In this document: positions 1 through 64,000 of the stretch, piece after piece
Layout of the letters: every line of letters starts with the position of its first letter
Position numbering within the stretch: the first letter of the stretch is position 1
Origin: an uncultured delta proteobacterium
Lineage (GTDB): Bacteria; Myxococcota_A; Polyangia; Haliangiales; Haliangiaceae
DNA length: 64,000 nucleotides
NCBI GenBank assembly: GCA_963848295.1
Contig: CAWKDB010000010.1
Coordinates: 3,648,001-3,712,000 of the forward strand
Direction of reading: 5' to 3'
Made by a program: the position numbers and the translations under genes
The notes under the pieces: model-generated
Databases searched by the model: none
Seen by the model: the letters and a program-made list of their open reading frames with translations, nothing else
Told to the model about the DNA's origin: nothing

Positions 1-1
1 C

Positions 2-583
2 GCCGCCGGCCTGACCTCGACGACCGAGCTGTCCGCTGAAGTGGGCGTCATCGGCGACGCCACCACGTTCGCGGTCGGGCTCAAGCAAGTGATCGTGCAC
101 GGCGCGCGCTGGCGCATCGCGATCGAAGGCAGCGCGCGTCAGATCAACCCATTTGCGGTCGCACAGCCTGCGATCGGCGGCGAGCCCATCGGCGGCGAGC
201 CCAATGGCGATGGATTCGACTATCGGGCCCCGAGCACGAATCTGCTCGGCATCGGTGGCGTCGCCACCGCTTGCATCGACGATGGCTGCCGCGTGCTCGT
301 CACGGGCGGAGCGCAGGCGCTGGTCCAGCTCGGCACCGGCGAGGTCACGCCACTCGTGTGGGCCGACATCGAGGCCGGCGCACCGAGGCTGCGCGCGATC
401 GCCGAGGTCGCGAATATCGGCGACACCGGGATGGGCGGCTCCGGCGGCTCGATCTATGTCGTCGCGGGGCGCGGCGGTTGGCGTCGGCTGATGTTCGAAG
501 CCGGCGCGGCGTTCCTACCCGGCGACTACGCTGGTGCGAGCACGCAGACGATGCCGTACGTCGGCGTCATCGCGCGCCCCTAG
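2..583 (+). CDS. Hypothetical protein, 5'-partial; C-terminus resembles outer-membrane beta-strands
   Basis: Frame of ORF 41..583 stays open back to the window edge. C-terminus (RLMFEAGAAF...MPYVGVIARP) has an alternating hydrophobic pattern. Confidence 0.55.
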   Translation, partial: AAGLTSTTELSAEVGVIGDATTFAVGLKQVIVHGARWRIAIEGSARQINPFAVAQPAIGGEPIGGEPNGDGFDYRAPSTNLLGIGGVATACIDDGCRVLVTGGAQALVQLGTGEVTPLVWADIEAGAPRLRAIAEVANIGDTGMGGSGGSIYVVAGRGGWRRLMFEAGAAFLPGDYAGASTQTMPYVGVIARP

Positions 584-601
584 CACGCGCTATAAAACGG
601 G

Positions 602-1852
602 ATGGCCAAGGCCTTCGCCGAGTCCGTTGGCAAAGGGCTGATCGACGCGAAAGCCGCGGCGAAGTTCCTGTCGGTGCAACCGCGCACGCTCTACGCCTAC
701 GTCAGTCGCGGGCTCGTGCGCAGCGTCGCGGGCGCGCGCGGCCGACCTCGGTTGTACGCGACCGCGGATCTCGAACGGCTCAAGGCGCGGCGCGATGCGC
801 GCGCCGGTCACGCGCCGGTCGCCGCGGGTGCGCTGCGCTGGGGTGAGCCGGTGCTCGACTCTGCGATCACCGCGATCACGCCACGAGGCCCGGCCTATCG
901 TGGCCGACTCGCGACCGAGCTCGCCGCGAACGGCACGCGGTTCGAGAATGTCGCGGAGCTGCTGTGGTCCGGATATCTCCCGGTCGAGCCGATCGTCTGG
1001 CCGCACGGAGCGGTGCCGGTCGCGGCGCTCGCGAAGCTGGTGACCGATGGCGCGCGTCCGCTCGACGTCATGCCGCTGGTCGTGCAGGTCGCGGCGCTCG
1101 GCGATTCGGGTCGCGGCGATCGCCGGCCCGACGCGATCATCTCGCGCGGTCGCCAGCTCATCCCGCTGCTCGCCGCCGCGCTCGCGCCCGATTTCTCCGC
1201 CGCCGCGGTGACGCGCGCGCTCGGGGCAGGACGGATCGGCGCGATCGCCGCGCGTGCACTCGGCCTGGATGACGCGGCCGCCGACGCGATCGACGTCGCA
1301 CTCGTCGTCCTCGCCGACCACGAGCTCAACGCCTCGAGCTTCGCGGCGCGGATCGCGGCGTCGACCGAAGCCGATCCATATGCGTGCGTCGCTGCGGCCC
1401 TCGCGACGGTCTCCGGTCCGAAGCACGGCAGTGCCGCCGAAGACATCGCGCGGCTCGCCGACGAGATCGGCGGTCCCGAGCACGTCACCGCGGCGGTGCG
1501 TTCGCTGCGCAGGATCGGGCGGATGCCGGTCGGCTTCGGTCATCCGCTCTATCCCGACGGTGATCCACGCGCGATCCCGTTGCTCGCGGCGGCGCGGAGC
1601 TCGAGCCATCGCCGGGCGCGCACGCTCGTCGCACTCGCCGATGGGTTCGCCGCCGTTGGCGACCATCCGAGCGTCGATGTCGGGCTCGCGGCGTTCGTCG
1701 CGTCGCTCGACGCGTCGCCGGCCGCCGGATCGGGGCTGTTCGCGGTCGCGCGCAGCGCCGGATGGCTCGCCCATGCACTCGAGCAACGCGCCGCCGGCTA
1801 CTTGCTGCGGCCGCGCGCCCGCTACACCGGAGTGCCGGTCCCGCCGCGCTAG
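602..1852 (+). CDS. Citrate synthase-family protein with N-terminal helix-turn-helix
   Basis: N-terminal HTH-like segment IDAKAAAKFLSVQPRTLYAYVSRGL. Citrate synthase motifs LADHELNAS, GPKHG, GFGHPLY, SVD and ARSAGWLAH. Confidence 0.88.
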   Translation: MAKAFAESVGKGLIDAKAAAKFLSVQPRTLYAYVSRGLVRSVAGARGRPRLYATADLERLKARRDARAGHAPVAAGALRWGEPVLDSAITAITPRGPAYRGRLATELAANGTRFENVAELLWSGYLPVEPIVWPHGAVPVAALAKLVTDGARPLDVMPLVVQVAALGDSGRGDRRPDAIISRGRQLIPLLAAALAPDFSAAAVTRALGAGRIGAIAARALGLDDAAADAIDVALVVLADHELNASSFAARIAASTEADPYACVAAALATVSGPKHGSAAEDIARLADEIGGPEHVTAAVRSLRRIGRMPVGFGHPLYPDGDPRAIPLLAAARSSSHRRARTLVALADGFAAVGDHPSVDVGLAAFVASLDASPAAGSGLFAVARSAGWLAHALEQRAAGYLLRPRARYTGVPVPPR

Positions 1853-1928
1853 GCGTCGTCGCGCACGCGAGAAACTCAGTTCCACCCACTCGCGCCGGCT
1901 TCCCGCGAGGTAGTGTCCGCGGTCGAGG

Positions 1929-2828
1929 ATGGTGGCTCGCGTCATCGCGCTCGTGGTCGTCATCGCCGCCGCCGCGGTCGCGCGCGCGGAGCCGGCGAGC
2001 TCGCCGAAGCATCCGGGGCTGTCGCTCGCGGGTGGCCACGCGAAGGTGGCATGCGTGACCTGCCACGATCGCGGCAACGACAAGCCGCCGTCGAAAGGGT
2101 CGACGTGCGCGAGCTGTCACACCGACGCGCACCACGGCGAGTTCGCCGCCCGCAACAACGGCGAGTGCGCGGGCTGCCACACGGTCGACGGCTTTGCGCC
2201 GACGACGTTCGGCGTGGTCCAGCACGCCTCGACCGGCTACGTGCTCGACGGCCAGCATGCGGCGACGCCGTGCACCGGCTGTCATCCCGGCCCGAAGCCG
2301 CGGCTCGGCTGGCAGCTCGGCGGCACCGCGTGTCTCGACTGTCATCAGAACCCGCACGGCACGCAGTTCGCGAACGAGATGACGACCGACGGTTGCGCGC
2401 ACTGCCACGTGGCCTACAGCTGGCACCAACTGAAAGTCGAACACTCGACCTGGCCGCTGCTCGGCGCGCATGCGCGCACGGCATGCGAAGGCTGTCACGG
2501 CGCGCAACCGAGAGGCGCGCCGGCCGCGGCGTATCGCGGCATCCCGCGCACGTGCGAAGGCTGTCACGAGGACATCCACGCCGCGCAGTTTCGCCAGACG
2601 CCGCCGGTGAAGACCTGCGACGGCTGCCACTTGACCGAGACGTGGACGATCGCGAAGTTCGATCACGACAAGACGCGCTATCCACTCGAGGGAGCGCACG
2701 TCGGGCTCGCATGCGCGCAGTGCCATCCGACCGCGACGCTGCGCGATGGCCAGCAAGCGGTGCGCTGGCGGCTCGGCTACGTCGAGTGCAAGGCTTGCCA
2801 CGCCGATCCTCACGCAGGTGCCAAGTGA
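1929..2828 (+). CDS. Periplasmic multiheme cytochrome c (11 CxxCH)
   Basis: Signal peptide ending ARA-E. 11 CxxCH motifs counted, with recurring (F/W/Y)-x-L-x-G-x-H segments before hemes. Confidence 0.9.
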   Translation: MVARVIALVVVIAAAAVARAEPASSPKHPGLSLAGGHAKVACVTCHDRGNDKPPSKGSTCASCHTDAHHGEFAARNNGECAGCHTVDGFAPTTFGVVQHASTGYVLDGQHAATPCTGCHPGPKPRLGWQLGGTACLDCHQNPHGTQFANEMTTDGCAHCHVAYSWHQLKVEHSTWPLLGAHARTACEGCHGAQPRGAPAAAYRGIPRTCEGCHEDIHAAQFRQTPPVKTCDGCHLTETWTIAKFDHDKTRYPLEGAHVGLACAQCHPTATLRDGQQAVRWRLGYVECKACHADPHAGAK

Positions 2829-3715
2829 CGCGCGCGCTCGTCGTGCTCGTGTTGTCGGTCGGCGTCGCGACGGCGGCGCCCGGCGTGGCGCACGACGGCG
2901 TCACCGGCGATCTCGATTGCAGCGCGTGCCACACCGCCGCGAGCTGGAAGTTGTCCGCGACCGCGGGCGCCAGCGGCTTCGATCATGATCGCACCGGCTT
3001 CCCGTTGCGAGGCGCGCATGTCCAGACGTCCTGCGCGGGTTGCCACGACAGCGCGAAGCTTCCATCGACGGCCGGGGCTCGCCCCCGGACGGCAGCGTCG
3101 CCGGATGGCGATGCGGTTCCATCGACGTGCGACGGCTGTCATCGCGATCCGCACCTCGGGCGGATGACTGGCCAGTGCTACGAGTGCCACACCGCGGTCG
3201 CGTGGTCCGACGTCGACGCGCTCGAGCAACATCGCCGCACCCGCATGCCGCTGACCGGCAAGCATGCCGTGATCGATTGCGTCGCGTGTCACAAGAATCA
3301 AGCGGCGCGGCAGTACAGCGACACCCCGGTCGACTGCTTCGCGTGCCACCAAGCCGACTATCGCGCCGCGACGACTCACCCGAACCACGATGGCACCGAT
3401 CCGAAGGGCGACGGCAAGCCGTACCCGCGCGCCTGCGCGATGTGCCACAACCCGATCGGCTGGTCGCCGGCGTTCAGCTCGCCGAGCTTCACCGCGCAGA
3501 TCGCGCGCGCCGAGCACGAGTCGTCGTTCTCGCTGACCACCGGCAGTCACCGCACGGTCGAGTGCAGCGGCTGTCACATCGATCGCCGCCGCCCGCGCGC
3601 GGTGCGCTGCGACGGTTGTCACGACGAGAATTCGCTGCGCGGCCAGCACCGCAGTCGGGTCACGACCGAAGCGACGAGCTGCTTGCATTGTCATCCGCGA
3701 GGCGCGAGGCGATGA
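2825..3715 (+). CDS. Periplasmic multiheme cytochrome c (10 CxxCH)
   Basis: GTG at 2825 overlaps the upstream TGA (GTGA). Signal peptide VTRALVVLVLSVGVATA; 10 CxxCH motifs. The ORF-track start at 1913 is over-extended. Confidence 0.9.
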   Translation: MTRALVVLVLSVGVATAAPGVAHDGVTGDLDCSACHTAASWKLSATAGASGFDHDRTGFPLRGAHVQTSCAGCHDSAKLPSTAGARPRTAASPDGDAVPSTCDGCHRDPHLGRMTGQCYECHTAVAWSDVDALEQHRRTRMPLTGKHAVIDCVACHKNQAARQYSDTPVDCFACHQADYRAATTHPNHDGTDPKGDGKPYPRACAMCHNPIGWSPAFSSPSFTAQIARAEHESSFSLTTGSHRTVECSGCHIDRRRPRAVRCDGCHDENSLRGQHRSRVTTEATSCLHCHPRGARR

Positions 3716-5331
3716 ATCGGCTCGTGCTCGTCGCGGCGGTCGTCGCCGGCTCTGCGCAGCCCGCGCGCGCCGACCGGCTCGCGGTCAGCGTCGTCGAGAT
3801 CGCGGGCGCCAACGCGTACTTGTCGCCCGGTCGCGCGGCCGGGCTCGGTCCGGGCTCGCATGTCGAGCTCCACGGCCGTGACTTCGTCGTGATCGGAGCG
3901 ACCGAGAAGTTCGCGGTGATCGATCGCGCGGGCTCGCCGCTCGCGATCGGCGAAGCCGGGATCGCGAACGCCACGCCGTCGCGGCTCGACCGTGACGAGA
4001 AGCTGCCGGCGCCGAAGCCGCTCGAAGCGTTTCGCGATCAATGGCCGACCGCCGAGCTCCCGGCCGCGACCCAGCACGTTGCGGCCGTGGCACTCGGTGC
4101 TGGCGCCGCCGCAGGCCGGTCGCGGCTGACGATAACGAGCACGCTGTCCGGCGGCCTCGACAGCGCCGGTACGAATGGCGAGCTCGAGACCCGCGCGATC
4201 GGATCGTTCGCGCTGTCATCGCAACAACCGCTCGGCGCGGACGTCGACGCCGCTTTTCGCTTGTTCGGCGACGGTTGGAACGCGCACGAGCGCACGCCGC
4301 TGTTCGTCAACGCCGCGCAGCTGCGGTGGGGAGACCCGGCAGATCCGAATGTGCTCGTGGGTCGCTTGCGCTATGCCGCGACGTCGCTCGGCATGCTCGA
4401 CGGCGGCCGAGCCATGCTGCACGTCGGCGACCTCGAGCTCGCCGCGTTCGGGGGCGTGTTACCGGATCCGGTGAGCGGTCATCCCGACACCGACGCATCC
4501 GAGTTCGGCGCCGAGCTCGTGTGGGATCGCGCGAGGTCGGCGTGGCAGCCGCGCGTCGCGTTGACCGCGCACGGCACGACGTGGGACGGCGCGATCGACG
4601 AGCGCGTCGTCTCGGTCGCCGCGAGCGCGCATCACGACGCGGTGCTGCTCGATGCGTGGGCCGACGCGCAGATGTTCTCGGCAGACAATCCGTGGAACGC
4701 GCCGACGATCGACCTGACCGGCGCCGGCGCGACCGCGGAGTGGCGCCACCTCGGCAGTCACCTCGGCATCGATCTGACATTCTTGCGGCCGCAACGCTCG
4801 CTCCGTCTCGCCGCCGCGTTGCCCGCGGACTGGCTGTGCGCGCGCGCGCCACAACCGGGCAACATCGCCGAGTCGTGCCTCGGCGAAGACTATTGGCTCG
4901 CGGCGACGGCCTCGGCCGGCAAGAGCGGTCATGGTTGGTCGGTCGACGCGGTCGGGTCGATCGGCGAGACCCGAGGCGTCGCGAGCGGCTACGACACCTC
5001 GGGCTACGTGCGCGCCGAGCTCGGCCCGCGCGTCGTGCGGTTCGTGCTCGCGCCGGCCGGAGGTCACGATAACTTCGGAGCGTGGGTCGCGACCGACATC
5101 GGCGTCGCCACCGCGCCGTCGCGCCAGCTCGACCTCGCGGTGACCTATCGGCCGGAGCGGCTCGACTACGTCGCCGCCGCGGGCGCGACGTTCGTCCAAG
5201 CGCTCGTCACCGAGCTTCACTGGTCGGTCACGCCATCGTTCGACGTCGCGGTCTCCGCGGTCGGCAGCATCGGTGGTGATCTGAACGTGCTCGATCTGAT
5301 CACGACGCTCGCGTGGAGGCCGCTGCGATGA
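3712..5331 (+). CDS. Putative outer-membrane beta-barrel (porin partner of the cytochromes)
   Basis: ATG at 3712 overlaps the upstream stop (ATGA). Signal peptide MNRLVLVAAVVAGSAQPARA, many amphipathic strand-like segments, terminal strand LITTLAWRP. Lies between multiheme genes. Confidence 0.7.
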   Translation: MNRLVLVAAVVAGSAQPARADRLAVSVVEIAGANAYLSPGRAAGLGPGSHVELHGRDFVVIGATEKFAVIDRAGSPLAIGEAGIANATPSRLDRDEKLPAPKPLEAFRDQWPTAELPAATQHVAAVALGAGAAAGRSRLTITSTLSGGLDSAGTNGELETRAIGSFALSSQQPLGADVDAAFRLFGDGWNAHERTPLFVNAAQLRWGDPADPNVLVGRLRYAATSLGMLDGGRAMLHVGDLELAAFGGVLPDPVSGHPDTDASEFGAELVWDRARSAWQPRVALTAHGTTWDGAIDERVVSVAASAHHDAVLLDAWADAQMFSADNPWNAPTIDLTGAGATAEWRHLGSHLGIDLTFLRPQRSLRLAAALPADWLCARAPQPGNIAESCLGEDYWLAATASAGKSGHGWSVDAVGSIGETRGVASGYDTSGYVRAELGPRVVRFVLAPAGGHDNFGAWVATDIGVATAPSRQLDLAVTYRPERLDYVAAAGATFVQALVTELHWSVTPSFDVAVSAVGSIGGDLNVLDLITTLAWRPLR

Positions 5332-5771
5332 GGCGGAGCTTGATCCTCGTCGCGCTCGCCGCGTGCACCGAGCCACACGGCACGGACCACGTCTCGCTCG
5401 CGTCCGACGCTTGCGTGACCTGCCACGTTGCGTCCGTGCCGAACGCGCTCGTCCATCCCGAGACGATGTTCCCGATCGCGGCGCAGAGCTCGCCGCACCT
5501 CGACGTCGACTGCGACGACTGCCACGACTTCTGCCGCGGCTACGGCCTGCTCGGCCTTCACGTCGATTGCACGAACGAGTGCCACCTGCGCAACGACCCG
5601 TCGAACGCGTGCCTCGAGTATCCGGCGTCGATGGGCACCAAGCCGTGCGGAGCGATCGACTCGACCCACACCGATGGCATGCACGACGATCCGGTGACCG
5701 GCGCGCCGTACGCGTGGGACACCGTGGACCACGACTTCTGCGTGGAGTGCCACCCAGCCGGCCTGCGTTAG
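5328..5771 (+). CDS. Lipoprotein multiheme cytochrome c (3 CxxCH plus 1 CxxxCH)
   Basis: ATGA overlap; lipobox LAAC; motifs CVTCH, CDDCH, CVECH and atypical CTNECH. Confidence 0.8.
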   Translation: MRRSLILVALAACTEPHGTDHVSLASDACVTCHVASVPNALVHPETMFPIAAQSSPHLDVDCDDCHDFCRGYGLLGLHVDCTNECHLRNDPSNACLEYPASMGTKPCGAIDSTHTDGMHDDPVTGAPYAWDTVDHDFCVECHPAGLR

Positions 5772-5775
5772 CGCG

Positions 5776-6168
5776 CTACGCCTGGATGCCGTTGGGCGCG
5801 GCGGGATCGAACGTGGCCTTCGACACCGGCAAGCCGCGGAGCACCAGCGTCAGCACCGTGCCGCCACCGGCGACGTACGCCTTGGGCAAGAACAAGTAGT
5901 AGTTCTTGACGCCGTCTTCCGGTGCCGGTCCATGGGCTTGCGTGCCGGAGCTGCCGGTCAGCATGCGGACCTTTTCCCCGGGGGCGAGCACGAACCCGGG
6001 GTCGATGATGCCGAGCAAGGACTTCTTGCTCGAGCCTTTACGACCCACGGTCATCCCGCAGCCGCGCGTATTGAATGGAGCCTTGCCGACGTTCTCGAGG
6101 ATCACCCACTCGCTGTTGAGCGCCTCTGCGGTTTCGGCGGCCTTGATCTCGACGAAGCGGATCGCCAT
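5776..6168 (-). CDS. Lamin-tail-domain-like small protein
   Basis: SEWVILENVG...GFVLAPGEKVRMLTGSG resembles the LTD pattern; codon usage is gene-like; start chosen at ATG 6168. Confidence 0.6.
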   Translation of the reverse strand: MAIRFVEIKAAETAEALNSEWVILENVGKAPFNTRGCGMTVGRKGSSKKSLLGIIDPGFVLAPGEKVRMLTGSSGTQAHGPAPEDGVKNYYLFLPKAYVAGGGTVLTLVLRGLPVSKATFDPAAPNGIQA

Positions 6169-6232
6169 AAGCGCGCGCAGCATACACCGCCCTTCCGTTG
6201 CATTCGGGCCTAAAGCATCGATAATGCGGGCG

Positions 6233-6637
6233 ATGGCCAAAGAGGTGATCCGCGTCGTCGCCGCCGTGATCGAGCACGACGGCCGCTACCTGATCACCCA
6301 GCGAAACGCGAACGCGGTGTTGCCGATGCTTTGGGAGTTCCCGGGCGGCCGCGTCGAGCGCGACGAATCAGAGACGACCGCGCTGTCGCGCGAAGTCCGG
6401 TTGCGCATCGGCGTCGACGTCATCGTCGGCGCGAAGCTCGGCGAGCACCTGCACGACTACACGACCTACCAGGTCCAGCTCACGATGTACAAGTGTCAGC
6501 TCCAAGCCGAGGCGCGGCCGTATCCCGCTGCGGTCGCGGATCTGCGCTGGGTGACCTCGCGCGAGTTCCTCGACTACGACTTCCCGCCGGCTGACGAGAA
6601 GACGATGTCGAAGCTCTTGGGCCTCGTAAGGAACTAG
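6233..6637 (+). CDS. MutT-like NUDIX hydrolase with degenerate Nudix box
   Basis: VVAAVI-x-DGRYLITQR, WEFPGGRVE, FPPAD. Nudix box reads REVRLRIG instead of RExxEExG. Confidence 0.85.
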   Translation: MAKEVIRVVAAVIEHDGRYLITQRNANAVLPMLWEFPGGRVERDESETTALSREVRLRIGVDVIVGAKLGEHLHDYTTYQVQLTMYKCQLQAEARPYPAAVADLRWVTSREFLDYDFPPADEKTMSKLLGLVRN

Positions 6638-6650
6638 ATTCGAGAGGCAG

Positions 6651-7451
6651 TTGCGGATACGCAGTCTCGCGCTCACGACCGAGCTCGCGTTGGCCGCTAC
6701 GCGCGGGCGCATCACCGACCGCGGTGACTACATCGTCGTCGAGAGTCCCGACGACCCGGGCTACTACTACGGCAACCTGCTCGTGCTGCCGGCGGCGCCG
6801 CAGGTCGGCGAGGTCGCGTACTGGACGCGGCGGTTCGGAGAAGAGCTCGGTCACAATCCGCTGATCCGTCACGTGACATTGCAATGGGACGACATCACCG
6901 GCGATGTCGGCGCCGGCGACGAGCTCGTCGCCGCCGGGTTCCAGCTCGAGGTCAATCAGGTCATGGTCGCCGAGGTGGTGACCGCGCCGCCGGCGGAGCT
7001 GCCGACGCGCGAGCTCGAACCGGACGACGTGCTCGCCACCGTCGATCTCGCGTGGGCGATCGGCGATCGCCACGACGAGGCGTATCGCAGCTTCTTGCAT
7101 CGCCGCGCCGAGTGGCATCGCACGCTCGTCGCTCGCGGCAGCGCACGATTCTGGGGCGCCTTCGACGGCGCACACTTGGTCGCGAGCCTCGGCCTGGTCG
7201 AGCTGCTCGAGCTCGCGCGCTATCAAGACGTCCAGACCGCGACGGCCTATCGCGGCCGCGGCTTGGCGGGCGCGCTGCTCGCGATCGCGGCTCGTGCGAG
7301 CCCGGCCGAGCGCCGTGTGATCGTCGCCGAGCCGGACAGCACCGCCGCACGGGTCTACGAGCGCGTCGGGTTTCGCACGGTCGAGCGCAGCGCGTCAGCG
7401 TGTCACTACCCGCCCGGGGTCAGCGCACGATCTTCGCGATCACGATGGTGA
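6651..7451 (+). CDS. GNAT-family N-acetyltransferase
   Basis: ARYQDVQTATAYRGRGLAGALL (motif A) and ARVYERVGF (motif B). Confidence 0.85.
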   Translation: MRIRSLALTTELALAATRGRITDRGDYIVVESPDDPGYYYGNLLVLPAAPQVGEVAYWTRRFGEELGHNPLIRHVTLQWDDITGDVGAGDELVAAGFQLEVNQVMVAEVVTAPPAELPTRELEPDDVLATVDLAWAIGDRHDEAYRSFLHRRAEWHRTLVARGSARFWGAFDGAHLVASLGLVELLELARYQDVQTATAYRGRGLAGALLAIAARASPAERRVIVAEPDSTAARVYERVGFRTVERSASACHYPPGVSARSSRSRW

Positions 7452-9324
7452 CGCCGAGCGCGACGAGCAACGCGACGACAAACAGCACCGCGAGGATCCA
7501 CGGCGGGATCGCCTTGGCCGGTTGCGCCGCAGCGGCCGCCCAATCGATCGCGTGCGGATATTGGTCGCCGACCGGCGACATCAGATTCGCCGCCGCCTTC
7601 GGATCGCTGGCCGGGACCTGCGCCCGGCCAGCAGCGCTGCCGAATGGCAGCGCGGTTGGATCGATGCTGGGCTCGAACACAGGTGCGCGCTGCGGTGGCG
7701 GGGTATTGCTCGGCGCGAGATCGCTCGACCACGGCCGACCGCCGGCCATGACCGGGTAGGGTGACGCCGGGCCGGGCGGATACGAGCCGGGTGGCTGCGA
7801 CGGTCCCGCGCGCTGCGGCGCCCCGTCGTCCGGGGGGCGCGCGACCGGTTGACTCGCGGTCTGCGCGCGAGCCGGGTCGACGATCTCGCCGCCGATCTGA
7901 GTCGGCGCGAGCGCCGGCTCTTGCTGGGTCTTGCGCTGGACCGCGGGGCGCGGGCCGCTCGGTCGATCGAGGCGCACCTGGGGACCGGTCGGCGGCGCCG
8001 GCAATGGCGCGGGGCCGCCGGTGATCGAGCCGGTCGGCACGCGCATCGGCTGGGGGGTGTGGCGCGCGGCGTGGGCCGCGTCGAGCTCGCGCACCTTGTC
8101 GAGCGGGTTGGCCTCGATCCGCGTGCGGTCGGCGGGGATCTCGTCTTCGTCGTCGGGGTTCCCGATGCCGGCCACGACCTCCTCGAGCGACGCACTGCCG
8201 ACCGAGATCTCCATGACGTCGCTGCTCTCGAGATCGAGCGACTCCTCTTTGTCGCCGCCGAGGTTCACGGTCTCGGCCTTCTTGTCGTCGTCACTCCAGC
8301 GGATGCCGGTGTCGACCGAAACCTCGCGGCCCGAGATCAGCTCGCGCATCCGCTCGCCGTGCTCTTCGATCTCTTGCTTGAAGTACTGATCGAAGAACCG
8401 CGACAGCTCCGCCGGACCCGAACCTTTGCCGCGATGGTGCAGGTACCCGAGCATCGCGTCGCCGAACGCCTCTGCGGTCGGATAGCGCTCGTCCTTGTCC
8501 TTCGCGACGGCCTTGAGCACGATCTCGTCGATCGCCGGATCGAGCTCGTGGTTGATCGCCGACGGTGCCGGTACCGCGCATTCGATCACGGCTTGATAGG
8601 TCTCGTATGCCGACCCTCGCTTGAACAAGCGCTTGCCGGTGAGCAGCTCGTGCACGATCACGCCGAGCGCGAACACGTCGGTGCGGCGATCGACGTTGGT
8701 CGCGATGCATTGCTCGGGCGACATGTACGCGAACTTGCCTTTGATCGTGCCGGCCTTCGTCTTGGTCTCGCGCAGCTCGGCGCGGGCGATGCCGAAGTCG
8801 ACGACCTTGACGATCCCCTCGAAGCTGATCACGAGGTTCTGCGGCGAGATATCGCGATGCACCATGATCAGAGGCTTGCCGTTCGCGGTCCGCTCGTGCG
8901 TGTAGTGCAGCCCGGCCGCCGCTTGGGCCGCGATGTTGAGGATGAGCTGGGTCGGCAAGCGGCCACCCGCGAGCCGCTCGTTCGTGCGCCGCACGATCAT
9001 CGCCAGCGACAGGCCGGCGAGAAACTCCATGACCATGTAATAGCGGTTCTCGTGCTCGCCGAGCTCGAACGTCTGGACGATGTTCGAGTGGTCGAGCATC
9101 GCCGCGAGCCGGGCCTCGTCGAGAAACATCGACACGAAGTCGGCGTCGTCGGCGAGGTGGTCGTGCAGGCACTTGACGACGACGTACTTCTCGAACCCCG
9201 CCGTGCCGCCGATGCGCGCGAGATAGATCTCGGCCGTACCACCGAGCGCGAGTAGCGCCAGGATCTCGTACTTGCCTAGTCGCTTGCCGAGCAGCGACCC
9301 GGCCCCGGCCGGAATCCCGGACAT
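7420..9324 (-). CDS. Ser/Thr protein kinase with Pro-rich linker and C-terminal TM helix
   Basis: VVKCL, HRDISPQN, DFG and YMSPEQ motifs; hydrophobic C-terminus. Confidence 0.92.
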   Translation of the reverse strand: MSGIPAGAGSLLGKRLGKYEILALLALGGTAEIYLARIGGTAGFEKYVVVKCLHDHLADDADFVSMFLDEARLAAMLDHSNIVQTFELGEHENRYYMVMEFLAGLSLAMIVRRTNERLAGGRLPTQLILNIAAQAAAGLHYTHERTANGKPLIMVHRDISPQNLVISFEGIVKVVDFGIARAELRETKTKAGTIKGKFAYMSPEQCIATNVDRRTDVFALGVIVHELLTGKRLFKRGSAYETYQAVIECAVPAPSAINHELDPAIDEIVLKAVAKDKDERYPTAEAFGDAMLGYLHHRGKGSGPAELSRFFDQYFKQEIEEHGERMRELISGREVSVDTGIRWSDDDKKAETVNLGGDKEESLDLESSDVMEISVGSASLEEVVAGIGNPDDEDEIPADRTRIEANPLDKVRELDAAHAARHTPQPMRVPTGSITGGPAPLPAPPTGPQVRLDRPSGPRPAVQRKTQQEPALAPTQIGGEIVDPARAQTASQPVARPPDDGAPQRAGPSQPPGSYPPGPASPYPVMAGGRPWSSDLAPSNTPPPQRAPVFEPSIDPTALPFGSAAGRAQVPASDPKAAANLMSPVGDQYPHAIDWAAAAAQPAKAIPPWILAVLFVVALLVALGVTIVIAKIVR

Positions 9325-9360
9325 CAGGGCAGATCATACCCCGAAGCGGCGCGCGCGGGC

Positions 9361-10146
9361 CTAAACCGTGGTCGTGGTCGACGACGTTGACGTGAACGGC
9401 GACGTGGACTTGATCGGCGCAGCCCGCCTGGCGGGTACTGCGAACACGCTAATCGGGCCGCCGCGAAGATACCCGACACCGAGCATCCAGGTGAGCGGCG
9501 CGGCGATCGCGACGCGTTCGTATCCTCTTGGATAGAGGCTAGTGCGCCACCGCGGCGCGGACCAGCCGTAGAACTGGGCGCCGCTCGAGAACGGATCGAC
9601 ACGGCCGCGGTAGAGCCCGGCGGTGTTGCGATGCTCGCCATGCTTGCGCCAGTTGTTGAGCACGTAGCTGAGCGTATGGTTCGCTTGCGTCGGCGTGCCG
9701 AGGATCTCGACGTGGTACCGGTCGGCAAAGACGCGCCCATGGCGACCGAGCTCGCGATTGAGCTGCTTGGCTGCGGAGATCTTGAAGCTCTGCATGCCGC
9801 GCGCGAGCGAGTCCTTGTTATCGGCCTCGCAGATCATGTGGATGTGCGTGCGCTGCACGCTGAAGTGCACGATGCGGAAGCCAAGCTGGCTGAACGCGGT
9901 CACGACAAGCGCGCGGCGGATCGCGCGATAGGCCTTGTCCGTGCGCAGCCCTGCCGCAGCCGCGACGACGCGCAACGTGATGTGGAGCGGCTTGCTCGGA
10001 TCGAGCGCGGCACGTCGCGCATGGGTGACACCAGCGCGCAGCCCCTTCGGCTTGCGCCCGGCGCCCGGTCGTTTGCCGCCGCGGCGCTGCCCGTTCTTGT
10101 CGAACCTCGGAAACGCCATCTGACGATTACGCAAAGGTAACCCCAT
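9361..10146 (-). mobile_element. REP-associated tyrosine transposase (RAYT-like, HUH/Y1 family), intact
   Basis: HITLR, HUH motif FSVQRTHIHMI, VFADRYH, and catalytic Tyr helix LSYVLNN. Confidence 0.85.
9368..9415. repeat. Degenerate hexamer tandem repeat at the RAYT 3' end
   Basis: GTGGTC GTGGTC GACGAC GTTGAC GTGAAC GGCGAC GTGGAC TTGATC. An imperfect inverted copy lies at 12320-12361. Confidence 0.55.
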
Positions 10147-10153
10147 GAATCAT

Positions 10154-10182
10154 ATGCTACATCCCGTCGACAATCATGTCAA
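10154..10182 (-). promoter_or_regulatory. Sigma70-type promoter of the RAYT gene (leaderless)
   Basis: Minus strand TTGACA (10182-10177), 17 nt, TAGCAT (10159-10154), 7 nt, ATG (10146). Confidence 0.75.
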
Positions 10183-10202
10183 TTGATTCGGCATATATAT
10201 GA

Positions 10203-10561
10203 GGTGGCAATCCAAGGGGGCTTGACGGCTGCGTCCCTGCCTGCGGACGATGACGCTCGCGCGGACAGCCGCTCGCGCTGTCGATCGAGGTCCTCGCTAT
10301 CGATCGTTCGCGGCTGACCTCGCTCACCTGGATGGCTGCGCCGCGATCGATCGGGATGAGCGCGCGGCGATCGAGTTAGCGGCGCACCCGTCCACATCGC
10401 CGCACAGGCTCTGCTACCAGCTTTTGTTCGGGGACGGAAAGCGGCGCGCCCTCTGCCCTTCGTCGACCTTCAAATCGATCCCATGGAACCAACGATCGTG
10501 GCGTCAGCCCACCAACAGGCTCGGCACGGTCTAAGGTGAGACTGCGCGTCACATCGACGAT
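10203..10561 (+). ncRNA. Candidate structured non-coding RNA or ssDNA element linked to RAYT (copy 1)
   Basis: About 89% identical over 171 nt to 56833-57003. A closing stem encloses two long hairpins, with compensatory and G-U-compatible differences between copies. Transcription is not demonstrated. Confidence 0.55.
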
Positions 10562-10995
10562 CACGCCAAGCGCACGTGCGCGCGGCGATGCAGCAGGCGT
10601 ACGCGCTCGACGACGCCGACAAGGCGAAGGACAAGATCGAAAGGCTCGCGCGGTCGCTCGACGAGAAGCACCCGAGCGCGGTGGGGTCGCTGCGCGAGGG
10701 TCTCGACGAGACGCTGATGGTGATGAGGCTCGGCGTCGGCGCGATGCTGCGCAAGTCGCTCACGACGACGAACCCGATCGAGAGCACCTTCTCGACAGCA
10801 CGCCGCGTGTCGCGACGCGTGACGCGCTGGCCGAGCGGCACGATAGTGCTGCGCTGGGCGCTCGCGGGGACGATGGAGGCCGAGAAGACGTGGTGGCGGC
10901 TGATGGGCAAGGCCAACATCCCGAAGCTCGTGTCGATGCTGCGCCGGCTCGACCTTACGCGTGTGGTGACGTCGCCAGCGAAACGGGCGGCGTAG
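10562..10995 (+). pseudogene. IS256 (Mutator) family transposase, C-terminal fragment
   Basis: SLREGLDETL...LRKSLTTTNPIES...VTRW...LRWALAGTMEAEK. The N-terminal part is missing; the break abuts the conserved non-coding element. Confidence 0.85.
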
Positions 10996-11007
10996 TACAA
11001 CGCGCTC

Positions 11008-12225
11008 ATGCCAGACTTCGTCGCGACGCGAGACCTCCGCATCAACGCGAGCGAGACACCAGACGAGACCGCGAGCTTGGTAAGCGACGGGCTCGCGCTT
11101 CGCGGACTCCCGGAGCTCGAACTCGTCGGCGTGCCGCTCGCGCACGCCAGCGATGGCGCAGTCATCATCAACCACATCGCGGAGTACACTGCGAATCGCG
11201 CGCGCGTTTCCCCAGGCGAACGCGTGGGAGTCGGAGGCCCGCAGCTCCCGGGCGCGCTCGTCGCCCGATTGGTCGCGAGCGAGAACTCGCCTCGCAAGGG
11301 AATCGGCCGGTTCTTCGGCGGCGGGACGCCCGGCCGCCTCCGTATCGAGGAGCCGATCGATGGCATGAAGCCGCTGGCAACGTTGCTGTCGACCGTTCAG
11401 TTGTGGCGCGCGGAGGCGGCGTTCCAGGCCGATGACGACGATCGTGGGGTCACGACGTTACGTGCGGCCATCGACCTGTTCCCGGGGGACCCAGCGCGGC
11501 GCGAAGGACCGAATTTCGGAATCAAGCACAACTGGGAGAATCATCTCGCCTACGCGATGCTCTGCTCTCGCGTCGATGGTGACGAAGCGATCGAATGCTG
11601 GCAGCGAGCCGCCGCTCGGTGCGCGCGATTCGAGGTGGACAAACTCGGCGATACCGTAGCGGATCTCAACCGCCTCGACCGGGACGCTGTGCTCATGCGC
11701 GCTCGGTTGATCGTCGAGACCAATGCGAAGGTGAAGAAGCAGAACGACATCAACGAGCGTCTCGTCACCGCGCCGTCGCCGATCTGGTGTCCAGCCCATG
11801 ACGATACACACACGGCTCGAGCGGCGCGCAAAATGGCGGTAGTGACGCGCGGACGAGTCTACAGCGGCGAGCCGCTGCTTCGCGATCCAGCTCTCCTCGG
11901 GGCCGCAATCGAACTCGTGCTCGCGCACCGCGGGCGGCCGGCCGCACTCCTGTTCGCTACCGCGGACACCGTCGAGCACTGGGAAGGTGGCGCAGACGCG
12001 GCTCCGCTCGTCGACGCAGGCGTCGCATATGGTACGGGCGATCGCATATTGTCGTTCGGGCTTGCATACGTCGCGCGGCTCGTTGCCGGAGAGATGACGG
12101 CCGCCGAGGTGCGTGTCCTATGCGGTCTCAACGGTGATCCGAGCACGCGTGAGTCTGCACTCGCGAAACTGGCCGCCCTCGAAAAGGCCGAGTTCGAGGA
12201 TCAAGTCGCGGCGATCACCGGGTAG
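11008..12225 (+). CDS. Hypothetical protein, probable IS256 passenger gene
   Basis: 405-aa ORF with more A/T-ending codons than neighbouring genes. SDGLALRGLPELEL segment followed by a helical region; no confident family. Confidence 0.7.
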   Translation: MPDFVATRDLRINASETPDETASLVSDGLALRGLPELELVGVPLAHASDGAVIINHIAEYTANRARVSPGERVGVGGPQLPGALVARLVASENSPRKGIGRFFGGGTPGRLRIEEPIDGMKPLATLLSTVQLWRAEAAFQADDDDRGVTTLRAAIDLFPGDPARREGPNFGIKHNWENHLAYAMLCSRVDGDEAIECWQRAAARCARFEVDKLGDTVADLNRLDRDAVLMRARLIVETNAKVKKQNDINERLVTAPSPIWCPAHDDTHTARAARKMAVVTRGRVYSGEPLLRDPALLGAAIELVLAHRGRPAALLFATADTVEHWEGGADAAPLVDAGVAYGTGDRILSFGLAYVARLVAGEMTAAEVRVLCGLNGDPSTRESALAKLAALEKAEFEDQVAAITG

Positions 12226-12283
12226 TCGTTGCTACCTTCCAGGCCCGTGTTACGCGATCCGTGAAGGCGCCGCAGGCACCGAG

Positions 12284-12307
12284 ATCAACAACGCGCGGGA
12301 CACTCTC
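12284..12307 (-). mobile_element. Probable IS256-family right terminal inverted repeat
   Basis: Minus strand reads GAGAGTGTCCCGCGCGTTGTTGAT, resembling the GAGAGTGTC/GAGACTGTC starts of many IS256-family ends (recalled, not searched). No left IR seen. Confidence 0.5.
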
Positions 12308-12535
12308 TGAGATGCTGCTGTCGCCGTCAAAGGCCACGATGTCGACCGCGACCACGACTACGATTGGCGACGGGGCCATCATTCTACAGCTTCCGGAGCT
12401 GATACGTCGTCACAGTGAATGACCGCACCCGCGTCCGTTCTTCGGTGACTGTGGGCTTGCCGTACCGATTGGTGTGCGCACGACTGATCTCGTGGCCGCG
12501 CAACGCCGCCGCTGCCAACCCGTCGATTCGTACGC

Positions 12536-13093
12536 CTACAGCTCCATGATCTCTTTCTCTTTGGCCTTCGCGATGTCCTCGATCGACGCGATGTACTTGT
12601 CGGTGAGCTCCTGGATCTTCTTCTCACCGTTCTTGCGCTCGTCTTCGGTGATCTCCTTGTCTTTCTCGGCATCCTTGATCATGTCCATCGCGTCGCGCCG
12701 CGCCGACCGCACGGCGACGCGCGCTTCCTCGGTCTGCTTGCCGACGGTCTTCGCGAGATCGCGACGGCGCTCCTGGGTCAGCGGCGGAATCGGCAGCCGG
12801 ACGAGCTCGCTATCGGACACCGGGTTGATCCCGAGGTCGCTCGCGCGAATCGCCTTGTCGATGATCGGCAGCATCGACTTCTCCCACGGCTTGACCGTGA
12901 TCAGCCGCGCGTCGACGACCTGCACCGTCGCGACCTGATTCACCGGCGTCGGTGTGCCGTAATAGTCGACCTTGATGCCGTCGAGCATCGACGTGTTCGC
13001 GCGGCCCGTGCGGATCTTCATCAGATCGCGTTTGAATGAATCGACCGCTTTCTTCATGCCGTCTTCGGAGTCCGTGGTGATTTCGTCGATCAT
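12536..13093 (-). CDS. frr: Ribosome recycling factor
   Basis: IRTGRAN, VDYYG, PPLTQERR, KEKEIMEL; downstream of pyrH. Confidence 0.98.
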   Translation of the reverse strand: MIDEITTDSEDGMKKAVDSFKRDLMKIRTGRANTSMLDGIKVDYYGTPTPVNQVATVQVVDARLITVKPWEKSMLPIIDKAIRASDLGINPVSDSELVRLPIPPLTQERRRDLAKTVGKQTEEARVAVRSARRDAMDMIKDAEKDKEITEDERKNGEKKIQELTDKYIASIEDIAKAKEKEIMEL

Positions 13094-13100
13094 GGTCCCT

Positions 13101-13850
13101 CTACTTTAGATCGAAGCGTGTCTGCTGGTTGTCCTTGACGATCGTCGTGCCGACCGGTTCGCCGCACACGACGCGTTGAATGTTGCCGTGGGTCGTCATG
13201 TCGAACACGACGATGCCGAGCTCGTTGTCTCGACACAGCGCGAACGCGGTCGCGTCCATGACCCCGAGGTCTTGCTTGAGCGCGTCGGTGAACGTGACGG
13301 TCTTGTAGCGGCGGGCGTCGCCATGCTTGCGCGGATCTTTGTCGTAGACGCCATCGACCTTCGTCGCCTTCAGCAGGATCTCCGCGCCGATCTCCATCGC
13401 GCGCAGGGCGGCCGCGGTATCGGTGGTGAAGAACGGATTGCCGGTGCCTGCGCCGAAGATCACGATCCGGCCCTTTTCGAGGTGGCGGATCGCGCGGCGG
13501 CGAATGTACGGCTCGGCGAGCTGCGACATCGGAATCGCGGACTGCACGCGGGTGACGACGCCGTGCTTCTCGATCGCTTCTTGCAACGAGACGGCGTTCA
13601 TCACGGTCGCGAGCATGCCGACGTAATCCGCCGACGCTCGATCCATGCCCTTGGCCGATTCCGACACCCCGCGGAAGATGTTGCCGCCGCCGACGACGAC
13701 CGCGAGCTCGACTCCGAGCCGCGCGATATCCGCAATCTCGCCGGCAATTTGCGACAGGATCTGTGGATGGATCCCGTAGCCCTGGTCGCCCATCAGCGCC
13801 TCGCCCGAGATCTTGAGCAGGGCGCGTTTGTAGGCGGGCTTGGCTGTCAT
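13101..13850 (-). CDS. pyrH: Uridylate kinase
   Basis: [36 protein letters not shown]. Confidence 0.98.
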
Positions 13851-13914
13851 GGCCGCAGGACTCTACCCGAAACCTGTTCGAGCGGAGGCGGCGTCGACGC
13901 GATAGAATGAGGCC

Positions 13915-15057
13915 ATGACGCGGCTCTCTGCGGTCGTCGCGTGCGTGGTGGCGCTCGGCGGAGTCGCTCGCGCCGATGGCATCGGCTCGTCGTGCCCGGG
14001 GCTGACGCCGCTCCCGTGGCCGGGCACGACCGCGGTTCCGGTCAACGCGAAGTTGTGGTTGTTCGGCGAAGTCGCTGCGAGCTTCACGCTGACCGACGTT
14101 TCGGGCGCCAAGACCGAGGTGCGCGCGCAATCGTTCATCAGCGACCCGCTCGTTCCGGTGACGCGCGCGACCGTCTCGCTTCGACCGAACACGAAGTATC
14201 ACGCGGTGCTCGGGCACATGACGACCGATTTTGTCACCGGCACGAGCGAGCTGTCGACGCCGCCGCCCGCGCCGACCGGCGTTGCCGTCGATCTCACGGT
14301 CGCTCCGGCGCACCGCGACGAAGTTCCGCTCGCCGGGCTGTGGATCACCGGACAATTCGCGCCGATCACGCCGATCGCGCATGTCGTGGTCCGCGCCGGC
14401 GGGACGCGGGTCGAGCTATATGTTCCGGTCGCCGAGCTCAAGCAGCTCGTTGCCGGGCTCGATCTCCCGGTCGGGCCGGCGACGGTCGAAGTCGAGAGCG
14501 TCGATCTCGCCGGCAACACCAGCGAGCCGGTGATCGTCAAGGTCGTGATCGCGGTCGATCCCGCACTCGACGACACGTTCTGCTATGGCCCGCGCCGGAT
14601 GTGCGGGATCGGACCGACGATGTACATCGCTGGCGTCGCGGTGCTCGTCGCGTTGGCGTTGGTGATGCTGTTGGTCGCCGCGTTGCGGCGGCTCGCGCGG
14701 ATGAAGGATTTCGGCGACTCGCTGTCGCTCCTCGCCGCCGAGGCCGCGCTGCGCTCGCAGCTGTCGATCGTGCTCGTGACCGTGACGGCCGAGATCATGG
14801 CGGCGATCACCGCGAGCGTGCTCGATCACGAGCTGATCGGCGCGGCGATCGCGTCGTTCGCGGCGATCGATATCATCACCTCGATCGCCGGTCGCACGAT
14901 GCTGCGCATGCTCGAGCGCCACGATGCGGTCGCGGAGCTGCGCGGCCACTATCTCGTCGTCGTCACCGGTCGATCCGAGCGCGCGATCAGCTTGTCGCGC
15001 CGCGCGCGGCACCGCGCGAATCGCGCCGACTTGCCGACGTCGAGGCTCAACCGCTAG
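13915..15057 (+). CDS. Hypothetical membrane protein (signal peptide, beta-rich ectodomain, about 3 TM helices)
   Basis: Signal peptide ending ARA-D; Ig/fibronectin-like segment (VESVDLAGNTS); hydrophobic C-terminal segments. Confidence 0.7.
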   Translation: MTRLSAVVACVVALGGVARADGIGSSCPGLTPLPWPGTTAVPVNAKLWLFGEVAASFTLTDVSGAKTEVRAQSFISDPLVPVTRATVSLRPNTKYHAVLGHMTTDFVTGTSELSTPPPAPTGVAVDLTVAPAHRDEVPLAGLWITGQFAPITPIAHVVVRAGGTRVELYVPVAELKQLVAGLDLPVGPATVEVESVDLAGNTSEPVIVKVVIAVDPALDDTFCYGPRRMCGIGPTMYIAGVAVLVALALVMLLVAALRRLARMKDFGDSLSLLAAEAALRSQLSIVLVTVTAEIMAAITASVLDHELIGAAIASFAAIDIITSIAGRTMLRMLERHDAVAELRGHYLVVVTGRSERAISLSRRARHRANRADLPTSRLNR

Positions 15058-15179
15058 CTCACGCCGCGCATCGCGCCCTCGCGCGCTATCGCAGAGTCTC
15101 GCCCTCGCGGCTGCGCGCGCTGGAGCGGTGCTCGACGGGTCCCTGCGCGCGGCGCGCGGTGGGCGGTGCGGGACCACGG

Positions 15180-15424
15180 GGCTTGAGACCGGACCGGAGG
15201 TAATTCCGCATGGGATGGCGGGGCTGGCTTGAGACCGGACCGGCTTGAGACCGGACCGGAGGTAATTCCGCATGGGATGGGGCTTGAGACCGGACCGGAG
15301 GTAATTCCGCATGGGATGAGACCGGAGCGGAAGTAAGTCCGCATGATGCGGCCGAGACCGGCCGAGACCAGACCGGAGTAATTGCGTCGGGATCGGGACC
15401 GGGGGGCGAGACCGAACCGGAGGT
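15180..15424 (+). repeat. Tandem REP-like hairpin array upstream of the second RAYT
   Basis: 38-nt unit GGCTTGAGACCGGACCGGAGGTAATTCCGCATGGGATG exact at 15180, 15242 and 15281, plus partial or degenerate copies at about 15226, 15318, 15364 and 15408. Confidence 0.9.
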
Positions 15425-15492
15425 GTCCGGCCGGATCTCGGCCAGATTCGGACATCTCGGACAAGCGCGCTCCAAAAATCATGGGGTTGGGA

Positions 15493-15508
15493 TGGTGCAG
15501 TTCTTGCG
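15493..15508 (+). promoter_or_regulatory. Sigma54-type promoter of the second RAYT
   Basis: TGGTGCAGTTCTTGCG has GG-N10-GC spacing; predicted +1 near 15519, just before GTG 15521. Confidence 0.6.
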
Positions 15509-15520
15509 AACGTCATGCGC

Positions 15521-16414
15521 GTGACGCGACCTCGCCAAGTCCTTCGCAACCAGTTCCACTTGATCACTCGGCGTTGTGCGAACCGGTGGTTCTTGCTGCG
15601 GCCCGATGCCGCGACGAACAACGCATACGCCTACTGCCTCGCGGTCGCTGCGCAGCGCTGCGGGATGGAGGTGGTCCATACGGTCGCGGAGTCGAATCAC
15701 CACCATACGACGATCTACGACCGCGACGGTCGCTATCCCGAGTTCCTCACGTACTTTCATAGCCTGGTCGCTCGTAGCCAGAACGCGCTGCGCGGGCGGT
15801 GGGAGAACTTCTGGGCCGCGGAGGAGCCGTGCGTGACCCGGCTGCTCGATCGGGAGACCGTGATCGCCAAAGTCGTCTATGCCATCACCAATCCGGTCAA
15901 AGATGGTCTCGTCGCGCGCGTCCACCACTGGCCGGGCGTGAACACGTACACAAATCTCGTGTCGGGGCGGGGCCTGCGGGCAACGCGACCCCGTCACTTC
16001 TTTCGTGATCCGGGTGCGCTGCCCGACGAGATCGAGCTCCGCATGACGATTCCTGCCGAGCTCGGCCCGGCCGACGCGTTCATCGCCGAAGTATGCGCGG
16101 GCGTCGAGCGTGTCGAGCGCGAGGCTGCGGAGGAGCGGCGTAACACCGGTGCGTCGGTCTGCGGGCGCCGTCGAATCCTGGAGCAACGCTGGGACGAGGC
16201 GCCCTCTTCTGTCGCGCCCCGGCGCAGTCTACGTCCGCGCTTCGCGGGCCGGACCGAGTCACGCACAGAGGCGCTTGGCAAGTACCACTCGTTTCTTGCC
16301 GCGTACCGCTTCGCGCTCGCGGTTTGGAGGACGCGAGTCGCCTCGCCGTTTCCATCCGGCACCTATTGGCTCTCGCGCTTCGCCGGCGTGGCTACAGAAC
16401 CCGTTCCGCTTTGA
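15521..16414 (+). mobile_element. REP-associated tyrosine transposase (RAYT-like, HUH/Y1), second subfamily, intact
   Basis: LITRRC, HUH-type motif ESNHHH, RWENFW, catalytic Tyr in VVYAITNPVKDGLV, WPG. Alternative start ATG 15515. Confidence 0.85.
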
Positions 16415-16556
16415 GCACCTCCGCCACGGCCGAGCTCGACGTCGCTATTAACGCTCGAGCGACAGCCGTGCGTCGCCGCTGCATGGCCAACCGTCGCGGC
16501 GTCGGTGACGCCGTGGGCCAGAGCGCGATCGCGGGAGGACGCGACGCGCGAGATTC

Positions 16557-16878
16557 GACCACCGGTCGGGTCCGTTATCGACCGCCGGGTGGTTGCCGGC
16601 TGCACGATAGGACCTCCGGTCGGGCCCGTGAGGGGCCGGCCTACTACGCTGGCGGCGCGCTTGTCACGACGTGGCAGCGCGAGGACTTACGCTGCACGAT
16701 AGGACCTCCGGTCGGGTCCGTCCCCGGGTCCGTCCCCCAGCGCGAGGACTTACGCTGCACGATAGGACCTCCGGTCGGGTCCGTCCCGGGTCCGTCCCCT
16801 TACGCTGCACGATAGGACCTCCGGTCGGGTCCGTCCCGGGTCGGGTCCGTCCCAGGACCTCCGGTCGGGTCCGTCCCC
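16557..16878 (-). repeat. Tandem REP-like hairpin array downstream of the second RAYT
   Basis: 39-nt unit CTTACGCTGCACGATAGGACCTCCGGTCGGGTCCGTCCC (plus strand) at 16686, 16749 and 16799; partial copies at about 16557, 16599 and 16854. Core is inverted relative to the upstream array. Confidence 0.9.
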
Positions 16879-16900
16879 GATCAGGATCCATCGCAACCTC

Positions 16901-18202
16901 CTACTCGACGCGCGTCCCGATGCGATCCCAGTCGGGCGCACCGTCGTGCCAGCTCCACCAGATCGCGACGACGCGGCCGAGGACGTCGGCGCGACTGACC
17001 GGACCGGTGATTCGGCTATCGAGCGAGTTGTGACGGTTGTCGCCCACGACGAACAACTGATCCGCCCCGACGGTCCACGGTCCGCCGCCACGCGGCCCTC
17101 CGGTGATCACCGTCGTGTAGCTGCGCGCGCCGAGATGCTCGCGGAGCTCGACGCCCGTCACGTGCTCGACCGGCCCATCCTCGAGGGTGTCGGTATAGGT
17201 GAACGCCTTCGCCATCTCCTCGGTCGGTAGGGGTACGCCGTCGATCGCGATTCCCGCGTCGGACTCGGTGATCGTCTGACCGGCGACCCCGAGGACGCGC
17301 TTGGCATACTCGCGATCCTCGCGACGGTAGACCACGACGTCACCTGGTGCGATCGCGCCTGCGAGCGCACCCTTGGCGGCGAACACGTGGTCGCCTTGCA
17401 CGAGGGTCGGCACCATCGACGTCGACGGCATGCGAAAGGCTTCGAGCAGTGTTTGGCGCAGCGCTACTAGCGCGGTGGCTTGCTCGGTGCCGTCCGGGAA
17501 GCTCGCGACAAGCGTGCCGGCGTCGTTGCGGAACCTCGCGTTGCCGAGCGCCGGGGTCGTCGCGCTCTGCGCCTTGATTGCCGCGACCACGGCAGCCGCG
17601 GCGCCCGCGAAGCCAGCGCCGCCGACCTTGATCTCGTACGCGTCGCCGAGCTCGATCTCGACGTCGATCGGTTTGGCCGTGGTCCCGAGCCGCTCGACGG
17701 CACAACTATCGCGGTGACATCGTGCGGCGAGCTCGGTAGCCGCGACCCGCCCAGCGTCGGCCTGCGTTGGATCGACCTTGTACTGGACCGCTATGCCACC
17801 TGGACGATCGCGCAGTACGAGCCCGAGCGCGGTCAGGGCGGCGAGCTTGTCGCGACCGATCACGCACGTCACGGAGGCGACCGAGATGGCACCGTCGATC
17901 TCACCGGCGATGCGCAACGGCTCGCCGACCGCGACGCGAATGCTCGCGAGCTTGTCGAGCTCGATCCCGCAGTCCGAGAGCGACTCGCCGAATATCGGCC
18001 GCACGATTGGCTCGAGCTCGGCAAGCACGGCGCGCACCTTCGGTTGCGAGGCCGAGAGCCGCGCATACGCGCGTGGCTTGGCGCCGACTGCGCCGAGCAA
18101 TTGCGCGGCATCCGCCGCGACCTGCGCCGGGCTCGATGCGTGATCTGCGGCCGGCTTCCCGCTGCATGCCGCAATCGCGAGCGCCAGCGCGGCCGTGCGC
18201 AT
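16901..18202 (-). CDS. lepB: Signal peptidase I (S26) domain fused to a large N-terminal lipoprotein domain
   Basis: ATG overlaps the proS stop; lipobox IAAC. Catalytic motifs PSTSMVPTL, AKRVLG and GDNRHNSLDSR. May be a paralogue rather than the housekeeping lepB. Confidence 0.8.
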   Translation of the reverse strand: MRTAALALAIAACSGKPAADHASSPAQVAADAAQLLGAVGAKPRAYARLSASQPKVRAVLAELEPIVRPIFGESLSDCGIELDKLASIRVAVGEPLRIAGEIDGAISVASVTCVIGRDKLAALTALGLVLRDRPGGIAVQYKVDPTQADAGRVAATELAARCHRDSCAVERLGTTAKPIDVEIELGDAYEIKVGGAGFAGAAAAVVAAIKAQSATTPALGNARFRNDAGTLVASFPDGTEQATALVALRQTLLEAFRMPSTSMVPTLVQGDHVFAAKGALAGAIAPGDVVVYRREDREYAKRVLGVAGQTITESDAGIAIDGVPLPTEEMAKAFTYTDTLEDGPVEHVTGVELREHLGARSYTTVITGGPRGGGPWTVGADQLFVVGDNRHNSLDSRITGPVSRADVLGRVVAIWWSWHDGAPDWDRIGTRVE

Positions 18203-19734
18203 CAGTACGACTTGGCCCACACGACCCGCTTCGCGCTCGGCTTGCCGGTGAACGGGCACGTGCCGGGCTCGCCGTCGCCGAGCGGGATGCAGCGCACGGT
18301 GACCTTGAGGTCGTCTTTGATCTGTTGCTCGAGCTCGGTCTCGCCGCTGAAGTGGGTCATCGCGAAGCCGGCGTGGATCGGCGTCGGATCGTTGTCTTTG
18401 TGTTTCTTCGGCTCGGCGAAGAATGCATAGAACTCGTCCTTCGTATCGATCGTCTTGGTGTGCTCCGTGCGATACGCGAGCGCGCGCGCGTACAGCGCAT
18501 CCTGCATGTCGCCCAAGATCGCGCCGATCGTGGCGACGAGCTCGCCGCGCCCGATCGACGCCTTCTCTTTGGGACCCTTGTCGCGCCGGCCCATGAACAC
18601 CGAGTCTTTGTCGATGTCGCGCGGTCCGATCTCGAGGCGCAGCGGCACGCCCTTCTTGATCCACTGCCACGACTTCACGCCGCCGCCGAGATCGCGCTTG
18701 TCGACCTCGATGCGCACCGGCGCTCCCGCGAACGATTGCGCGCGCAGCTCGGCCGCGAGCTTGTCGCAATATTCGAACACGCGAGCGCGATCCTCGGGCT
18801 TCTGAGCGACCGGCAAGATCACCGCATGCGACGGCGCGAGCTTCGGTGGGCACACCATCCCGTCGTCATCGGCGTGCGTCATGATCATGCCGCCGACGAG
18901 CCGCGTCGACACGCCCCACGAGGTCGTCCACGCGTAGGTCGGCACGTTCTTGTCGTCGGTGAACTGGATCCCGGAGGCCTTCGAGAAGTTCTGGCCGAGG
19001 AAGTGCGACGTGCCTGCTTGCAGCGCCTTGCGATCTTGCATCATCGCTTCGATGCAGAACGTCTGGACCGCACCGGGGAAACGCTCGCCCGCGGTCTTCT
19101 CGCCCTGGATCACCGGCATCGCCATGTATTGCTCGGCGAACTCGGCGTAGACGCCGAGCATGCGCATCGTCTCCTCGATGGCTTCGCCCGAGCTCGCGTG
19201 CGCGGTGTGGCCCTCTTGCCAGAGGAACTCGGTCGTGCGCAGGAACAGCCGGGTCCGCATCTCCCAGCGCACGACGTTCGCCCATTGATTGATCAGCAGC
19301 GGCAAGTCGCGATAGCTCTGCACCCACTTCGCGAACGACGCGCCGATGATCGTCTCCGATGTCGGCCGAACGACGAGTGGCTCCTCGAGCTCGCCGGTCG
19401 GCACGAGCTTGCCGTCCTTGAGCTCGAGCCGATGGTGGGTGACGACCGCGCACTCTTTCGCGAAGCCCTCGACGTGAGCCGCTTCTTTTTCGAGAAACGA
19501 CACCGGGATGAACAGCGGAAAGTACGCGTTCTGGTGCCCGGTCGCCTTGAACATACCGTCGAGCACACGCTGGATGTTTTCCCACAGCGCATAGCCCCAC
19601 GGCTTGATCACCATGCAGCCGCGGACGTCCGAGTTTTCGGCGAGGTCGGCGGCCTTGATGACCTCTTGGTACCAATCCTGGTAGTTGTCCGACCTGGTGG
19701 GTGTGATCGCGGTCTGGGGCTTGCCGTTCGACAT
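18202..19734 (-). CDS. proS: Proline--tRNA ligase, eukaryote/archaeal type
   Basis: VRGCMVIKPWG, RPTSET, QWANVVRWE, EFLWQEGHT, QAGTSHFLGQNF, TSWGVSTR; C-terminal AKSY. Confidence 0.97.
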   Translation of the reverse strand: MSNGKPQTAITPTRSDNYQDWYQEVIKAADLAENSDVRGCMVIKPWGYALWENIQRVLDGMFKATGHQNAYFPLFIPVSFLEKEAAHVEGFAKECAVVTHHRLELKDGKLVPTGELEEPLVVRPTSETIIGASFAKWVQSYRDLPLLINQWANVVRWEMRTRLFLRTTEFLWQEGHTAHASSGEAIEETMRMLGVYAEFAEQYMAMPVIQGEKTAGERFPGAVQTFCIEAMMQDRKALQAGTSHFLGQNFSKASGIQFTDDKNVPTYAWTTSWGVSTRLVGGMIMTHADDDGMVCPPKLAPSHAVILPVAQKPEDRARVFEYCDKLAAELRAQSFAGAPVRIEVDKRDLGGGVKSWQWIKKGVPLRLEIGPRDIDKDSVFMGRRDKGPKEKASIGRGELVATIGAILGDMQDALYARALAYRTEHTKTIDTKDEFYAFFAEPKKHKDNDPTPIHAGFAMTHFSGETELEQQIKDDLKVTVRCIPLGDGEPGTCPFTGKPSAKRVVWAKSY

Positions 19735-19763
19735 CGCGAGCGTGCATAGCACTGACGGCCGCG

Positions 19764-21698
19764 TTAAGGGCAGCGATCGGGAATCGTCTGCACGCCGCCG
19801 TCGCCTTTGTTCGCGAGATCGATGTCGAAGAACCATTGCTCGTCGGACAACCACGCGATGCGCGCGACGACATCGCGCGGCGTGCCGGTCGCGAGCGCTT
19901 GCTGCCACACGCCGGCGAACCGGCAGCGCGGGTGATGGATCAACTTCTTGTCGCACGAGTCGCTCGTGACGATGCGCGCGCTGACCTCGCGTGCGCCGAC
20001 CTCGACATGGACGCGGCACGGCAAGTCGACCGGCACGTTGCGCGGCACGTCGGCCGGATGCTTCGACCGCGACGGCGAGCGAAACTCGTATTCGCGATCC
20101 TGGCCATCCATCGTCAGATCGACGTGGCCGTCGGGGAACACCGGATCGAACTCGAAGCTCGTGAGCTGCGCGTCGGGCAGCAGCGTGCGCGCGAGTGCTT
20201 CGGCCTTGCTCAAGTACGCGATCGGATCGAAGTGCTTCGCGTCGTAATCGGCCGGTAGCGTCGCGGTGTCGCTCGCGGGTGGCGGCGTCGTCGGCGCGGT
20301 CGGTGGGGCAGACTGGCCGCCGAGGAATACGTTGTTGCCGATCGTGACGTTCTTGCCTATCACGACGCTCGGATCGGGGGCTGGCGTAGGCGACTTCGGC
20401 GCGGGCGCATGCGCCGGCGGCGCCGGTGGCGGCGTCGCAGGGGTCGGATCCGGCGTTGGCGTAGGCGTAGGCGATTTCGGGCTCGGGCTCGGATCGGGGG
20501 CTCCGCTCGGCGGTGCGGGCGCGACCGGCTCGTCGGCTTTCGCGACCTGGCTCGCGGTCGGCGCGTTATCGCCACGGCGAGTGACGAACGCTCCGATCCC
20601 GATCGCGAGCGCGACGACCGCGAGCGCGACGTAGATCCAGATGCGGCTGCGGGTCGACGTCGTCTTCGGCGCTACCGCGGCCGAACGATATCCGGGCGGC
20701 GTCTGCTGCGGCGTCGGCACGCGCTGCGTGACCACCCCGGTTCGCGTCGACAGCGTGATCCATTGCTCGGGCGGAATGCTCTGCGCCGCCGCGTTCATCG
20801 CGGTCGCCATCGCAGCTGCAGATTGGAAGCGCTGGTCCGGCTGCTTCGCCATCGCCTGCAAGATCACGCTCTCGAGCGCCGGCGGCAGATCCGGCCGGAC
20901 GACGCGCGGCGACGGCGGCGCGTGCTCGAGGTGGGCGCGCATGAGGTCGAACATCGTCGCGCCCGAGAATGGCTGCTCTCCGGTGACCGCTTCGAACAAC
21001 ACGACGCCGGCCGAATAGAGATCGGCGCGGGCATCGACGTTGCCCGAGCCGGTGATCTGCTCCGGCGCCATATAGGCTGGCGTGCCGAGCAGCGCGCCGG
21101 TTCGCGTCCGCGGCGACACGCCCTCGCGCAGCCCGGGCGCGAGCTTCGCGATGCCGAAGTCGAGCACCTTCGCGTGGCCCTCGCCGGTGACGAGCACGTT
21201 GTCGGGCTTGAGATCGCGATGGACGATGCCGATCGCGTGCGCGGCCGCCAGAGCCGACAGGATCTCGCCCATCACCTGCACGACGCCGCCGAGCGGCGCC
21301 CCGCCGCCGCGCACGAGCGACGACAGCGTCTGGCCCGGGATGAACTCCATCACGATGTAAGGCCGGCCGTCGGGCAGCCGCGCGAGATCGAGCACGCCGA
21401 CGATGTGCTCGTGTCGGATCAAGTTGACCGAGCGCGCCTCCGCGAAGAATCGGTCGAGCAGCTCGGCGCTGCGCGCGCACTCTTCCGACAACAGCTTGAT
21501 CGCGACGCGACTGCCGATCGCGGGATGAACCGCGAGATAGACGCGGCCCATGCCGCCTTCGCCGAGCAAGCGGGCGAGCCGGTAGCGATCGATCGTCGAA
21601 CCGAGCAGCGGATCGGTCGCCTCCGCCAGCGCGATGCCATCGGCAGGACACCAGCCCGGAGCGGCCGCGCTCTGTCCGCACTCGGGGCAGACGTGCAT
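19764..21698 (-). CDS. Membrane Ser/Thr protein kinase with N-terminal Cys knuckle and extracytoplasmic C-terminal domain
   Basis: CPECG...CPADG; GEGGMG, HRDLKPDN, DFG, YMAPEQ; TM helix followed by Pro-rich linker. Confidence 0.92.
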   Translation of the reverse strand: MHVCPECGQSAAAPGWCPADGIALAEATDPLLGSTIDRYRLARLLGEGGMGRVYLAVHPAIGSRVAIKLLSEECARSAELLDRFFAEARSVNLIRHEHIVGVLDLARLPDGRPYIVMEFIPGQTLSSLVRGGGAPLGGVVQVMGEILSALAAAHAIGIVHRDLKPDNVLVTGEGHAKVLDFGIAKLAPGLREGVSPRTRTGALLGTPAYMAPEQITGSGNVDARADLYSAGVVLFEAVTGEQPFSGATMFDLMRAHLEHAPPSPRVVRPDLPPALESVILQAMAKQPDQRFQSAAAMATAMNAAAQSIPPEQWITLSTRTGVVTQRVPTPQQTPPGYRSAAVAPKTTSTRSRIWIYVALAVVALAIGIGAFVTRRGDNAPTASQVAKADEPVAPAPPSGAPDPSPSPKSPTPTPTPDPTPATPPPAPPAHAPAPKSPTPAPDPSVVIGKNVTIGNNVFLGGQSAPPTAPTTPPPASDTATLPADYDAKHFDPIAYLSKAEALARTLLPDAQLTSFEFDPVFPDGHVDLTMDGQDREYEFRSPSRSKHPADVPRNVPVDLPCRVHVEVGAREVSARIVTSDSCDKKLIHHPRCRFAGVWQQALATGTPRDVVARIAWLSDEQWFFDIDLANKGDGGVQTIPDRCP

Positions 21699-21788
21699 CG
21701 GCCCGACGGTAACACGCCCCTCGCACGCGACGCCGAAAAGCAAGCGCGCCCGCAGGTCCGAGCGCGCGTCGAGTCGACTTAGCTCAGC

Positions 21789-22478
21789 TCAGGCTGGCGT
21801 CATGCTCGCACCGCCGCCACCGTGCGTGCCGCCGCCGGCTTGCGCCGCGACTTCGGCGGCGAAGTCGGTCTTCTTCTTCTCGAGGCCTTCGCCGAGCTCG
21901 AACCGGACGAAGCGGCGGATCTTGATGTTCTCGCCGATCTTCGAGATCAGCTCGTGCTGGAGCTGCTCGATCGTCTTGTCCGGGTTCTTCACGAAGCTCT
22001 GCTCGAGGAGGCAGATCTCTTTGATCCACTTCGTGATCTGGCCATCGACCATCTTCGCGACGACCGGCTCCGGCTTGCCGCTCTCTTTGGCCTTCGCGAG
22101 CAACACGTCGCGCTCGCGGGCGATGACGTCTTCGCTGACCTCGTCCTTGCGGACGAAGAGCGGCGTCATCGCGGCGATCTGCATCGCGACGTCGCGCGTG
22201 AACGCCTGGAAGTCATCGTTGCGCGCGACGAAGTCGGTCTCGCAGTTGATCTCGACGAGCACGCCGATGCGGCCGCCGCCGTGGATGTACGAGACGACGA
22301 GACCCTCGGTCGCTTCGCGGCCGGCCTTCTTCGCCGCCTTCGCAAGGCCCTTCGTGCGCAGGTAGTCGATCGCCTTCTCCATGTCGCCGGCGCATTCGAC
22401 CAGCGCCTTCTTGCAATCAGACATGCCGGCGCCGGTGCGCTCGCGCAGCTCCTTGATCATGTTCGCAGTGATTTCCAC
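21789..22478 (-). CDS. tsf: Elongation factor Ts (short form)
   Basis: [39 protein letters not shown] start at 22478; 229 aa. Confidence 0.97.
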
Positions 22479-22483
22479 GGTCG

Positions 22484-23347
<864 letters not shown>

Positions 23348-23494
23348 TTGTCACTCCACCGTTGGTTGCCACCTGCACCGTCGTCGATCGCCGGAAACCA
23401 CGAAGGGCCACGGCCGGAGATCTCGGATGCAGTGAGAATTTCCTGGTTGATCCAGGAGCGAGGCGGTCTACCACGCGCTCGCGCACAGCGGCAA
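23348..23494 (-). promoter_or_regulatory. rpsB-tsf promoter and about 110-nt 5' leader
   Basis: TTGCCG (23494-23489), 18 nt, TGg-TAGACC (23470-23465). Autoregulation of the leader by S2 is inferred from other bacteria. Confidence 0.45.
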
Positions 23495-23519
23495 GGGAGC
23501 TGGCGGGCTCCGGCCCGCC

Positions 23520-23609
23520 GGTTGTCAAAGTGAACACCGTCCCCAGGTAAGACTCAGTTATTATTGGTGTCCGTCGCCGGCTTCGGTTGACAAGTAGAAC
23601 ACCGTCCCC
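23520..23609. repeat. Pair of 25-nt imperfect direct repeats (REP-like)
   Basis: GGTTGTCAAAGTGAACACCGTCCCC (23520-23544) and GGTTGACAAGTAGAACACCGTCCCC (23585-23609), with a related GGTGTCCGTCGCC between them. Confidence 0.7.
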
Positions 23610-24162
23610 CGTGGGCTTCAGTGGCGAGGGCCTTGGCCTCATCTTCGAGTTGGCCATGGCCGTGGGTCTCGCGCTCGTAGGCGGCGAGCGCTGCGAGCGG
23701 GTCGCCGACGCCGGTACGCAGTGCGGTGCGGGCGGCGTCGAGCAGCGAGATCTCTCGCGCGAGGGTCGGCGGTTTCGGAGCGGGCTGCAGGCGCGGCGCC
23801 GGTGGAGCAGGCGCGGTCGGCGCAGCGGTCGGCGCCGGCGCGACAACGCGTGGAGCGGGCGCGGGTACGGGCGCGGGCGCGGGTGCGGGCACGACGGGAG
23901 AAGAATGCGCAGGCGCCGATACGGGCGTGCTCGGCGAGGCGCGGACGGCGAGCGCGACGCCGATCGACGCGGTGCCGGCGACCGCCGCGACGATCATGAC
24001 TTTGACGATGCCGAGCGACGCCTTGACCGCGACGGCGGCACCCGCGCCACCCGCGGTCGTCGCGGCGATCCCCGTTCGCATGCGCGCGATCGTCGCCGGA
24101 TCGGGGGCGAGGCCTTTGCGAGCAGCGTCGAGCAGGGCCTGCACGGTGGGCTCGAACGTCAT
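23554..24162 (-). CDS. Putative anti-sigma factor (TM helix, Pro-rich linker, TPR-like helix), C-terminus possibly truncated
   Basis: Overlaps the ECF sigma stop; [18 protein letters not shown]...[10 protein letters not shown] helix pattern; last codons fall in repeat DNA. Confidence 0.7.
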
Positions 24163-24686
24163 CGGGGGCTCCTAGCCTGCACGGCGGCGGCGAATGCTTC
24201 GCGGGCGAGGCGCAGCCGCGAGTACGCGGTGTTGAGGTTGAGATCGAGCATGCGCGCGACCTCCGGGATCGAGAGCTGCTCGAGCTCGACGAGCGCGAAC
24301 ACGACGCGCTTATCTTCGGTCATTCCGTCGAGGATCTCGGCGACGGTCGCCGCGGCCTGCGCGCGCGACAGCGCCGCGAACGTGTCGGCGCCGCCGGCCG
24401 GTTCGACCTCGAGCGGCTCGGTACGGCGAACGTCGTCGCGCCGGTGGCGCGCGAGCGCCGTGCGGCGGGTGATCTCGAACAGCCACGTCGTGATCGCGGC
24501 GCGGCCTTCGAACTGGGCCAACCGGCGGTGGACGACGACGAACACGTCTTGCACGACATCCTCCAACGCGGCGACCGGGACGCCGAACGTGCGCGCGATC
24601 CGCCACACGAACGCGACGTGCGCCGTGTAGACCTCATCGAAAGTGAGCGCGGGCTCCCCCATGTCGGCGCGCGCGGGTTGGGCCAT
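24159..24686 (-). CDS. ECF-subfamily RNA polymerase sigma factor
   Basis: Region 2 EDVVQDVFVVV...TTWLFEI; region 4 LSIPEVARML...TAYSRLRLAR. Start 24686 or 24662. Confidence 0.92.
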   Translation of the reverse strand: MAQPARADMGEPALTFDEVYTAHVAFVWRIARTFGVPVAALEDVVQDVFVVVHRRLAQFEGRAAITTWLFEITRRTALARHRRDDVRRTEPLEVEPAGGADTFAALSRAQAAATVAEILDGMTEDKRVVFALVELEQLSIPEVARMLDLNLNTAYSRLRLAREAFAAAVQARSPR

Positions 24687-24736
24687 CTCCGGCGTTCGTG
24701 TCGCGAGCGCCGCCGATCCGTCACGCCGACCGACGG

Positions 24737-25654
24737 CTACCATGCGAGCTCGACCCCGAGCGCCGCCCGAGCCGCCACCGGCGACGGCTGGTAGACCTCG
24801 GTCCCGTCGGCGAGCTGGAATCGCGCCCGTTCGAGCGCGGCGAGCGCCTCCACCGAGCCGACGATCGCGACGTTGCCGGTGGCGTGCCAAACGCCGGCGA
24901 CTCCCGCGCCGGTGCCGAGCCACGGGCTCGAGCCCTTGCGCTGGCCGATCGCCGACATGCCGGTGCCCTGCATCGATCCAAGCTCGGTCACCGCCCACAC
25001 GCGCAGCGGCAGCCCGGTCCATTGCCAACCGAGCCGCGCGGTCGCCGCGACGTACGCGATAGAGACTCAATCGACGACACCGTCGAGTTGCTCTGAGCCA
25101 TCGAGCCAGCGCGCGCCGCCGAGCTCGGCGAACCCGTTCTTGCGATGCAGGCTCGCGACGAGCTCGCCGCCGAACCCGACGCCGGGCACGACGCCGACCG
25201 TGCCGAGCGTCGACACGCGCGCGCCGAACGTCCAGGCGCGGCGATGCGGATGCGGAGACGCCGCGGCAGGCACGGCGACGAGATCATCGGCGACCTCGGC
25301 GGGAGGGACGACCGCGACCTCGGGCGGGCGCTTGTCGACCGCGACGCGCGCGACGATCACCGCGATCGCCTCGGCGATCTCTCCGCACGTCGCCGCGCGC
25401 AGCCGGCGGATCTCACCGGACGGCAGCGCGAGCTCGGCGGTGTAGCCGTTCGCGGTGCGCTCGATCGCGGCGGTCACCTCATCGAGGTCGATCGTATCGA
25501 GCGATTCACCGCGCCGGCGCTCGATCCGATGGCGCTCGCCGGCGGCGTCGGGACACCCTGCGGGAGCGTCCCAGCGCATCGGCTCGGCGGTGGCGCGTGA
25601 CGAGAGTGTGAGCGCGACGACGGTCACCGCCAGGCGCGCGCGCGTGGTCGCCAT
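24737..25654 (-). pseudogene. Secreted/outer-membrane protein of the ECF module, interrupted by an in-frame TGA
   Basis: ORFs 25067-25654 and 24737-25000 are in the same frame: ...LDGVVD*VSIAYVAATARLGW... Ends LGVELAW, typical of a beta-barrel terminus. Confidence 0.7.
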
Positions 25655-25735
25655 CCGGTGATGACACGCGTTGACGGCGTGGGTTGCAAGCGAGAAATTG
25701 TGACGGATTTGCGGCGCTCGTCGCACCCACGGACC

Positions 25736-27088
25736 ATGCGCACCACAATCACGTTCATCGTCGCGCTCGCCGCGATCGCCGGATGTCAGCACGACGTGAC
25801 GCTAAGCGTCGCGTCGATCACGAAGAAGATCCCCGAGACCCGGGACCTCGATCTGCTGTTCGTGATCGACGACTCGGGGTCGACCAGCGACAAGCAGGTC
25901 GCGTTTGCGAATAACTTCTCGACGTTCGTCACCGCGCTCGATGCGTTCCCCGCCGGCCGGCCGAACCTCCACATCGGCGTCGTGTCGACCTCGATCGCGA
26001 TCGGCAGCGACGACGACGCGACGTTCGGGCAGGCGTGTACGGCGAGCCCCGGCGAGGACGGCCTCTTGCAGAACACCGCGCGCGTCAGCGGCTGCGCCGC
26101 GCCGAACGGCCAGTTCATCAGCGACATCGCGCTCGCGGACGGCACGCGCGTGACGAACTACACCGGCACCCTCGCCGATACGCTCGCGTGCATCGGCGAG
26201 CTCGGCGAGGCAGGATGCGGCTTCGAGTCGCCGCTCGAGGCGATCAAGCGTGCTCTCGACGGCACACATCCGGAGAACGCTGGGTTCCTCCGCGACGACG
26301 CCGACCTCGGCATCGTGATCCTCACCGACGAGGACGATTGCTCCGCCGATCCATCCTTGTTCGGCCTGTCGGCCCACGACGGCGGGCCGGCGGACATGCG
26401 CTGCGCGATCTACGGCTACACCTGCGACCGGTCGATCGATCCGGCGCTGCCCGGAGCGTACGCGAGCTGCACGCCGACGCTCGGCGGTTATCTGCGCGAT
26501 CCGAGCTCGTATAGCGACTATCTCGCGACGCTCAAGGACCCGTCGCAGACCGTCGTCGCGGTGATCGGCGGCGACGTCACGAGCGGCATCCAGACCGGAT
26601 CGCTCACGATCGACGGTATCACTCAGTCGCTCGCGGTCGAGCCCTCGTGCACCGCGACGATCAACGGCAACCCCGCGGTCGCGCGCCCGGGCATCCGGCT
26701 CGGCGCATTCGCCGACTTGTTCGGCGACCACGGAATCTACGCGACCGTGTGTCAGTCCGACTACAGCGGCGCACTCACCTCGATCGGCGACAAGCTGTTC
26801 ACGATGATGAGCCCATGCCTCGAAGGCGAGGTCTCGACCGTCGACGTCGACGTGACGAACCCTGGCCTCCAGCCGGCGTGCACGGTGACCGAGGACGGCG
26901 TGAAGCTGCCGGCCTGCGCGATGCTCGATGATACGACGCCGGCTCCGAACAGCGCGCAGCCGTGCTGGTGGCTCGAGTCGGATCTCGCGAGCTGCGCCGG
27001 CACAGCGACCGGGCTCAGCCTGCAGATCGAGCGCGAAGCCGGGGCGCCGCCCGACGGGATGCTCACCGTCACCTGCGCGACGCCGTGA
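25736..27088 (+). CDS. Cys-rich VWA-domain lipoprotein (myxobacterial type)
   Basis: Lipobox IAGC; MIDAS motif DLLFVIDDSGS; GCGFESPLEA; FLRDDA...LTDEDDCS. Confidence 0.85.
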   Translation: MRTTITFIVALAAIAGCQHDVTLSVASITKKIPETRDLDLLFVIDDSGSTSDKQVAFANNFSTFVTALDAFPAGRPNLHIGVVSTSIAIGSDDDATFGQACTASPGEDGLLQNTARVSGCAAPNGQFISDIALADGTRVTNYTGTLADTLACIGELGEAGCGFESPLEAIKRALDGTHPENAGFLRDDADLGIVILTDEDDCSADPSLFGLSAHDGGPADMRCAIYGYTCDRSIDPALPGAYASCTPTLGGYLRDPSSYSDYLATLKDPSQTVVAVIGGDVTSGIQTGSLTIDGITQSLAVEPSCTATINGNPAVARPGIRLGAFADLFGDHGIYATVCQSDYSGALTSIGDKLFTMMSPCLEGEVSTVDVDVTNPGLQPACTVTEDGVKLPACAMLDDTTPAPNSAQPCWWLESDLASCAGTATGLSLQIEREAGAPPDGMLTVTCATP

Positions 27089-27112
27089 CCCGCGCTCGGG
27101 TATCGTGCGCGC

Positions 27113-29752
27113 ATGCGCGCCGCCTTCGTCCTGACCGTCGCGGTCGCGTGCGCGCCGGCGGTCGCGCCGGATCCGGTCGCGCCACGTCCGGTCACGAGTG
27201 ATCCGCCGCCGCCGGGCCTGCGCTTGCCACGCGACGTCGTGCCGGTTCGCTACGCGCTCGAGCTGACGATCGCGCCGGACAGCACGCGCGCCGCCGGCGC
27301 GGTCGCGATCGCCGCGACCGTCGTGAAGCCGGCGCGAGTCGTCTGGCTGAACGCGAGCGAGCTCGACATCACGCACGCCACGCTCGCCGGCCACGCGGTC
27401 CGCGTGATCCACGGCGCCGACGTGATCGGGCTCGTCGCCGACACCGAGCTCCCGGTCGGGCCGCTCGCGGTCGCCGTGGCGTTCACCGCAAAGATCGATC
27501 ACGAACGCAGCCGCGGCATCTACGCCGAAGCCGAAGGCGGCGCGACCTACGCCTACACGTACTTCGAGCCCCTCGACGCGCGGCGTGCGTTTCCGTGCTT
27601 CGACGAGCCTGCGTTCAAGGTGCCCTGGCAGATCACGTTGCACGTCGCGCGCGATCACGTCGCGCTCGGCAACGCGCCGGTCGTCCGCGAGGTCGACGAG
27701 CCGAACGGGATGAAGCGAGTCGAGCTCGCCGAGTCTGAGCCGCTGCCGAGCTATCTCGTCGCGTTCGTCGTCGGGCCGTTCGACGTGGTCGACGGCGGGA
27801 AGACCGGCCGGGCCGGAACGCCGATTCGCTTCATCGTGCCGAAGGGCCGCGCGGGCGAGCTCGGCTGGGCAGAGCGCACGACGCCGCCGATCGTCGCCGC
27901 GCTCGAGGATTACTTCGCGATGCCCTATCCGTACCGCAAGCTCGATGTCGCGATCGTGCCGCGCTACTGGGGCACGATGGAGCATCCCGGGATCGTCGCG
28001 ATGGGCCAGTCGCTCGCGCTGATCCGGCCCGAGCAGGCGACGTTCGAACGCCGGCTCGGCTACACCGATATCCTCGCGCACGAGCTCGCGCACTACTGGT
28101 TCGGCGACTACGTGACGCTCGCGTGGTGGGACGACACGTGGCTCAACGAAGCGCTCGGCGAATGGATGGACATGACCATCACGGACTCGGTCGAGCCGAG
28201 CTGGCGCTATCGCGATCGCCGCGTCGAGCTCGCGAACCGCGCGATGCTCGCGGACGAGACGACGACGGCGCGGGCGATGCGCCGGCCGGTGATGACCCGC
28301 GAGGCGGTCGAACGCTCGTTCGACGCCGACATCACCTACTACAAGGGCGCCTCGGTGATCCGGATGTTCGAGGCGTTCGTCGGCCGCGAGGCATGGCGGA
28401 CGTTCATCTCGCATTATCTCGCCGCGCACGCGTGGGGCAATGCGACCGGCGACCAGTTCTTCGCGCAGATGGCGACCGATCTCGGCGCGCAAATCGCGAC
28501 CGCGTTCCAGACGTTCGTGACCCAGCCCGGTGTGCCGGCGATCAGCGTTGTCGTGAAGTGCGCGGGCCACGGCGCCACGATCGCCTTGCACCAGCAGCAA
28601 TCGCTGCCCGCGGGCGCGCCGGCGACGGAGCGGCAATGGCACGTGCCGGTGTGCGTGCGCGCCGGCGACGGCGCGTTCAGCACGCGCACGTGCGTCGAGC
28701 TCGACGCGGCCGGAGTCGAGCTGCCGGTCCAGGCTTGCCCGACCTGGGTGATCGCGAACGATGGCAACGGCTACTATCGCTCGTCGGTCGATCCCGCGAT
28801 CGCGGCGGCGCTGCTCGATCCGACGTCGCGCGTCGCCAAGGCTGCGAGACCGACCGCGGCCGAGCTCACGATGTTGATCGCCGACCTGCGCGCGATGGTC
28901 GAGCGCGACGAGCTCCCGATCGACAAGCTGCTCGCGCTCGCACCGACGATCGCGGGAGCCAGCGATCCGCATGTCGCGAGCTGGGCCGAGCACGCGATCG
29001 AGCCTCGGGCGGCTTGGCTCGACGAGCCGCTGTACCAAGCATCACGGCGCTGGCGGCTCCGGGCGTTCGGCAAGACCGCGCGTGCTCTCGGTTGGCGACG
29101 CGCGAGCACCGACGACGATCTGCGCGAGCAGCTGCGGCGCGTGATCGTGCCGTTCGTCGCGTCGGTCGATCCGTCGCTCGCGAATGAGGCCGGTGCGCTC
29201 GCCGATCGCTGGATCGCGTCGCACGACGGTGTCGCCGACGATCTCGTCGATGGCGCGCTCGCGGTGGCGGCCGAGCACGGCGATGCGGCGCGGTTCGAGC
29301 GCTATCTGGCCGCAGCCCGAGCGGCGCGCACTCACGAGGACCGCCAGCGCATCCTGACCGCGCTCGCGTCGTTCCGCGACCCGGCCCTCGTCGACCGCGC
29401 GCTCGCGCTCACGCTCGATCACGCGTTCGATCTGCGCGATGCGTATCCGATCATCACGTCCGCGGTCGGCATCCGCGAGAATCGCGACCGGGTCATCGCG
29501 TTCCTGACGCGACACCTCGACGAGCTACTCGCCGGGCTTCGCTCCGACGAGGCGAGCTGGCTGCTCGGCACGGTCGCCGAGGCGAGCTGCGATCGCGACC
29601 ACCACGATCGCCTGAGCGCGTGGCTCGTGCCGCGCGCGGCGAGGATCGACGGCGCCGCCGCGACGGTCGCTCGCGGCCTCGAGCGTGGCGAGACCTGCAT
29701 CGCCGCGCTCGCCCGCGAGCTCCCCGGTCTGCGCCGAGCGTTCACGCCGTAA
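27113..29752 (+). CDS. M1-family aminopeptidase with ERAP1-like C-terminal domain
   Basis: ARRAFPCFDEP, GTMEH (GAMEN variant), HELAHYWFG...WLNE, YYKG. Confidence 0.93.
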   Translation: MRAAFVLTVAVACAPAVAPDPVAPRPVTSDPPPPGLRLPRDVVPVRYALELTIAPDSTRAAGAVAIAATVVKPARVVWLNASELDITHATLAGHAVRVIHGADVIGLVADTELPVGPLAVAVAFTAKIDHERSRGIYAEAEGGATYAYTYFEPLDARRAFPCFDEPAFKVPWQITLHVARDHVALGNAPVVREVDEPNGMKRVELAESEPLPSYLVAFVVGPFDVVDGGKTGRAGTPIRFIVPKGRAGELGWAERTTPPIVAALEDYFAMPYPYRKLDVAIVPRYWGTMEHPGIVAMGQSLALIRPEQATFERRLGYTDILAHELAHYWFGDYVTLAWWDDTWLNEALGEWMDMTITDSVEPSWRYRDRRVELANRAMLADETTTARAMRRPVMTREAVERSFDADITYYKGASVIRMFEAFVGREAWRTFISHYLAAHAWGNATGDQFFAQMATDLGAQIATAFQTFVTQPGVPAISVVVKCAGHGATIALHQQQSLPAGAPATERQWHVPVCVRAGDGAFSTRTCVELDAAGVELPVQACPTWVIANDGNGYYRSSVDPAIAAALLDPTSRVAKAARPTAAELTMLIADLRAMVERDELPIDKLLALAPTIAGASDPHVASWAEHAIEPRAAWLDEPLYQASRRWRLRAFGKTARALGWRRASTDDDLREQLRRVIVPFVASVDPSLANEAGALADRWIASHDGVADDLVDGALAVAAEHGDAARFERYLAAARAARTHEDRQRILTALASFRDPALVDRALALTLDHAFDLRDAYPIITSAVGIRENRDRVIAFLTRHLDELLAGLRSDEASWLLGTVAEASCDRDHHDRLSAWLVPRAARIDGAAATVARGLERGETCIAALARELPGLRRAFTP

Positions 29753-29829
29753 AACTGCGACACGTGCGACGGCTGCGACAAGCAAACGTCGTCGTAGATC
29801 GGTTCGTCCGCGCGTGCTAACGAACCCGC

Positions 29830-31947
29830 ATGCGCATCGCTGCATCGCTGTTGTTTCTCGCCGCTGCTTGCGGTTCGAGCAAGCCGACCTCGACCACGCC
29901 GGGACCCACGCCCGAGCCAAGGCCGGCCGATACCGGTGGCTCGATCGCGAAGGGCGCGCCAGACGCCCTGGTGCAACCCGCGAAGCCGGTGACGAACAAG
30001 TCGCTGTCCGCGGTCGGACTCGATCCCGACGCGCTCGATCGCACCGCCGATCCTTGCGACGACTTCTATCAGTTCGCGTGCGGCGGTTGGGTCGCGAAGA
30101 CCGAGATCCCGGCGGACAAGCCGCTCGCGATGCGCAGCTTCGTCTCGATCGCCGATCGCAACCTCGACTACGAGCACGGCATCCTGGAGCAGGCGCGGAC
30201 GAACCCCGGCCAGGACAAGCTGCTCCAGCAACTCGGCGCGTTCTACGGCTCGTGCATGGACGAGGCGACGATCGCGAAGCAGGGGCTCAGGCCGATCCAG
30301 CCGATGCTCGCTACGATCGCGAGAGTCAAAGATGCGAAGTCGCTGTCCGCGGCGGTCGCCGCCCTGCATACCGACGGCATCGACGCGCTGTTCAATCTCT
30401 CGCAGACTCAAGACCCGGGCGATGCGCGCAGCGTGATCGCAGGGATCGACCAGGGCGGCATCGGTCTACCCGATCGCGACTACTTCCTCAAAGACGACAA
30501 GAAGATGGTCGAGGTCCGCGCGGCGTATCAAGACTACGTCGCGAAGTTGCTCGCCGAATCAGGCGACAGGACATCGGCCAAGGACGCGGCGGACGTGATC
30601 GCGCTCGAGACCGAGATCGCGAAGGTGTCGAAGGACAAGGTCGCGCGTCGCGATCCGAAGGGGACGTACAACAAGATCGACCGCGACGGCGTCGCGAAAG
30701 CGATGAGCCACTTCGATTGGAACGGCTTCTGGAAGACGCTGAACCTCGCGACGGTCAAGGACGTCACGGTGACCTCGCCCGAGTTCCTCGCGGGGGTCGA
30801 CGCGCTGATCGTCAGCACGAAGCCGGCGGTGTGGCGCAACTACCTGACCGCGACCGTCTTGCGCGCGACCGCGCCGTTCCTGACGAAGAAGCTCGACGAT
30901 CTGCGCTTCGCGTTCCGCTCGAAGCTGACCGGCCAGCAAGCGCAAGAGCCGCGCTGGAAGCGCTGTACCGAGTGGACCGACGGCGACCTCGGCGATCTGC
31001 TCGGTCAGGTGTTCGTGCGCGACAAGTTCGGCGGCGCGAGCAAGTCGGCGGCTGAAGATGAGGTCCACGCGATCGTCGCGTCGATGACCGCGAACCTCGC
31101 GGCGCTGCCGTGGATGGATCCGGCGACACGCAAGAAGGCGCTCGAGAAGCTCGACGTCATGACGTATCAGATCGGCTTCCCGAAGAAGTGGCGCAGCTAC
31201 GACTTCAAGGTCGATCCGAAGCAGTTCGCGCATAATGACCTCGTGGCGAGCCGCGCCGAGCACGCGCGCCAGCTCGCGAAGATCGGCAAGCCGGTCGACA
31301 AGGACGATTGGCAGATGTCGGCGCCGACGGTGAACGCGTATTACGATCCGCAGCTCAACGGCATGGTGTTTCCGGCCGGCATCCTGCAACCGCCGTTCTA
31401 CAGCGTCGAGTCGTCGACTCCGGTGAACCTGGGCGCGATGGGCATGGTCGTCGGCCACGAGCTCACGCACGGCTTCGACGATCAGGGTGCGCAGTACGAC
31501 GCGAACGGCAACCTGGCGAACTGGTGGCTGGCCGAGACCGAGAAGCTGTTCAAGCAGCGCACCCAGTGCGTCATCGATCAATACAGCGAGTATCCCGTGC
31601 CGGGCGGCGGCAAGGTCAACGGCCACAACACGCTCGGCGAGAACATCGCCGACATCGGCGGCTTGAAGCTCGCGTTCACCGCGTATCGCGCGCTGCGCTC
31701 GAGCGCGCCCGACACCGTCGTGGCCGACGGCTTCACCGAGGATCAGCAGTTCTTCCTCAGCTTCGGCCAGGCATGGTGCGCGAAGCTGCGGCCGGACTAC
31801 GAGCAGATGCTCGCGACCGTCGACGTTCACTCGCCGGCTCGCTGGCGGGTCAACGGTGGTCTGAGCGCGACGCCGGCCTTCGCCAAGGCGTTCCGCTGCA
31901 AAGCCGGCTCGAAGATGGCGCCCGCGAACGCGTGCGTCGTCTGGTAG
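29830..31947 (+). CDS. M13-family metallopeptidase (neprilysin/PepO-like), lipoprotein
   Basis: Lipobox AAAC; PCDDFYQFACG, VNAYY, HELTHGFDDQG, GENIAD. Confidence 0.95.
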   Translation: MRIAASLLFLAAACGSSKPTSTTPGPTPEPRPADTGGSIAKGAPDALVQPAKPVTNKSLSAVGLDPDALDRTADPCDDFYQFACGGWVAKTEIPADKPLAMRSFVSIADRNLDYEHGILEQARTNPGQDKLLQQLGAFYGSCMDEATIAKQGLRPIQPMLATIARVKDAKSLSAAVAALHTDGIDALFNLSQTQDPGDARSVIAGIDQGGIGLPDRDYFLKDDKKMVEVRAAYQDYVAKLLAESGDRTSAKDAADVIALETEIAKVSKDKVARRDPKGTYNKIDRDGVAKAMSHFDWNGFWKTLNLATVKDVTVTSPEFLAGVDALIVSTKPAVWRNYLTATVLRATAPFLTKKLDDLRFAFRSKLTGQQAQEPRWKRCTEWTDGDLGDLLGQVFVRDKFGGASKSAAEDEVHAIVASMTANLAALPWMDPATRKKALEKLDVMTYQIGFPKKWRSYDFKVDPKQFAHNDLVASRAEHARQLAKIGKPVDKDDWQMSAPTVNAYYDPQLNGMVFPAGILQPPFYSVESSTPVNLGAMGMVVGHELTHGFDDQGAQYDANGNLANWWLAETEKLFKQRTQCVIDQYSEYPVPGGGKVNGHNTLGENIADIGGLKLAFTAYRALRSSAPDTVVADGFTEDQQFFLSFGQAWCAKLRPDYEQMLATVDVHSPARWRVNGGLSATPAFAKAFRCKAGSKMAPANACVVW

Positions 31948-33018
31948 TCAGCTCGACGTCGCGGCGAGCACGATCGGATCGGCGAGCTTGATCGCGGCGA
32001 CCTTCGAGCTCGGCTCGGCACCGGCGAACGCCCGGCTGACGAGCTCGCCGAGCGGGCGGCGCGGCTTGCGATTGTCGACGCAGGCCTGGGCAAGGGCGCG
32101 GACGAGCGGATCGCCGGGCAGCTCGATCGGCCCGGGCTTCAGCACCGCCGGATCGTCCCAGCGCGCGATCGCGTGCATCATCGCGGCTTGCTCCGACCAG
32201 ATCGTCGTCAGTTCTTGCAGACCGAGCGTACGCCGCGCGAGCCGCTCGCCGAGCGCCGCGAAGCCGAGCCACGCCAGCCACATCCGGGCGAGCGCGCCGC
32301 GCGAGTAGTGGCGCGGTCCGAACAGCTCGTTGAAGCGCAGCGAAGGCGTGAGCTGCAAGGCCGCGGCGAGCGTGGCGGGCTCGGGCGCGGCCCAAGCGAT
32401 ACCGACGAGCTCGGTGAATCCGGCCAGGTCGCGCTCGCCGCCGCCTTGGGCCGCGAACGTCGCATCGAGATCCGCGCCGGCGAAGATCGCCTCGGCGATC
32501 GCCTGCTCGCGCGCGAACAGGGCGTCGTCGGCGGGGAGCGACGTGCCGATGATCGCGGGGTCTTGGATCGAGGCGATCTCGGCGAGCACGTCGGCGTGGG
32601 TCGCGCCATCGCGGTTCGGCGCGAGCGCGAGCGGGCAGATCACGCTGTTGAAGTCGACGATCATATAGCTGCCGGCGCGAAACACCCGGTTGAACGGGAA
32701 CAACCGGCACGACGCGGGCTTCGCGGCCCGGCCGTCTTCGACCTCGACGCGGCACAGCCCGTCGTCGGCGAGGAACCAGCAACGGTCGCGCGGGCTGAAC
32801 GCGGTCACGGCGTCGCCGCGCTTGCGCACGAACGCGGCGAGCTCGGGCCGGCGGGCGACGAGCGCAACGAGCTGGCCGCCGACCGCATCGAGGCCGATGC
32901 CGAGGCCTTTGCAGCACGCACCGCACCCGCGGCAGTCATAACGAAATCCGCGATCCGGCCACGTGAAGTACGTGGTTGGCGGTGCGGCTGCGCCCTCGGT
33001 CTTCCCTGCCGCCATCAC
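31948..33018 (-). CDS. YkgJ-family (CxxCxxCC) cysteine-cluster protein with C-terminal extension
   Basis: CRGCGACC...CWFLADDGLC...KPASCRLFPF...CP. Confidence 0.8.
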   Translation of the reverse strand: MMAAGKTEGAAAPPTTYFTWPDRGFRYDCRGCGACCKGLGIGLDAVGGQLVALVARRPELAAFVRKRGDAVTAFSPRDRCWFLADDGLCRVEVEDGRAAKPASCRLFPFNRVFRAGSYMIVDFNSVICPLALAPNRDGATHADVLAEIASIQDPAIIGTSLPADDALFAREQAIAEAIFAGADLDATFAAQGGGERDLAGFTELVGIAWAAPEPATLAAALQLTPSLRFNELFGPRHYSRGALARMWLAWLGFAALGERLARRTLGLQELTTIWSEQAAMMHAIARWDDPAVLKPGPIELPGDPLVRALAQACVDNRKPRRPLGELVSRAFAGAEPSSKVAAIKLADPIVLAATSS

Positions 33019-33058
33019 CCTTCCTCTCAGTCCGCTTTCGCGCTCCGCGCTCCGCGGC

Positions 33059-34195
33059 CTACTCGTCGTCGCCGACGTCTTTGCTGCGGCGCTGCACGTT
33101 CGCCGCGCGCGCGAGCTCTTTGTAGATCCGGCCGACGCGCTCGACCTGGCCCTTCGCCGGAAACCGCTCGTAGAACCCTTCGCCGCGGAACTGGCGACCG
33201 AGCTCGCCCCACGGCGCGAGCCGACGCGCCCAGCGCTTGACGCGATCGTCCGGATCCGGATCCTCGGCGACGAGATCCGCGCACACCCGCAGCATCGCCT
33301 TGAGCGTCACCGGCCGCGTCACCATCGACGCCGAATGGCCCCACGCTTCGCCCCACGCCTTCTCGGCCGCGCGCAGGAAGTCGCGCACGACCTCGTAGTG
33401 CTTCTCGGCTTCGCGCTGCCAGCTCGGCCGCTTCTTGATCTTCTTCCAGTCGGTGAGCGCCCAGCGATGGATCTCGTTGAACAGCTCGGCCTGGAGGATC
33501 CACTTCTCCTGCTTGCTGCGGCCGCCGAGGCGATTGATCTTGTAGCGCAGCGGGCTATCGCCCTCGCGATAGAGGTGATCGACGACGCGCGCTGCATACT
33601 TCTTGTCGGGCGCGGCCCACGACACCTTCTCGTACAAGTCGATCAGGTGGGACTTGTTGATCCGGGTCGGCGTCGAGTTGATGATGACGAACATCTCGGT
33701 CGCGAAGTCTTCGCTCTTGCCGTCGAAGATCACGCATGGCACGTGCATCGTCTTCGCGTCGTCGGGACGCTCGTTCCTGAAGAAGTGCAGCGCGGCGAGC
33801 CGATGCTGGCCGTCGATGATCAGATACTTGCCGCGCGGCTCGGTGAGATTTCCGACGTTCGCGAACGGCTTGACCGGATCGAACTTGAGCCGCTCCTCGG
33901 TGAACAGCAGCACCGTGCCCGGGATCGGCGGCTGGCTCGCGGCGGTCTCGTAGAAGTTCTTGATCGCGGTGACCTTCGCGCGTGACAGCTCGCGCTGAAA
34001 CGCCGCGTCGGTCGACTCGATCTTCGAGATAAACGTGGCGACCTCGTCGCTCGCCTCGACCTCGTCCGCCGCCAGGCTCGGCGCGCCTTCCGCGTAGAAC
34101 CGGTGGATGAACCGCGCCTTGTCGAGGAGGTCCTCGGCCGGGTAGGCGCAGAAATAGAACACGCTGTCCTTCTGTCGGATCTGGGTCGCCAGCAC
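33059..34195 (-). CDS. DGQHR-domain protein (DndB-like, ParB/Srx superfamily)
   Basis: FQRELSRAKV, IIDGQHRLAAL, EMFVIINST. Confidence 0.9.
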   Translation of the reverse strand: MLATQIRQKDSVFYFCAYPAEDLLDKARFIHRFYAEGAPSLAADEVEASDEVATFISKIESTDAAFQRELSRAKVTAIKNFYETAASQPPIPGTVLLFTEERLKFDPVKPFANVGNLTEPRGKYLIIDGQHRLAALHFFRNERPDDAKTMHVPCVIFDGKSEDFATEMFVIINSTPTRINKSHLIDLYEKVSWAAPDKKYAARVVDHLYREGDSPLRYKINRLGGRSKQEKWILQAELFNEIHRWALTDWKKIKKRPSWQREAEKHYEVVRDFLRAAEKAWGEAWGHSASMVTRPVTLKAMLRVCADLVAEDPDPDDRVKRWARRLAPWGELGRQFRGEGFYERFPAKGQVERVGRIYKELARAANVQRRSKDVGDDE

Positions 34196-34227
34196 GGCGC
34201 CACTTTAGACCAGGATCGGCGCCAAGA

Positions 34228-36639
34228 TCAGTCGAGGTCCCAGTCGATGTCGGAAATGCTGCGATCATTTCTGATATCGACGGTCCGCGTCCGCTCATCC
34301 CCGCGTGCGGGCGCCGGGGCGGGCCGGTTGTTGCGCTCGATCTGGGCCATGCCGTCCATGTTCGAGGCCCGAGTCGCTTCGTTGTCGTCGAACGACGTGC
34401 TGCGCAACGGCGCGATCTCGGTCGGCGGCGCGTTGGACAGGAACTTGGGCTCCGAGGCGGCGCGCTTGGCCTCTTCGTCGAGCAACCGCGGGTCGATCTC
34501 GCCCATCCGGGTCGGCTCGTCGAACTGCGAGCTCGTCTGGCCCGGCCCGGGGGCAGCGCGCAGCGCGGCGAGCAACTCGTTATCGTTGACCTGGCGGGTC
34601 GCCTCGTCGCCAAACGGCGGCGGGACCTGCCGGCGGCCGGCCCCCCGCGGCACCGGCGGCGGCGCGGTCGTGGGCTTGCTGCGGGCGCCGGGAGGCGGGG
34701 CAGGTGGCTTCGCGCGGCTCGCCGGGGGTGCGTTGGTCGGGCGCTTGCCGCGCCGCGAGTTCGCCTGGGCGAGGCCGACCACGACCGCGGGGGTCGCCGG
34801 CACGTCCGGGCGGCCGGGAGCGGGTGGCGCCGCGGGCTCGTCATCGAAGTCGAAGTCGTACGCCGGCGGCGGCGGCGCCGAGCCGATGAACACCTGCGAG
34901 TCTTCGTCCGCGAGGCGGCCACCCTCGTCGCGCAGCATGCGCAGGATGCGAGTGCGCTCGCCGGCGGACAGCGCATCTCGCCGACCGTGACCCGTGTGCT
35001 GGCCGCGCGATTGCTTCGCGAACTCGGACAGCGGCACCGGGGCGTCGAACTTCTTGCCCTTGCCGGCGGAGCGCTCGGTCTTGACCGGCAGCGGCGTCAT
35101 CACCGACATCTGCGAGCCCGCGCGATCGGGGCGGAAGATGCTCGTCGCGGAGCGCAGCCACTTGCGCGGACCGCTCGCGGCCGGCTGACCACCGGTCGGG
35201 CTGCGAGACGGCGCGCGTGCCGGCGCCGGACCGACGCTGCCACCGAGCGCTTGCGCAGCGGCGCGGGCGGCGTCCTCCGGGCACTCGATCGCGCGCGGTA
35301 CGAACTTGCGCACGAGGTCGTCGGTCTTGCCGAGCTGGTACTGGTGCGGCCGCTCGACGAATCGAATCCCCATCTTCTCGAGCCACTGCACCGGCGGGTC
35401 CGCGCCGATCAGGACGAACGCGCCTTCGTTCGGATAGCGCTTCTGCGTCCCGTCGGCGAGCGCGAGCGTCACCGAGTCGGGATCGAATTGCAGCACCTGC
35501 GAGCCGAGCTTCGCCTTGACCCGACCTTCGGACGAGTACTGCTCGATCGTCTGCTTGTTCTTCGGCTGCGCGCGAGAGAACGCCTTGCCGCGATACGAGA
35601 TGATGACCTTCGCGCCGGCATCGGCGAGTGCGAGCGCCGCTTCGACCGCGCTGTCGCCGCCGCCGACTACGATCACGTTGCGGCCTTGCCAATCGTCGGG
35701 ATCGTCGAGCAGGCTCGACACCTTCGGCAGGTTCTCGCCCTGGACTTGCAACGTGCGCGGCTTACCGCGCGTACCGATCGACAGCACGACGCGTTGCGCG
35801 CGATACGCCGCGACCGTGGTGCGCAGGTCGAAGCCGCCGAGCGGCGACGGCTTGACGTCCTCGACCGACTCGCCTTGCTTGATCTTCAAGCCGACGCGAT
35901 CGATCAGCTCTTTCCAGATCGGGATGAGCTGCTCCTTGCTGGAGTCGAACACCGGCAGCAGCGAGACGTTCTCGCTCTCGTACGGCTCGGCCATCACGAG
36001 CTTGCCCTTGGGATAACGCGCGATCGTCGACGCGATCAGCTGCTCTTTCTCGAGCACGACGTACGACAGCCCGCGCTGGATGCACGACAGCGCGGCCGAC
36101 AAGCCACCCGGACCGGAGCCGACGATCGCGACGTCGACGCCGATGCCGGCGCCGATCACACCGGGCTGTAGGCCGGTCGACAGCATGTGCTCGATCACCG
36201 CGCGGCCGAGGTTCGCGGCGCTCTTCACGAGCGGCTTGCCGGCGACTTCGCCGATCAAGTATTGGCCGGGCACCGCGGTCTGAAAGTGCTCGTCGATCTC
36301 GGGCACCATCAACGGCGGCGGGACGTTGCCCTCGGGGAACATCACGAGCGCCTCGGTCGGGCACGCGAACATGCACGCCTCGCACTGGATGCAGTCCTCG
36401 AACCGCAACACGCGGCTCTTGTTCGCGACCAGGTCGAGCACGTTCGTGGGGCAGACCGCGACGCAGGCATCGCAGCCGGTGCAGCGGTCGTCGTTGATGT
36501 CGTGGACGAGGATCTGCGGGCCCACGACCGCCGCGGGAGCGACGTGTGCAGAATGGCGCCGGCGCGCCTGCAGCATCGTGAACGTCGCCATCAAGAGGAC
36601 AGCGAAGCCCCCGAGCGCCAAGGGGACGACCCAGGTCAC
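34228..36639 (-). CDS. Membrane-anchored 2x[4Fe-4S] ferredoxin / thioredoxin-reductase-like FAD-NAD(P)H oxidoreductase with long low-complexity tail
   Basis: N-terminal TM helix; CTGCDACVAVCP and CIQCEACMFACP; GSGPGG; GGGDSA; Pro/acidic tail. Confidence 0.88.
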   Translation of the reverse strand: MTWVVPLALGGFAVLLMATFTMLQARRRHSAHVAPAAVVGPQILVHDINDDRCTGCDACVAVCPTNVLDLVANKSRVLRFEDCIQCEACMFACPTEALVMFPEGNVPPPLMVPEIDEHFQTAVPGQYLIGEVAGKPLVKSAANLGRAVIEHMLSTGLQPGVIGAGIGVDVAIVGSGPGGLSAALSCIQRGLSYVVLEKEQLIASTIARYPKGKLVMAEPYESENVSLLPVFDSSKEQLIPIWKELIDRVGLKIKQGESVEDVKPSPLGGFDLRTTVAAYRAQRVVLSIGTRGKPRTLQVQGENLPKVSSLLDDPDDWQGRNVIVVGGGDSAVEAALALADAGAKVIISYRGKAFSRAQPKNKQTIEQYSSEGRVKAKLGSQVLQFDPDSVTLALADGTQKRYPNEGAFVLIGADPPVQWLEKMGIRFVERPHQYQLGKTDDLVRKFVPRAIECPEDAARAAAQALGGSVGPAPARAPSRSPTGGQPAASGPRKWLRSATSIFRPDRAGSQMSVMTPLPVKTERSAGKGKKFDAPVPLSEFAKQSRGQHTGHGRRDALSAGERTRILRMLRDEGGRLADEDSQVFIGSAPPPPAYDFDFDDEPAAPPAPGRPDVPATPAVVVGLAQANSRRGKRPTNAPPASRAKPPAPPPGARSKPTTAPPPVPRGAGRRQVPPPFGDEATRQVNDNELLAALRAAPGPGQTSSQFDEPTRMGEIDPRLLDEEAKRAASEPKFLSNAPPTEIAPLRSTSFDDNEATRASNMDGMAQIERNNRPAPAPARGDERTRTVDIRNDRSISDIDWDLD

Positions 36640-36673
36640 CGGCTAAGGATACCCGATTCAGTTGCCACGTGCG

Positions 36674-37378
<705 letters not shown>

Positions 37379-37452
37379 AGCGCCGTAGTCTACTCCGAGG
37401 TGGGAGATGTGCGCTGCGCGCGTTCCGGGGTGCGCGTGTTACTGTGGTCGAG

Positions 37453-38331
37453 ATGTCGCGCGCGCTGGCGGTGCTCACCGCTTGCTTGCTTGGCTTTTGG
37501 GCCCGCGGCGCGGCGGCCGATGTCGATACGAGCGTCCGCGATCTGAGCAACTCGGGCGCGGTGTACAAGGTGCGGCTCGCCGCCGCCCTCGCGCTGTCGA
37601 GGTCAAAGGATCCGCGCGCGGTGATCGGCCTCGCAGAAGGCTTGGAGCGGGATAGCGACGCGACGATCCGACGCGTGTGCGCGCTCGCGCTCGAGAAGAC
37701 GATGGACGGGAACACCGCCGACGATGCGAAGCAATTCGCCTTCGCCGCGCTCGACACGGCGGCGAAAGACGACGATGACGCGAAGGTCCGCGAGACCGCG
37801 GCCAGGACCGCGAAGGCGCTCGCGGCGCTGCGCAAGCGAAGGCCGTCGAGTACCGGCTCGGGCCCCAGACCCGAAGTGTTCGTCAACATCGACAAGACGA
37901 TGGATCAGTCGCGGCACGTGTCCGGCGAGGCGGCGGTGCGGCTGACCGCGATCGTCCGCAAGGGCGTCGAGGCGAAGACCGGGTACGCGACGAGCTGGCC
38001 GGGAGGACTGCCCAGCGCCGCCGACTTGACGTCGAGCAGGTCGCGCGCGTTCATCATCGCGTCGACCGTGAAGAAGGTCGACATCGAACGCATCGGCCAT
38101 CAGACGTCGATCGCGTGCACCGTCGCGATTCGCGTCGCGCCGTGGGGCGGCACCGATAGCGGCGAGAAGTGGGAGGCGAACAAGGTCGCGTCGGCGAGCG
38201 GCTCGGCCAAGGCGATGACGGGATCGAACGACCGAGACGTCGCGGGCGGCGTGCGCGACTGCCTCGAAGCGGTCGCGGAGGATGTCACGGTGCGCCAGAT
38301 CGTGCCGTTCTTGAAGAAGCTCGCGCAATAG
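37453..38331 (+). CDS. Secreted HEAT-repeat protein
   Basis: Signal peptide; repeats KVRLAAALAL, TIRRVCALAL, KVRETAARTA. Confidence 0.75.
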   Translation: MSRALAVLTACLLGFWARGAAADVDTSVRDLSNSGAVYKVRLAAALALSRSKDPRAVIGLAEGLERDSDATIRRVCALALEKTMDGNTADDAKQFAFAALDTAAKDDDDAKVRETAARTAKALAALRKRRPSSTGSGPRPEVFVNIDKTMDQSRHVSGEAAVRLTAIVRKGVEAKTGYATSWPGGLPSAADLTSSRSRAFIIASTVKKVDIERIGHQTSIACTVAIRVAPWGGTDSGEKWEANKVASASGSAKAMTGSNDRDVAGGVRDCLEAVAEDVTVRQIVPFLKKLAQ

Positions 38332-38399
38332 CCGGACGAGACCCGCCCTCGCCGCACGTCGGAGCCGACCGCGCCGCACGAATCTGCTAACAAGGCGGC

Positions 38400-40091
38400 A
38401 TGGACCCCGCGACGATCGCCGCGCTGCTGCGTGAGATCTCGACGTACTTCGAGCTCGAGGGCGATCGCCATCGCGCGGGCGCGTACGATCGGGCGGCGAA
38501 GTCGATCGAAGCAGCGAACGGGTTCCCGAAGCTCGTGCTCGAAGGTCGATTGCGCGAGCTGCCGGGCGTCGGCCCGTCGATCGAGAAGGTGGTCGCGGAC
38601 CTCGCGCAGACCGGGCGCAGCGAGGTGCTCGAGCGGCTGCGCGCGAAGTGGCCGGCGGTGATCGTCGAGCTGTCGCAGCTGCCCGCGGTCGGGGTGGTGC
38701 GCGCCGCCAAGCTCCACGCCGCCTTCGCGCCGAGCGATCTCGACGCGATCGCCGCGCTCGCGAGAGCCGGCGCGATTCGAGAGCTGCCCGGGTTCGGCGT
38801 GCTCAGCGAGGCGAAGATCCTGCGTGCGATCGAGGACCGCCACCTCGCGGGTGCGCGCGCGTTGCACGTCGATGCCGAGCAGCACGTGCTCGCGCTCGCC
38901 GAGTTCGTGCGCAGCGCGGCATCGCGCGTCGATGTCGCCGGCCCGGTGCGCCGGTGGCTCGAGATCTGCGATCATCTCGCGCTCGCGGTCGCGAGCGAGC
39001 ACGCCGAGCCGGTCGTCGAGCGACTGCGCGCGTATCCGCTCCTGACGTCGGTCGAGCAACCGAGCGCCACGCTCGCGATCGGCAAGCTCGCGGATGGCCT
39101 GCGCTGCGAGGTCCACATCGCGCCTGCCGCGCGCCACGGCTGGACGCTCGTCACCGCGACCGGCTCGCCCGAGCACGTGGCCGCGTTGCACGATCGAGCG
39201 CGACAGCGCGGCGTCGCGCTGGATAGCGGCGAGTTGCGCGACGAGGCCGCGGTCTACCGCGCGCTCGGCCTGCCGGTGATTCCACCGGAGCTGCGCGACG
39301 GCGCCGGCGAGCTCGCCGCCGCAGATCGCGGCGATGCGTTCGACGATCTCGTCACGCTCGCCGACGTGACGACCGCGTTTCACTGTCACACGACGTACAG
39401 CGATGGCAAGCAGTCGATCGAAGCGATGGCGAACGCCGCGCGCGAGCTCGGCATGCGCGGCATCACGATCACCGATCACTCCGCGGCGGCGAGCTACGCC
39501 GGCGGCATCGGCAGCGACGGTCTGCGCGCGCAAGCCGACGAGATCGCCGCGCTGCCCGATCTCGGCGTCAAGATCCTGCGCGGGATCGAGGCCGACATCC
39601 TGATCGACGGCCAGCTCGACGTACCGCACGAGCTGCTGCCGCACCTCGATCTCGTGATCGCCAGCGTCCATCAACGCCACAAGCTCGACGAGACGGCGAT
39701 GACGGCGCGCATCGTCACCGCGATGCGCCAGCCCCACTTCAAGATCTGGGGGCACGCGCTCGGCCGGCTCGTCATGCGTCGCGATCCGATCGCGATCCGC
39801 ATCGGCGAGGTGCTCGACGCGATCGCCGAGTCGCCCGCCGCGATCGAGCTCAACGGTGACCCGTATCGTCTCGATCTCGATCCGATCAATGCGCGACTCG
39901 CGGCGGCGCGAGGCATCAAGTTCGTCGTGTCGTCCGACGCGCACTCGACCAAAGGGCTCGAAGCGGTGCGCTGGGCGGTCGCGATGGCTCGCCGCGCTCG
40001 GTTGCGGCCGCGCGACGTGCTCAACACGCTTCCGCCGGACGAGCTGGCGGACCACATCGCTCCGCACGCGGTCGTTACCAGAACGCGATGA
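38400..40091 (+). CDS. polX: PolX-PHP protein (polymerase site apparently degenerate, PHP domain intact)
   Basis: HhH motifs LPGVG and LPGFG; ATGSPEH; IPPELRD; PHP motifs HCHTTYSDG, TDHS, GIEADI, ASVH, WGH, SDAH. Confidence 0.9.
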   Translation: MDPATIAALLREISTYFELEGDRHRAGAYDRAAKSIEAANGFPKLVLEGRLRELPGVGPSIEKVVADLAQTGRSEVLERLRAKWPAVIVELSQLPAVGVVRAAKLHAAFAPSDLDAIAALARAGAIRELPGFGVLSEAKILRAIEDRHLAGARALHVDAEQHVLALAEFVRSAASRVDVAGPVRRWLEICDHLALAVASEHAEPVVERLRAYPLLTSVEQPSATLAIGKLADGLRCEVHIAPAARHGWTLVTATGSPEHVAALHDRARQRGVALDSGELRDEAAVYRALGLPVIPPELRDGAGELAAADRGDAFDDLVTLADVTTAFHCHTTYSDGKQSIEAMANAARELGMRGITITDHSAAASYAGGIGSDGLRAQADEIAALPDLGVKILRGIEADILIDGQLDVPHELLPHLDLVIASVHQRHKLDETAMTARIVTAMRQPHFKIWGHALGRLVMRRDPIAIRIGEVLDAIAESPAAIELNGDPYRLDLDPINARLAAARGIKFVVSSDAHSTKGLEAVRWAVAMARRARLRPRDVLNTLPPDELADHIAPHAVVTRTR

Positions 40092-41229
40092 TCGCGAGCG
40101 GCACGAGCGCCCACGAGATCGGCACGAACAGAGGCTGATGCAACACGCCGATCGCGGCGAGCGCCGACACCGCGAGCAAGCCCGCGACGCGGATGCGCGC
40201 GTAACGGCGCCGGCTGGTCGGTGAGAACAACGGCAGCGCGAGATCGAGCGGCACGAGCACGAGCACGACTTCGTTCCAGCGCAGCGCCGGGATCGACGAC
40301 AGCGCGACGAGCGACCAGATCACGAGTCCCCACAGCCCGAGGTAGAACGTCGTCCAGCCGAGCGCGAGCCGTTCGAACCGTCGCCGCCAGCGCGCGAGTC
40401 CGATCGGCAGGGCGCAGGCGAGCCCGATCACGAACATCGCGAGTCGCCCGGTCGAGCCCTCGGTCGGAAACGGCGGCGCCTTGCGCGCGTTGACGCGCAC
40501 CGGCGTCGCGCCGAGCTCGACCGAGACTTGGTGGCGCAGCACGTCAGGATAGAACATCGCCTGCCACACCGTCGGCGTCGCGTCGACCGTTCGCCCGGCG
40601 ATGAAGTCGGCGAGCGCGTACAGCGCCGGCAGCTCGACCAAGCCGCGATGGCCGAGCTGGCGAAACGTGAGCGGATAGTCGGCGGTCGCGCCCGCACGCA
40701 ACTTGCCGCCGACCGCTTCGTCGATCACGTCGCGCAGTCGCGTCGTGCAGTTGTCGAAGAAATGATCGTAGTCGTACTCGCGATTCGCGGGCTCGAGCGC
40801 GCGATGCAGCGCGGCTTCGATCATGCGTCGTTGCCCGGGCGTCAGTGCGAGGTCTTGCCGCCAGATGTCGCGATCCTCGCGCTCGTAGAACCCGAGCATC
40901 GTCCCCCAATTCTCGGGGTCGACCCAGAACCGCTGGGTGCCGCGCAAGAAGTTCCACGTCAGCCCCCAACCGCTGTCGAAATCGGTGACGCCGTAGTTGA
41001 AGCACACCGCACGCGCGTCGTCGGGGCCGTAACGCAAGCATAGTGCGGCGTGACCGAAGCGCTCGAAGATCCGGTCGCCGGGCCCGAACGTGAACAGCTC
41101 GACATCGGGCGCCTCCGCGCTCGACGGCAGCGTCGCCGGATCGATCGGCGCCGGCTGAGCGCGCGCCTCGCGCGACGACGCAGCCGAAGCGACGACGGCG
41201 ATGGCGATGGCCACCGCGTGGCGCATCAC
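40075..41229 (-). CDS. DUF4105 / Lnb-like membrane protein
   Basis: FGHAAL, FNYGVTDF, YDYDHFFDNCTT; C-terminal TM helices. Confidence 0.85.
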   Translation of the reverse strand: MMRHAVAIAIAVVASAASSREARAQPAPIDPATLPSSAEAPDVELFTFGPGDRIFERFGHAALCLRYGPDDARAVCFNYGVTDFDSGWGLTWNFLRGTQRFWVDPENWGTMLGFYEREDRDIWRQDLALTPGQRRMIEAALHRALEPANREYDYDHFFDNCTTRLRDVIDEAVGGKLRAGATADYPLTFRQLGHRGLVELPALYALADFIAGRTVDATPTVWQAMFYPDVLRHQVSVELGATPVRVNARKAPPFPTEGSTGRLAMFVIGLACALPIGLARWRRRFERLALGWTTFYLGLWGLVIWSLVALSSIPALRWNEVVLVLVPLDLALPLFSPTSRRRYARIRVAGLLAVSALAAIGVLHQPLFVPISWALVPLAIIAFW

Positions 41230-43475
41230 GGGGCAGCTGGCTTCTTGAACAACCCAGGGTCCAGCTTCGGATCGATCTCGACCTTGCCGACCTCGAGGTC
41301 GGTCGTGCGCCCGAGCGTCGTGCTCAGCCGTTTGTGCGCGACCTTCACGCCGGACTCGTCTTTGTATTCGCCGAAGTCATCGGTCTCCGACACGGTCTGG
41401 CCTTTGGGGCCTTTGTCCGAGAACGACATCCGGCTCATCAGCTTCGTCTTGCGATCGAGGTAGATCTGGACGTCGAGGCCGACGTACGGCGAGCCCAACC
41501 GGAACACCGCATTCGGCTTGCCGTCGACGGTCTCGTCCGGCAACGGCGTGAGCTTCGCCGCCGGATCCAGCGCCTTCATCAGCAGGAACTCGGGGTCGCG
41601 CCAGCGCTCGAAGTCGACCTGCGCGATCTCTTCGCCGCTGATGTCGCGCAGCTCGCTCTTCGTCGGGTCTTTTTGACCCGGCGCGAGCTGCCAGCCGGTG
41701 CGGCCATCGACCGCGATCGTGACTTTGACTTGGCCGGCGAGCGTCGCGTCGATGCGCATCTTGTCGGGCATGACGAGCACGCGCTCGATCGTGACCGGGA
41801 CCGACTGGCCCTGGATCGACGTCGTGCCGCTCGCGCTCAGCTTCAATGCCTTCATGCCCGCTAACCTTGCCTTGCCACCTTTCGCGGCCACGGCCTCGGC
41901 GATCAGCTTGTGCAACGCCGCCATCGCCTTCGCATCGGCGGGCGGAGCCACCTGCTCGAAGTCGGGCGAGACCGGGTCGGTAAACGCGACCTTCTCGTAG
42001 CGCCAGCCTTCTTTCTTGAGTTGCGGCTCGAGGTCTTTCGCATCGCCGACCAGCACGATCACGTAGTCGTGAGGCGCGAGGATCTCGGCCGCCGCTTGCT
42101 TGGCGGCCGCGACGTCGACCTTGCCGACCGCGAGCGGATAGTTCGTCAGGTACTCGGTCCCGAAGCCGTGGAGCTCGGCACCGATCAGCGCGGAGCCGAC
42201 GTCGCCGGCGGTCTGGAATCGCATCGCGTAGCTGCCCGCGAGGTTCGCGACGGCAGCGCTGACCTCGTCTTGCGTCGGGCCATCCTTCGCCATCTTCGCG
42301 ATCTCCTTGAGCATGATCTTGGTGGTCGCGAGCGCTTCGGCGTTGCGCGTGAACGTCTGGAACACGAACGAGCCTTTGTCGAGGTTGCGATCGAAGCTCG
42401 AGCTCGCGCCGTAGCTCTTGCCACCTTCGACCCGGACCGCTTTCATCAGCCGCGAGCTGAACACGCCGCCGCCGAGCGCGTAGTTCCAGACCAGCGTGTC
42501 GAAGAACCGCGGATCGTCATGGCGGATGCCGAACTGGGCGATCCGGATATGGGTCTGCGTCTGGCCCGGCTTGTCGACGAGCCGGATCCGGATCCCGGAC
42601 AGCCCGGGCTCCGGATACGTCGGCGACGGCGGCACCACGGTCTTCTTCCAACCGGAGAACGCACGCTCGAGCTCGGTCTTGAGCTTCTTGGGATCGATGT
42701 CGCCCGCGATCACGAGCATCGAGTTGTTCGGCGCGAACCAGGCCTTGTGCCATGCGACGACGTCATCGCGACGGATCGAGCTGACCGACTGCTCGCTGTT
42801 GATCCAACCGCGGACGTGGTCGTTGCCCCACAACAGATTCTGCACGTGCTCGGACGCGAGCGCGCCGGCGTCGTCGGTGCGCGCCCGCACCGACCCGAGC
42901 ATGTTGTCCTTGACCTTCGTGAGCTCGGCTTCGGGAAACGTCGGCTGCGTGATCATCTCGGGCAGCAACTGGAGACATGTGTCGAGGTTGCGCGACAGCA
43001 CGCGGCACGACACGAGCGTGGCCTCGAACGTCGCTTCGGCGCCGATCGTGCCGCCGACGAAGTCGATCGCTTTCGCGAGCGCGAGCGCGTCGTGCTTCTT
43101 CGTGCCCTTGACCAGCATGTCCGCGGTCGCCTCGGCGACACCGAGCCGAGCGTGCGGCTCTTGCATGCGACCGGCGCGAACCGCGAGCTGGACGCTGACC
43201 ACCGGCAGCTTGTCGCTCTTGATCAGATAGACTTGCAGCCCGTTCGACAGCTTGAGCTCTTCGATCGCCGGCAGCTCGACGCGAGTCGGAGGCTTCGCGG
43301 CGGGCGGCACGATCAGATCGGTGCGTTCGGCCCAGGCGTCGTTCGGCTTGGTCTTCGGCGGTGGCGGCTTCGCGACGTTCGCGTCGCCGTCGCCCGGCAA
43401 CTGGGGAATCGGCGGCGGCGGGATCTTCGGGCCACAGCTCGCGACGATCGCGAGCACGACGATGAGCTTGTTCAC
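41226..43475 (-). CDS. M16 peptidase non-catalytic subunit (lipoprotein) fused to a LolA-like C-terminal domain
   Basis: Lipobox VASC; LSNGL; GVAEATADML in place of HxxEH; GGGVFSSRL; extra C-terminal beta-rich domain (PDKMRID...YLDRKTKLM). Confidence 0.85.
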   Translation of the reverse strand: MNKLIVVLAIVASCGPKIPPPPIPQLPGDGDANVAKPPPPKTKPNDAWAERTDLIVPPAAKPPTRVELPAIEELKLSNGLQVYLIKSDKLPVVSVQLAVRAGRMQEPHARLGVAEATADMLVKGTKKHDALALAKAIDFVGGTIGAEATFEATLVSCRVLSRNLDTCLQLLPEMITQPTFPEAELTKVKDNMLGSVRARTDDAGALASEHVQNLLWGNDHVRGWINSEQSVSSIRRDDVVAWHKAWFAPNNSMLVIAGDIDPKKLKTELERAFSGWKKTVVPPSPTYPEPGLSGIRIRLVDKPGQTQTHIRIAQFGIRHDDPRFFDTLVWNYALGGGVFSSRLMKAVRVEGGKSYGASSSFDRNLDKGSFVFQTFTRNAEALATTKIMLKEIAKMAKDGPTQDEVSAAVANLAGSYAMRFQTAGDVGSALIGAELHGFGTEYLTNYPLAVGKVDVAAAKQAAAEILAPHDYVIVLVGDAKDLEPQLKKEGWRYEKVAFTDPVSPDFEQVAPPADAKAMAALHKLIAEAVAAKGGKARLAGMKALKLSASGTTSIQGQSVPVTIERVLVMPDKMRIDATLAGQVKVTIAVDGRTGWQLAPGQKDPTKSELRDISGEEIAQVDFERWRDPEFLLMKALDPAAKLTPLPDETVDGKPNAVFRLGSPYVGLDVQIYLDRKTKLMSRMSFSDKGPKGQTVSETDDFGEYKDESGVKVAHKRLSTTLGRTTDLEVGKVEIDPKLDPGLFKKPAAP

Positions 43476-43476
43476 G

Positions 43477-44814
43477 TTAGTGCCCCTTCGGCGGAATCAC
43501 GACGATCGTCGCTTTGTCCGTCGTCAAGTATTGCTTGACCACGCGCTGGACGTCCGCGGCGGTGACCTTCTCGATCTCGTCGGCGTCGTGCAGAAACGAG
43601 GTCGCATCGCCGGTGAGAACCCACGAGCGGCCGATCGCCTCGGCGAGACCTTGCGCGTGCTCGAGCGAGAACAGAAAGCCGGACTGGACTTGATTCTTCG
43701 CCTTGCGCAGCTCTTCTGCGGTCGGCGGATTCGTGGCGAGCTTCTGCACCTCATCGATCACGGCGGCCTCGACCGGGTCCGCGTTCTCGGGTCGCAGGTA
43801 GGCGCCGAGCGCGATCCACATGCCTGGATCCTCGCGGACGATCGCTTCGGTGCCGCCGTCGAGGCCGATCGCCTTCTGCTTGCCGACGCCGCGGATCCGC
43901 AGCTTGAGCCGCGACGCATCCCCGGCGCCGAGGACGATCGACGCGACTTGCAGCGCGAACACGTCTTTGTCCTTCGCGGCCGGGATGTGCCAGCCGACGA
44001 GCGCGAGCCCGATCTGACCGGGCTCGACGACCTCGCGACGCTTCGCGGTCTGGGCGGGCTCGGGATTCGTCGCGGCTGGACGCGGCGGAGGCTCGCCCTT
44101 GGGGATCGGGCCGAACCATTTCTCGGCCGACGCTCTCACCGCCGCCGCGGTCGTGTTGCCGACCACGACGAGCAGCGCGTTGTTCGGCTGGTAGTACGCG
44201 TCGTAGAACTTGCGCAGATCCTCGGCCGTGGTCGCGTCGAGATCGGCGATCGTGCCCGCCGCGGTCCACGCGTACGGATGCTTGGTGTAGGCGACCGCGA
44301 GGAACCGCAGGAAGCCTTTCGCGATCGGCGAGTTGTCCTGCTGGCGGATCTCTTCTTTGACGACCTCCTTCTCGGTCGTGATCATGTCTTTGCGAAACAG
44401 CAAGCCACGCATCCGCTCGGCTTCGAGCTGGAGCGCGAAGTCGAGATAATCCGCCGGGACGTTATCGATGTAGTGGGTCGCGTCCTCTTCGGTCGTCGCG
44501 TTCACGTACCCGCCGATGCCGGTGATGAACTGGGCGTGCGCCTCGGGGCGGACGTGGGTCGTGCCCTTGAACATCATGTGCTCGAACATGTGGGCCGAGC
44601 CGCGGCGATCGCGAGGCTCGTCTTTGCTGCCGGCGTGGTACCAGAGCTGAATCGCGACGATCGGCGAGGCCTCGTCGTGAATCACCGCGACCTGCAGGCC
44701 GTTGGCGAGCGTGAACTGCTCGATCGAAGGCAGCGTGGCGATCGGCGTGGTCGGGGTCGCGCCGGCAGCGGATCCGACGAGCGCGACGATGAGGAACGAC
44801 AGCAGACGTTTCAT
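43477..44814 (-). CDS. M16 zinc peptidase catalytic subunit
   Basis: Signal peptide; LANGL; AHMFEHMMFKG (HxxEH); YYQPNN. Confidence 0.93.
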   Translation of the reverse strand: MKRLLSFLIVALVGSAAGATPTTPIATLPSIEQFTLANGLQVAVIHDEASPIVAIQLWYHAGSKDEPRDRRGSAHMFEHMMFKGTTHVRPEAHAQFITGIGGYVNATTEEDATHYIDNVPADYLDFALQLEAERMRGLLFRKDMITTEKEVVKEEIRQQDNSPIAKGFLRFLAVAYTKHPYAWTAAGTIADLDATTAEDLRKFYDAYYQPNNALLVVVGNTTAAAVRASAEKWFGPIPKGEPPPRPAATNPEPAQTAKRREVVEPGQIGLALVGWHIPAAKDKDVFALQVASIVLGAGDASRLKLRIRGVGKQKAIGLDGGTEAIVREDPGMWIALGAYLRPENADPVEAAVIDEVQKLATNPPTAEELRKAKNQVQSGFLFSLEHAQGLAEAIGRSWVLTGDATSFLHDADEIEKVTAADVQRVVKQYLTTDKATIVVIPPKGH

Positions 44815-44883
44815 AGCGAGCTCCTACGAGGCGCGGACACTACCGCACCAGATCGCCGCCGCCAGTCAATGGATGCCCGTCCA

Positions 44884-44956
44884 GGCACTTAGAGACAGAA
44901 CGGGGCACTTTGGTACGTTAACCGAGAGTTCACCCCAATCGGAATTATCCCGATTG
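44884..44956. promoter_or_regulatory. Putative operator sites in a divergent intergenic region
   Basis: GGCACTT direct repeats at 44884 and 44904 (20-nt spacing); inverted repeat CAATCGG-N7-CCGATTG at 44936-44956. Confidence 0.45.
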
Positions 44957-45029
44957 ACTGGAAATGGAACCCGTTGCACAGTGCTGCCACAACGAGGCGG
45001 GGTGTTCCCCGAGTGAAGGAGAGGTTGCC

Positions 45030-45257
45030 GTGCCACGAGTGCAGATGACCCAGGACGATGGGCGGATTATTGACGTAACCGGCGTGAAGGTCTTTTCGGC
45101 GACCAAAGCGAAAGAGCGCGAGTTGCTCGGCGAGCTCATCACCGACTGGATCCGCAGTCACCCCGAGCACGAGATCGTGGACAAGATCGTGACCCAGTCG
45201 TCCGATTCCGAGTTCCACTGCCTCACGATCACGTTGTTCTACAAGCACAAAGCGTAG
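45030..45257 (+). CDS. Small hypothetical protein (75 aa)
   Basis: GAAGGAGAGG Shine-Dalgarno before GTG; TGVKVFSATKAKERE...QSSDSEFHCLTITLFY recalled from myxobacterial small proteins. Confidence 0.8.
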   Translation: MPRVQMTQDDGRIIDVTGVKVFSATKAKERELLGELITDWIRSHPEHEIVDKIVTQSSDSEFHCLTITLFYKHKA

Positions 45258-45300
45258 CGCTTGATCCGAGCCCGGGGATCGGGTACCAACCCACGCTCCC

Positions 45301-45528
45301 ATGGAGAACACGTTCGGAAAGCCCGTCGAGGTTGAAGTCCGCGACAGCCTCGAGAAGGCGATGAAGATTCTCAAGCAGAAGATGTCCAAGGAGGGCATCC
45401 TGCAAGAGCTCAAGCGTCGCCGGTTCTACGAGAAGCCGTCGGTCAAGAAGAAGCGGAAGACGCGCGAGGCGCGCAAGCGGCTGCGCCGCGAGATGAAGCG
45501 GCGGATCACGCCGGCTCCGCCGCGCTAG
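45301..45528 (+). CDS. rpsU: 30S ribosomal protein S21
   Basis: LEKAMKILK...EGILQELKRRRFYEKPS. Confidence 0.95.
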   Translation: MENTFGKPVEVEVRDSLEKAMKILKQKMSKEGILQELKRRRFYEKPSVKKKRKTREARKRLRREMKRRITPAPPR

Positions 45529-45539
45529 TTGTAGCGACG

Positions 45540-46400
45540 ATGACTTGGGTTGAGGTCATCGTGTCGGTCGGCGCGGCCGATATCGATGACATCGCGGCGC
45601 TCGTGGCCGCCGAAGTTCCTGCCGCTGCCGCAGGGACCGAGCAGCGCGGCGACGAAGTGGTGTTCTGGGTCGACGAGGCCGACGCACCGGCCGCACTCGA
45701 TCAGGCGCGCGATGCGGTCACTCGCTGGGCCGCTGGAGGCGCTGCGGTCGACCCGACGCGCGTGCGAATCGCCGCCGCGATGCCGGAGGCCGAGTGGCGC
45801 GACGCATGGAAGCGCTACTTCAAGGTCAGCCGGCTGACTCGGCAGATCGTCGTCGTACCGAGCTGGGAAGCGCACGAGGCCGCGCCCGGCGAGGTCGTGA
45901 TCGATCTCGATCCGGGCATGGCATTCGGCACGGGCACGCATGCGAGCACGCGCCTCGTGCTCGAGCACCTCCAGGCGATGTCGGATGCCGGCGTGAGGCC
46001 GGCGCGAGTGCTCGACGTCGGGTGCGGCTCGGGCATCCTCGCGATCGCGGCGGTCAAGCTGTGGCCCGGCGCGACGTGCCTCGCGATCGACAATGATCCG
46101 ATCGCGATCGCGGCGACCGCCGAGAATGCGGCGCACAATCGCGTCGGCGAGCAGATCGAGACGAGCTTGCCGCTCGATGTCGTCGAGCGATTTCCGATCG
46201 TGCTCGCGAACATCCAAGCGCACGTGCTGCGCGAGCTGCGCGAGTGGCTGATCGCGCGATGCTCCGGCACGCTCGTGTTATCGGGGCTGCTGACCCCGCA
46301 AGCCGAGCCGCTCGCGGCGGAGTTCGTCGGCATGCGCGTCGTGACGATTCGCCCGAGCAGCGATGATCCCCAGTGGTCGGTCGCGGTGTTGTCGGTTTGA
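45540..46400 (+). CDS. prmA: Ribosomal protein L11 methyltransferase
   Basis: LDPGMAFGTGTHAST, LDVGCGSGILAI, LANI. Confidence 0.95.
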   Translation: MTWVEVIVSVGAADIDDIAALVAAEVPAAAAGTEQRGDEVVFWVDEADAPAALDQARDAVTRWAAGGAAVDPTRVRIAAAMPEAEWRDAWKRYFKVSRLTRQIVVVPSWEAHEAAPGEVVIDLDPGMAFGTGTHASTRLVLEHLQAMSDAGVRPARVLDVGCGSGILAIAAVKLWPGATCLAIDNDPIAIAATAENAAHNRVGEQIETSLPLDVVERFPIVLANIQAHVLRELREWLIARCSGTLVLSGLLTPQAEPLAAEFVGMRVVTIRPSSDDPQWSVAVLSV

Positions 46401-47107
46401 GAATCTTCGTCGCGCCGGAGTTGCTCGTCGCCGGCGAAGTCGCGGTGCGCGGTGACGAGCACCATTATGTCGGCGTGGTCCGGCGGGCGCGAGTCGGTGA
46501 CGCGGTCGAGCTCGTCGACGGCGCCGGTCGGCGAGCGAGCGGTGAGATCGTCGCGATCACCGGCGACGAGACTCGCGTGCGTGTCGCCGCGGTCCAAGCC
46601 GTCGTCGTGGCGCCGCCTCACGTCCGCGTGCTCGTGCCGTGGATCAAGGGCGAGCGCATGGATCAGTGCCTCGAGAAGCTCGTCGAGGTCGGCGCCGACG
46701 CGATCGTCGTGTGGCCGGCCGCTCGCGGCGTCGTCAAGCTCGACCGCGACCGTCTCGCAGCCCGGATCGGCAAAGCCAGAGCCGCGGCGCAGGCGGCGGC
46801 TCGGCAATCGGGGAGGGCCGCGGTGCCTCTCGTCACGAGCGCGGATTCACTTGTCGCCGCGGTCGCCGCGCTCCCTGCCGATGGCCTGCGGTTCGCGCTC
46901 GATCCGTGTGCCGATCGCGCCGAGCTGCCGTCGCTGTGCCCGGACGTCACGTTCGCGAGCGGTCCCGAAGGCGGCTTCACCAGCGGCGAGCTCGATGCGT
47001 TATTCGCCGCGGGCTTCGCGCCGCTCGGCCTGGGCCCGCGGACGCTGCGCGCCGAGACCGCACCGGTCGTCGCGGTCGCGCTCGTTCGCGCCGCGACGCG
47101 GAGCTAG
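46397..47107 (+). CDS. rsmE: 16S rRNA m3U1498 methyltransferase
   Basis: TTG overlapping the prmA stop; EKLVEVG, AARQSGR, GPEGGF, LGPRTLRAETA. Confidence 0.95.
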   Translation: MRIFVAPELLVAGEVAVRGDEHHYVGVVRRARVGDAVELVDGAGRRASGEIVAITGDETRVRVAAVQAVVVAPPHVRVLVPWIKGERMDQCLEKLVEVGADAIVVWPAARGVVKLDRDRLAARIGKARAAAQAAARQSGRAAVPLVTSADSLVAAVAALPADGLRFALDPCADRAELPSLCPDVTFASGPEGGFTSGELDALFAAGFAPLGLGPRTLRAETAPVVAVALVRAATRS

Positions 47108-47121
47108 TAGACTCGGCCGTG

Positions 47122-47601
47122 ATGGCGCTGGACCTGATCGCCGAGCTCGAAGCCGTCGTGGACACGTTCGAGCGCGTCGGCATCGAATACGCCCTGTGCG
47201 GCGGGCTGGCGCTCGCGCTTCACGGGCATCCGCGTGCCACGATGGACATCGACGTGCTGATGCCCCAGGCCGAGCTTGCAGGCGCGCTACAGGCCGCACG
47301 AGCTCTCGGGTTCGACGTTCCAGCGCGCAAGATGGTGTTCGGCCTCCGCACCGGAGCTCCACGCGAAGTGCATCGCGTCTCGAAGCTGGATCCGAGCACG
47401 AACCAGCTCATGTCGTTGGACCTGCTGGTCGTAGGTCCTGGCCTGGAGACGGTATGGACAGGGCGGGTCGACTTGATGATCGGCAACCGCAAGATGGTGG
47501 TCGTGTCGCGCGACGGACTTGCTACGATGAAGAGGATCGCTGGACGTCCGCAGGATCTGGCCGACCTCGCCGCCCTCGAAGGCACTGATGAAGACGAATA
47601 A
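47122..47601 (+). CDS. Pol-beta-superfamily nucleotidyltransferase (minimal/AbiEii-like)
   Basis: YALCGGLALALHGHPRATMDIDV (G-G...DxD) and C-terminal MKRIAGRPQDLADL. Confidence 0.85.
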   Translation: MALDLIAELEAVVDTFERVGIEYALCGGLALALHGHPRATMDIDVLMPQAELAGALQAARALGFDVPARKMVFGLRTGAPREVHRVSKLDPSTNQLMSLDLLVVGPGLETVWTGRVDLMIGNRKMVVVSRDGLATMKRIAGRPQDLADLAALEGTDEDE

Positions 47602-47737
47602 ACCTGGCCCGCTCGACGCCTCGCCGGAGGTGCTGGCGGCTCGGCTCGAGCAGGTCCGTGCCCTGTACAAGCTCATGACCTATCTCGGACAGGCGCGAGC
47701 GCTCGATCCCGCCGAGCCGCGCCGAACGCCCCGCTGA
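47588..47737 (+). CDS. 49-aa helical protein, putative partner of the nucleotidyltransferase
   Basis: MKTNKPGPLDASPEVLAARLEQVRALYKLMTYLGQARALDPAEPRRTPR; overlaps the upstream gene by 14 nt; too short for the ORF track. Confidence 0.6.
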   Translation: MKTNKPGPLDASPEVLAARLEQVRALYKLMTYLGQARALDPAEPRRTPR

Positions 47738-47745
47738 GGGTCCAG

Positions 47746-49602
47746 CTACTGGATCTGCGCGGGCAGCGTCCAGTACGGGCTGATGTTGTCGGCCTGGGTG
47801 TCCTGACCCGGTAACCACATCGGCTGGAAGCTCGGATCGTTCGGCGTGCCGCCGCCCATCAGGGCCGCTTTGCTGATCGCGCTGATCCAGATCTGCTTGC
47901 ACTGCAAGACGCCGTTGGCGATGCAGACCGGGTTCGTGTGGCTCGCGGTGACTTCGTGGCCGTAGTTGCGCTCGCTCGAGAACACGATCCAGTAGTAGTC
48001 GCTGGTCTGGCCAGGCGCCCAGTGCGCCCACGTGATGTTGGCGTCGCCGTTGCCGCCGTTGAGGTTCGTCAGGTCGATAGCCCACGCACCGGTCGGAGTC
48101 GTCAGCATCATGCGTTGCCCCGGGGTCTTGCCCTGGCCAGCATTCAAGTCTCGCCAGGCGGCGCGGGCCGCGTTGAAGACGACGAATTGGCCGTCCGGCG
48201 AGAAGCTCGGGAAGAAGAAGCTGTCGTAGACGCCACCGGGGAGCGTGATCGGATTACTGACGATGAAGTTGGGCTCGCCGAACGTGTGCGTGCCGCCGCT
48301 GTAGGAGTAGCTCATGGTCGCGATCGTGCTGTTGCTGATGTCGACCGCTTGGTTCACGTTGGGCGTCGACGCGAACACGACGGTGTTGCCATCGGCCGAC
48401 CAGTCCGGCATCAAAGCCGAACGGTTCGGCGAGCCCGGGCCGTGGTTCGACACCGTCGCGATGTTCGACGGGATCTCGACGCCGGTGTCCGGGTCGTAGA
48501 GGTCGAGCGTGGCGTTCATGTGCGTGACGATCGCGACCGACTGCGAGTCGTCGGGGAACGGATTGCCGATCGGCGAGAACGTCGTGTAGGTACCGTTGAT
48601 CTTCTCGTTATCGGCGTCGATCACTTCGTCCCACGCCGAGGTCATCGGGTTGTAGTGCATGAAGCCGACCCACTCGCCGTTGCAGTTGTTCGCGACGCAG
48701 CGGCTGTAGCCGAGCCGAGTGCCCGCCCGCGACAGCGAGTGACATGCGGTGCAGTTCGCGATCAAGACGTCCGGCGCGGCAGTCGAGCCGAACGTCTGGC
48801 TGATGATGCTGCCCTCTGACGACGCCCACCAATAGATGGCCGTCTGATCGATCGTGTCGTGCGACACGCCGATCGTCACCGGCGTGCTCGCGTACTTCGT
48901 CGTCGGCGCTGCTTGGACGAGACCTTCGACCACGAATTGCAAGTGATCGCCCGCCGCGGTGTTCGCGATGTCGGCCCAATGCACCGTGTCGATCGTCGCT
49001 TGCGGGTCGCTGGTGTAGACGTCGATCGCCGCGAACGTCGAGGTGATCGCGATGTGGAACAAGTCGTCACCCGAGGTCACCCACTGGACCTCGATCGGCG
49101 GCAGGTTGAGCGGCGTCACCGCTTGATCGACCGGGTACTCGATCACCGGGCTCTGTGCGCCGGCTGCGCCGAGCGTCGCGGCGCCGAAAATATCCGCGGC
49201 GTTCGCCGGCGTGCTCGCACCGACGACCAGCGTGCCGGTCAGGTTGACCGCCAGCTCCGCCGTGCCAGTCTCGCCGCCGCAGCTCGCGGTGACTTGCGTC
49301 TTGCCGCCTCGCGATTGCACGGTGACGACCGGGCCGGTCGTCGACCCGAAGCTCGGATCGATCGCGAGCGCGCACGCGGACGTGATGTCGGTCCGATCCG
49401 TCCCGGTGACGCCGAACACCTGGTAGGCCTGAGTCGCGGTGCCGTCGAGCGGGATCGTGAGGTTGGCGAACGGTGGCTCGACATCGATCGAGCCGTACGT
49501 GAACCCGCCGTCGCCGTCGCCGTCGCCCTCGTGGTTTCCACAGGCCGCGGCCGCGAAGCACGCGCCTGCGTAGAAAATTGCCGCGGCGATGCGCTTGCCC
49601 AT
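47746..49602 (-). CDS. TolB-like beta-propeller lipoprotein
   Basis: Lipobox AAAC; PD40-like motifs PDWSADGNTVVF and PSFSPDGQFVVF; WIVFSSERNYG; one CTACH. Confidence 0.85.
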   Translation of the reverse strand: MGKRIAAAIFYAGACFAAAACGNHEGDGDGDGGFTYGSIDVEPPFANLTIPLDGTATQAYQVFGVTGTDRTDITSACALAIDPSFGSTTGPVVTVQSRGGKTQVTASCGGETGTAELAVNLTGTLVVGASTPANAADIFGAATLGAAGAQSPVIEYPVDQAVTPLNLPPIEVQWVTSGDDLFHIAITSTFAAIDVYTSDPQATIDTVHWADIANTAAGDHLQFVVEGLVQAAPTTKYASTPVTIGVSHDTIDQTAIYWWASSEGSIISQTFGSTAAPDVLIANCTACHSLSRAGTRLGYSRCVANNCNGEWVGFMHYNPMTSAWDEVIDADNEKINGTYTTFSPIGNPFPDDSQSVAIVTHMNATLDLYDPDTGVEIPSNIATVSNHGPGSPNRSALMPDWSADGNTVVFASTPNVNQAVDISNSTIATMSYSYSGGTHTFGEPNFIVSNPITLPGGVYDSFFFPSFSPDGQFVVFNAARAAWRDLNAGQGKTPGQRMMLTTPTGAWAIDLTNLNGGNGDANITWAHWAPGQTSDYYWIVFSSERNYGHEVTASHTNPVCIANGVLQCKQIWISAISKAALMGGGTPNDPSFQPMWLPGQDTQADNISPYWTLPAQIQ

Positions 49603-49773
49603 CCAACCCACGATACAGCGGACCGCTCGATCCGTCAGCTTCTCGCCGGGCACCGGCCGATCGAGCGTGATCGGCTCTTGCCCACACGTCGGTTTCCGCC
49701 GCTCCCGACCGCCGGGTTTCCTTGGGTTGCCGCGTATTTGCGTTCGCCCACGCCGGCACCGTATAAATCCACG

Positions 49774-50355
49774 ATGCCGGAGCGCGAGCCCGCGGTGCTG
49801 ACGACCGATGTCGAGACGCCGAGGCCCGTTGCCCCGGGCGTAGAGCGGCCGATCCAAGCGCCGGCGCGTCCCTCCCAACGTCCGGTGCCGACCGTGCGCG
49901 TCGTCGGGTTCTGGAAGCGCGCACTCGCCGCGGCGATCGATCTCGCGATCGTCCTGCCGGTCGCGCTGATCGTCACGCTACTGGCGAGCAAGATCCTGGG
50001 CATCCACTCGCCGGCGTCCCGACCTCACTTATTCGATATCGATCTGTGGATCGATCTCGTGCTCGCGACCGACCCAGCGTTGATGATGGGGCTCGTGTTG
50101 GTCGCGGCCGTCGGCATGACGTACTTGCTGGTCTCGCACATCGTGCTCGGCCAGACGCTCGGCATGCGGCTACTGAAGATGAAGATCATCGACGTCTACG
50201 GCGAGCGCCCCTCGCCGCAGCGCTGCATCGTGCGCTGCGCCAGCTACCTCGCCGGGTTCGCGACCTTGTTCCTCGGCTTCTTGTGGATCGGCTTCGACAG
50301 CGAGAAGCGCGGGCTTCAAGATTGGATCGCCGGTACCTACGTGATCCGAACATGA
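49774..50355 (+). CDS. RDD-family membrane protein
   Basis: GFWKRALAAAID, GQTLGM, LQDWIAGTYV. Confidence 0.9.
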   Translation: MPEREPAVLTTDVETPRPVAPGVERPIQAPARPSQRPVPTVRVVGFWKRALAAAIDLAIVLPVALIVTLLASKILGIHSPASRPHLFDIDLWIDLVLATDPALMMGLVLVAAVGMTYLLVSHIVLGQTLGMRLLKMKIIDVYGERPSPQRCIVRCASYLAGFATLFLGFLWIGFDSEKRGLQDWIAGTYVIRT

Positions 50356-50362
50356 GACGGCG

Positions 50363-52841
50363 ATGCCCTCCCGCCTGAGCTCGCTGCTGGTGCGCGACGG
50401 TCTCGTCGGCGTCAAGCGCATGGAGAAGGCGTTCCAACGCCAGGTGATCTACGGAGGCAGCCTCGACACGATCTTGCTCGAGATGAACCTGATCCCCGAG
50501 GAGCGGCTCACGCAGTACCTCGCGCTCGCCTCGGGCCTGCCGCCGGCGGCGCGCGATGAGGCCAAGACGATCCAGGCCGAGGCGACGGCGCTGGTCGAGC
50601 GCGAGCTCGCGGAGCAGTTTCGCGCGATCCCGGTCGCGATCGCGGGCCCTGCGGTGCGCGTGATCGTCTGTGCGCCGCTCGAGCTGACCGAGCTCGAGGA
50701 CCTGGCCGACTTGCTCGATCGCCCGCTGCAACCGCTGATCGCGCCGGAGTATCGATGGCACCTCGTGCTCGGCGCCGCGTACGGGCTCGAGCCGCCCGCG
50801 CGGTTCACGACGCTCGCGCGCCACCTCGAGGCCGACGCGACGCTGACGCCGGTCGGCCGCGCGCGCTCGGTGATCGTCGAGAGCTCGCCGCCCGCGAACC
50901 GTACGCAGTCGCCGGCCGGGCCCATGGCGCCACCGATCCCGCTACAAGTCGTAGCGCCGCCGCAACGCGACCCACTCGCACCCCTCGCGGTCGACGATCA
51001 CACGATGAAGATGGTCGCGACCCTCGAGGTCATGCCGGACGACGCCCGCCAGCGCACGAACACGCTGATCGGGATCAATCCCAATCGCGCCGCGACCGAG
51101 AGCGGCTCCGGCGTGCCGACGGCGCGCCCACCGGCGGCGATCGCGACGCCGAGCACCGGCATCCCGCGCCAGATCGTCGACGAATCCAGCACCGGGCCGA
51201 AGCGGCCGCGCAGAACGAGCGCGAAGGTCGCCAAGCGCGGCGCCTCGGCACCGATCGCCACCGAAGGGCGCGATAGCCCGCTCGCGTTCGTGCGCGCGAG
51301 AGATCCTCGCGACCGCCGACGATCGCGATACGGTGTTCATCACGCTGTTGCGCGCGGCGCGCTCGCGATCGCGCTGGGCCGGCTTGCTCACCGTGCAAGG
51401 GGGCGCCGCGATCGGTCGGGTCGCGCTCGCCGAGGCCGGGATCGATGTCTCTTCGATCAATCGCGTGCTGATCCCGCTCGACGGGGTCTCGCCGTTTCGG
51501 ACCGTCGTCAACAACCAGCAGCCACACATCGGCGCGTTGGTGTCGGGCGATCCGAGCATCGATTCGATGGTGTTGCGGATGGGCGGCACGATGCCGCCGT
51601 CGGGCCTGATCATGCCGATCGTGCTGCGCGATCGCGTCGTCGCCCTGGTCGTGGCGCATCGCGTTCACAGCGATCTGCGGATCGCCGATGTCACCGAGCT
51701 CCTGCCGCTCGCGAGCGCCTCGGCCGATGCGCTCGGCCGGCTGATCGTCAAGCACAAGTCGGCGGGGTATCGCACCGCAGGTGAAGTGCCCGTCGTCGAG
51801 ATCGAAGCCGAGATGATCGACACGAAGCCGGTGCGGCGCGCCGAGGCCGAGTGGAGCGCGCCGGACAACGTCGAGCAGCCGCCGCTGCCGTCGTTCGACG
51901 ACGACCCCGAGGTCGAGATCACGACCGAGCCCGCGCGATCGATCGAAGACGTGATCTCGGACATCGACGCTGCGAAAGAGGGCGAGGCCGACGCCGACAT
52001 CGCCGAAGCCGTCGAGCGCGCGGGCGAGACCCTGCGCGTGCTCGCGCGAAAGTTCCCCGGCAAGCTGCGCGTCGACCGCTTCGCGGTCATCGGCCGGCCG
52101 CTGCGCGCGATGCAATACGGCGGCATGCTCGAGCTCGTCGTCCGGCTCGGTGGCGCGGCGTCCGATCTACTGATCGAGAAGATGGCGGCACCGCAACGCG
52201 ACATCCGGTTCTACGCGACGGTGTGTGCCGCCGAGCTCAGGCCGCGCAACGCGGTGTTCGCGCTCGTCGAGCGCGTGTTCGATCAGGACTTCGGCGTGCG
52301 CGCCTCGGCGATCGAAGCACTCGCCGGTTATCCGGTGCAGGAGCTCGGCCAGGCGCTCGCACGGGCGAGGCGCGCGGTGCACTCGACCGATCCCGAAGTC
52401 GTCGCGGCCGCGACCTCGGCGCTCGTCGCACTCGGCGATGTCGAGGCGATCCCCGATCTCATGGGCGGCGTCGAGCGCAGCGATCGCGGCGGCGAGCACA
52501 CGCGCAAAGCGCTGATCGCGTTGACCGCGCAAGACTTCGGCCCGCACGAGCGCAAGTGGCAGAAGTGGTACGAGGGCGCGCGGCGCCGTCACCGCGTCGA
52601 GTGGCTGATCGAAGGCCTGAGCCACAAAGAGGATGCGATCCGCGAAGGCGCGATCAACGATCTGCGGCGACTCACCGGCGAGTATTTCGGCTACCACCAC
52701 GACCTGCCGCGGCGCGAGCGCGAGATCTCCGCCGAGCGCTGGGGCCGGTGGTGGCGCGAGTCGGGGCAGCGCCGGTTCGAGCATCGCGAGGACGAGCGCC
52801 ATCGCCCGACCGCGATCTTGCCATCGCGGAATCACGACTAG
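50363..52841 (+). pseudogene. FrgA-like protein (GspE-N-like, GAF-like and HEAT regions) with a frameshift near 51300
   Basis: N-terminus PSRLSSLLVRDG...GGSLDTILLE. Coding frame switches at GTGCGCGCGAGAGATC (51290-51305) into EILATADDRDTVF. May be an assembly artefact. Confidence 0.75.
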
Positions 52842-52857
52842 CGCGGCGCCTGACGGA

Positions 52858-54069
52858 ATGAGAGCTGCAATCGCAATCTCGGTGCTCCTGATCGCATGCC
52901 ACGGCGATGCGGACGCGAAGCAGGAGGCGGCCGCGAGTCGGCGCGTCCAGCTCGTCTATGACATCGATCTCGACCTCGTGGTCAACGACTTGGCCGCAGA
53001 GGCGCGGCGCGATCTCGCAGCCGATCTCGGTGCGTCCGCGAAGTCGATCGCGATCTCCGCGACCGGCGAGGTCGAGGTCACGCCGAGCGATCCGACGAAG
53101 CAACTCGAGATCCACGACGAGATCGAACGCTCGTACCGCGACCAGGCCACGTGGCGCACGTGTGACCGGAGCGCGGTCGCGTTGTGCTTCGAGATGTCGG
53201 ACTCGGTCGTGACCGCCGCGAAGAGAGCCGCGCTCGCCCGGGCGGTGACGACCATCCAGAAGCGGCTGGTGGCGAGCAAGCTGGACGGCGTGACCGTGAT
53301 CGCGAAAGGGCAGCAGATCGTCGTCGAGCTACCGGTGGTCGAGGCTGCGGTGCTCGAAGGGATGCGATCGATGATCGCGAAGAAGGGCGGGGTCGAGCTC
53401 AAGGTCGTCGACGATGGCTCGGACTACATGCGGCGCTTGTTCGCTCACGTCGCCGGCGATCCGCAGACCGGAGCCGCGGCCGATCGGTCGGCGACTGCCG
53501 CGGGGGTCCGTGCCGAGGTCGAGACGTGGAGCCCGGACATCGGGCCGTCCCACACCGACTACTATCTGGTCGCCGGCGACAAGCGCGCGATCGAGCGCTA
53601 CGTCGCGGAGCTCGGTGCGGCCGACCCGACGTTCGAGGTCCCCGATGATCGCGAGCTCGGATACGAGCGGATCGAGCCGAAGAAACCGGGCGATCCGGTC
53701 AAGGTGCGCAGCTACTATCTCGAGCGCGCGGCATCGCTGGACGGGAGCGCGATCGCGAAGGCGCAGGTCGCGTTCGATCCGGTCACCAATCGACCGACCG
53801 TCTCGGTCGAGCTCGGGCGCAAGGGCGCGCGTGACTTCGCCGAGCTCACGACGCGGATCGCGGGAAAGAAGCTCGCGACGGTGGTCGATGGCATGGTCGC
53901 GAGCGCTCCGGTCGTCATGGGCCCGATCCGCGGTGGTCGCCTATCGATCACGATGGGCGGAGCGGATCCGGCCGCGATGCAGCGAGCGGCGACCGATCTC
54001 GTGGCCGTGCTCGAGAGCGGCGCGTTGCCGGCGCCGCTGCGGCTCGCTTCGCAGCGCCTCGTGCCCTGA
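52858..54069 (+). CDS. SecD periplasmic (P1) domain-only lipoprotein
   Basis: Lipobox LIAC; QLVY, IVVELP, KLATVVDGMVASAP, LESGALPAPL; ends where the SecD TM helices would begin. Confidence 0.8.
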   Translation: MRAAIAISVLLIACHGDADAKQEAAASRRVQLVYDIDLDLVVNDLAAEARRDLAADLGASAKSIAISATGEVEVTPSDPTKQLEIHDEIERSYRDQATWRTCDRSAVALCFEMSDSVVTAAKRAALARAVTTIQKRLVASKLDGVTVIAKGQQIVVELPVVEAAVLEGMRSMIAKKGGVELKVVDDGSDYMRRLFAHVAGDPQTGAAADRSATAAGVRAEVETWSPDIGPSHTDYYLVAGDKRAIERYVAELGAADPTFEVPDDRELGYERIEPKKPGDPVKVRSYYLERAASLDGSAIAKAQVAFDPVTNRPTVSVELGRKGARDFAELTTRIAGKKLATVVDGMVASAPVVMGPIRGGRLSITMGGADPAAMQRAATDLVAVLESGALPAPLRLASQRLVP

Positions 54070-54071
54070 GC

Positions 54072-54416
54072 TCAGCGCTTCGCGATCGTGATCGCGTTCT
54101 CCGGGCACGCGACGACGCACATCCCGCACGCGTGGCACGCATCGGCGTTTGGCGTGTACGCGGTCTTCTTGCCGTGCGCGCGACTCTTGAGCTTGCCGAT
54201 CAGCGATAACTTCGCGTAGTCGGCGTCGGCGATCCGGCCGACCTCGAACACGTGGTACGGACACACCGCGACGCAATCGGCCTTGCCCTCGCACTTGTTG
54301 CGATCGACGACGACCTGCCAGCTGCCCGGTTCGGCGCGGCAGTCGTCCCCAGGGCGTGCCGGGTCGCGTGCGGCGCGGCGTGCTTTGTCGGGGTCGAGCG
54401 AGTCGGGTTGCGCCAT
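54072..54416 (-). CDS. Dicluster-type ferredoxin
   Basis: CEGKADCVAVCP and CHACGMCVVACP. Confidence 0.88.
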   Translation of the reverse strand: MAQPDSLDPDKARRAARDPARPGDDCRAEPGSWQVVVDRNKCEGKADCVAVCPYHVFEVGRIADADYAKLSLIGKLKSRAHGKKTAYTPNADACHACGMCVVACPENAITIAKR

Positions 54417-54473
54417 GCCACCGAGCGTGCCCCACGGGACGTGCACCGAGTGTTGCGCGATCGCGAAGTTTCC

Positions 54474-55397
54474 TTACTTCAGCGCGGTGACGGCCGGGGC
54501 GGGCTCGGCAGCTTCGGGACGATCGAGGATCAGCGAGCTCATCGCGCCGCCGTTGTTGGCGCGCACGTACGCCACGAACGTGAAGTGGTTCACGCCGGGA
54601 TGCTTGGGCTCGACGTGGTAGATGAACAAGCGCTCGGCGCCGGGAGCGAGAGCGTCGTTATCCGCGTCATCGGAGTCGGTCGCGTCGGGCTGCGCGATCT
54701 GTCCGATGCTGTAAGCGGGGTCGGTGTCGTTCGTGAGCTGCGGCACCAGATCGAGGCCTTCCATGCCGAACAGCCGCTGGCCGACATCGGGGTAGAGGTT
54801 CGACAGCGGCTTCTTCGTCGTGTTCTTGATCCGCAACGCCACGGTGAACGGGCCCTCGCTCGGGATCGACGCGGGCGGCTCGAGCGTGGCGTTGAACGAG
54901 TTGCCGCTCCAAGTCGCCAGCCCGATCACCGCGGCCGCGTTGTCGTCCTTGTGATGGCCGTGCTGGCTGACGTGAAAGTCGATCCACTCGAGGTTGCCGA
55001 GCGGCGCCGCGTGCTTGCCGAGCTTGAAGCTAGCGATCGCCGGCGGGCCGCCGCCTGGTTGCGCGTGCAGCTTGATCGTCTTGTCGCCGACGTGCATCGG
55101 CGGGTTCTGGACGCGTTCGCCGCCGTAGCCCATGTCTTGCAGCGCCGTGACGTCGACGGTGACATCGTGCGCGGTGTCGGCGGTCGCGACCAAGGTCACC
55201 GTCGCGGTGTCGCCAGAGCGCATCGCACCGCGGTCGAGATCGACGGTGACCGTGGCGTCGTCGAGCTCGAGGGTTTGGCGCTCGGGGCGCAACGCGGGGC
55301 CGTCGGACTGGATGTCCGCATCGAGCGCGCGCCATCCAGCGGGCACCGCGATCGCGACGGTGACGAGGAACGCGCTCAGCGCGATATGCCGGGACAT
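54474..55397 (-). CDS. Hypothetical secreted beta-rich protein
   Basis: Hydrophobic N-terminus; gene-like codon usage; co-oriented with neighbours. Confidence 0.7.
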   Translation of the reverse strand: MSRHIALSAFLVTVAIAVPAGWRALDADIQSDGPALRPERQTLELDDATVTVDLDRGAMRSGDTATVTLVATADTAHDVTVDVTALQDMGYGGERVQNPPMHVGDKTIKLHAQPGGGPPAIASFKLGKHAAPLGNLEWIDFHVSQHGHHKDDNAAAVIGLATWSGNSFNATLEPPASIPSEGPFTVALRIKNTTKKPLSNLYPDVGQRLFGMEGLDLVPQLTNDTDPAYSIGQIAQPDATDSDDADNDALAPGAERLFIYHVEPKHPGVNHFTFVAYVRANNGGAMSSLILDRPEAAEPAPAVTALK

Positions 55398-55424
55398 GGC
55401 CGGGCAACGCGCGACGATCGGCGG

Positions 55425-56546
55425 CTATTGCGCGAACCGAGCGAGCACGTTCACCAGGCAGCCAAGTGAGCCGTTCAACCGGAAGATCGGCGAGACATCG
55501 ATCGGATGAACCTCGAAGCCCTGGGCCTCGTAGAACTGGATCGCGGCGGCGTCGAGCGCGGGCAGCGCGTAGGTCGGGAGATAGACGACACGCCGGTCAC
55601 CGTGGCGATCGAACAGCGCGTTCGTATACGTGACGAACGAGCCGCCGCCCGCGAGGACGAGCGCCGGCACGCGCACGACGTGGAAGCCGCGCGCGGCGAG
55701 GAGCGCGGCGGCGTGATCGAACCTCCGCGCTTGCAAATCGACATCGTCGAGCGCGAGCTCGGGCGGCGGTGTGCCGAGCAGGCGCATGCCCGCGCGCACG
55801 TCGCCGACGGCGATCGTGTGGTCGTCGAGCGGCATCATGTACATCATGATGTGGTGGCGCGGCACATCGCCGACCTCATCGCCGAGCCACACGATCTCTT
55901 GCGCGAATCGACGGTGGAGCTCGCGCTCGAGCGACGCGCGATCGGCGTCACCGCGACCGGCGTTGCGCGCGGTCAGGTTGACGTCGGCGAAGACGTAGCG
56001 CGGCGTCGCAGCGAGGTCGCCGCCTTCGAACGCGATGTTCGCGATGAGCGGCTCGTGGCCGTAGAGCGCGCGTGCGATCGCGTACGGCGATTCGGCGTCG
56101 CCGGCGCGCGAGGCGAACGGCGTCTCGACTTTCGGCGGCGCGAGGATGTTGCCACCGCCGTCGTCGTCGACCAGCGCGGCGTAGCGGTCGCGCGACCACG
56201 TCGTGATCGGACGGCCGACGAGCACCGCGCGCAGCCGTTCGAGATGCGGAGTGCCGACCGCGCGCAGCTCCGCGAGCAAGCGCTGGAAGTCTCCGGCCGC
56301 GGCGACCTCGACGTCGACCTCGACCTGCGCCGGCAGCGCCGCGAACAGTTGGCGCCACACGCCGAGCGCGACCGGATCGGCACTCGGCGCGTAGTGAATC
56401 GCGATCCTGCGCAACGCCGTGCTCGGATCCTCGGCGACGAGCCGAGTCGAGACTCGCGCGTTGCCGCGCGCGAGCCCGACGAGGACGACGAACGCGGCGC
56501 TCGCGAGCAGGCCCGCGCCGACGCCGCCGAGGAGCTTGCGAAGCAC
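55425..56546 (-). CDS. Agmatine deiminase/amidinotransferase (pentein) superfamily protein
   Basis: WSRD, FEGGD, TYTN, terminal GSLGC; N-terminal TM/signal segment. Start uncertain (GTG 56546 chosen). Confidence 0.75.
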   Translation of the reverse strand: MLRKLLGGVGAGLLASAAFVVLVGLARGNARVSTRLVAEDPSTALRRIAIHYAPSADPVALGVWRQLFAALPAQVEVDVEVAAAGDFQRLLAELRAVGTPHLERLRAVLVGRPITTWSRDRYAALVDDDGGGNILAPPKVETPFASRAGDAESPYAIARALYGHEPLIANIAFEGGDLAATPRYVFADVNLTARNAGRGDADRASLERELHRRFAQEIVWLGDEVGDVPRHHIMMYMMPLDDHTIAVGDVRAGMRLLGTPPPELALDDVDLQARRFDHAAALLAARGFHVVRVPALVLAGGGSFVTYTNALFDRHGDRRVVYLPTYALPALDAAAIQFYEAQGFEVHPIDVSPIFRLNGSLGCLVNVLARFAQ

Positions 56547-56593
56547 GTCGAGGTAACGCCGGTGGGCTGCGCGGTATTCGTGGACGTGCACGT

Positions 56594-56801
56594 GATCAAG
56601 TGGAGGTGATTGTGCCGAACGCTGAAGTGGCAGATCCGCAGCCCGAGTTGGTTGAACGCCGAGACCTGCAGCGCCTTACGGATCGCGCGGTAGGCCGTCT
56701 CGGTGCGCAGCGCGGCGACCGCCGCGGCCACGCGCAGTGTGATGTGGAGCGGCTTGGTCGGATCGAGCTCGGCACGTCGCACGTGCGTGACACCGGCGCG
56801 C
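56594..56801 (-). pseudogene. RAYT-like transposase fragment
   Basis: 69 codons, 50/69 identical to the RAYT at 9361-10146; lacks the start and is cut just after the HLH motif. Confidence 0.88.
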
Positions 56802-56821
56802 GACCCCCGCTGCGTGCGCCG

Positions 56822-57157
56822 GCCTGTGGACGATGCCGCTCGCGCGGACAGCCGCTCGCGCCGCCGATCGAGGTCCTCGCCATCGACCGTCCGCGGCTGA
56901 GCTCGCTCACTTGGACGGCTGCGCCGCGATCGATCGCGATGAGCGCGACGCGATGGAGGTAGCGGCGCACCCGTCCACATCGCGCCACAGGCTCTGCCAC
57001 CAAGACCTCGTCTTCCATTCGTCGATCATTCAAATCGATCCATGGAACCACCATCGTGGCGTCAGGGGTTGTTCGGATTGTGAGCGACCGGGCGCGACGG
57101 ACACTTCGAGCGCAGTCGGGCACCGCCTAAGGTGAGTCCGCGCGTCACATCGAAGAT
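56822..57157 (+). ncRNA. Candidate structured non-coding element linked to RAYT (copy 2)
   Basis: Homologous to 10239-10561, with the same orientation relative to the RAYT and the same stems. Confidence 0.55.
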
Positions 57158-57199
57158 GTGACGAATCATGAGACGTGGACGTCCACGATCGGATCTCTC

Positions 57200-60100
57200 C
57201 TACGAAGCCAGCGCCCGTCGGGCCCGCAGCCGCAGCACCCAATCCGTGCCAAACGGCGCGATCCCGATCTTGTCGGCGATGCCCTCGAGCCGCTCCGCAA
57301 CGGACGCATCCCGGCACACCGCGGCCGACAGCGCGATCACGCCGGGCTCGGTCGCGGCTGCCATCGCGAGCACGTGCTCGACGTTCTGGCCGAAGTAGTC
57401 GAGCCGCCCACCTTGGGTCAGTGCCATCACCGGCCCGCGGTGGATCGCGAGGCTGCACGCGACGCTGTCGGTCAGCGGATTTCGCCCCAGCGCCGGCGGC
57501 AGCGCGAGCGCGAAGTCGGTCGCCGCGCCGGCGCGCTCGAACGCGGCGATCGCGAGGCCGCCGAACGTCTTGATCAGCGAGCCGCCGTAATCGCGTGCGA
57601 GCTGCGACACCTGCTCGAAGAACTGGGCCGCGACCGGGAACGCCTTCGCGTCGCCGAGCTCGTCGAACAACGTACGCGCATCGGTGATCTGCGCGACGAC
57701 GAGCGTCGCTTGCGTCACCGCCATCAAGCGGCCAGGCGCGAGCGCCTGATCGGGGAACAGGTCGCGGAACGACGCGCACGCGATCACGCGCGCCGCTGAC
57801 AAGGCATGCGCGCGGTCGCCGGCTCGCTCGACGCGCACGAGCACCTCGCGCGACGTCGGGTTGACGAGCGTCAGCAGCTGATCACCCACGGTCAGCGCCG
57901 GGACGTCGCTGCGTTCGCCGAGCACGATATCGATCCGCCGCACGCCGCCGGACGCGGTGACGCGCAGCTCGTGGGTGCGCGGCAGCTGCGGGCTGCGCAG
58001 CAGGTAGAAGCCGGTCGCGAGCGACAACGGCAAAGCGAAGCGCTCGCCCGGACCGAGCCGGACCTGCGCGGCGACGTGCGGAAAGTGCGCCGGGCCACCG
58101 ATGCAATACGTCCGGGTCTCGACGTCGCGCACCTCGGACGACGCGCGAAACGCGAGCTCGATCGATCGCGAGAAGTCGACCTGGAAGCCGAGGTTGCAGG
58201 TCTTGCACGAGCCGTGTTCCTCGATCTTCGCCATCGAATCGACGATCGTCGACGGGATCCGACACGACGGGCAGATCACGTCCCACACCATCGACAGCGT
58301 GCCGAGCTTCGCCGAGTACAGGCACGCGTCGATCATCGGCTCCTCGGCGACGCCGAACTTCTCCGCGAGCTCGAGCGGCCGGATCCGCGCGACGTCCTGG
58401 TCCGACGCGCGCCCCAAGAACGAGCTCAGCGCGGTCACCGCTTCGACCGGCACGCCGGCGGCGAGCAGCTGATCGGAGACTTGCTGCAGGCGCGCTTCGG
58501 CTTCGGGGGCGAGCACGACCTCGGGATCGATGGGGTCGATCTCCGGCCGTGGCCCCGCCGCCAGCACGCGGTCGAGCCGGCGATACACGCGATCGAGCCG
58601 CCGGCGATAGCGCACGCCGATCTCGAATCGCGACATGAACCGCGCGAGCCATCCGCGCGGCTCGATCCGGACGGTGTTGCGCAGGCGCGTACCGCCGCCG
58701 GGGAGTCGCTCGAGCTGGACGTCGGCGACGTACCACCGCAACACGCCCTTATCGAACACGCGCAACACGACGTGCCGGCTGCCCTCGATCCATTCGTACG
58801 GATGCTCGCGCCATTGCAGCGACAGGCCGGCGACCCGCTGCTTGCCGGTGGCGGCGGGCGCGACACCGGCCGCGACTCCGATCGACTCGACCTCGAACCG
58901 GACCGGGGCCAGGCCGGTCGCGCGATTCATCTTCTCGGTGTTCGACACGAACGGCCACAGCGCCTCCGGCGAGGCCTCGAGCTCCCACTCGAACACGAAC
59001 GATCGCACCGATTTCTCGCGGTGCACCGGTGGCGCCGGGTGCGCGGCGATCAACGCGGCGGTGCCATCGCACAGCGCCTCGAGCTCGGCGAGCAGCTCGG
59101 CGGCGTCTTGCGGGCGCTGCTTCGGATCTTTCTCGAGACAGCGCGCGATCAGGTCCGCGACCGCCGGGCTGACCTCGGGCACGACCGTATCGAGCCTGGG
59201 CGCCGGCTCGCTCAGGTGCTTGAGGATCACGCCCATCTGGTTGTCGTCCTCGACGACGAACGGCGGCCGGCCCGCGATCAGCGCGAACAAGCAGCAGCCG
59301 AGCGCATAGACATCGGTCGCGGGCGTGACGAGCGCGCCCTGACATTGCTCCGGCGCCATGTACTCCGGCGTGCCGAGCACCGCACCTTCGCGCGTCGCGC
59401 CCTCGGGTGCCTGGTGCTCGACGAGCCGCGCGATGCCGAAGTCACCGAGCTTGACGATCTGGCCGATCGGCTCGGTCTCGAGCTCGAGGCCGTCGCGCAC
59501 GAACATCACGTTCTCGGGTTTGACGTCGCGATGGACGATCCCGAGGCGATGCGGCTCGGCGAGCGCGCGGCAGGTATCGGCGACGATCGACAGCGCCAAC
59601 CGCTCGGGCAATCGGCCGAGCCGGCGCAACGCCGCCGACACGCTGCCACCGGCGACGAGCTCGAGCACGAGGTAGTGCAGCCCGCGATCCTCGTTGAGAT
59701 CGACGAAGTTCGAGATGAACGGGCTGCCGACGCGGGCGAGCACGCGCGCCTCCTTGCGAAACCGATGCAGGAGCTCGTCATCCGCCGCGATCTCCGGCTT
59801 CAACAACTTGATCGCGACATCGGGCCCACCGGTCGTGTCGTGCGCCGCCCACACATCGCCCATCGCGCCCGAGCCGAGCTGGCGCGACAGCTCGAAGCGG
59901 CCGAGCCGCAGGCCCATGCCCGGGCGCGCGCTGCGTACGACGTCGTCGAGATCGGGCTGCGTGATCGCCGGGCGGCGCGCGACCTCGCCGATCTGGTCCG
60001 CGAGGTCGGTCGCGAGCTGGTGCGCGCTCGGGCGCTCGTCGGGCTCGGCTGCGCACGCGCGCTTGATCGCATCGCGCAGGCCGGCGCTCGGCTCGCGACC

Positions 60101-60703
60101 GGCCGACGTCGCGAACAGCTCGGCGAGCGCACCGATCGCGAACACGTCGGATGCCGCATCGGCGGGCGCACCGGCGGCGACCTCCGGTGCGACACAGCGC
60201 GCAGCCCAGGCGTGACGCGTCGAGCGCGTGGCGAGCCCGGTGAGCTCGAACCGCGGACGATCTCCGGCGCCGACGTGCACCGACCATGGATGCAGCGAGC
60301 CGTGCGCGAGCGCGAGGTGATGAGCGGCCGCGACCGCGCCGGCGAGCGACGCCAGGATCTGCAACGCGCGATCGAGATTGCACCCGGCCTGATCGACGAG
60401 CTCGGCCAGCGGCGGAGCACTGTCACCGTCGAGCACGACGGTCGGTGGCGCTGGCTCGAGCCCGAGCACGCCGCGCACGGCGGGTCGATCGATCGCGGCG
60501 ATCGCGCGCAACCGCGCTTCGAGCAGCTTCCACCGCGGCGACTCGGGGCCAAACGTCAGCTCGACGAGCTCGACCAGGCGATCGCCATCACGCGCGAGCA
60601 CCGCGGTGCCATCGGGACCGACGCCGAGCTGCGCTAACGGCGTGCGACCGTGCTGAGCCGGCGTCGCGAACAACGCAGGCATGGTCTGGTCGACCTGTCC
60701 CAC
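57200..60703 (-). CDS. Multidomain signalling protein: pseudokinase, Ser/Thr kinase, SRPBCC, DUF5939-like, degenerate class III cyclase
   Basis: HGSLHP (degenerate kinase); GSGAMG, HRDVKPEN, DFG, YMAPEQ; LWPFVSNTE; CPSC...CKTC; YCIGGP; LDYFGQNV. Confidence 0.88.
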   Translation of the reverse strand: MGQVDQTMPALFATPAQHGRTPLAQLGVGPDGTAVLARDGDRLVELVELTFGPESPRWKLLEARLRAIAAIDRPAVRGVLGLEPAPPTVVLDGDSAPPLAELVDQAGCNLDRALQILASLAGAVAAAHHLALAHGSLHPWSVHVGAGDRPRFELTGLATRSTRHAWAARCVAPEVAAGAPADAASDVFAIGALAELFATSAGREPSAGLRDAIKRACAAEPDERPSAHQLATDLADQIGEVARRPAITQPDLDDVVRSARPGMGLRLGRFELSRQLGSGAMGDVWAAHDTTGGPDVAIKLLKPEIAADDELLHRFRKEARVLARVGSPFISNFVDLNEDRGLHYLVLELVAGGSVSAALRRLGRLPERLALSIVADTCRALAEPHRLGIVHRDVKPENVMFVRDGLELETEPIGQIVKLGDFGIARLVEHQAPEGATREGAVLGTPEYMAPEQCQGALVTPATDVYALGCCLFALIAGRPPFVVEDDNQMGVILKHLSEPAPRLDTVVPEVSPAVADLIARCLEKDPKQRPQDAAELLAELEALCDGTAALIAAHPAPPVHREKSVRSFVFEWELEASPEALWPFVSNTEKMNRATGLAPVRFEVESIGVAAGVAPAATGKQRVAGLSLQWREHPYEWIEGSRHVVLRVFDKGVLRWYVADVQLERLPGGGTRLRNTVRIEPRGWLARFMSRFEIGVRYRRRLDRVYRRLDRVLAAGPRPEIDPIDPEVVLAPEAEARLQQVSDQLLAAGVPVEAVTALSSFLGRASDQDVARIRPLELAEKFGVAEEPMIDACLYSAKLGTLSMVWDVICPSCRIPSTIVDSMAKIEEHGSCKTCNLGFQVDFSRSIELAFRASSEVRDVETRTYCIGGPAHFPHVAAQVRLGPGERFALPLSLATGFYLLRSPQLPRTHELRVTASGGVRRIDIVLGERSDVPALTVGDQLLTLVNPTSREVLVRVERAGDRAHALSAARVIACASFRDLFPDQALAPGRLMAVTQATLVVAQITDARTLFDELGDAKAFPVAAQFFEQVSQLARDYGGSLIKTFGGLAIAAFERAGAATDFALALPPALGRNPLTDSVACSLAIHRGPVMALTQGGRLDYFGQNVEHVLAMAAATEPGVIALSAAVCRDASVAERLEGIADKIGIAPFGTDWVLRLRARRALAS

Positions 60704-60737
60704 GTGCCCAGCATAGGGCATTGCACGGCTTCGCGCC

Positions 60738-61313
60738 CTAACGTGCCACGGCGAGCTCGACGTCGACCGCGGCGGCCCCGGCATCGGTGCGCAGCACGAC
60801 CTTGACCGCGCGAGCCTTGCCGCGCGTCGCGAGCCGATCCGCGAGCGCTTCGCGGGCTCGCTCGAGCCGATCGGCGAGCAGCGTATCGCCCGGCGCTAGC
60901 GTGACGACACCGGCGGCCTTCGCGGTCGCGCCGGTCACTTCGACCGAGCGGACGTGGAACACCGGGCCCTGCGCGATCGAGTACGTCACGAACGCGCCGC
61001 CGGCGGTGCCGAACGTGATCTCCGCCGGCTGAACCTTCGCGGTCAGGTAGCCGCGCGCTTGCAGCGCCGCCTCGAGCGCCGAGCGATCCCGTTCGAGCTT
61101 GTCGGTGTCGACTTCGTCACCGACATGGGTCGACAGCGTCGCGCGCAGCGCGATGACCGGCAGGCCGTGACCGTCGAGCGCGATGCTCTCGATCTCCTGT
61201 GCCTTCGGAGCGGCCGCGGGGCCTGCCGAAGCGTCGCTCACCGATAACTGGCGCACGATGCCCCACGAGCCGATGCCGGCGACGGTGACGAGCGCGAGGG
61301 CAGCGATGCGCAC
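60738..61313 (-). CDS. Stand-alone POTRA-domain protein
   Basis: N-terminal signal/TM segment; IESIALDG...LERDRSALEAALQARGY...VTYSIAQGPVFHVRSVEVTG; no barrel domain. Confidence 0.75.
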   Translation of the reverse strand: MRIAALALVTVAGIGSWGIVRQLSVSDASAGPAAAPKAQEIESIALDGHGLPVIALRATLSTHVGDEVDTDKLERDRSALEAALQARGYLTAKVQPAEITFGTAGGAFVTYSIAQGPVFHVRSVEVTGATAKAAGVVTLAPGDTLLADRLERAREALADRLATRGKARAVKVVLRTDAGAAAVDVELAVAR

Positions 61314-61325
61314 CTCGACGGGAAT

Positions 61326-61341
61326 TGCAACCGCGGGACCA
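61326..61341 (-). promoter_or_regulatory. Sigma54-type promoter of the POTRA gene
   Basis: Minus strand TGGTCCCGCGGTTGCA (GG-N10-GC); predicted +1 near 61315, next to GTG 61313. Confidence 0.55.
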
Positions 61342-61472
61342 GGGCGCGATCGACCAAGATCGCCGCCAACCCCGTGATCAGTGGCTGGTTTGGAAGCGGT
61401 CCGATCGTGACCGGCCCATCACATGTAGTCGATCGGATACTTCGCGGTCGAGCCGTCGAGGCCGGACGGTCT

Positions 61473-64000
61473 TCAGTTGATCGGTGCGGTCGCGACGTTG
61501 CCGAACCGATCGGTGACCTTCACCATCGCCGAGCTCGCGTGATCCGGGACGATCACGGCGCCGTTCGCGTCGGTCGTGCCTGCGCTGGAGATCAGCGTGC
61601 CGCCGCCGGCGTCGAGCAGCGTGACGGTCACCGCCTGGGTGCGCAGCGGCACCGGATCATTCGACATGAGCGTCATGTCCATCAGGCGCCAGCCCTTCGG
61701 CGCGTGCCACGACACGTTGGCCTGGACGTTGCCGCCGACGCGCGCGCCGACCGCCTCGAGCCCACCGGCGACGACCGCGAACGGCTGGCTGTCGATCGAC
61801 CAGCCCTTGCCGTCGACGTGAAAGCGATAGTTGCCGAGCGGCAAGCCGCCGCGATCGTCGAGCGTGTCGAGGCCGTCCTCGCCGAGCCACGGCACCGCCT
61901 GCCACTCGACCGTCCAGTAGTGCGTCTGCGGTCCGGAGGTGCGTTGCAGCGGCGCGGGCGTATACGCCACGGCGAGCTCGGCATCGTCGACGATCCGGCC
62001 GCTGTGTCGGGTCGCCGCGACGTACGTGCCCGAGCCCGCAGGCGTCTCCACTTCGAGCGTGACGTGCGGCGTCTGCGCCGACGGGTCATCGCCGATCCAC
62101 ACGAACGTCGCGATCCCGGAGACGCGCGGGATCGTCGCAGCGGGCTGCGCTTGTGCCGGCGTGCCGGTGCGCATCCAGATTCCGGCCGGCACCGTCGCTG
62201 GCACCGTGCCCGCCATCGGCGCGGGGTCGTCGATCGCGAACGTGTCGGTCGTGGTGACCGTCGCGAGCTTCGTCGTACCGTCGACCGTGCCGTCTTGATG
62301 CGTATCGCTCAGCGCGAGTGGCATCAGCGCGAGCAGCTTCTCGGCGACCATCTCCGCTTCGAGCGGACCGCCGAACGAGACGCTCGGCTCGTAGCCGCCG
62401 AGCAACCAGTCTTCGGGCCGCAACATGTAGCCGCCGTGGCCCTGAGCATAGCCGACGAGGATCGTGTGATCGGCCGCGATCGGCGAGCCCGCCATCAGAT
62501 AGTCCTTGAGCAAGACGCTGAGCTCGCCGGGGATCGTGCCGATCAAGTAGTCCCCGATGCGCAGCGCCGAGATCGTGCTGCGCGTCGTTTCGCACACCGG
62601 GTGCGTCTCGTCGACGCCGAAGTCGATGTTGAAGATCGGGCCGAGGATCGAGCCGGCGACGTCGAGCCGCAAGCACGAGCCGTACGGCGAGATCGTCTCG
62701 GTTCCGGGAATCGCCGCGGCCGGGAACATCGGCTCGCCGGTCTCGCACAGTGCAGCGCCGACCGGCGCGTCGTACTCGTCGATCGGCGAGATGATCGCGC
62801 CGGTGTCGTCGTAGACCTGGCCATCGGGAGTCTTCGCGAGGTCGAACGGCGCGTACGCGAGCGCGCCGCCGCGGATCGTGAACGTCGCCGGGTCGGGGCC
62901 GGTGTCGATCGACCGCGACAACATCGACAGCGGGAGCGATGTCACCATCGCGGTGCCGGCGCCGTTATAGGCCGCCATCATCGTCGCGAGCGCGGCGCGG
63001 CCGTTGCCTTCTTCGACCGCCCAAGGCAAGCACGGATCGCCGGCCGCGCCCGGCTTGACCGCGCAGTCGATCCCGCCGTGACCGACCGGCGAGACGTCAC
63101 CGCCCGCGCTCTGCAGCCGCATCACGACCATCTGCGAGCTGAATTGCTCCTCGAACACGCGCTCGATCGCGCCGGGCGCATCGGTCGACGCGAGCGGGTT
63201 CGTCTCGTCCTCGAGCGTGCCGTGCATGCCGAAGATCGGGATCGCCGCGATCGGCGCACCGCCGACCGTGTCGAGTCGGATCATGAAGAAGTGATCATCC
63301 TTGCGATGGCCGCCGGGCAGATTGTCGTTCTCGGGGCGGCGATCGCGCGTGATCTGATCGGTCGGATCGAAGTTGTCGTCGTAGAAGAACCCGATCTGCG
63401 CCGGCTGCATCGCGGCGAGCGCATCTTGGGCGGCGCCGACCGCGCCGGCGAGCATTCGATCGTAGACCAGCTGGCGAAACTCGCCGGACCCGAGCTTGAG
63501 CGGGCCGTGGCCGGTGAACTGCGCCCAGGCCGAGTGGCTGTGCGATGCCGACAGGATCACCTTGCCGGCGAACTGCGGTCCGAGCTTCTGCTCGAGATCG
63601 AACAGCATGCCCTCGTAGACGAAGATCATGTCGATGTTGACGATCACGACCGTCTCGCCGCCCGCCGACAACGCGACCGCCTTCGCGCGCGGCGCCGCGA
63701 GCCGACCGATCGACGGGTTGAACGTGCCGCTGATGTCGACCTTGCGCGCGTCGACGACGCCGGCCGAGCCGAGGAATCCCGCCCGCGCGGTGTAGCCACC
63801 GAGCGCGGTGCCGACCGGGACATCGAGCACACGCTCGGCCGCACCCGCTTGCAGCGCACCGGCGGCGACCGCGGTGCCCGCGTTCGCGGTCGGCGTCATC
63901 GGCTGGTAGTTGCACAGCTCGGTGGTCACGACCGGCATCGCATCCGGTGCTGGCGTGCTGTGACCACTGCAGCCAGAGGCCAACGCGACGACGAACGCGA
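61473..64000 (-). CDS. Neutral/alkaline ceramidase-like lipoprotein, 5'-partial
   Basis: Frame open to the window end (AFVVALASGC lipobox); LGGY, SASHSHS, GMHGT, PGE, GYEP. Confidence 0.8.
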   Translation of the reverse strand, partial: AFVVALASGCSGHSTPAPDAMPVVTTELCNYQPMTPTANAGTAVAAGALQAGAAERVLDVPVGTALGGYTARAGFLGSAGVVDARKVDISGTFNPSIGRLAAPRAKAVALSAGGETVVIVNIDMIFVYEGMLFDLEQKLGPQFAGKVILSASHSHSAWAQFTGHGPLKLGSGEFRQLVYDRMLAGAVGAAQDALAAMQPAQIGFFYDDNFDPTDQITRDRRPENDNLPGGHRKDDHFFMIRLDTVGGAPIAAIPIFGMHGTLEDETNPLASTDAPGAIERVFEEQFSSQMVVMRLQSAGGDVSPVGHGGIDCAVKPGAAGDPCLPWAVEEGNGRAALATMMAAYNGAGTAMVTSLPLSMLSRSIDTGPDPATFTIRGGALAYAPFDLAKTPDGQVYDDTGAIISPIDEYDAPVGAALCETGEPMFPAAAIPGTETISPYGSCLRLDVAGSILGPIFNIDFGVDETHPVCETTRSTISALRIGDYLIGTIPGELSVLLKDYLMAGSPIAADHTILVGYAQGHGGYMLRPEDWLLGGYEPSVSFGGPLEAEMVAEKLLALMPLALSDTHQDGTVDGTTKLATVTTTDTFAIDDPAPMAGTVPATVPAGIWMRTGTPAQAQPAATIPRVSGIATFVWIGDDPSAQTPHVTLEVETPAGSGTYVAATRHSGRIVDDAELAVAYTPAPLQRTSGPQTHYWTVEWQAVPWLGEDGLDTLDDRGGLPLGNYRFHVDGKGWSIDSQPFAVVAGGLEAVGARVGGNVQANVSWHAPKGWRLMDMTLMSNDPVPLRTQAVTVTLLDAGGGTLISSAGTTDANGAVIVPDHASSAMVKVTDRFGNVATAPIN

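Follow-up and report, generated by a model that had tools for sequence, protein, structure and literature searches.

We found that a long non-coding element, which folds into a conserved three-way junction, lies upstream of a Y1 HUH gene of the RAYT (TnpA_REP) type in the 64,000-nucleotide stretch of DNA analysed here (the window). We favour, with a probability of roughly 0.55, the reading that this junction is the oversized REP-like single-stranded DNA (ssDNA) recognition end of a multicopy, apparently self-copying RAYT-class Y1 element. By analogy with TnpA_REP, the Y1 protein probably binds the tagged strand when it is single, nicking DNA at short sites and rejoining it, and so moves units consisting of the gene plus its end. 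The element is read as an ssDNA recognition structure and not as an RNA partner because it occurs on either side and in either direction of the gene and is also present beside unrelated transposases and integrases. Below, G000 denotes the window's own genome, other G numbers denote other genomes, and L numbers denote loci.

The intact Y1 gene occupies positions 9361..10146 on the minus strand and encodes 261 amino acids counted from the first ATG; PF01797, above its cut-off, is the sole Pfam domain, and Pfam gives no C-terminal HTH. The predicted sigma-70-type promoter of the gene (10154..10182, minus strand; TTGACA, 17 nt, TAGCAT) is the single promoter-like site within 10050-10700, where neither a plus-strand promoter for the element nor a terminator was found. 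A variant of a family-wide motif (10180..10200, minus strand) sits immediately 5' of the -35 box and takes in an AT tract. The preliminary description had noted this tract, which is indeed present, as preceding copy 1; it lies directly upstream of the Y1 gene's own minus-strand promoter. The junction core of copy 1, comprising the closing stems, arm A, and arm B, spans 10239..10409, and its functional form is predicted to be that of the minus strand. A GTAG tag (10414..10417, minus strand), a putative REP-type guide, is located 4 nt 5' of the stem foot. The tail and distal conserved blocks (10418..10557) are devoid of the internal hairpin present in other copies, and the C-terminal remnant of an IS256-family transposase (10576..10995, plus strand) abuts the distal end. 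In copy 2, the core (56822..56992, minus strand) is joined through a deletion to a Y1 gene remnant (56594..56818, minus strand), and a GTGG tag (56997..57000, minus strand) is again situated 4 nt 5' of the foot. Its distal blocks (57001..57172) contain a short terminal hairpin (57143-57163) and an end motif (57158-57172) that recurs after several Y1 genes of the same genome. A 9-bp direct repeat (56579..56587, with its match at 57174-57182) surrounds the copy-2 unit and is a possible target duplication.

Much of what had been described of the two copies is borne out: the repeat has the same orientation at both places and differs at 18 of 171 nt (8 C/T and 1 G/A), hairpin A (10266-10272/10310-10316) and hairpin B (10329-10344/10379-10394) are in place, the G-T pair at 10333 in copy 1 is G-C in copy 2, and the four 3' blocks are present. 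The remnant and the intact protein are related as reported, with 52 of 75 amino acids identical instead of the 50 of 69 given before. The gene at 55425-56591 beside copy 2 has a weak peptidyl-arginine deiminase match, and the unit is apparently inserted at the start of that gene. GTCCACG-type repeats flank several units (window 9361-9420 and 57174-57190; G000:C10 near 261450), and the end of one unit adjoins a gene that we take to be a four-helix-bundle gene. Two families of repeats starting with GGGGAC, with ~50-76 copies each in G000 and one copy at window 23530-23544, resemble the terminal repeats of TIRYTs.

The Y1 protein itself belongs with the RAYT-type enzymes. H92, H94, Y152, N156, and H160 (HUH, Y-x3-N-x3-H) are invariant in all 30 aligned homologues, which were taken from 120 among the matches listed. 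Metal ligands 4 and 8 residues after the tyrosine are also the spacing in TnpA_REP, given the tyrosine position that we assume for that protein. The ligands of TnpA_REP are described as H59, H61, N119, and H123 (PMC3479197), and the best structural match of our protein model is 4ER8, TnpA_REP bound to a REP hairpin (rmsd 2.9, 128 columns). Against NCBIfam REP_Tyr_transpos the window Y1 scores 36.4 bits, under the cut-off of 80, and against the IS200/IS605 class-1 profile NF033573 it scores 21.1 bits, under the cut-off of 55; the catalytic stretch is YVLNNW and not the class-1 Y-x-x-x-x-Q signature. The protein has 2713 database relatives, with no plasmid-borne ones found, and no tnpB was seen next to the Y1 gene. 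Of 90 genus genomes, 88 have Y1 matches, with 1 to 37 per genome; this tally takes in the unpublished genomes G010 and G075, as do the DNA search of 60 relatives and some other genus surveys, and nothing else reported here draws on these two. Five Y1 copies in one genome (L017, L020, L021, L024, and L025) are 97.9-99.4% identical, and their flanks diverge beyond the unit. Such a near-identical multicopy state is IS-like, whereas RAYTs are described as typically single-copy and rarely duplicated (PMC5581495). The most conserved cis-motif of the clade is a 13-nt imperfect palindrome just 5' of the -35 box, present with up to 2 mismatches within 200 nt upstream of 53 of 127 Y1 genes versus none of 1200 control windows; it is possibly an autoregulatory or end site. 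Fast-changing tandem repeats were also observed upstream of other Y1 genes of the clade, either replacing the structured ends or lying between them (L003, L004, L006, L114, L167, and L258).

The element family, which takes in types A and B, 28 complete copies of G107, and others, has a common frame: two closing stems stacked on each other, then arm A after a 2-nt linker, and then arm B after a 1-nt linker. Covariation among homologues is found: across 12 members belonging to neither type A nor G107, two-sided changes affect 7 of the 20 pairs set by hand, and the covariation score is reached by 0 of 500 shuffles, in a control that related rows inflate. Among the G107 copies, one closing pair switches between C-G and G-C in step, as judged by eye. 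The particular compensatory change first proposed, TGCGG/CCGCA in the closing stem of copy 1, does not hold up in the comparison: of 9 cores, copy 1 is the only one with TGCGG, and in 2 other copies TGTGG stands together with the CCGCACAGG variant. The excess of C/T differences, previously taken as a sign of G-U pairing on the plus strand, likewise gives way: of the 7 C/T differences in the aligned core, 2 face a helix G, both private to copy 1, and the excess shrinks over 9 cores (17 CT versus 11 AG), while in the G107 family it turns around (9 versus 16). A search of Rfam 15 gave no match at the gathering threshold for window 9200-11100 or for sets of 14 and 16 loci. We also considered a decayed protein gene and rejected it: the core ORFs have no convincing Pfam match (best E 0.017), the differences are spread across codon positions (5/4/7), and other copies carry 1-nt indels.

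Family searches relied on patterns and descriptors, which miss divergent members. A DNA search for type A gave only noise-level matches in 60 relatives and in plasmids, and one strict metagenome pattern scan gave none. Type A elsewhere was recovered solely via the protein, namely in L208, from another sample, where a type-A copy lies at the same place and the element stops shortly past the tail, and in L047, which holds part of the element. In the viral pattern scan, 1 of 21 matches has the full frame. Two further architectures were noted: multi-armed frames in which the arm unit is repeated several times (L369, L370, L295, and L326), and simpler long-hairpin ends with a TGTGG/CCACA stem (L008-L015 and L013-L025, in two other genomes) that form inverted doublets or flanking pairs.

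The preliminary description had both copies folding alike on the plus strand. Their folds do lie below dinucleotide shuffles (z -2.6 and -3.3), but the reverse strand gives the lower fold in 61 of 62 distinct full-frame elements with RNA parameters, the sole exception being window copy 1, and in 62 of 62 with DNA parameters. This strand also bears the tag. Of 35 Y1-adjacent copies, 32 (9 of 10 sources) have GT[AG]G on the reverse strand no more than 16 nt 5' of the foot, against a background of 7%; on the strand first described it occurs (within 12 nt) in 7 of 62. The distance from tag to foot is 4 nt in the window, more in G107, and less in a few loci. REP tags are described as the guides that TnpA_REP needs for binding and cutting (PMC3479197). 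The loops point to the same strand and to DNA. Among 13 short arms, 10 have three-base loops, and the form C-GNA-G appears in 7 of these 10 on the tagged strand and in 0 of 10 on the other (background ~4%); d(GNA) loops closed by C:G are reported to be very stable in DNA (PMC3201870). The third pair of arm B, where the search pattern allowed only C or T at the wobble position, is A·C in 8 of 12 and A-T in 4 of 12 on the strand first described, that is, G·T or A-T on the tagged strand; a G·T wobble does not tell RNA from DNA. In the window's genome, 12 of 15 copies have the tagged form on the inferred lagging-strand template (p 0.035; 49% for long ORFs), although copies within a genome are not independent, and the replication origin was deduced from gene order and skew. 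The 3 exceptions include both window copies, and the tagged strand is also the coding strand. The likely replication origin is located at G000:C10:2946070-2946340, between dnaA and the next gene; it contains box-like 9-mers, and the GC-skew minimum is ~10 kb off.

The element had been reported as present twice; we found 12 copies of the type-A core in the window's genome. Eleven of the 12 adjoin whole or partial Y1 sequence and are divergent from Y1 every time, and many units of this genome are internally deleted or interrupted. A type B element of the same frame precedes a 47%-identical Y1 gene and also lies near another Y1 remnant. No empty site was found in four DNA contig sets, where the sole joint inside the element corresponds to a deleted copy already present in the genome. 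Unit ends and deletion junctions show no consistent dinucleotide (CT or CC) as a cleavage signature, and many junctions have short microhomology; the ragged ends are compatible with a relaxed two-base specificity and do not amount to proof of it. One complete unit, G000:C2:1374031-1375301, ends in short inverted sequences and is flanked on either side by a 9-bp direct repeat, which is a DDE-like mark, unexpected for a Y1 element; a DDE origin of these ends was set aside, as no transposase with such ends was found in the window's genome. Foreign insertions split two units (G000:C10:262340-263520 and 3444706-3445501); one separates the promoter from the core, and the other sits inside the distal blocks.

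Linkage of the element to this RAYT clade stands, with 39 matches of the arm-B module in 261 Y1 flanks versus 4 in 1200 control windows, whereas the placement relative to the gene is not fixed. These matches lie upstream in the same orientation (16), upstream in the opposite orientation (13), downstream in the opposite orientation (7), and downstream in the same orientation (3), and orientation is not constant among the closest relatives of the window protein. The type-B elements of G000 and G112 are 85% identical, divergent from the gene in the former and co-oriented in the latter. Inverted copies occur on both sides of the gene at L167, L168, L176, L177, and L181, intact genes of G107 and G015 are flanked by inverted copies, and gene-less inverted pairs exist at L174, L178, and L190, those in G107 being ~400 nt apart. 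Long inverted repeats surround the gene at 9 of the 104 loci having both flanks; the flanking inverted arrangement was not seen in the window's own genome. Variable sides, inverted pairs, and gene-less doublets are patterns of DNA ends. A cognate RNA partner is unsupported, since a fixed place beside most genes would be expected and both side and orientation vary: the arm-B module lies within 700 nt at 30 of 152 de-duplicated Y1 loci, selected by protein alone, and the other 122 are without it.

Taken as an ssDNA recognition end, the junction, whose fold, covariation, strand asymmetry, tag, placement, and copy number are observed, suggests the following inferred course of events. The tagged strand would become single, likely at the lagging-strand template, and the Y1 protein would then bind the tag and the junction, as the chemistry of TnpA_REP suggests (PMC3479197). 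The enzyme would nick short dinucleotide sites, possibly distant and on either side, comparable to the CT sites of TnpA_REP, which are described as lying on either side of the hairpin and possibly far away (PMC3479197), and would rejoin the strands via its tyrosine. Gene-plus-end units would thereby move, and ragged, internally deleted derivatives would remain. In the window, the tagged strand is the gene's coding strand, with the structure upstream of the gene's promoter, resembling a left end. The preliminary description had offered an unusually large ssDNA substrate as its second option; the evidence favours that option, on the strand opposite to the one proposed.

The frame is also found away from Y1 genes. 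Pattern searches of 301 and 401 phylum genomes, two overlapping samples, together yielded 18 distinct out-of-genus loci that have either the frame or its 3' half; a further seven matches from the 301-genome search have no 3' module and were treated as chance. No Y1 gene is near any of the 18; at 12 of them, an integrase or a gene of the IS481, IS21, IS66, or IS256 type lies within ~1.5 kb. A frame copy on a viral contig lies 30 nt after an IS21 istB, and plasmid copies lie near IS256 and after a remnant that, judging from its translation, is presumably IS3-like. Five frame-bearing genomes had nothing matching this Y1 clade, which means that the fold can do without this enzyme; the presence of the frame beside DDE transposases and integrases in places without Y1 also speaks against an RNA partner of the RAYT clade. 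The tag type follows the neighbour: GT[AG]G stands beside Y1, and CGTC replaces it in 13 of 22 non-Y1 loci outside the genus (background 13%). GTAG and CGTC are the two known classes of REP tags, and CGTC repeats are described as having no known transposase (PMC3733652). The GT[AG]G-tagged form is likely one branch of an older family with CGTC-tagged members in other mobile elements.

These neighbours bear on the main, if rather unlikely, alternative, which is itself compatible with Y1 binding, namely that the junction is a landing site for a host factor on ssDNA, common to many mobile elements, with Y1 as one user. It could be, for example, a DnaA-box hairpin from which the second strand of single-stranded or circular intermediates is primed in the manner of the ABC primosome. 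The integrase and DDE neighbours of the 12 out-of-genus loci and the IS21 copy are consistent with it. The stem 9-mers, searched with a DnaA box consensus that we assumed, resemble those around dnaA of the window's genome, with one at 1 mismatch in copy 2 and perfect box-like 9-mers in some arms, and some members have an arm repeated several times. On the other hand, the 3' strand of arm B usually has C where the box has T (30 versus 9), as would suit a wobble pair and not a box. In window copy 1, moreover, nothing comes within 1 mismatch of a box, and the 9-mer pattern occurs 279 times in the genome. With a similarly low probability, the ssDNA junction may be a cis-module common to mobile elements of three unrelated chemistries (Y1 HUH, DDE, and tyrosine recombinase), recruiting a host replication factor (e.g., DnaA) to prime or time single-stranded or circular intermediates, with a swappable GTAG/CGTC tag that adapts it to the cognate enzyme.

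The strand bias would also suit an RNA made from the tagged strand, a small transcript starting near the tag and regulating or assisting the neighbouring mobile gene, which we regard as unlikely. The strong preference for one strand goes with a conserved pair that G·U would satisfy, the A-rich hexamer that ends in AT and often stands 7-15 nt 5' of the foot is a possible -10 box, and predicted GNRA loops number 12 on the tagged strand versus 2 on the other in 66 predicted folds. However, the relation to the sense of the neighbouring gene is not fixed, a promoter consensus for such a transcript was not found in the window, three-base GNA loops on short arms are typical of DNA, and inverted pairs and gene-less doublets are a habit of DNA ends.

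It is improbable, too, that the element accumulates in and near mobile elements without being of service to them, either as an independent, non-autonomous repeat or as a favoured insertion target, with the Y1 units of this genome moved partly by a DDE enzyme. Such a repeat would fit the type-A copy that precedes a distant Y1 on a long branch outside the type-A clade (support 100/100), the foreign insertions in or beside several copies, the unit with inverted ends and a 9-bp direct repeat, and the 6 of 18 out-of-genus homologues with no mobile gene nearby. It does not fit the tag type that follows the neighbour, the core that is more conserved than coding DNA between the window copies (89% versus 77%), or the symmetric flanking of genes that recurs across several lineages. 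The partner RNA of ~350 nt first proposed, transcribed on the plus strand divergently from the AT tract as a cognate partner or guide of this RAYT clade, has in its favour the element's constant divergence from the gene in the window's genome and L208 and a T-rich tail 3' of the stem on the plus strand, but is highly improbable given the variable placement and the many loci without the module, the worse fold of the plus strand and the DNA-type GNA loops on the other, the absence of a promoter and terminator in the region searched, an AT tract that varies between genome copies and is missing from L208, where the element stops soon past the tail, and an intact sister Y1 gene at C2:329935 without the element.

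Compared with known systems, the ssDNA recognition end proposed here is closest to that of the REP/REPIN/REPtron systems with TnpA_REP (PMC6006769, PMC3479197), with which it shares the Y1 HUH enzyme, the TnpA_REP fold, and the ligand spacing. GT[AG]G 5' of the structure on one strand, inverted doublets, and gene-flanking repeats are also alike. In contrast to the unbranched REP hairpin of 20-40 bp, the structure is branched and ~100-170 nt long, there are only tens of element copies per genome, and the tag is mostly at least 4 nt from the stem instead of the 0-2 nt described for canonical REPs (PMC6006769). The element would work like the REP end of a REPtron; in size and branching it falls outside the REPs, and its multicopy enzyme departs from the single-copy state of RAYTs. 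In the case of TIRYT/TIRtron and the GTAG/CGTC repeats (Di Nocera 2013, PMC3733652), the two tag classes, CGTC repeats without a dedicated transposase, and Y1 genes flanked by long inverted repeats are alike. Here, one structural family bears either tag according to its neighbour, and neither the C-terminal HTH (by Pfam) nor, at unit ends, the GGGGWSAS terminal repeat motif of TIRYTs is present; the frame motifs were not found in four supplements of PMC3733652.

IS200/IS605 elements (IS608, ISDra2) are similar in their multicopy Y1, their subterminal ssDNA structure, and, tentatively, a bias of the tagged strand to the lagging-strand template. Their precise asymmetric ends at a conserved target tetranucleotide differ from the ragged, often symmetric or variable ends seen here, and the catalytic helix here is of the RAYT type; catalytic signature and end precision both set the element apart from IS200. 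OMEGA RNAs, which belong to TnpB/IscB, are alike as structured non-coding sequence adjoining a gene of the IS200/IS605 superfamily; here, side and orientation are not fixed, most genes are without the element, and there is neither a guide-like variable end nor an Rfam match. The A-site of R6K, an ABC primosome hairpin, is described as a DnaA-box hairpin that loads DnaB on ssDNA (PMC6127211). It resembles the junction as an ssDNA hairpin with a DnaA-box-like stem; the junction is branched and has several box-like 9-mers with a conserved mismatch. The covered sections of PMC6006769, including two supplements, name no myxobacterial group and gave no match for the frame, and within the part of the literature covered we found no description of the frame or of an RNA partner of a Y1 enzyme.

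RAYTs have been described as domesticated enzymes that occur in single copy and act on short hairpins; the origin of REPs and the existence of CGTC repeats without a transposase are named as open questions (PMC5581495, PMC3733652). What is new here is a RAYT-type clade that is multicopy with recent duplicates and associated with a long branched structure, together with one structural family that bears both tags, so that tag-dependent recognition becomes open to a direct test needing a single protein and a handful of oligonucleotides. Should a host replication factor turn out to be recruited by the shared module, insertion sequences and integrative elements would have in it a general cis-signal that has been overlooked. 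If the junction is indeed a module shared among these elements, the self-copying RAYT clade would represent a living intermediate that links IS200 to the domesticated RAYTs, and would show REPs arising from the ends of mobile elements.
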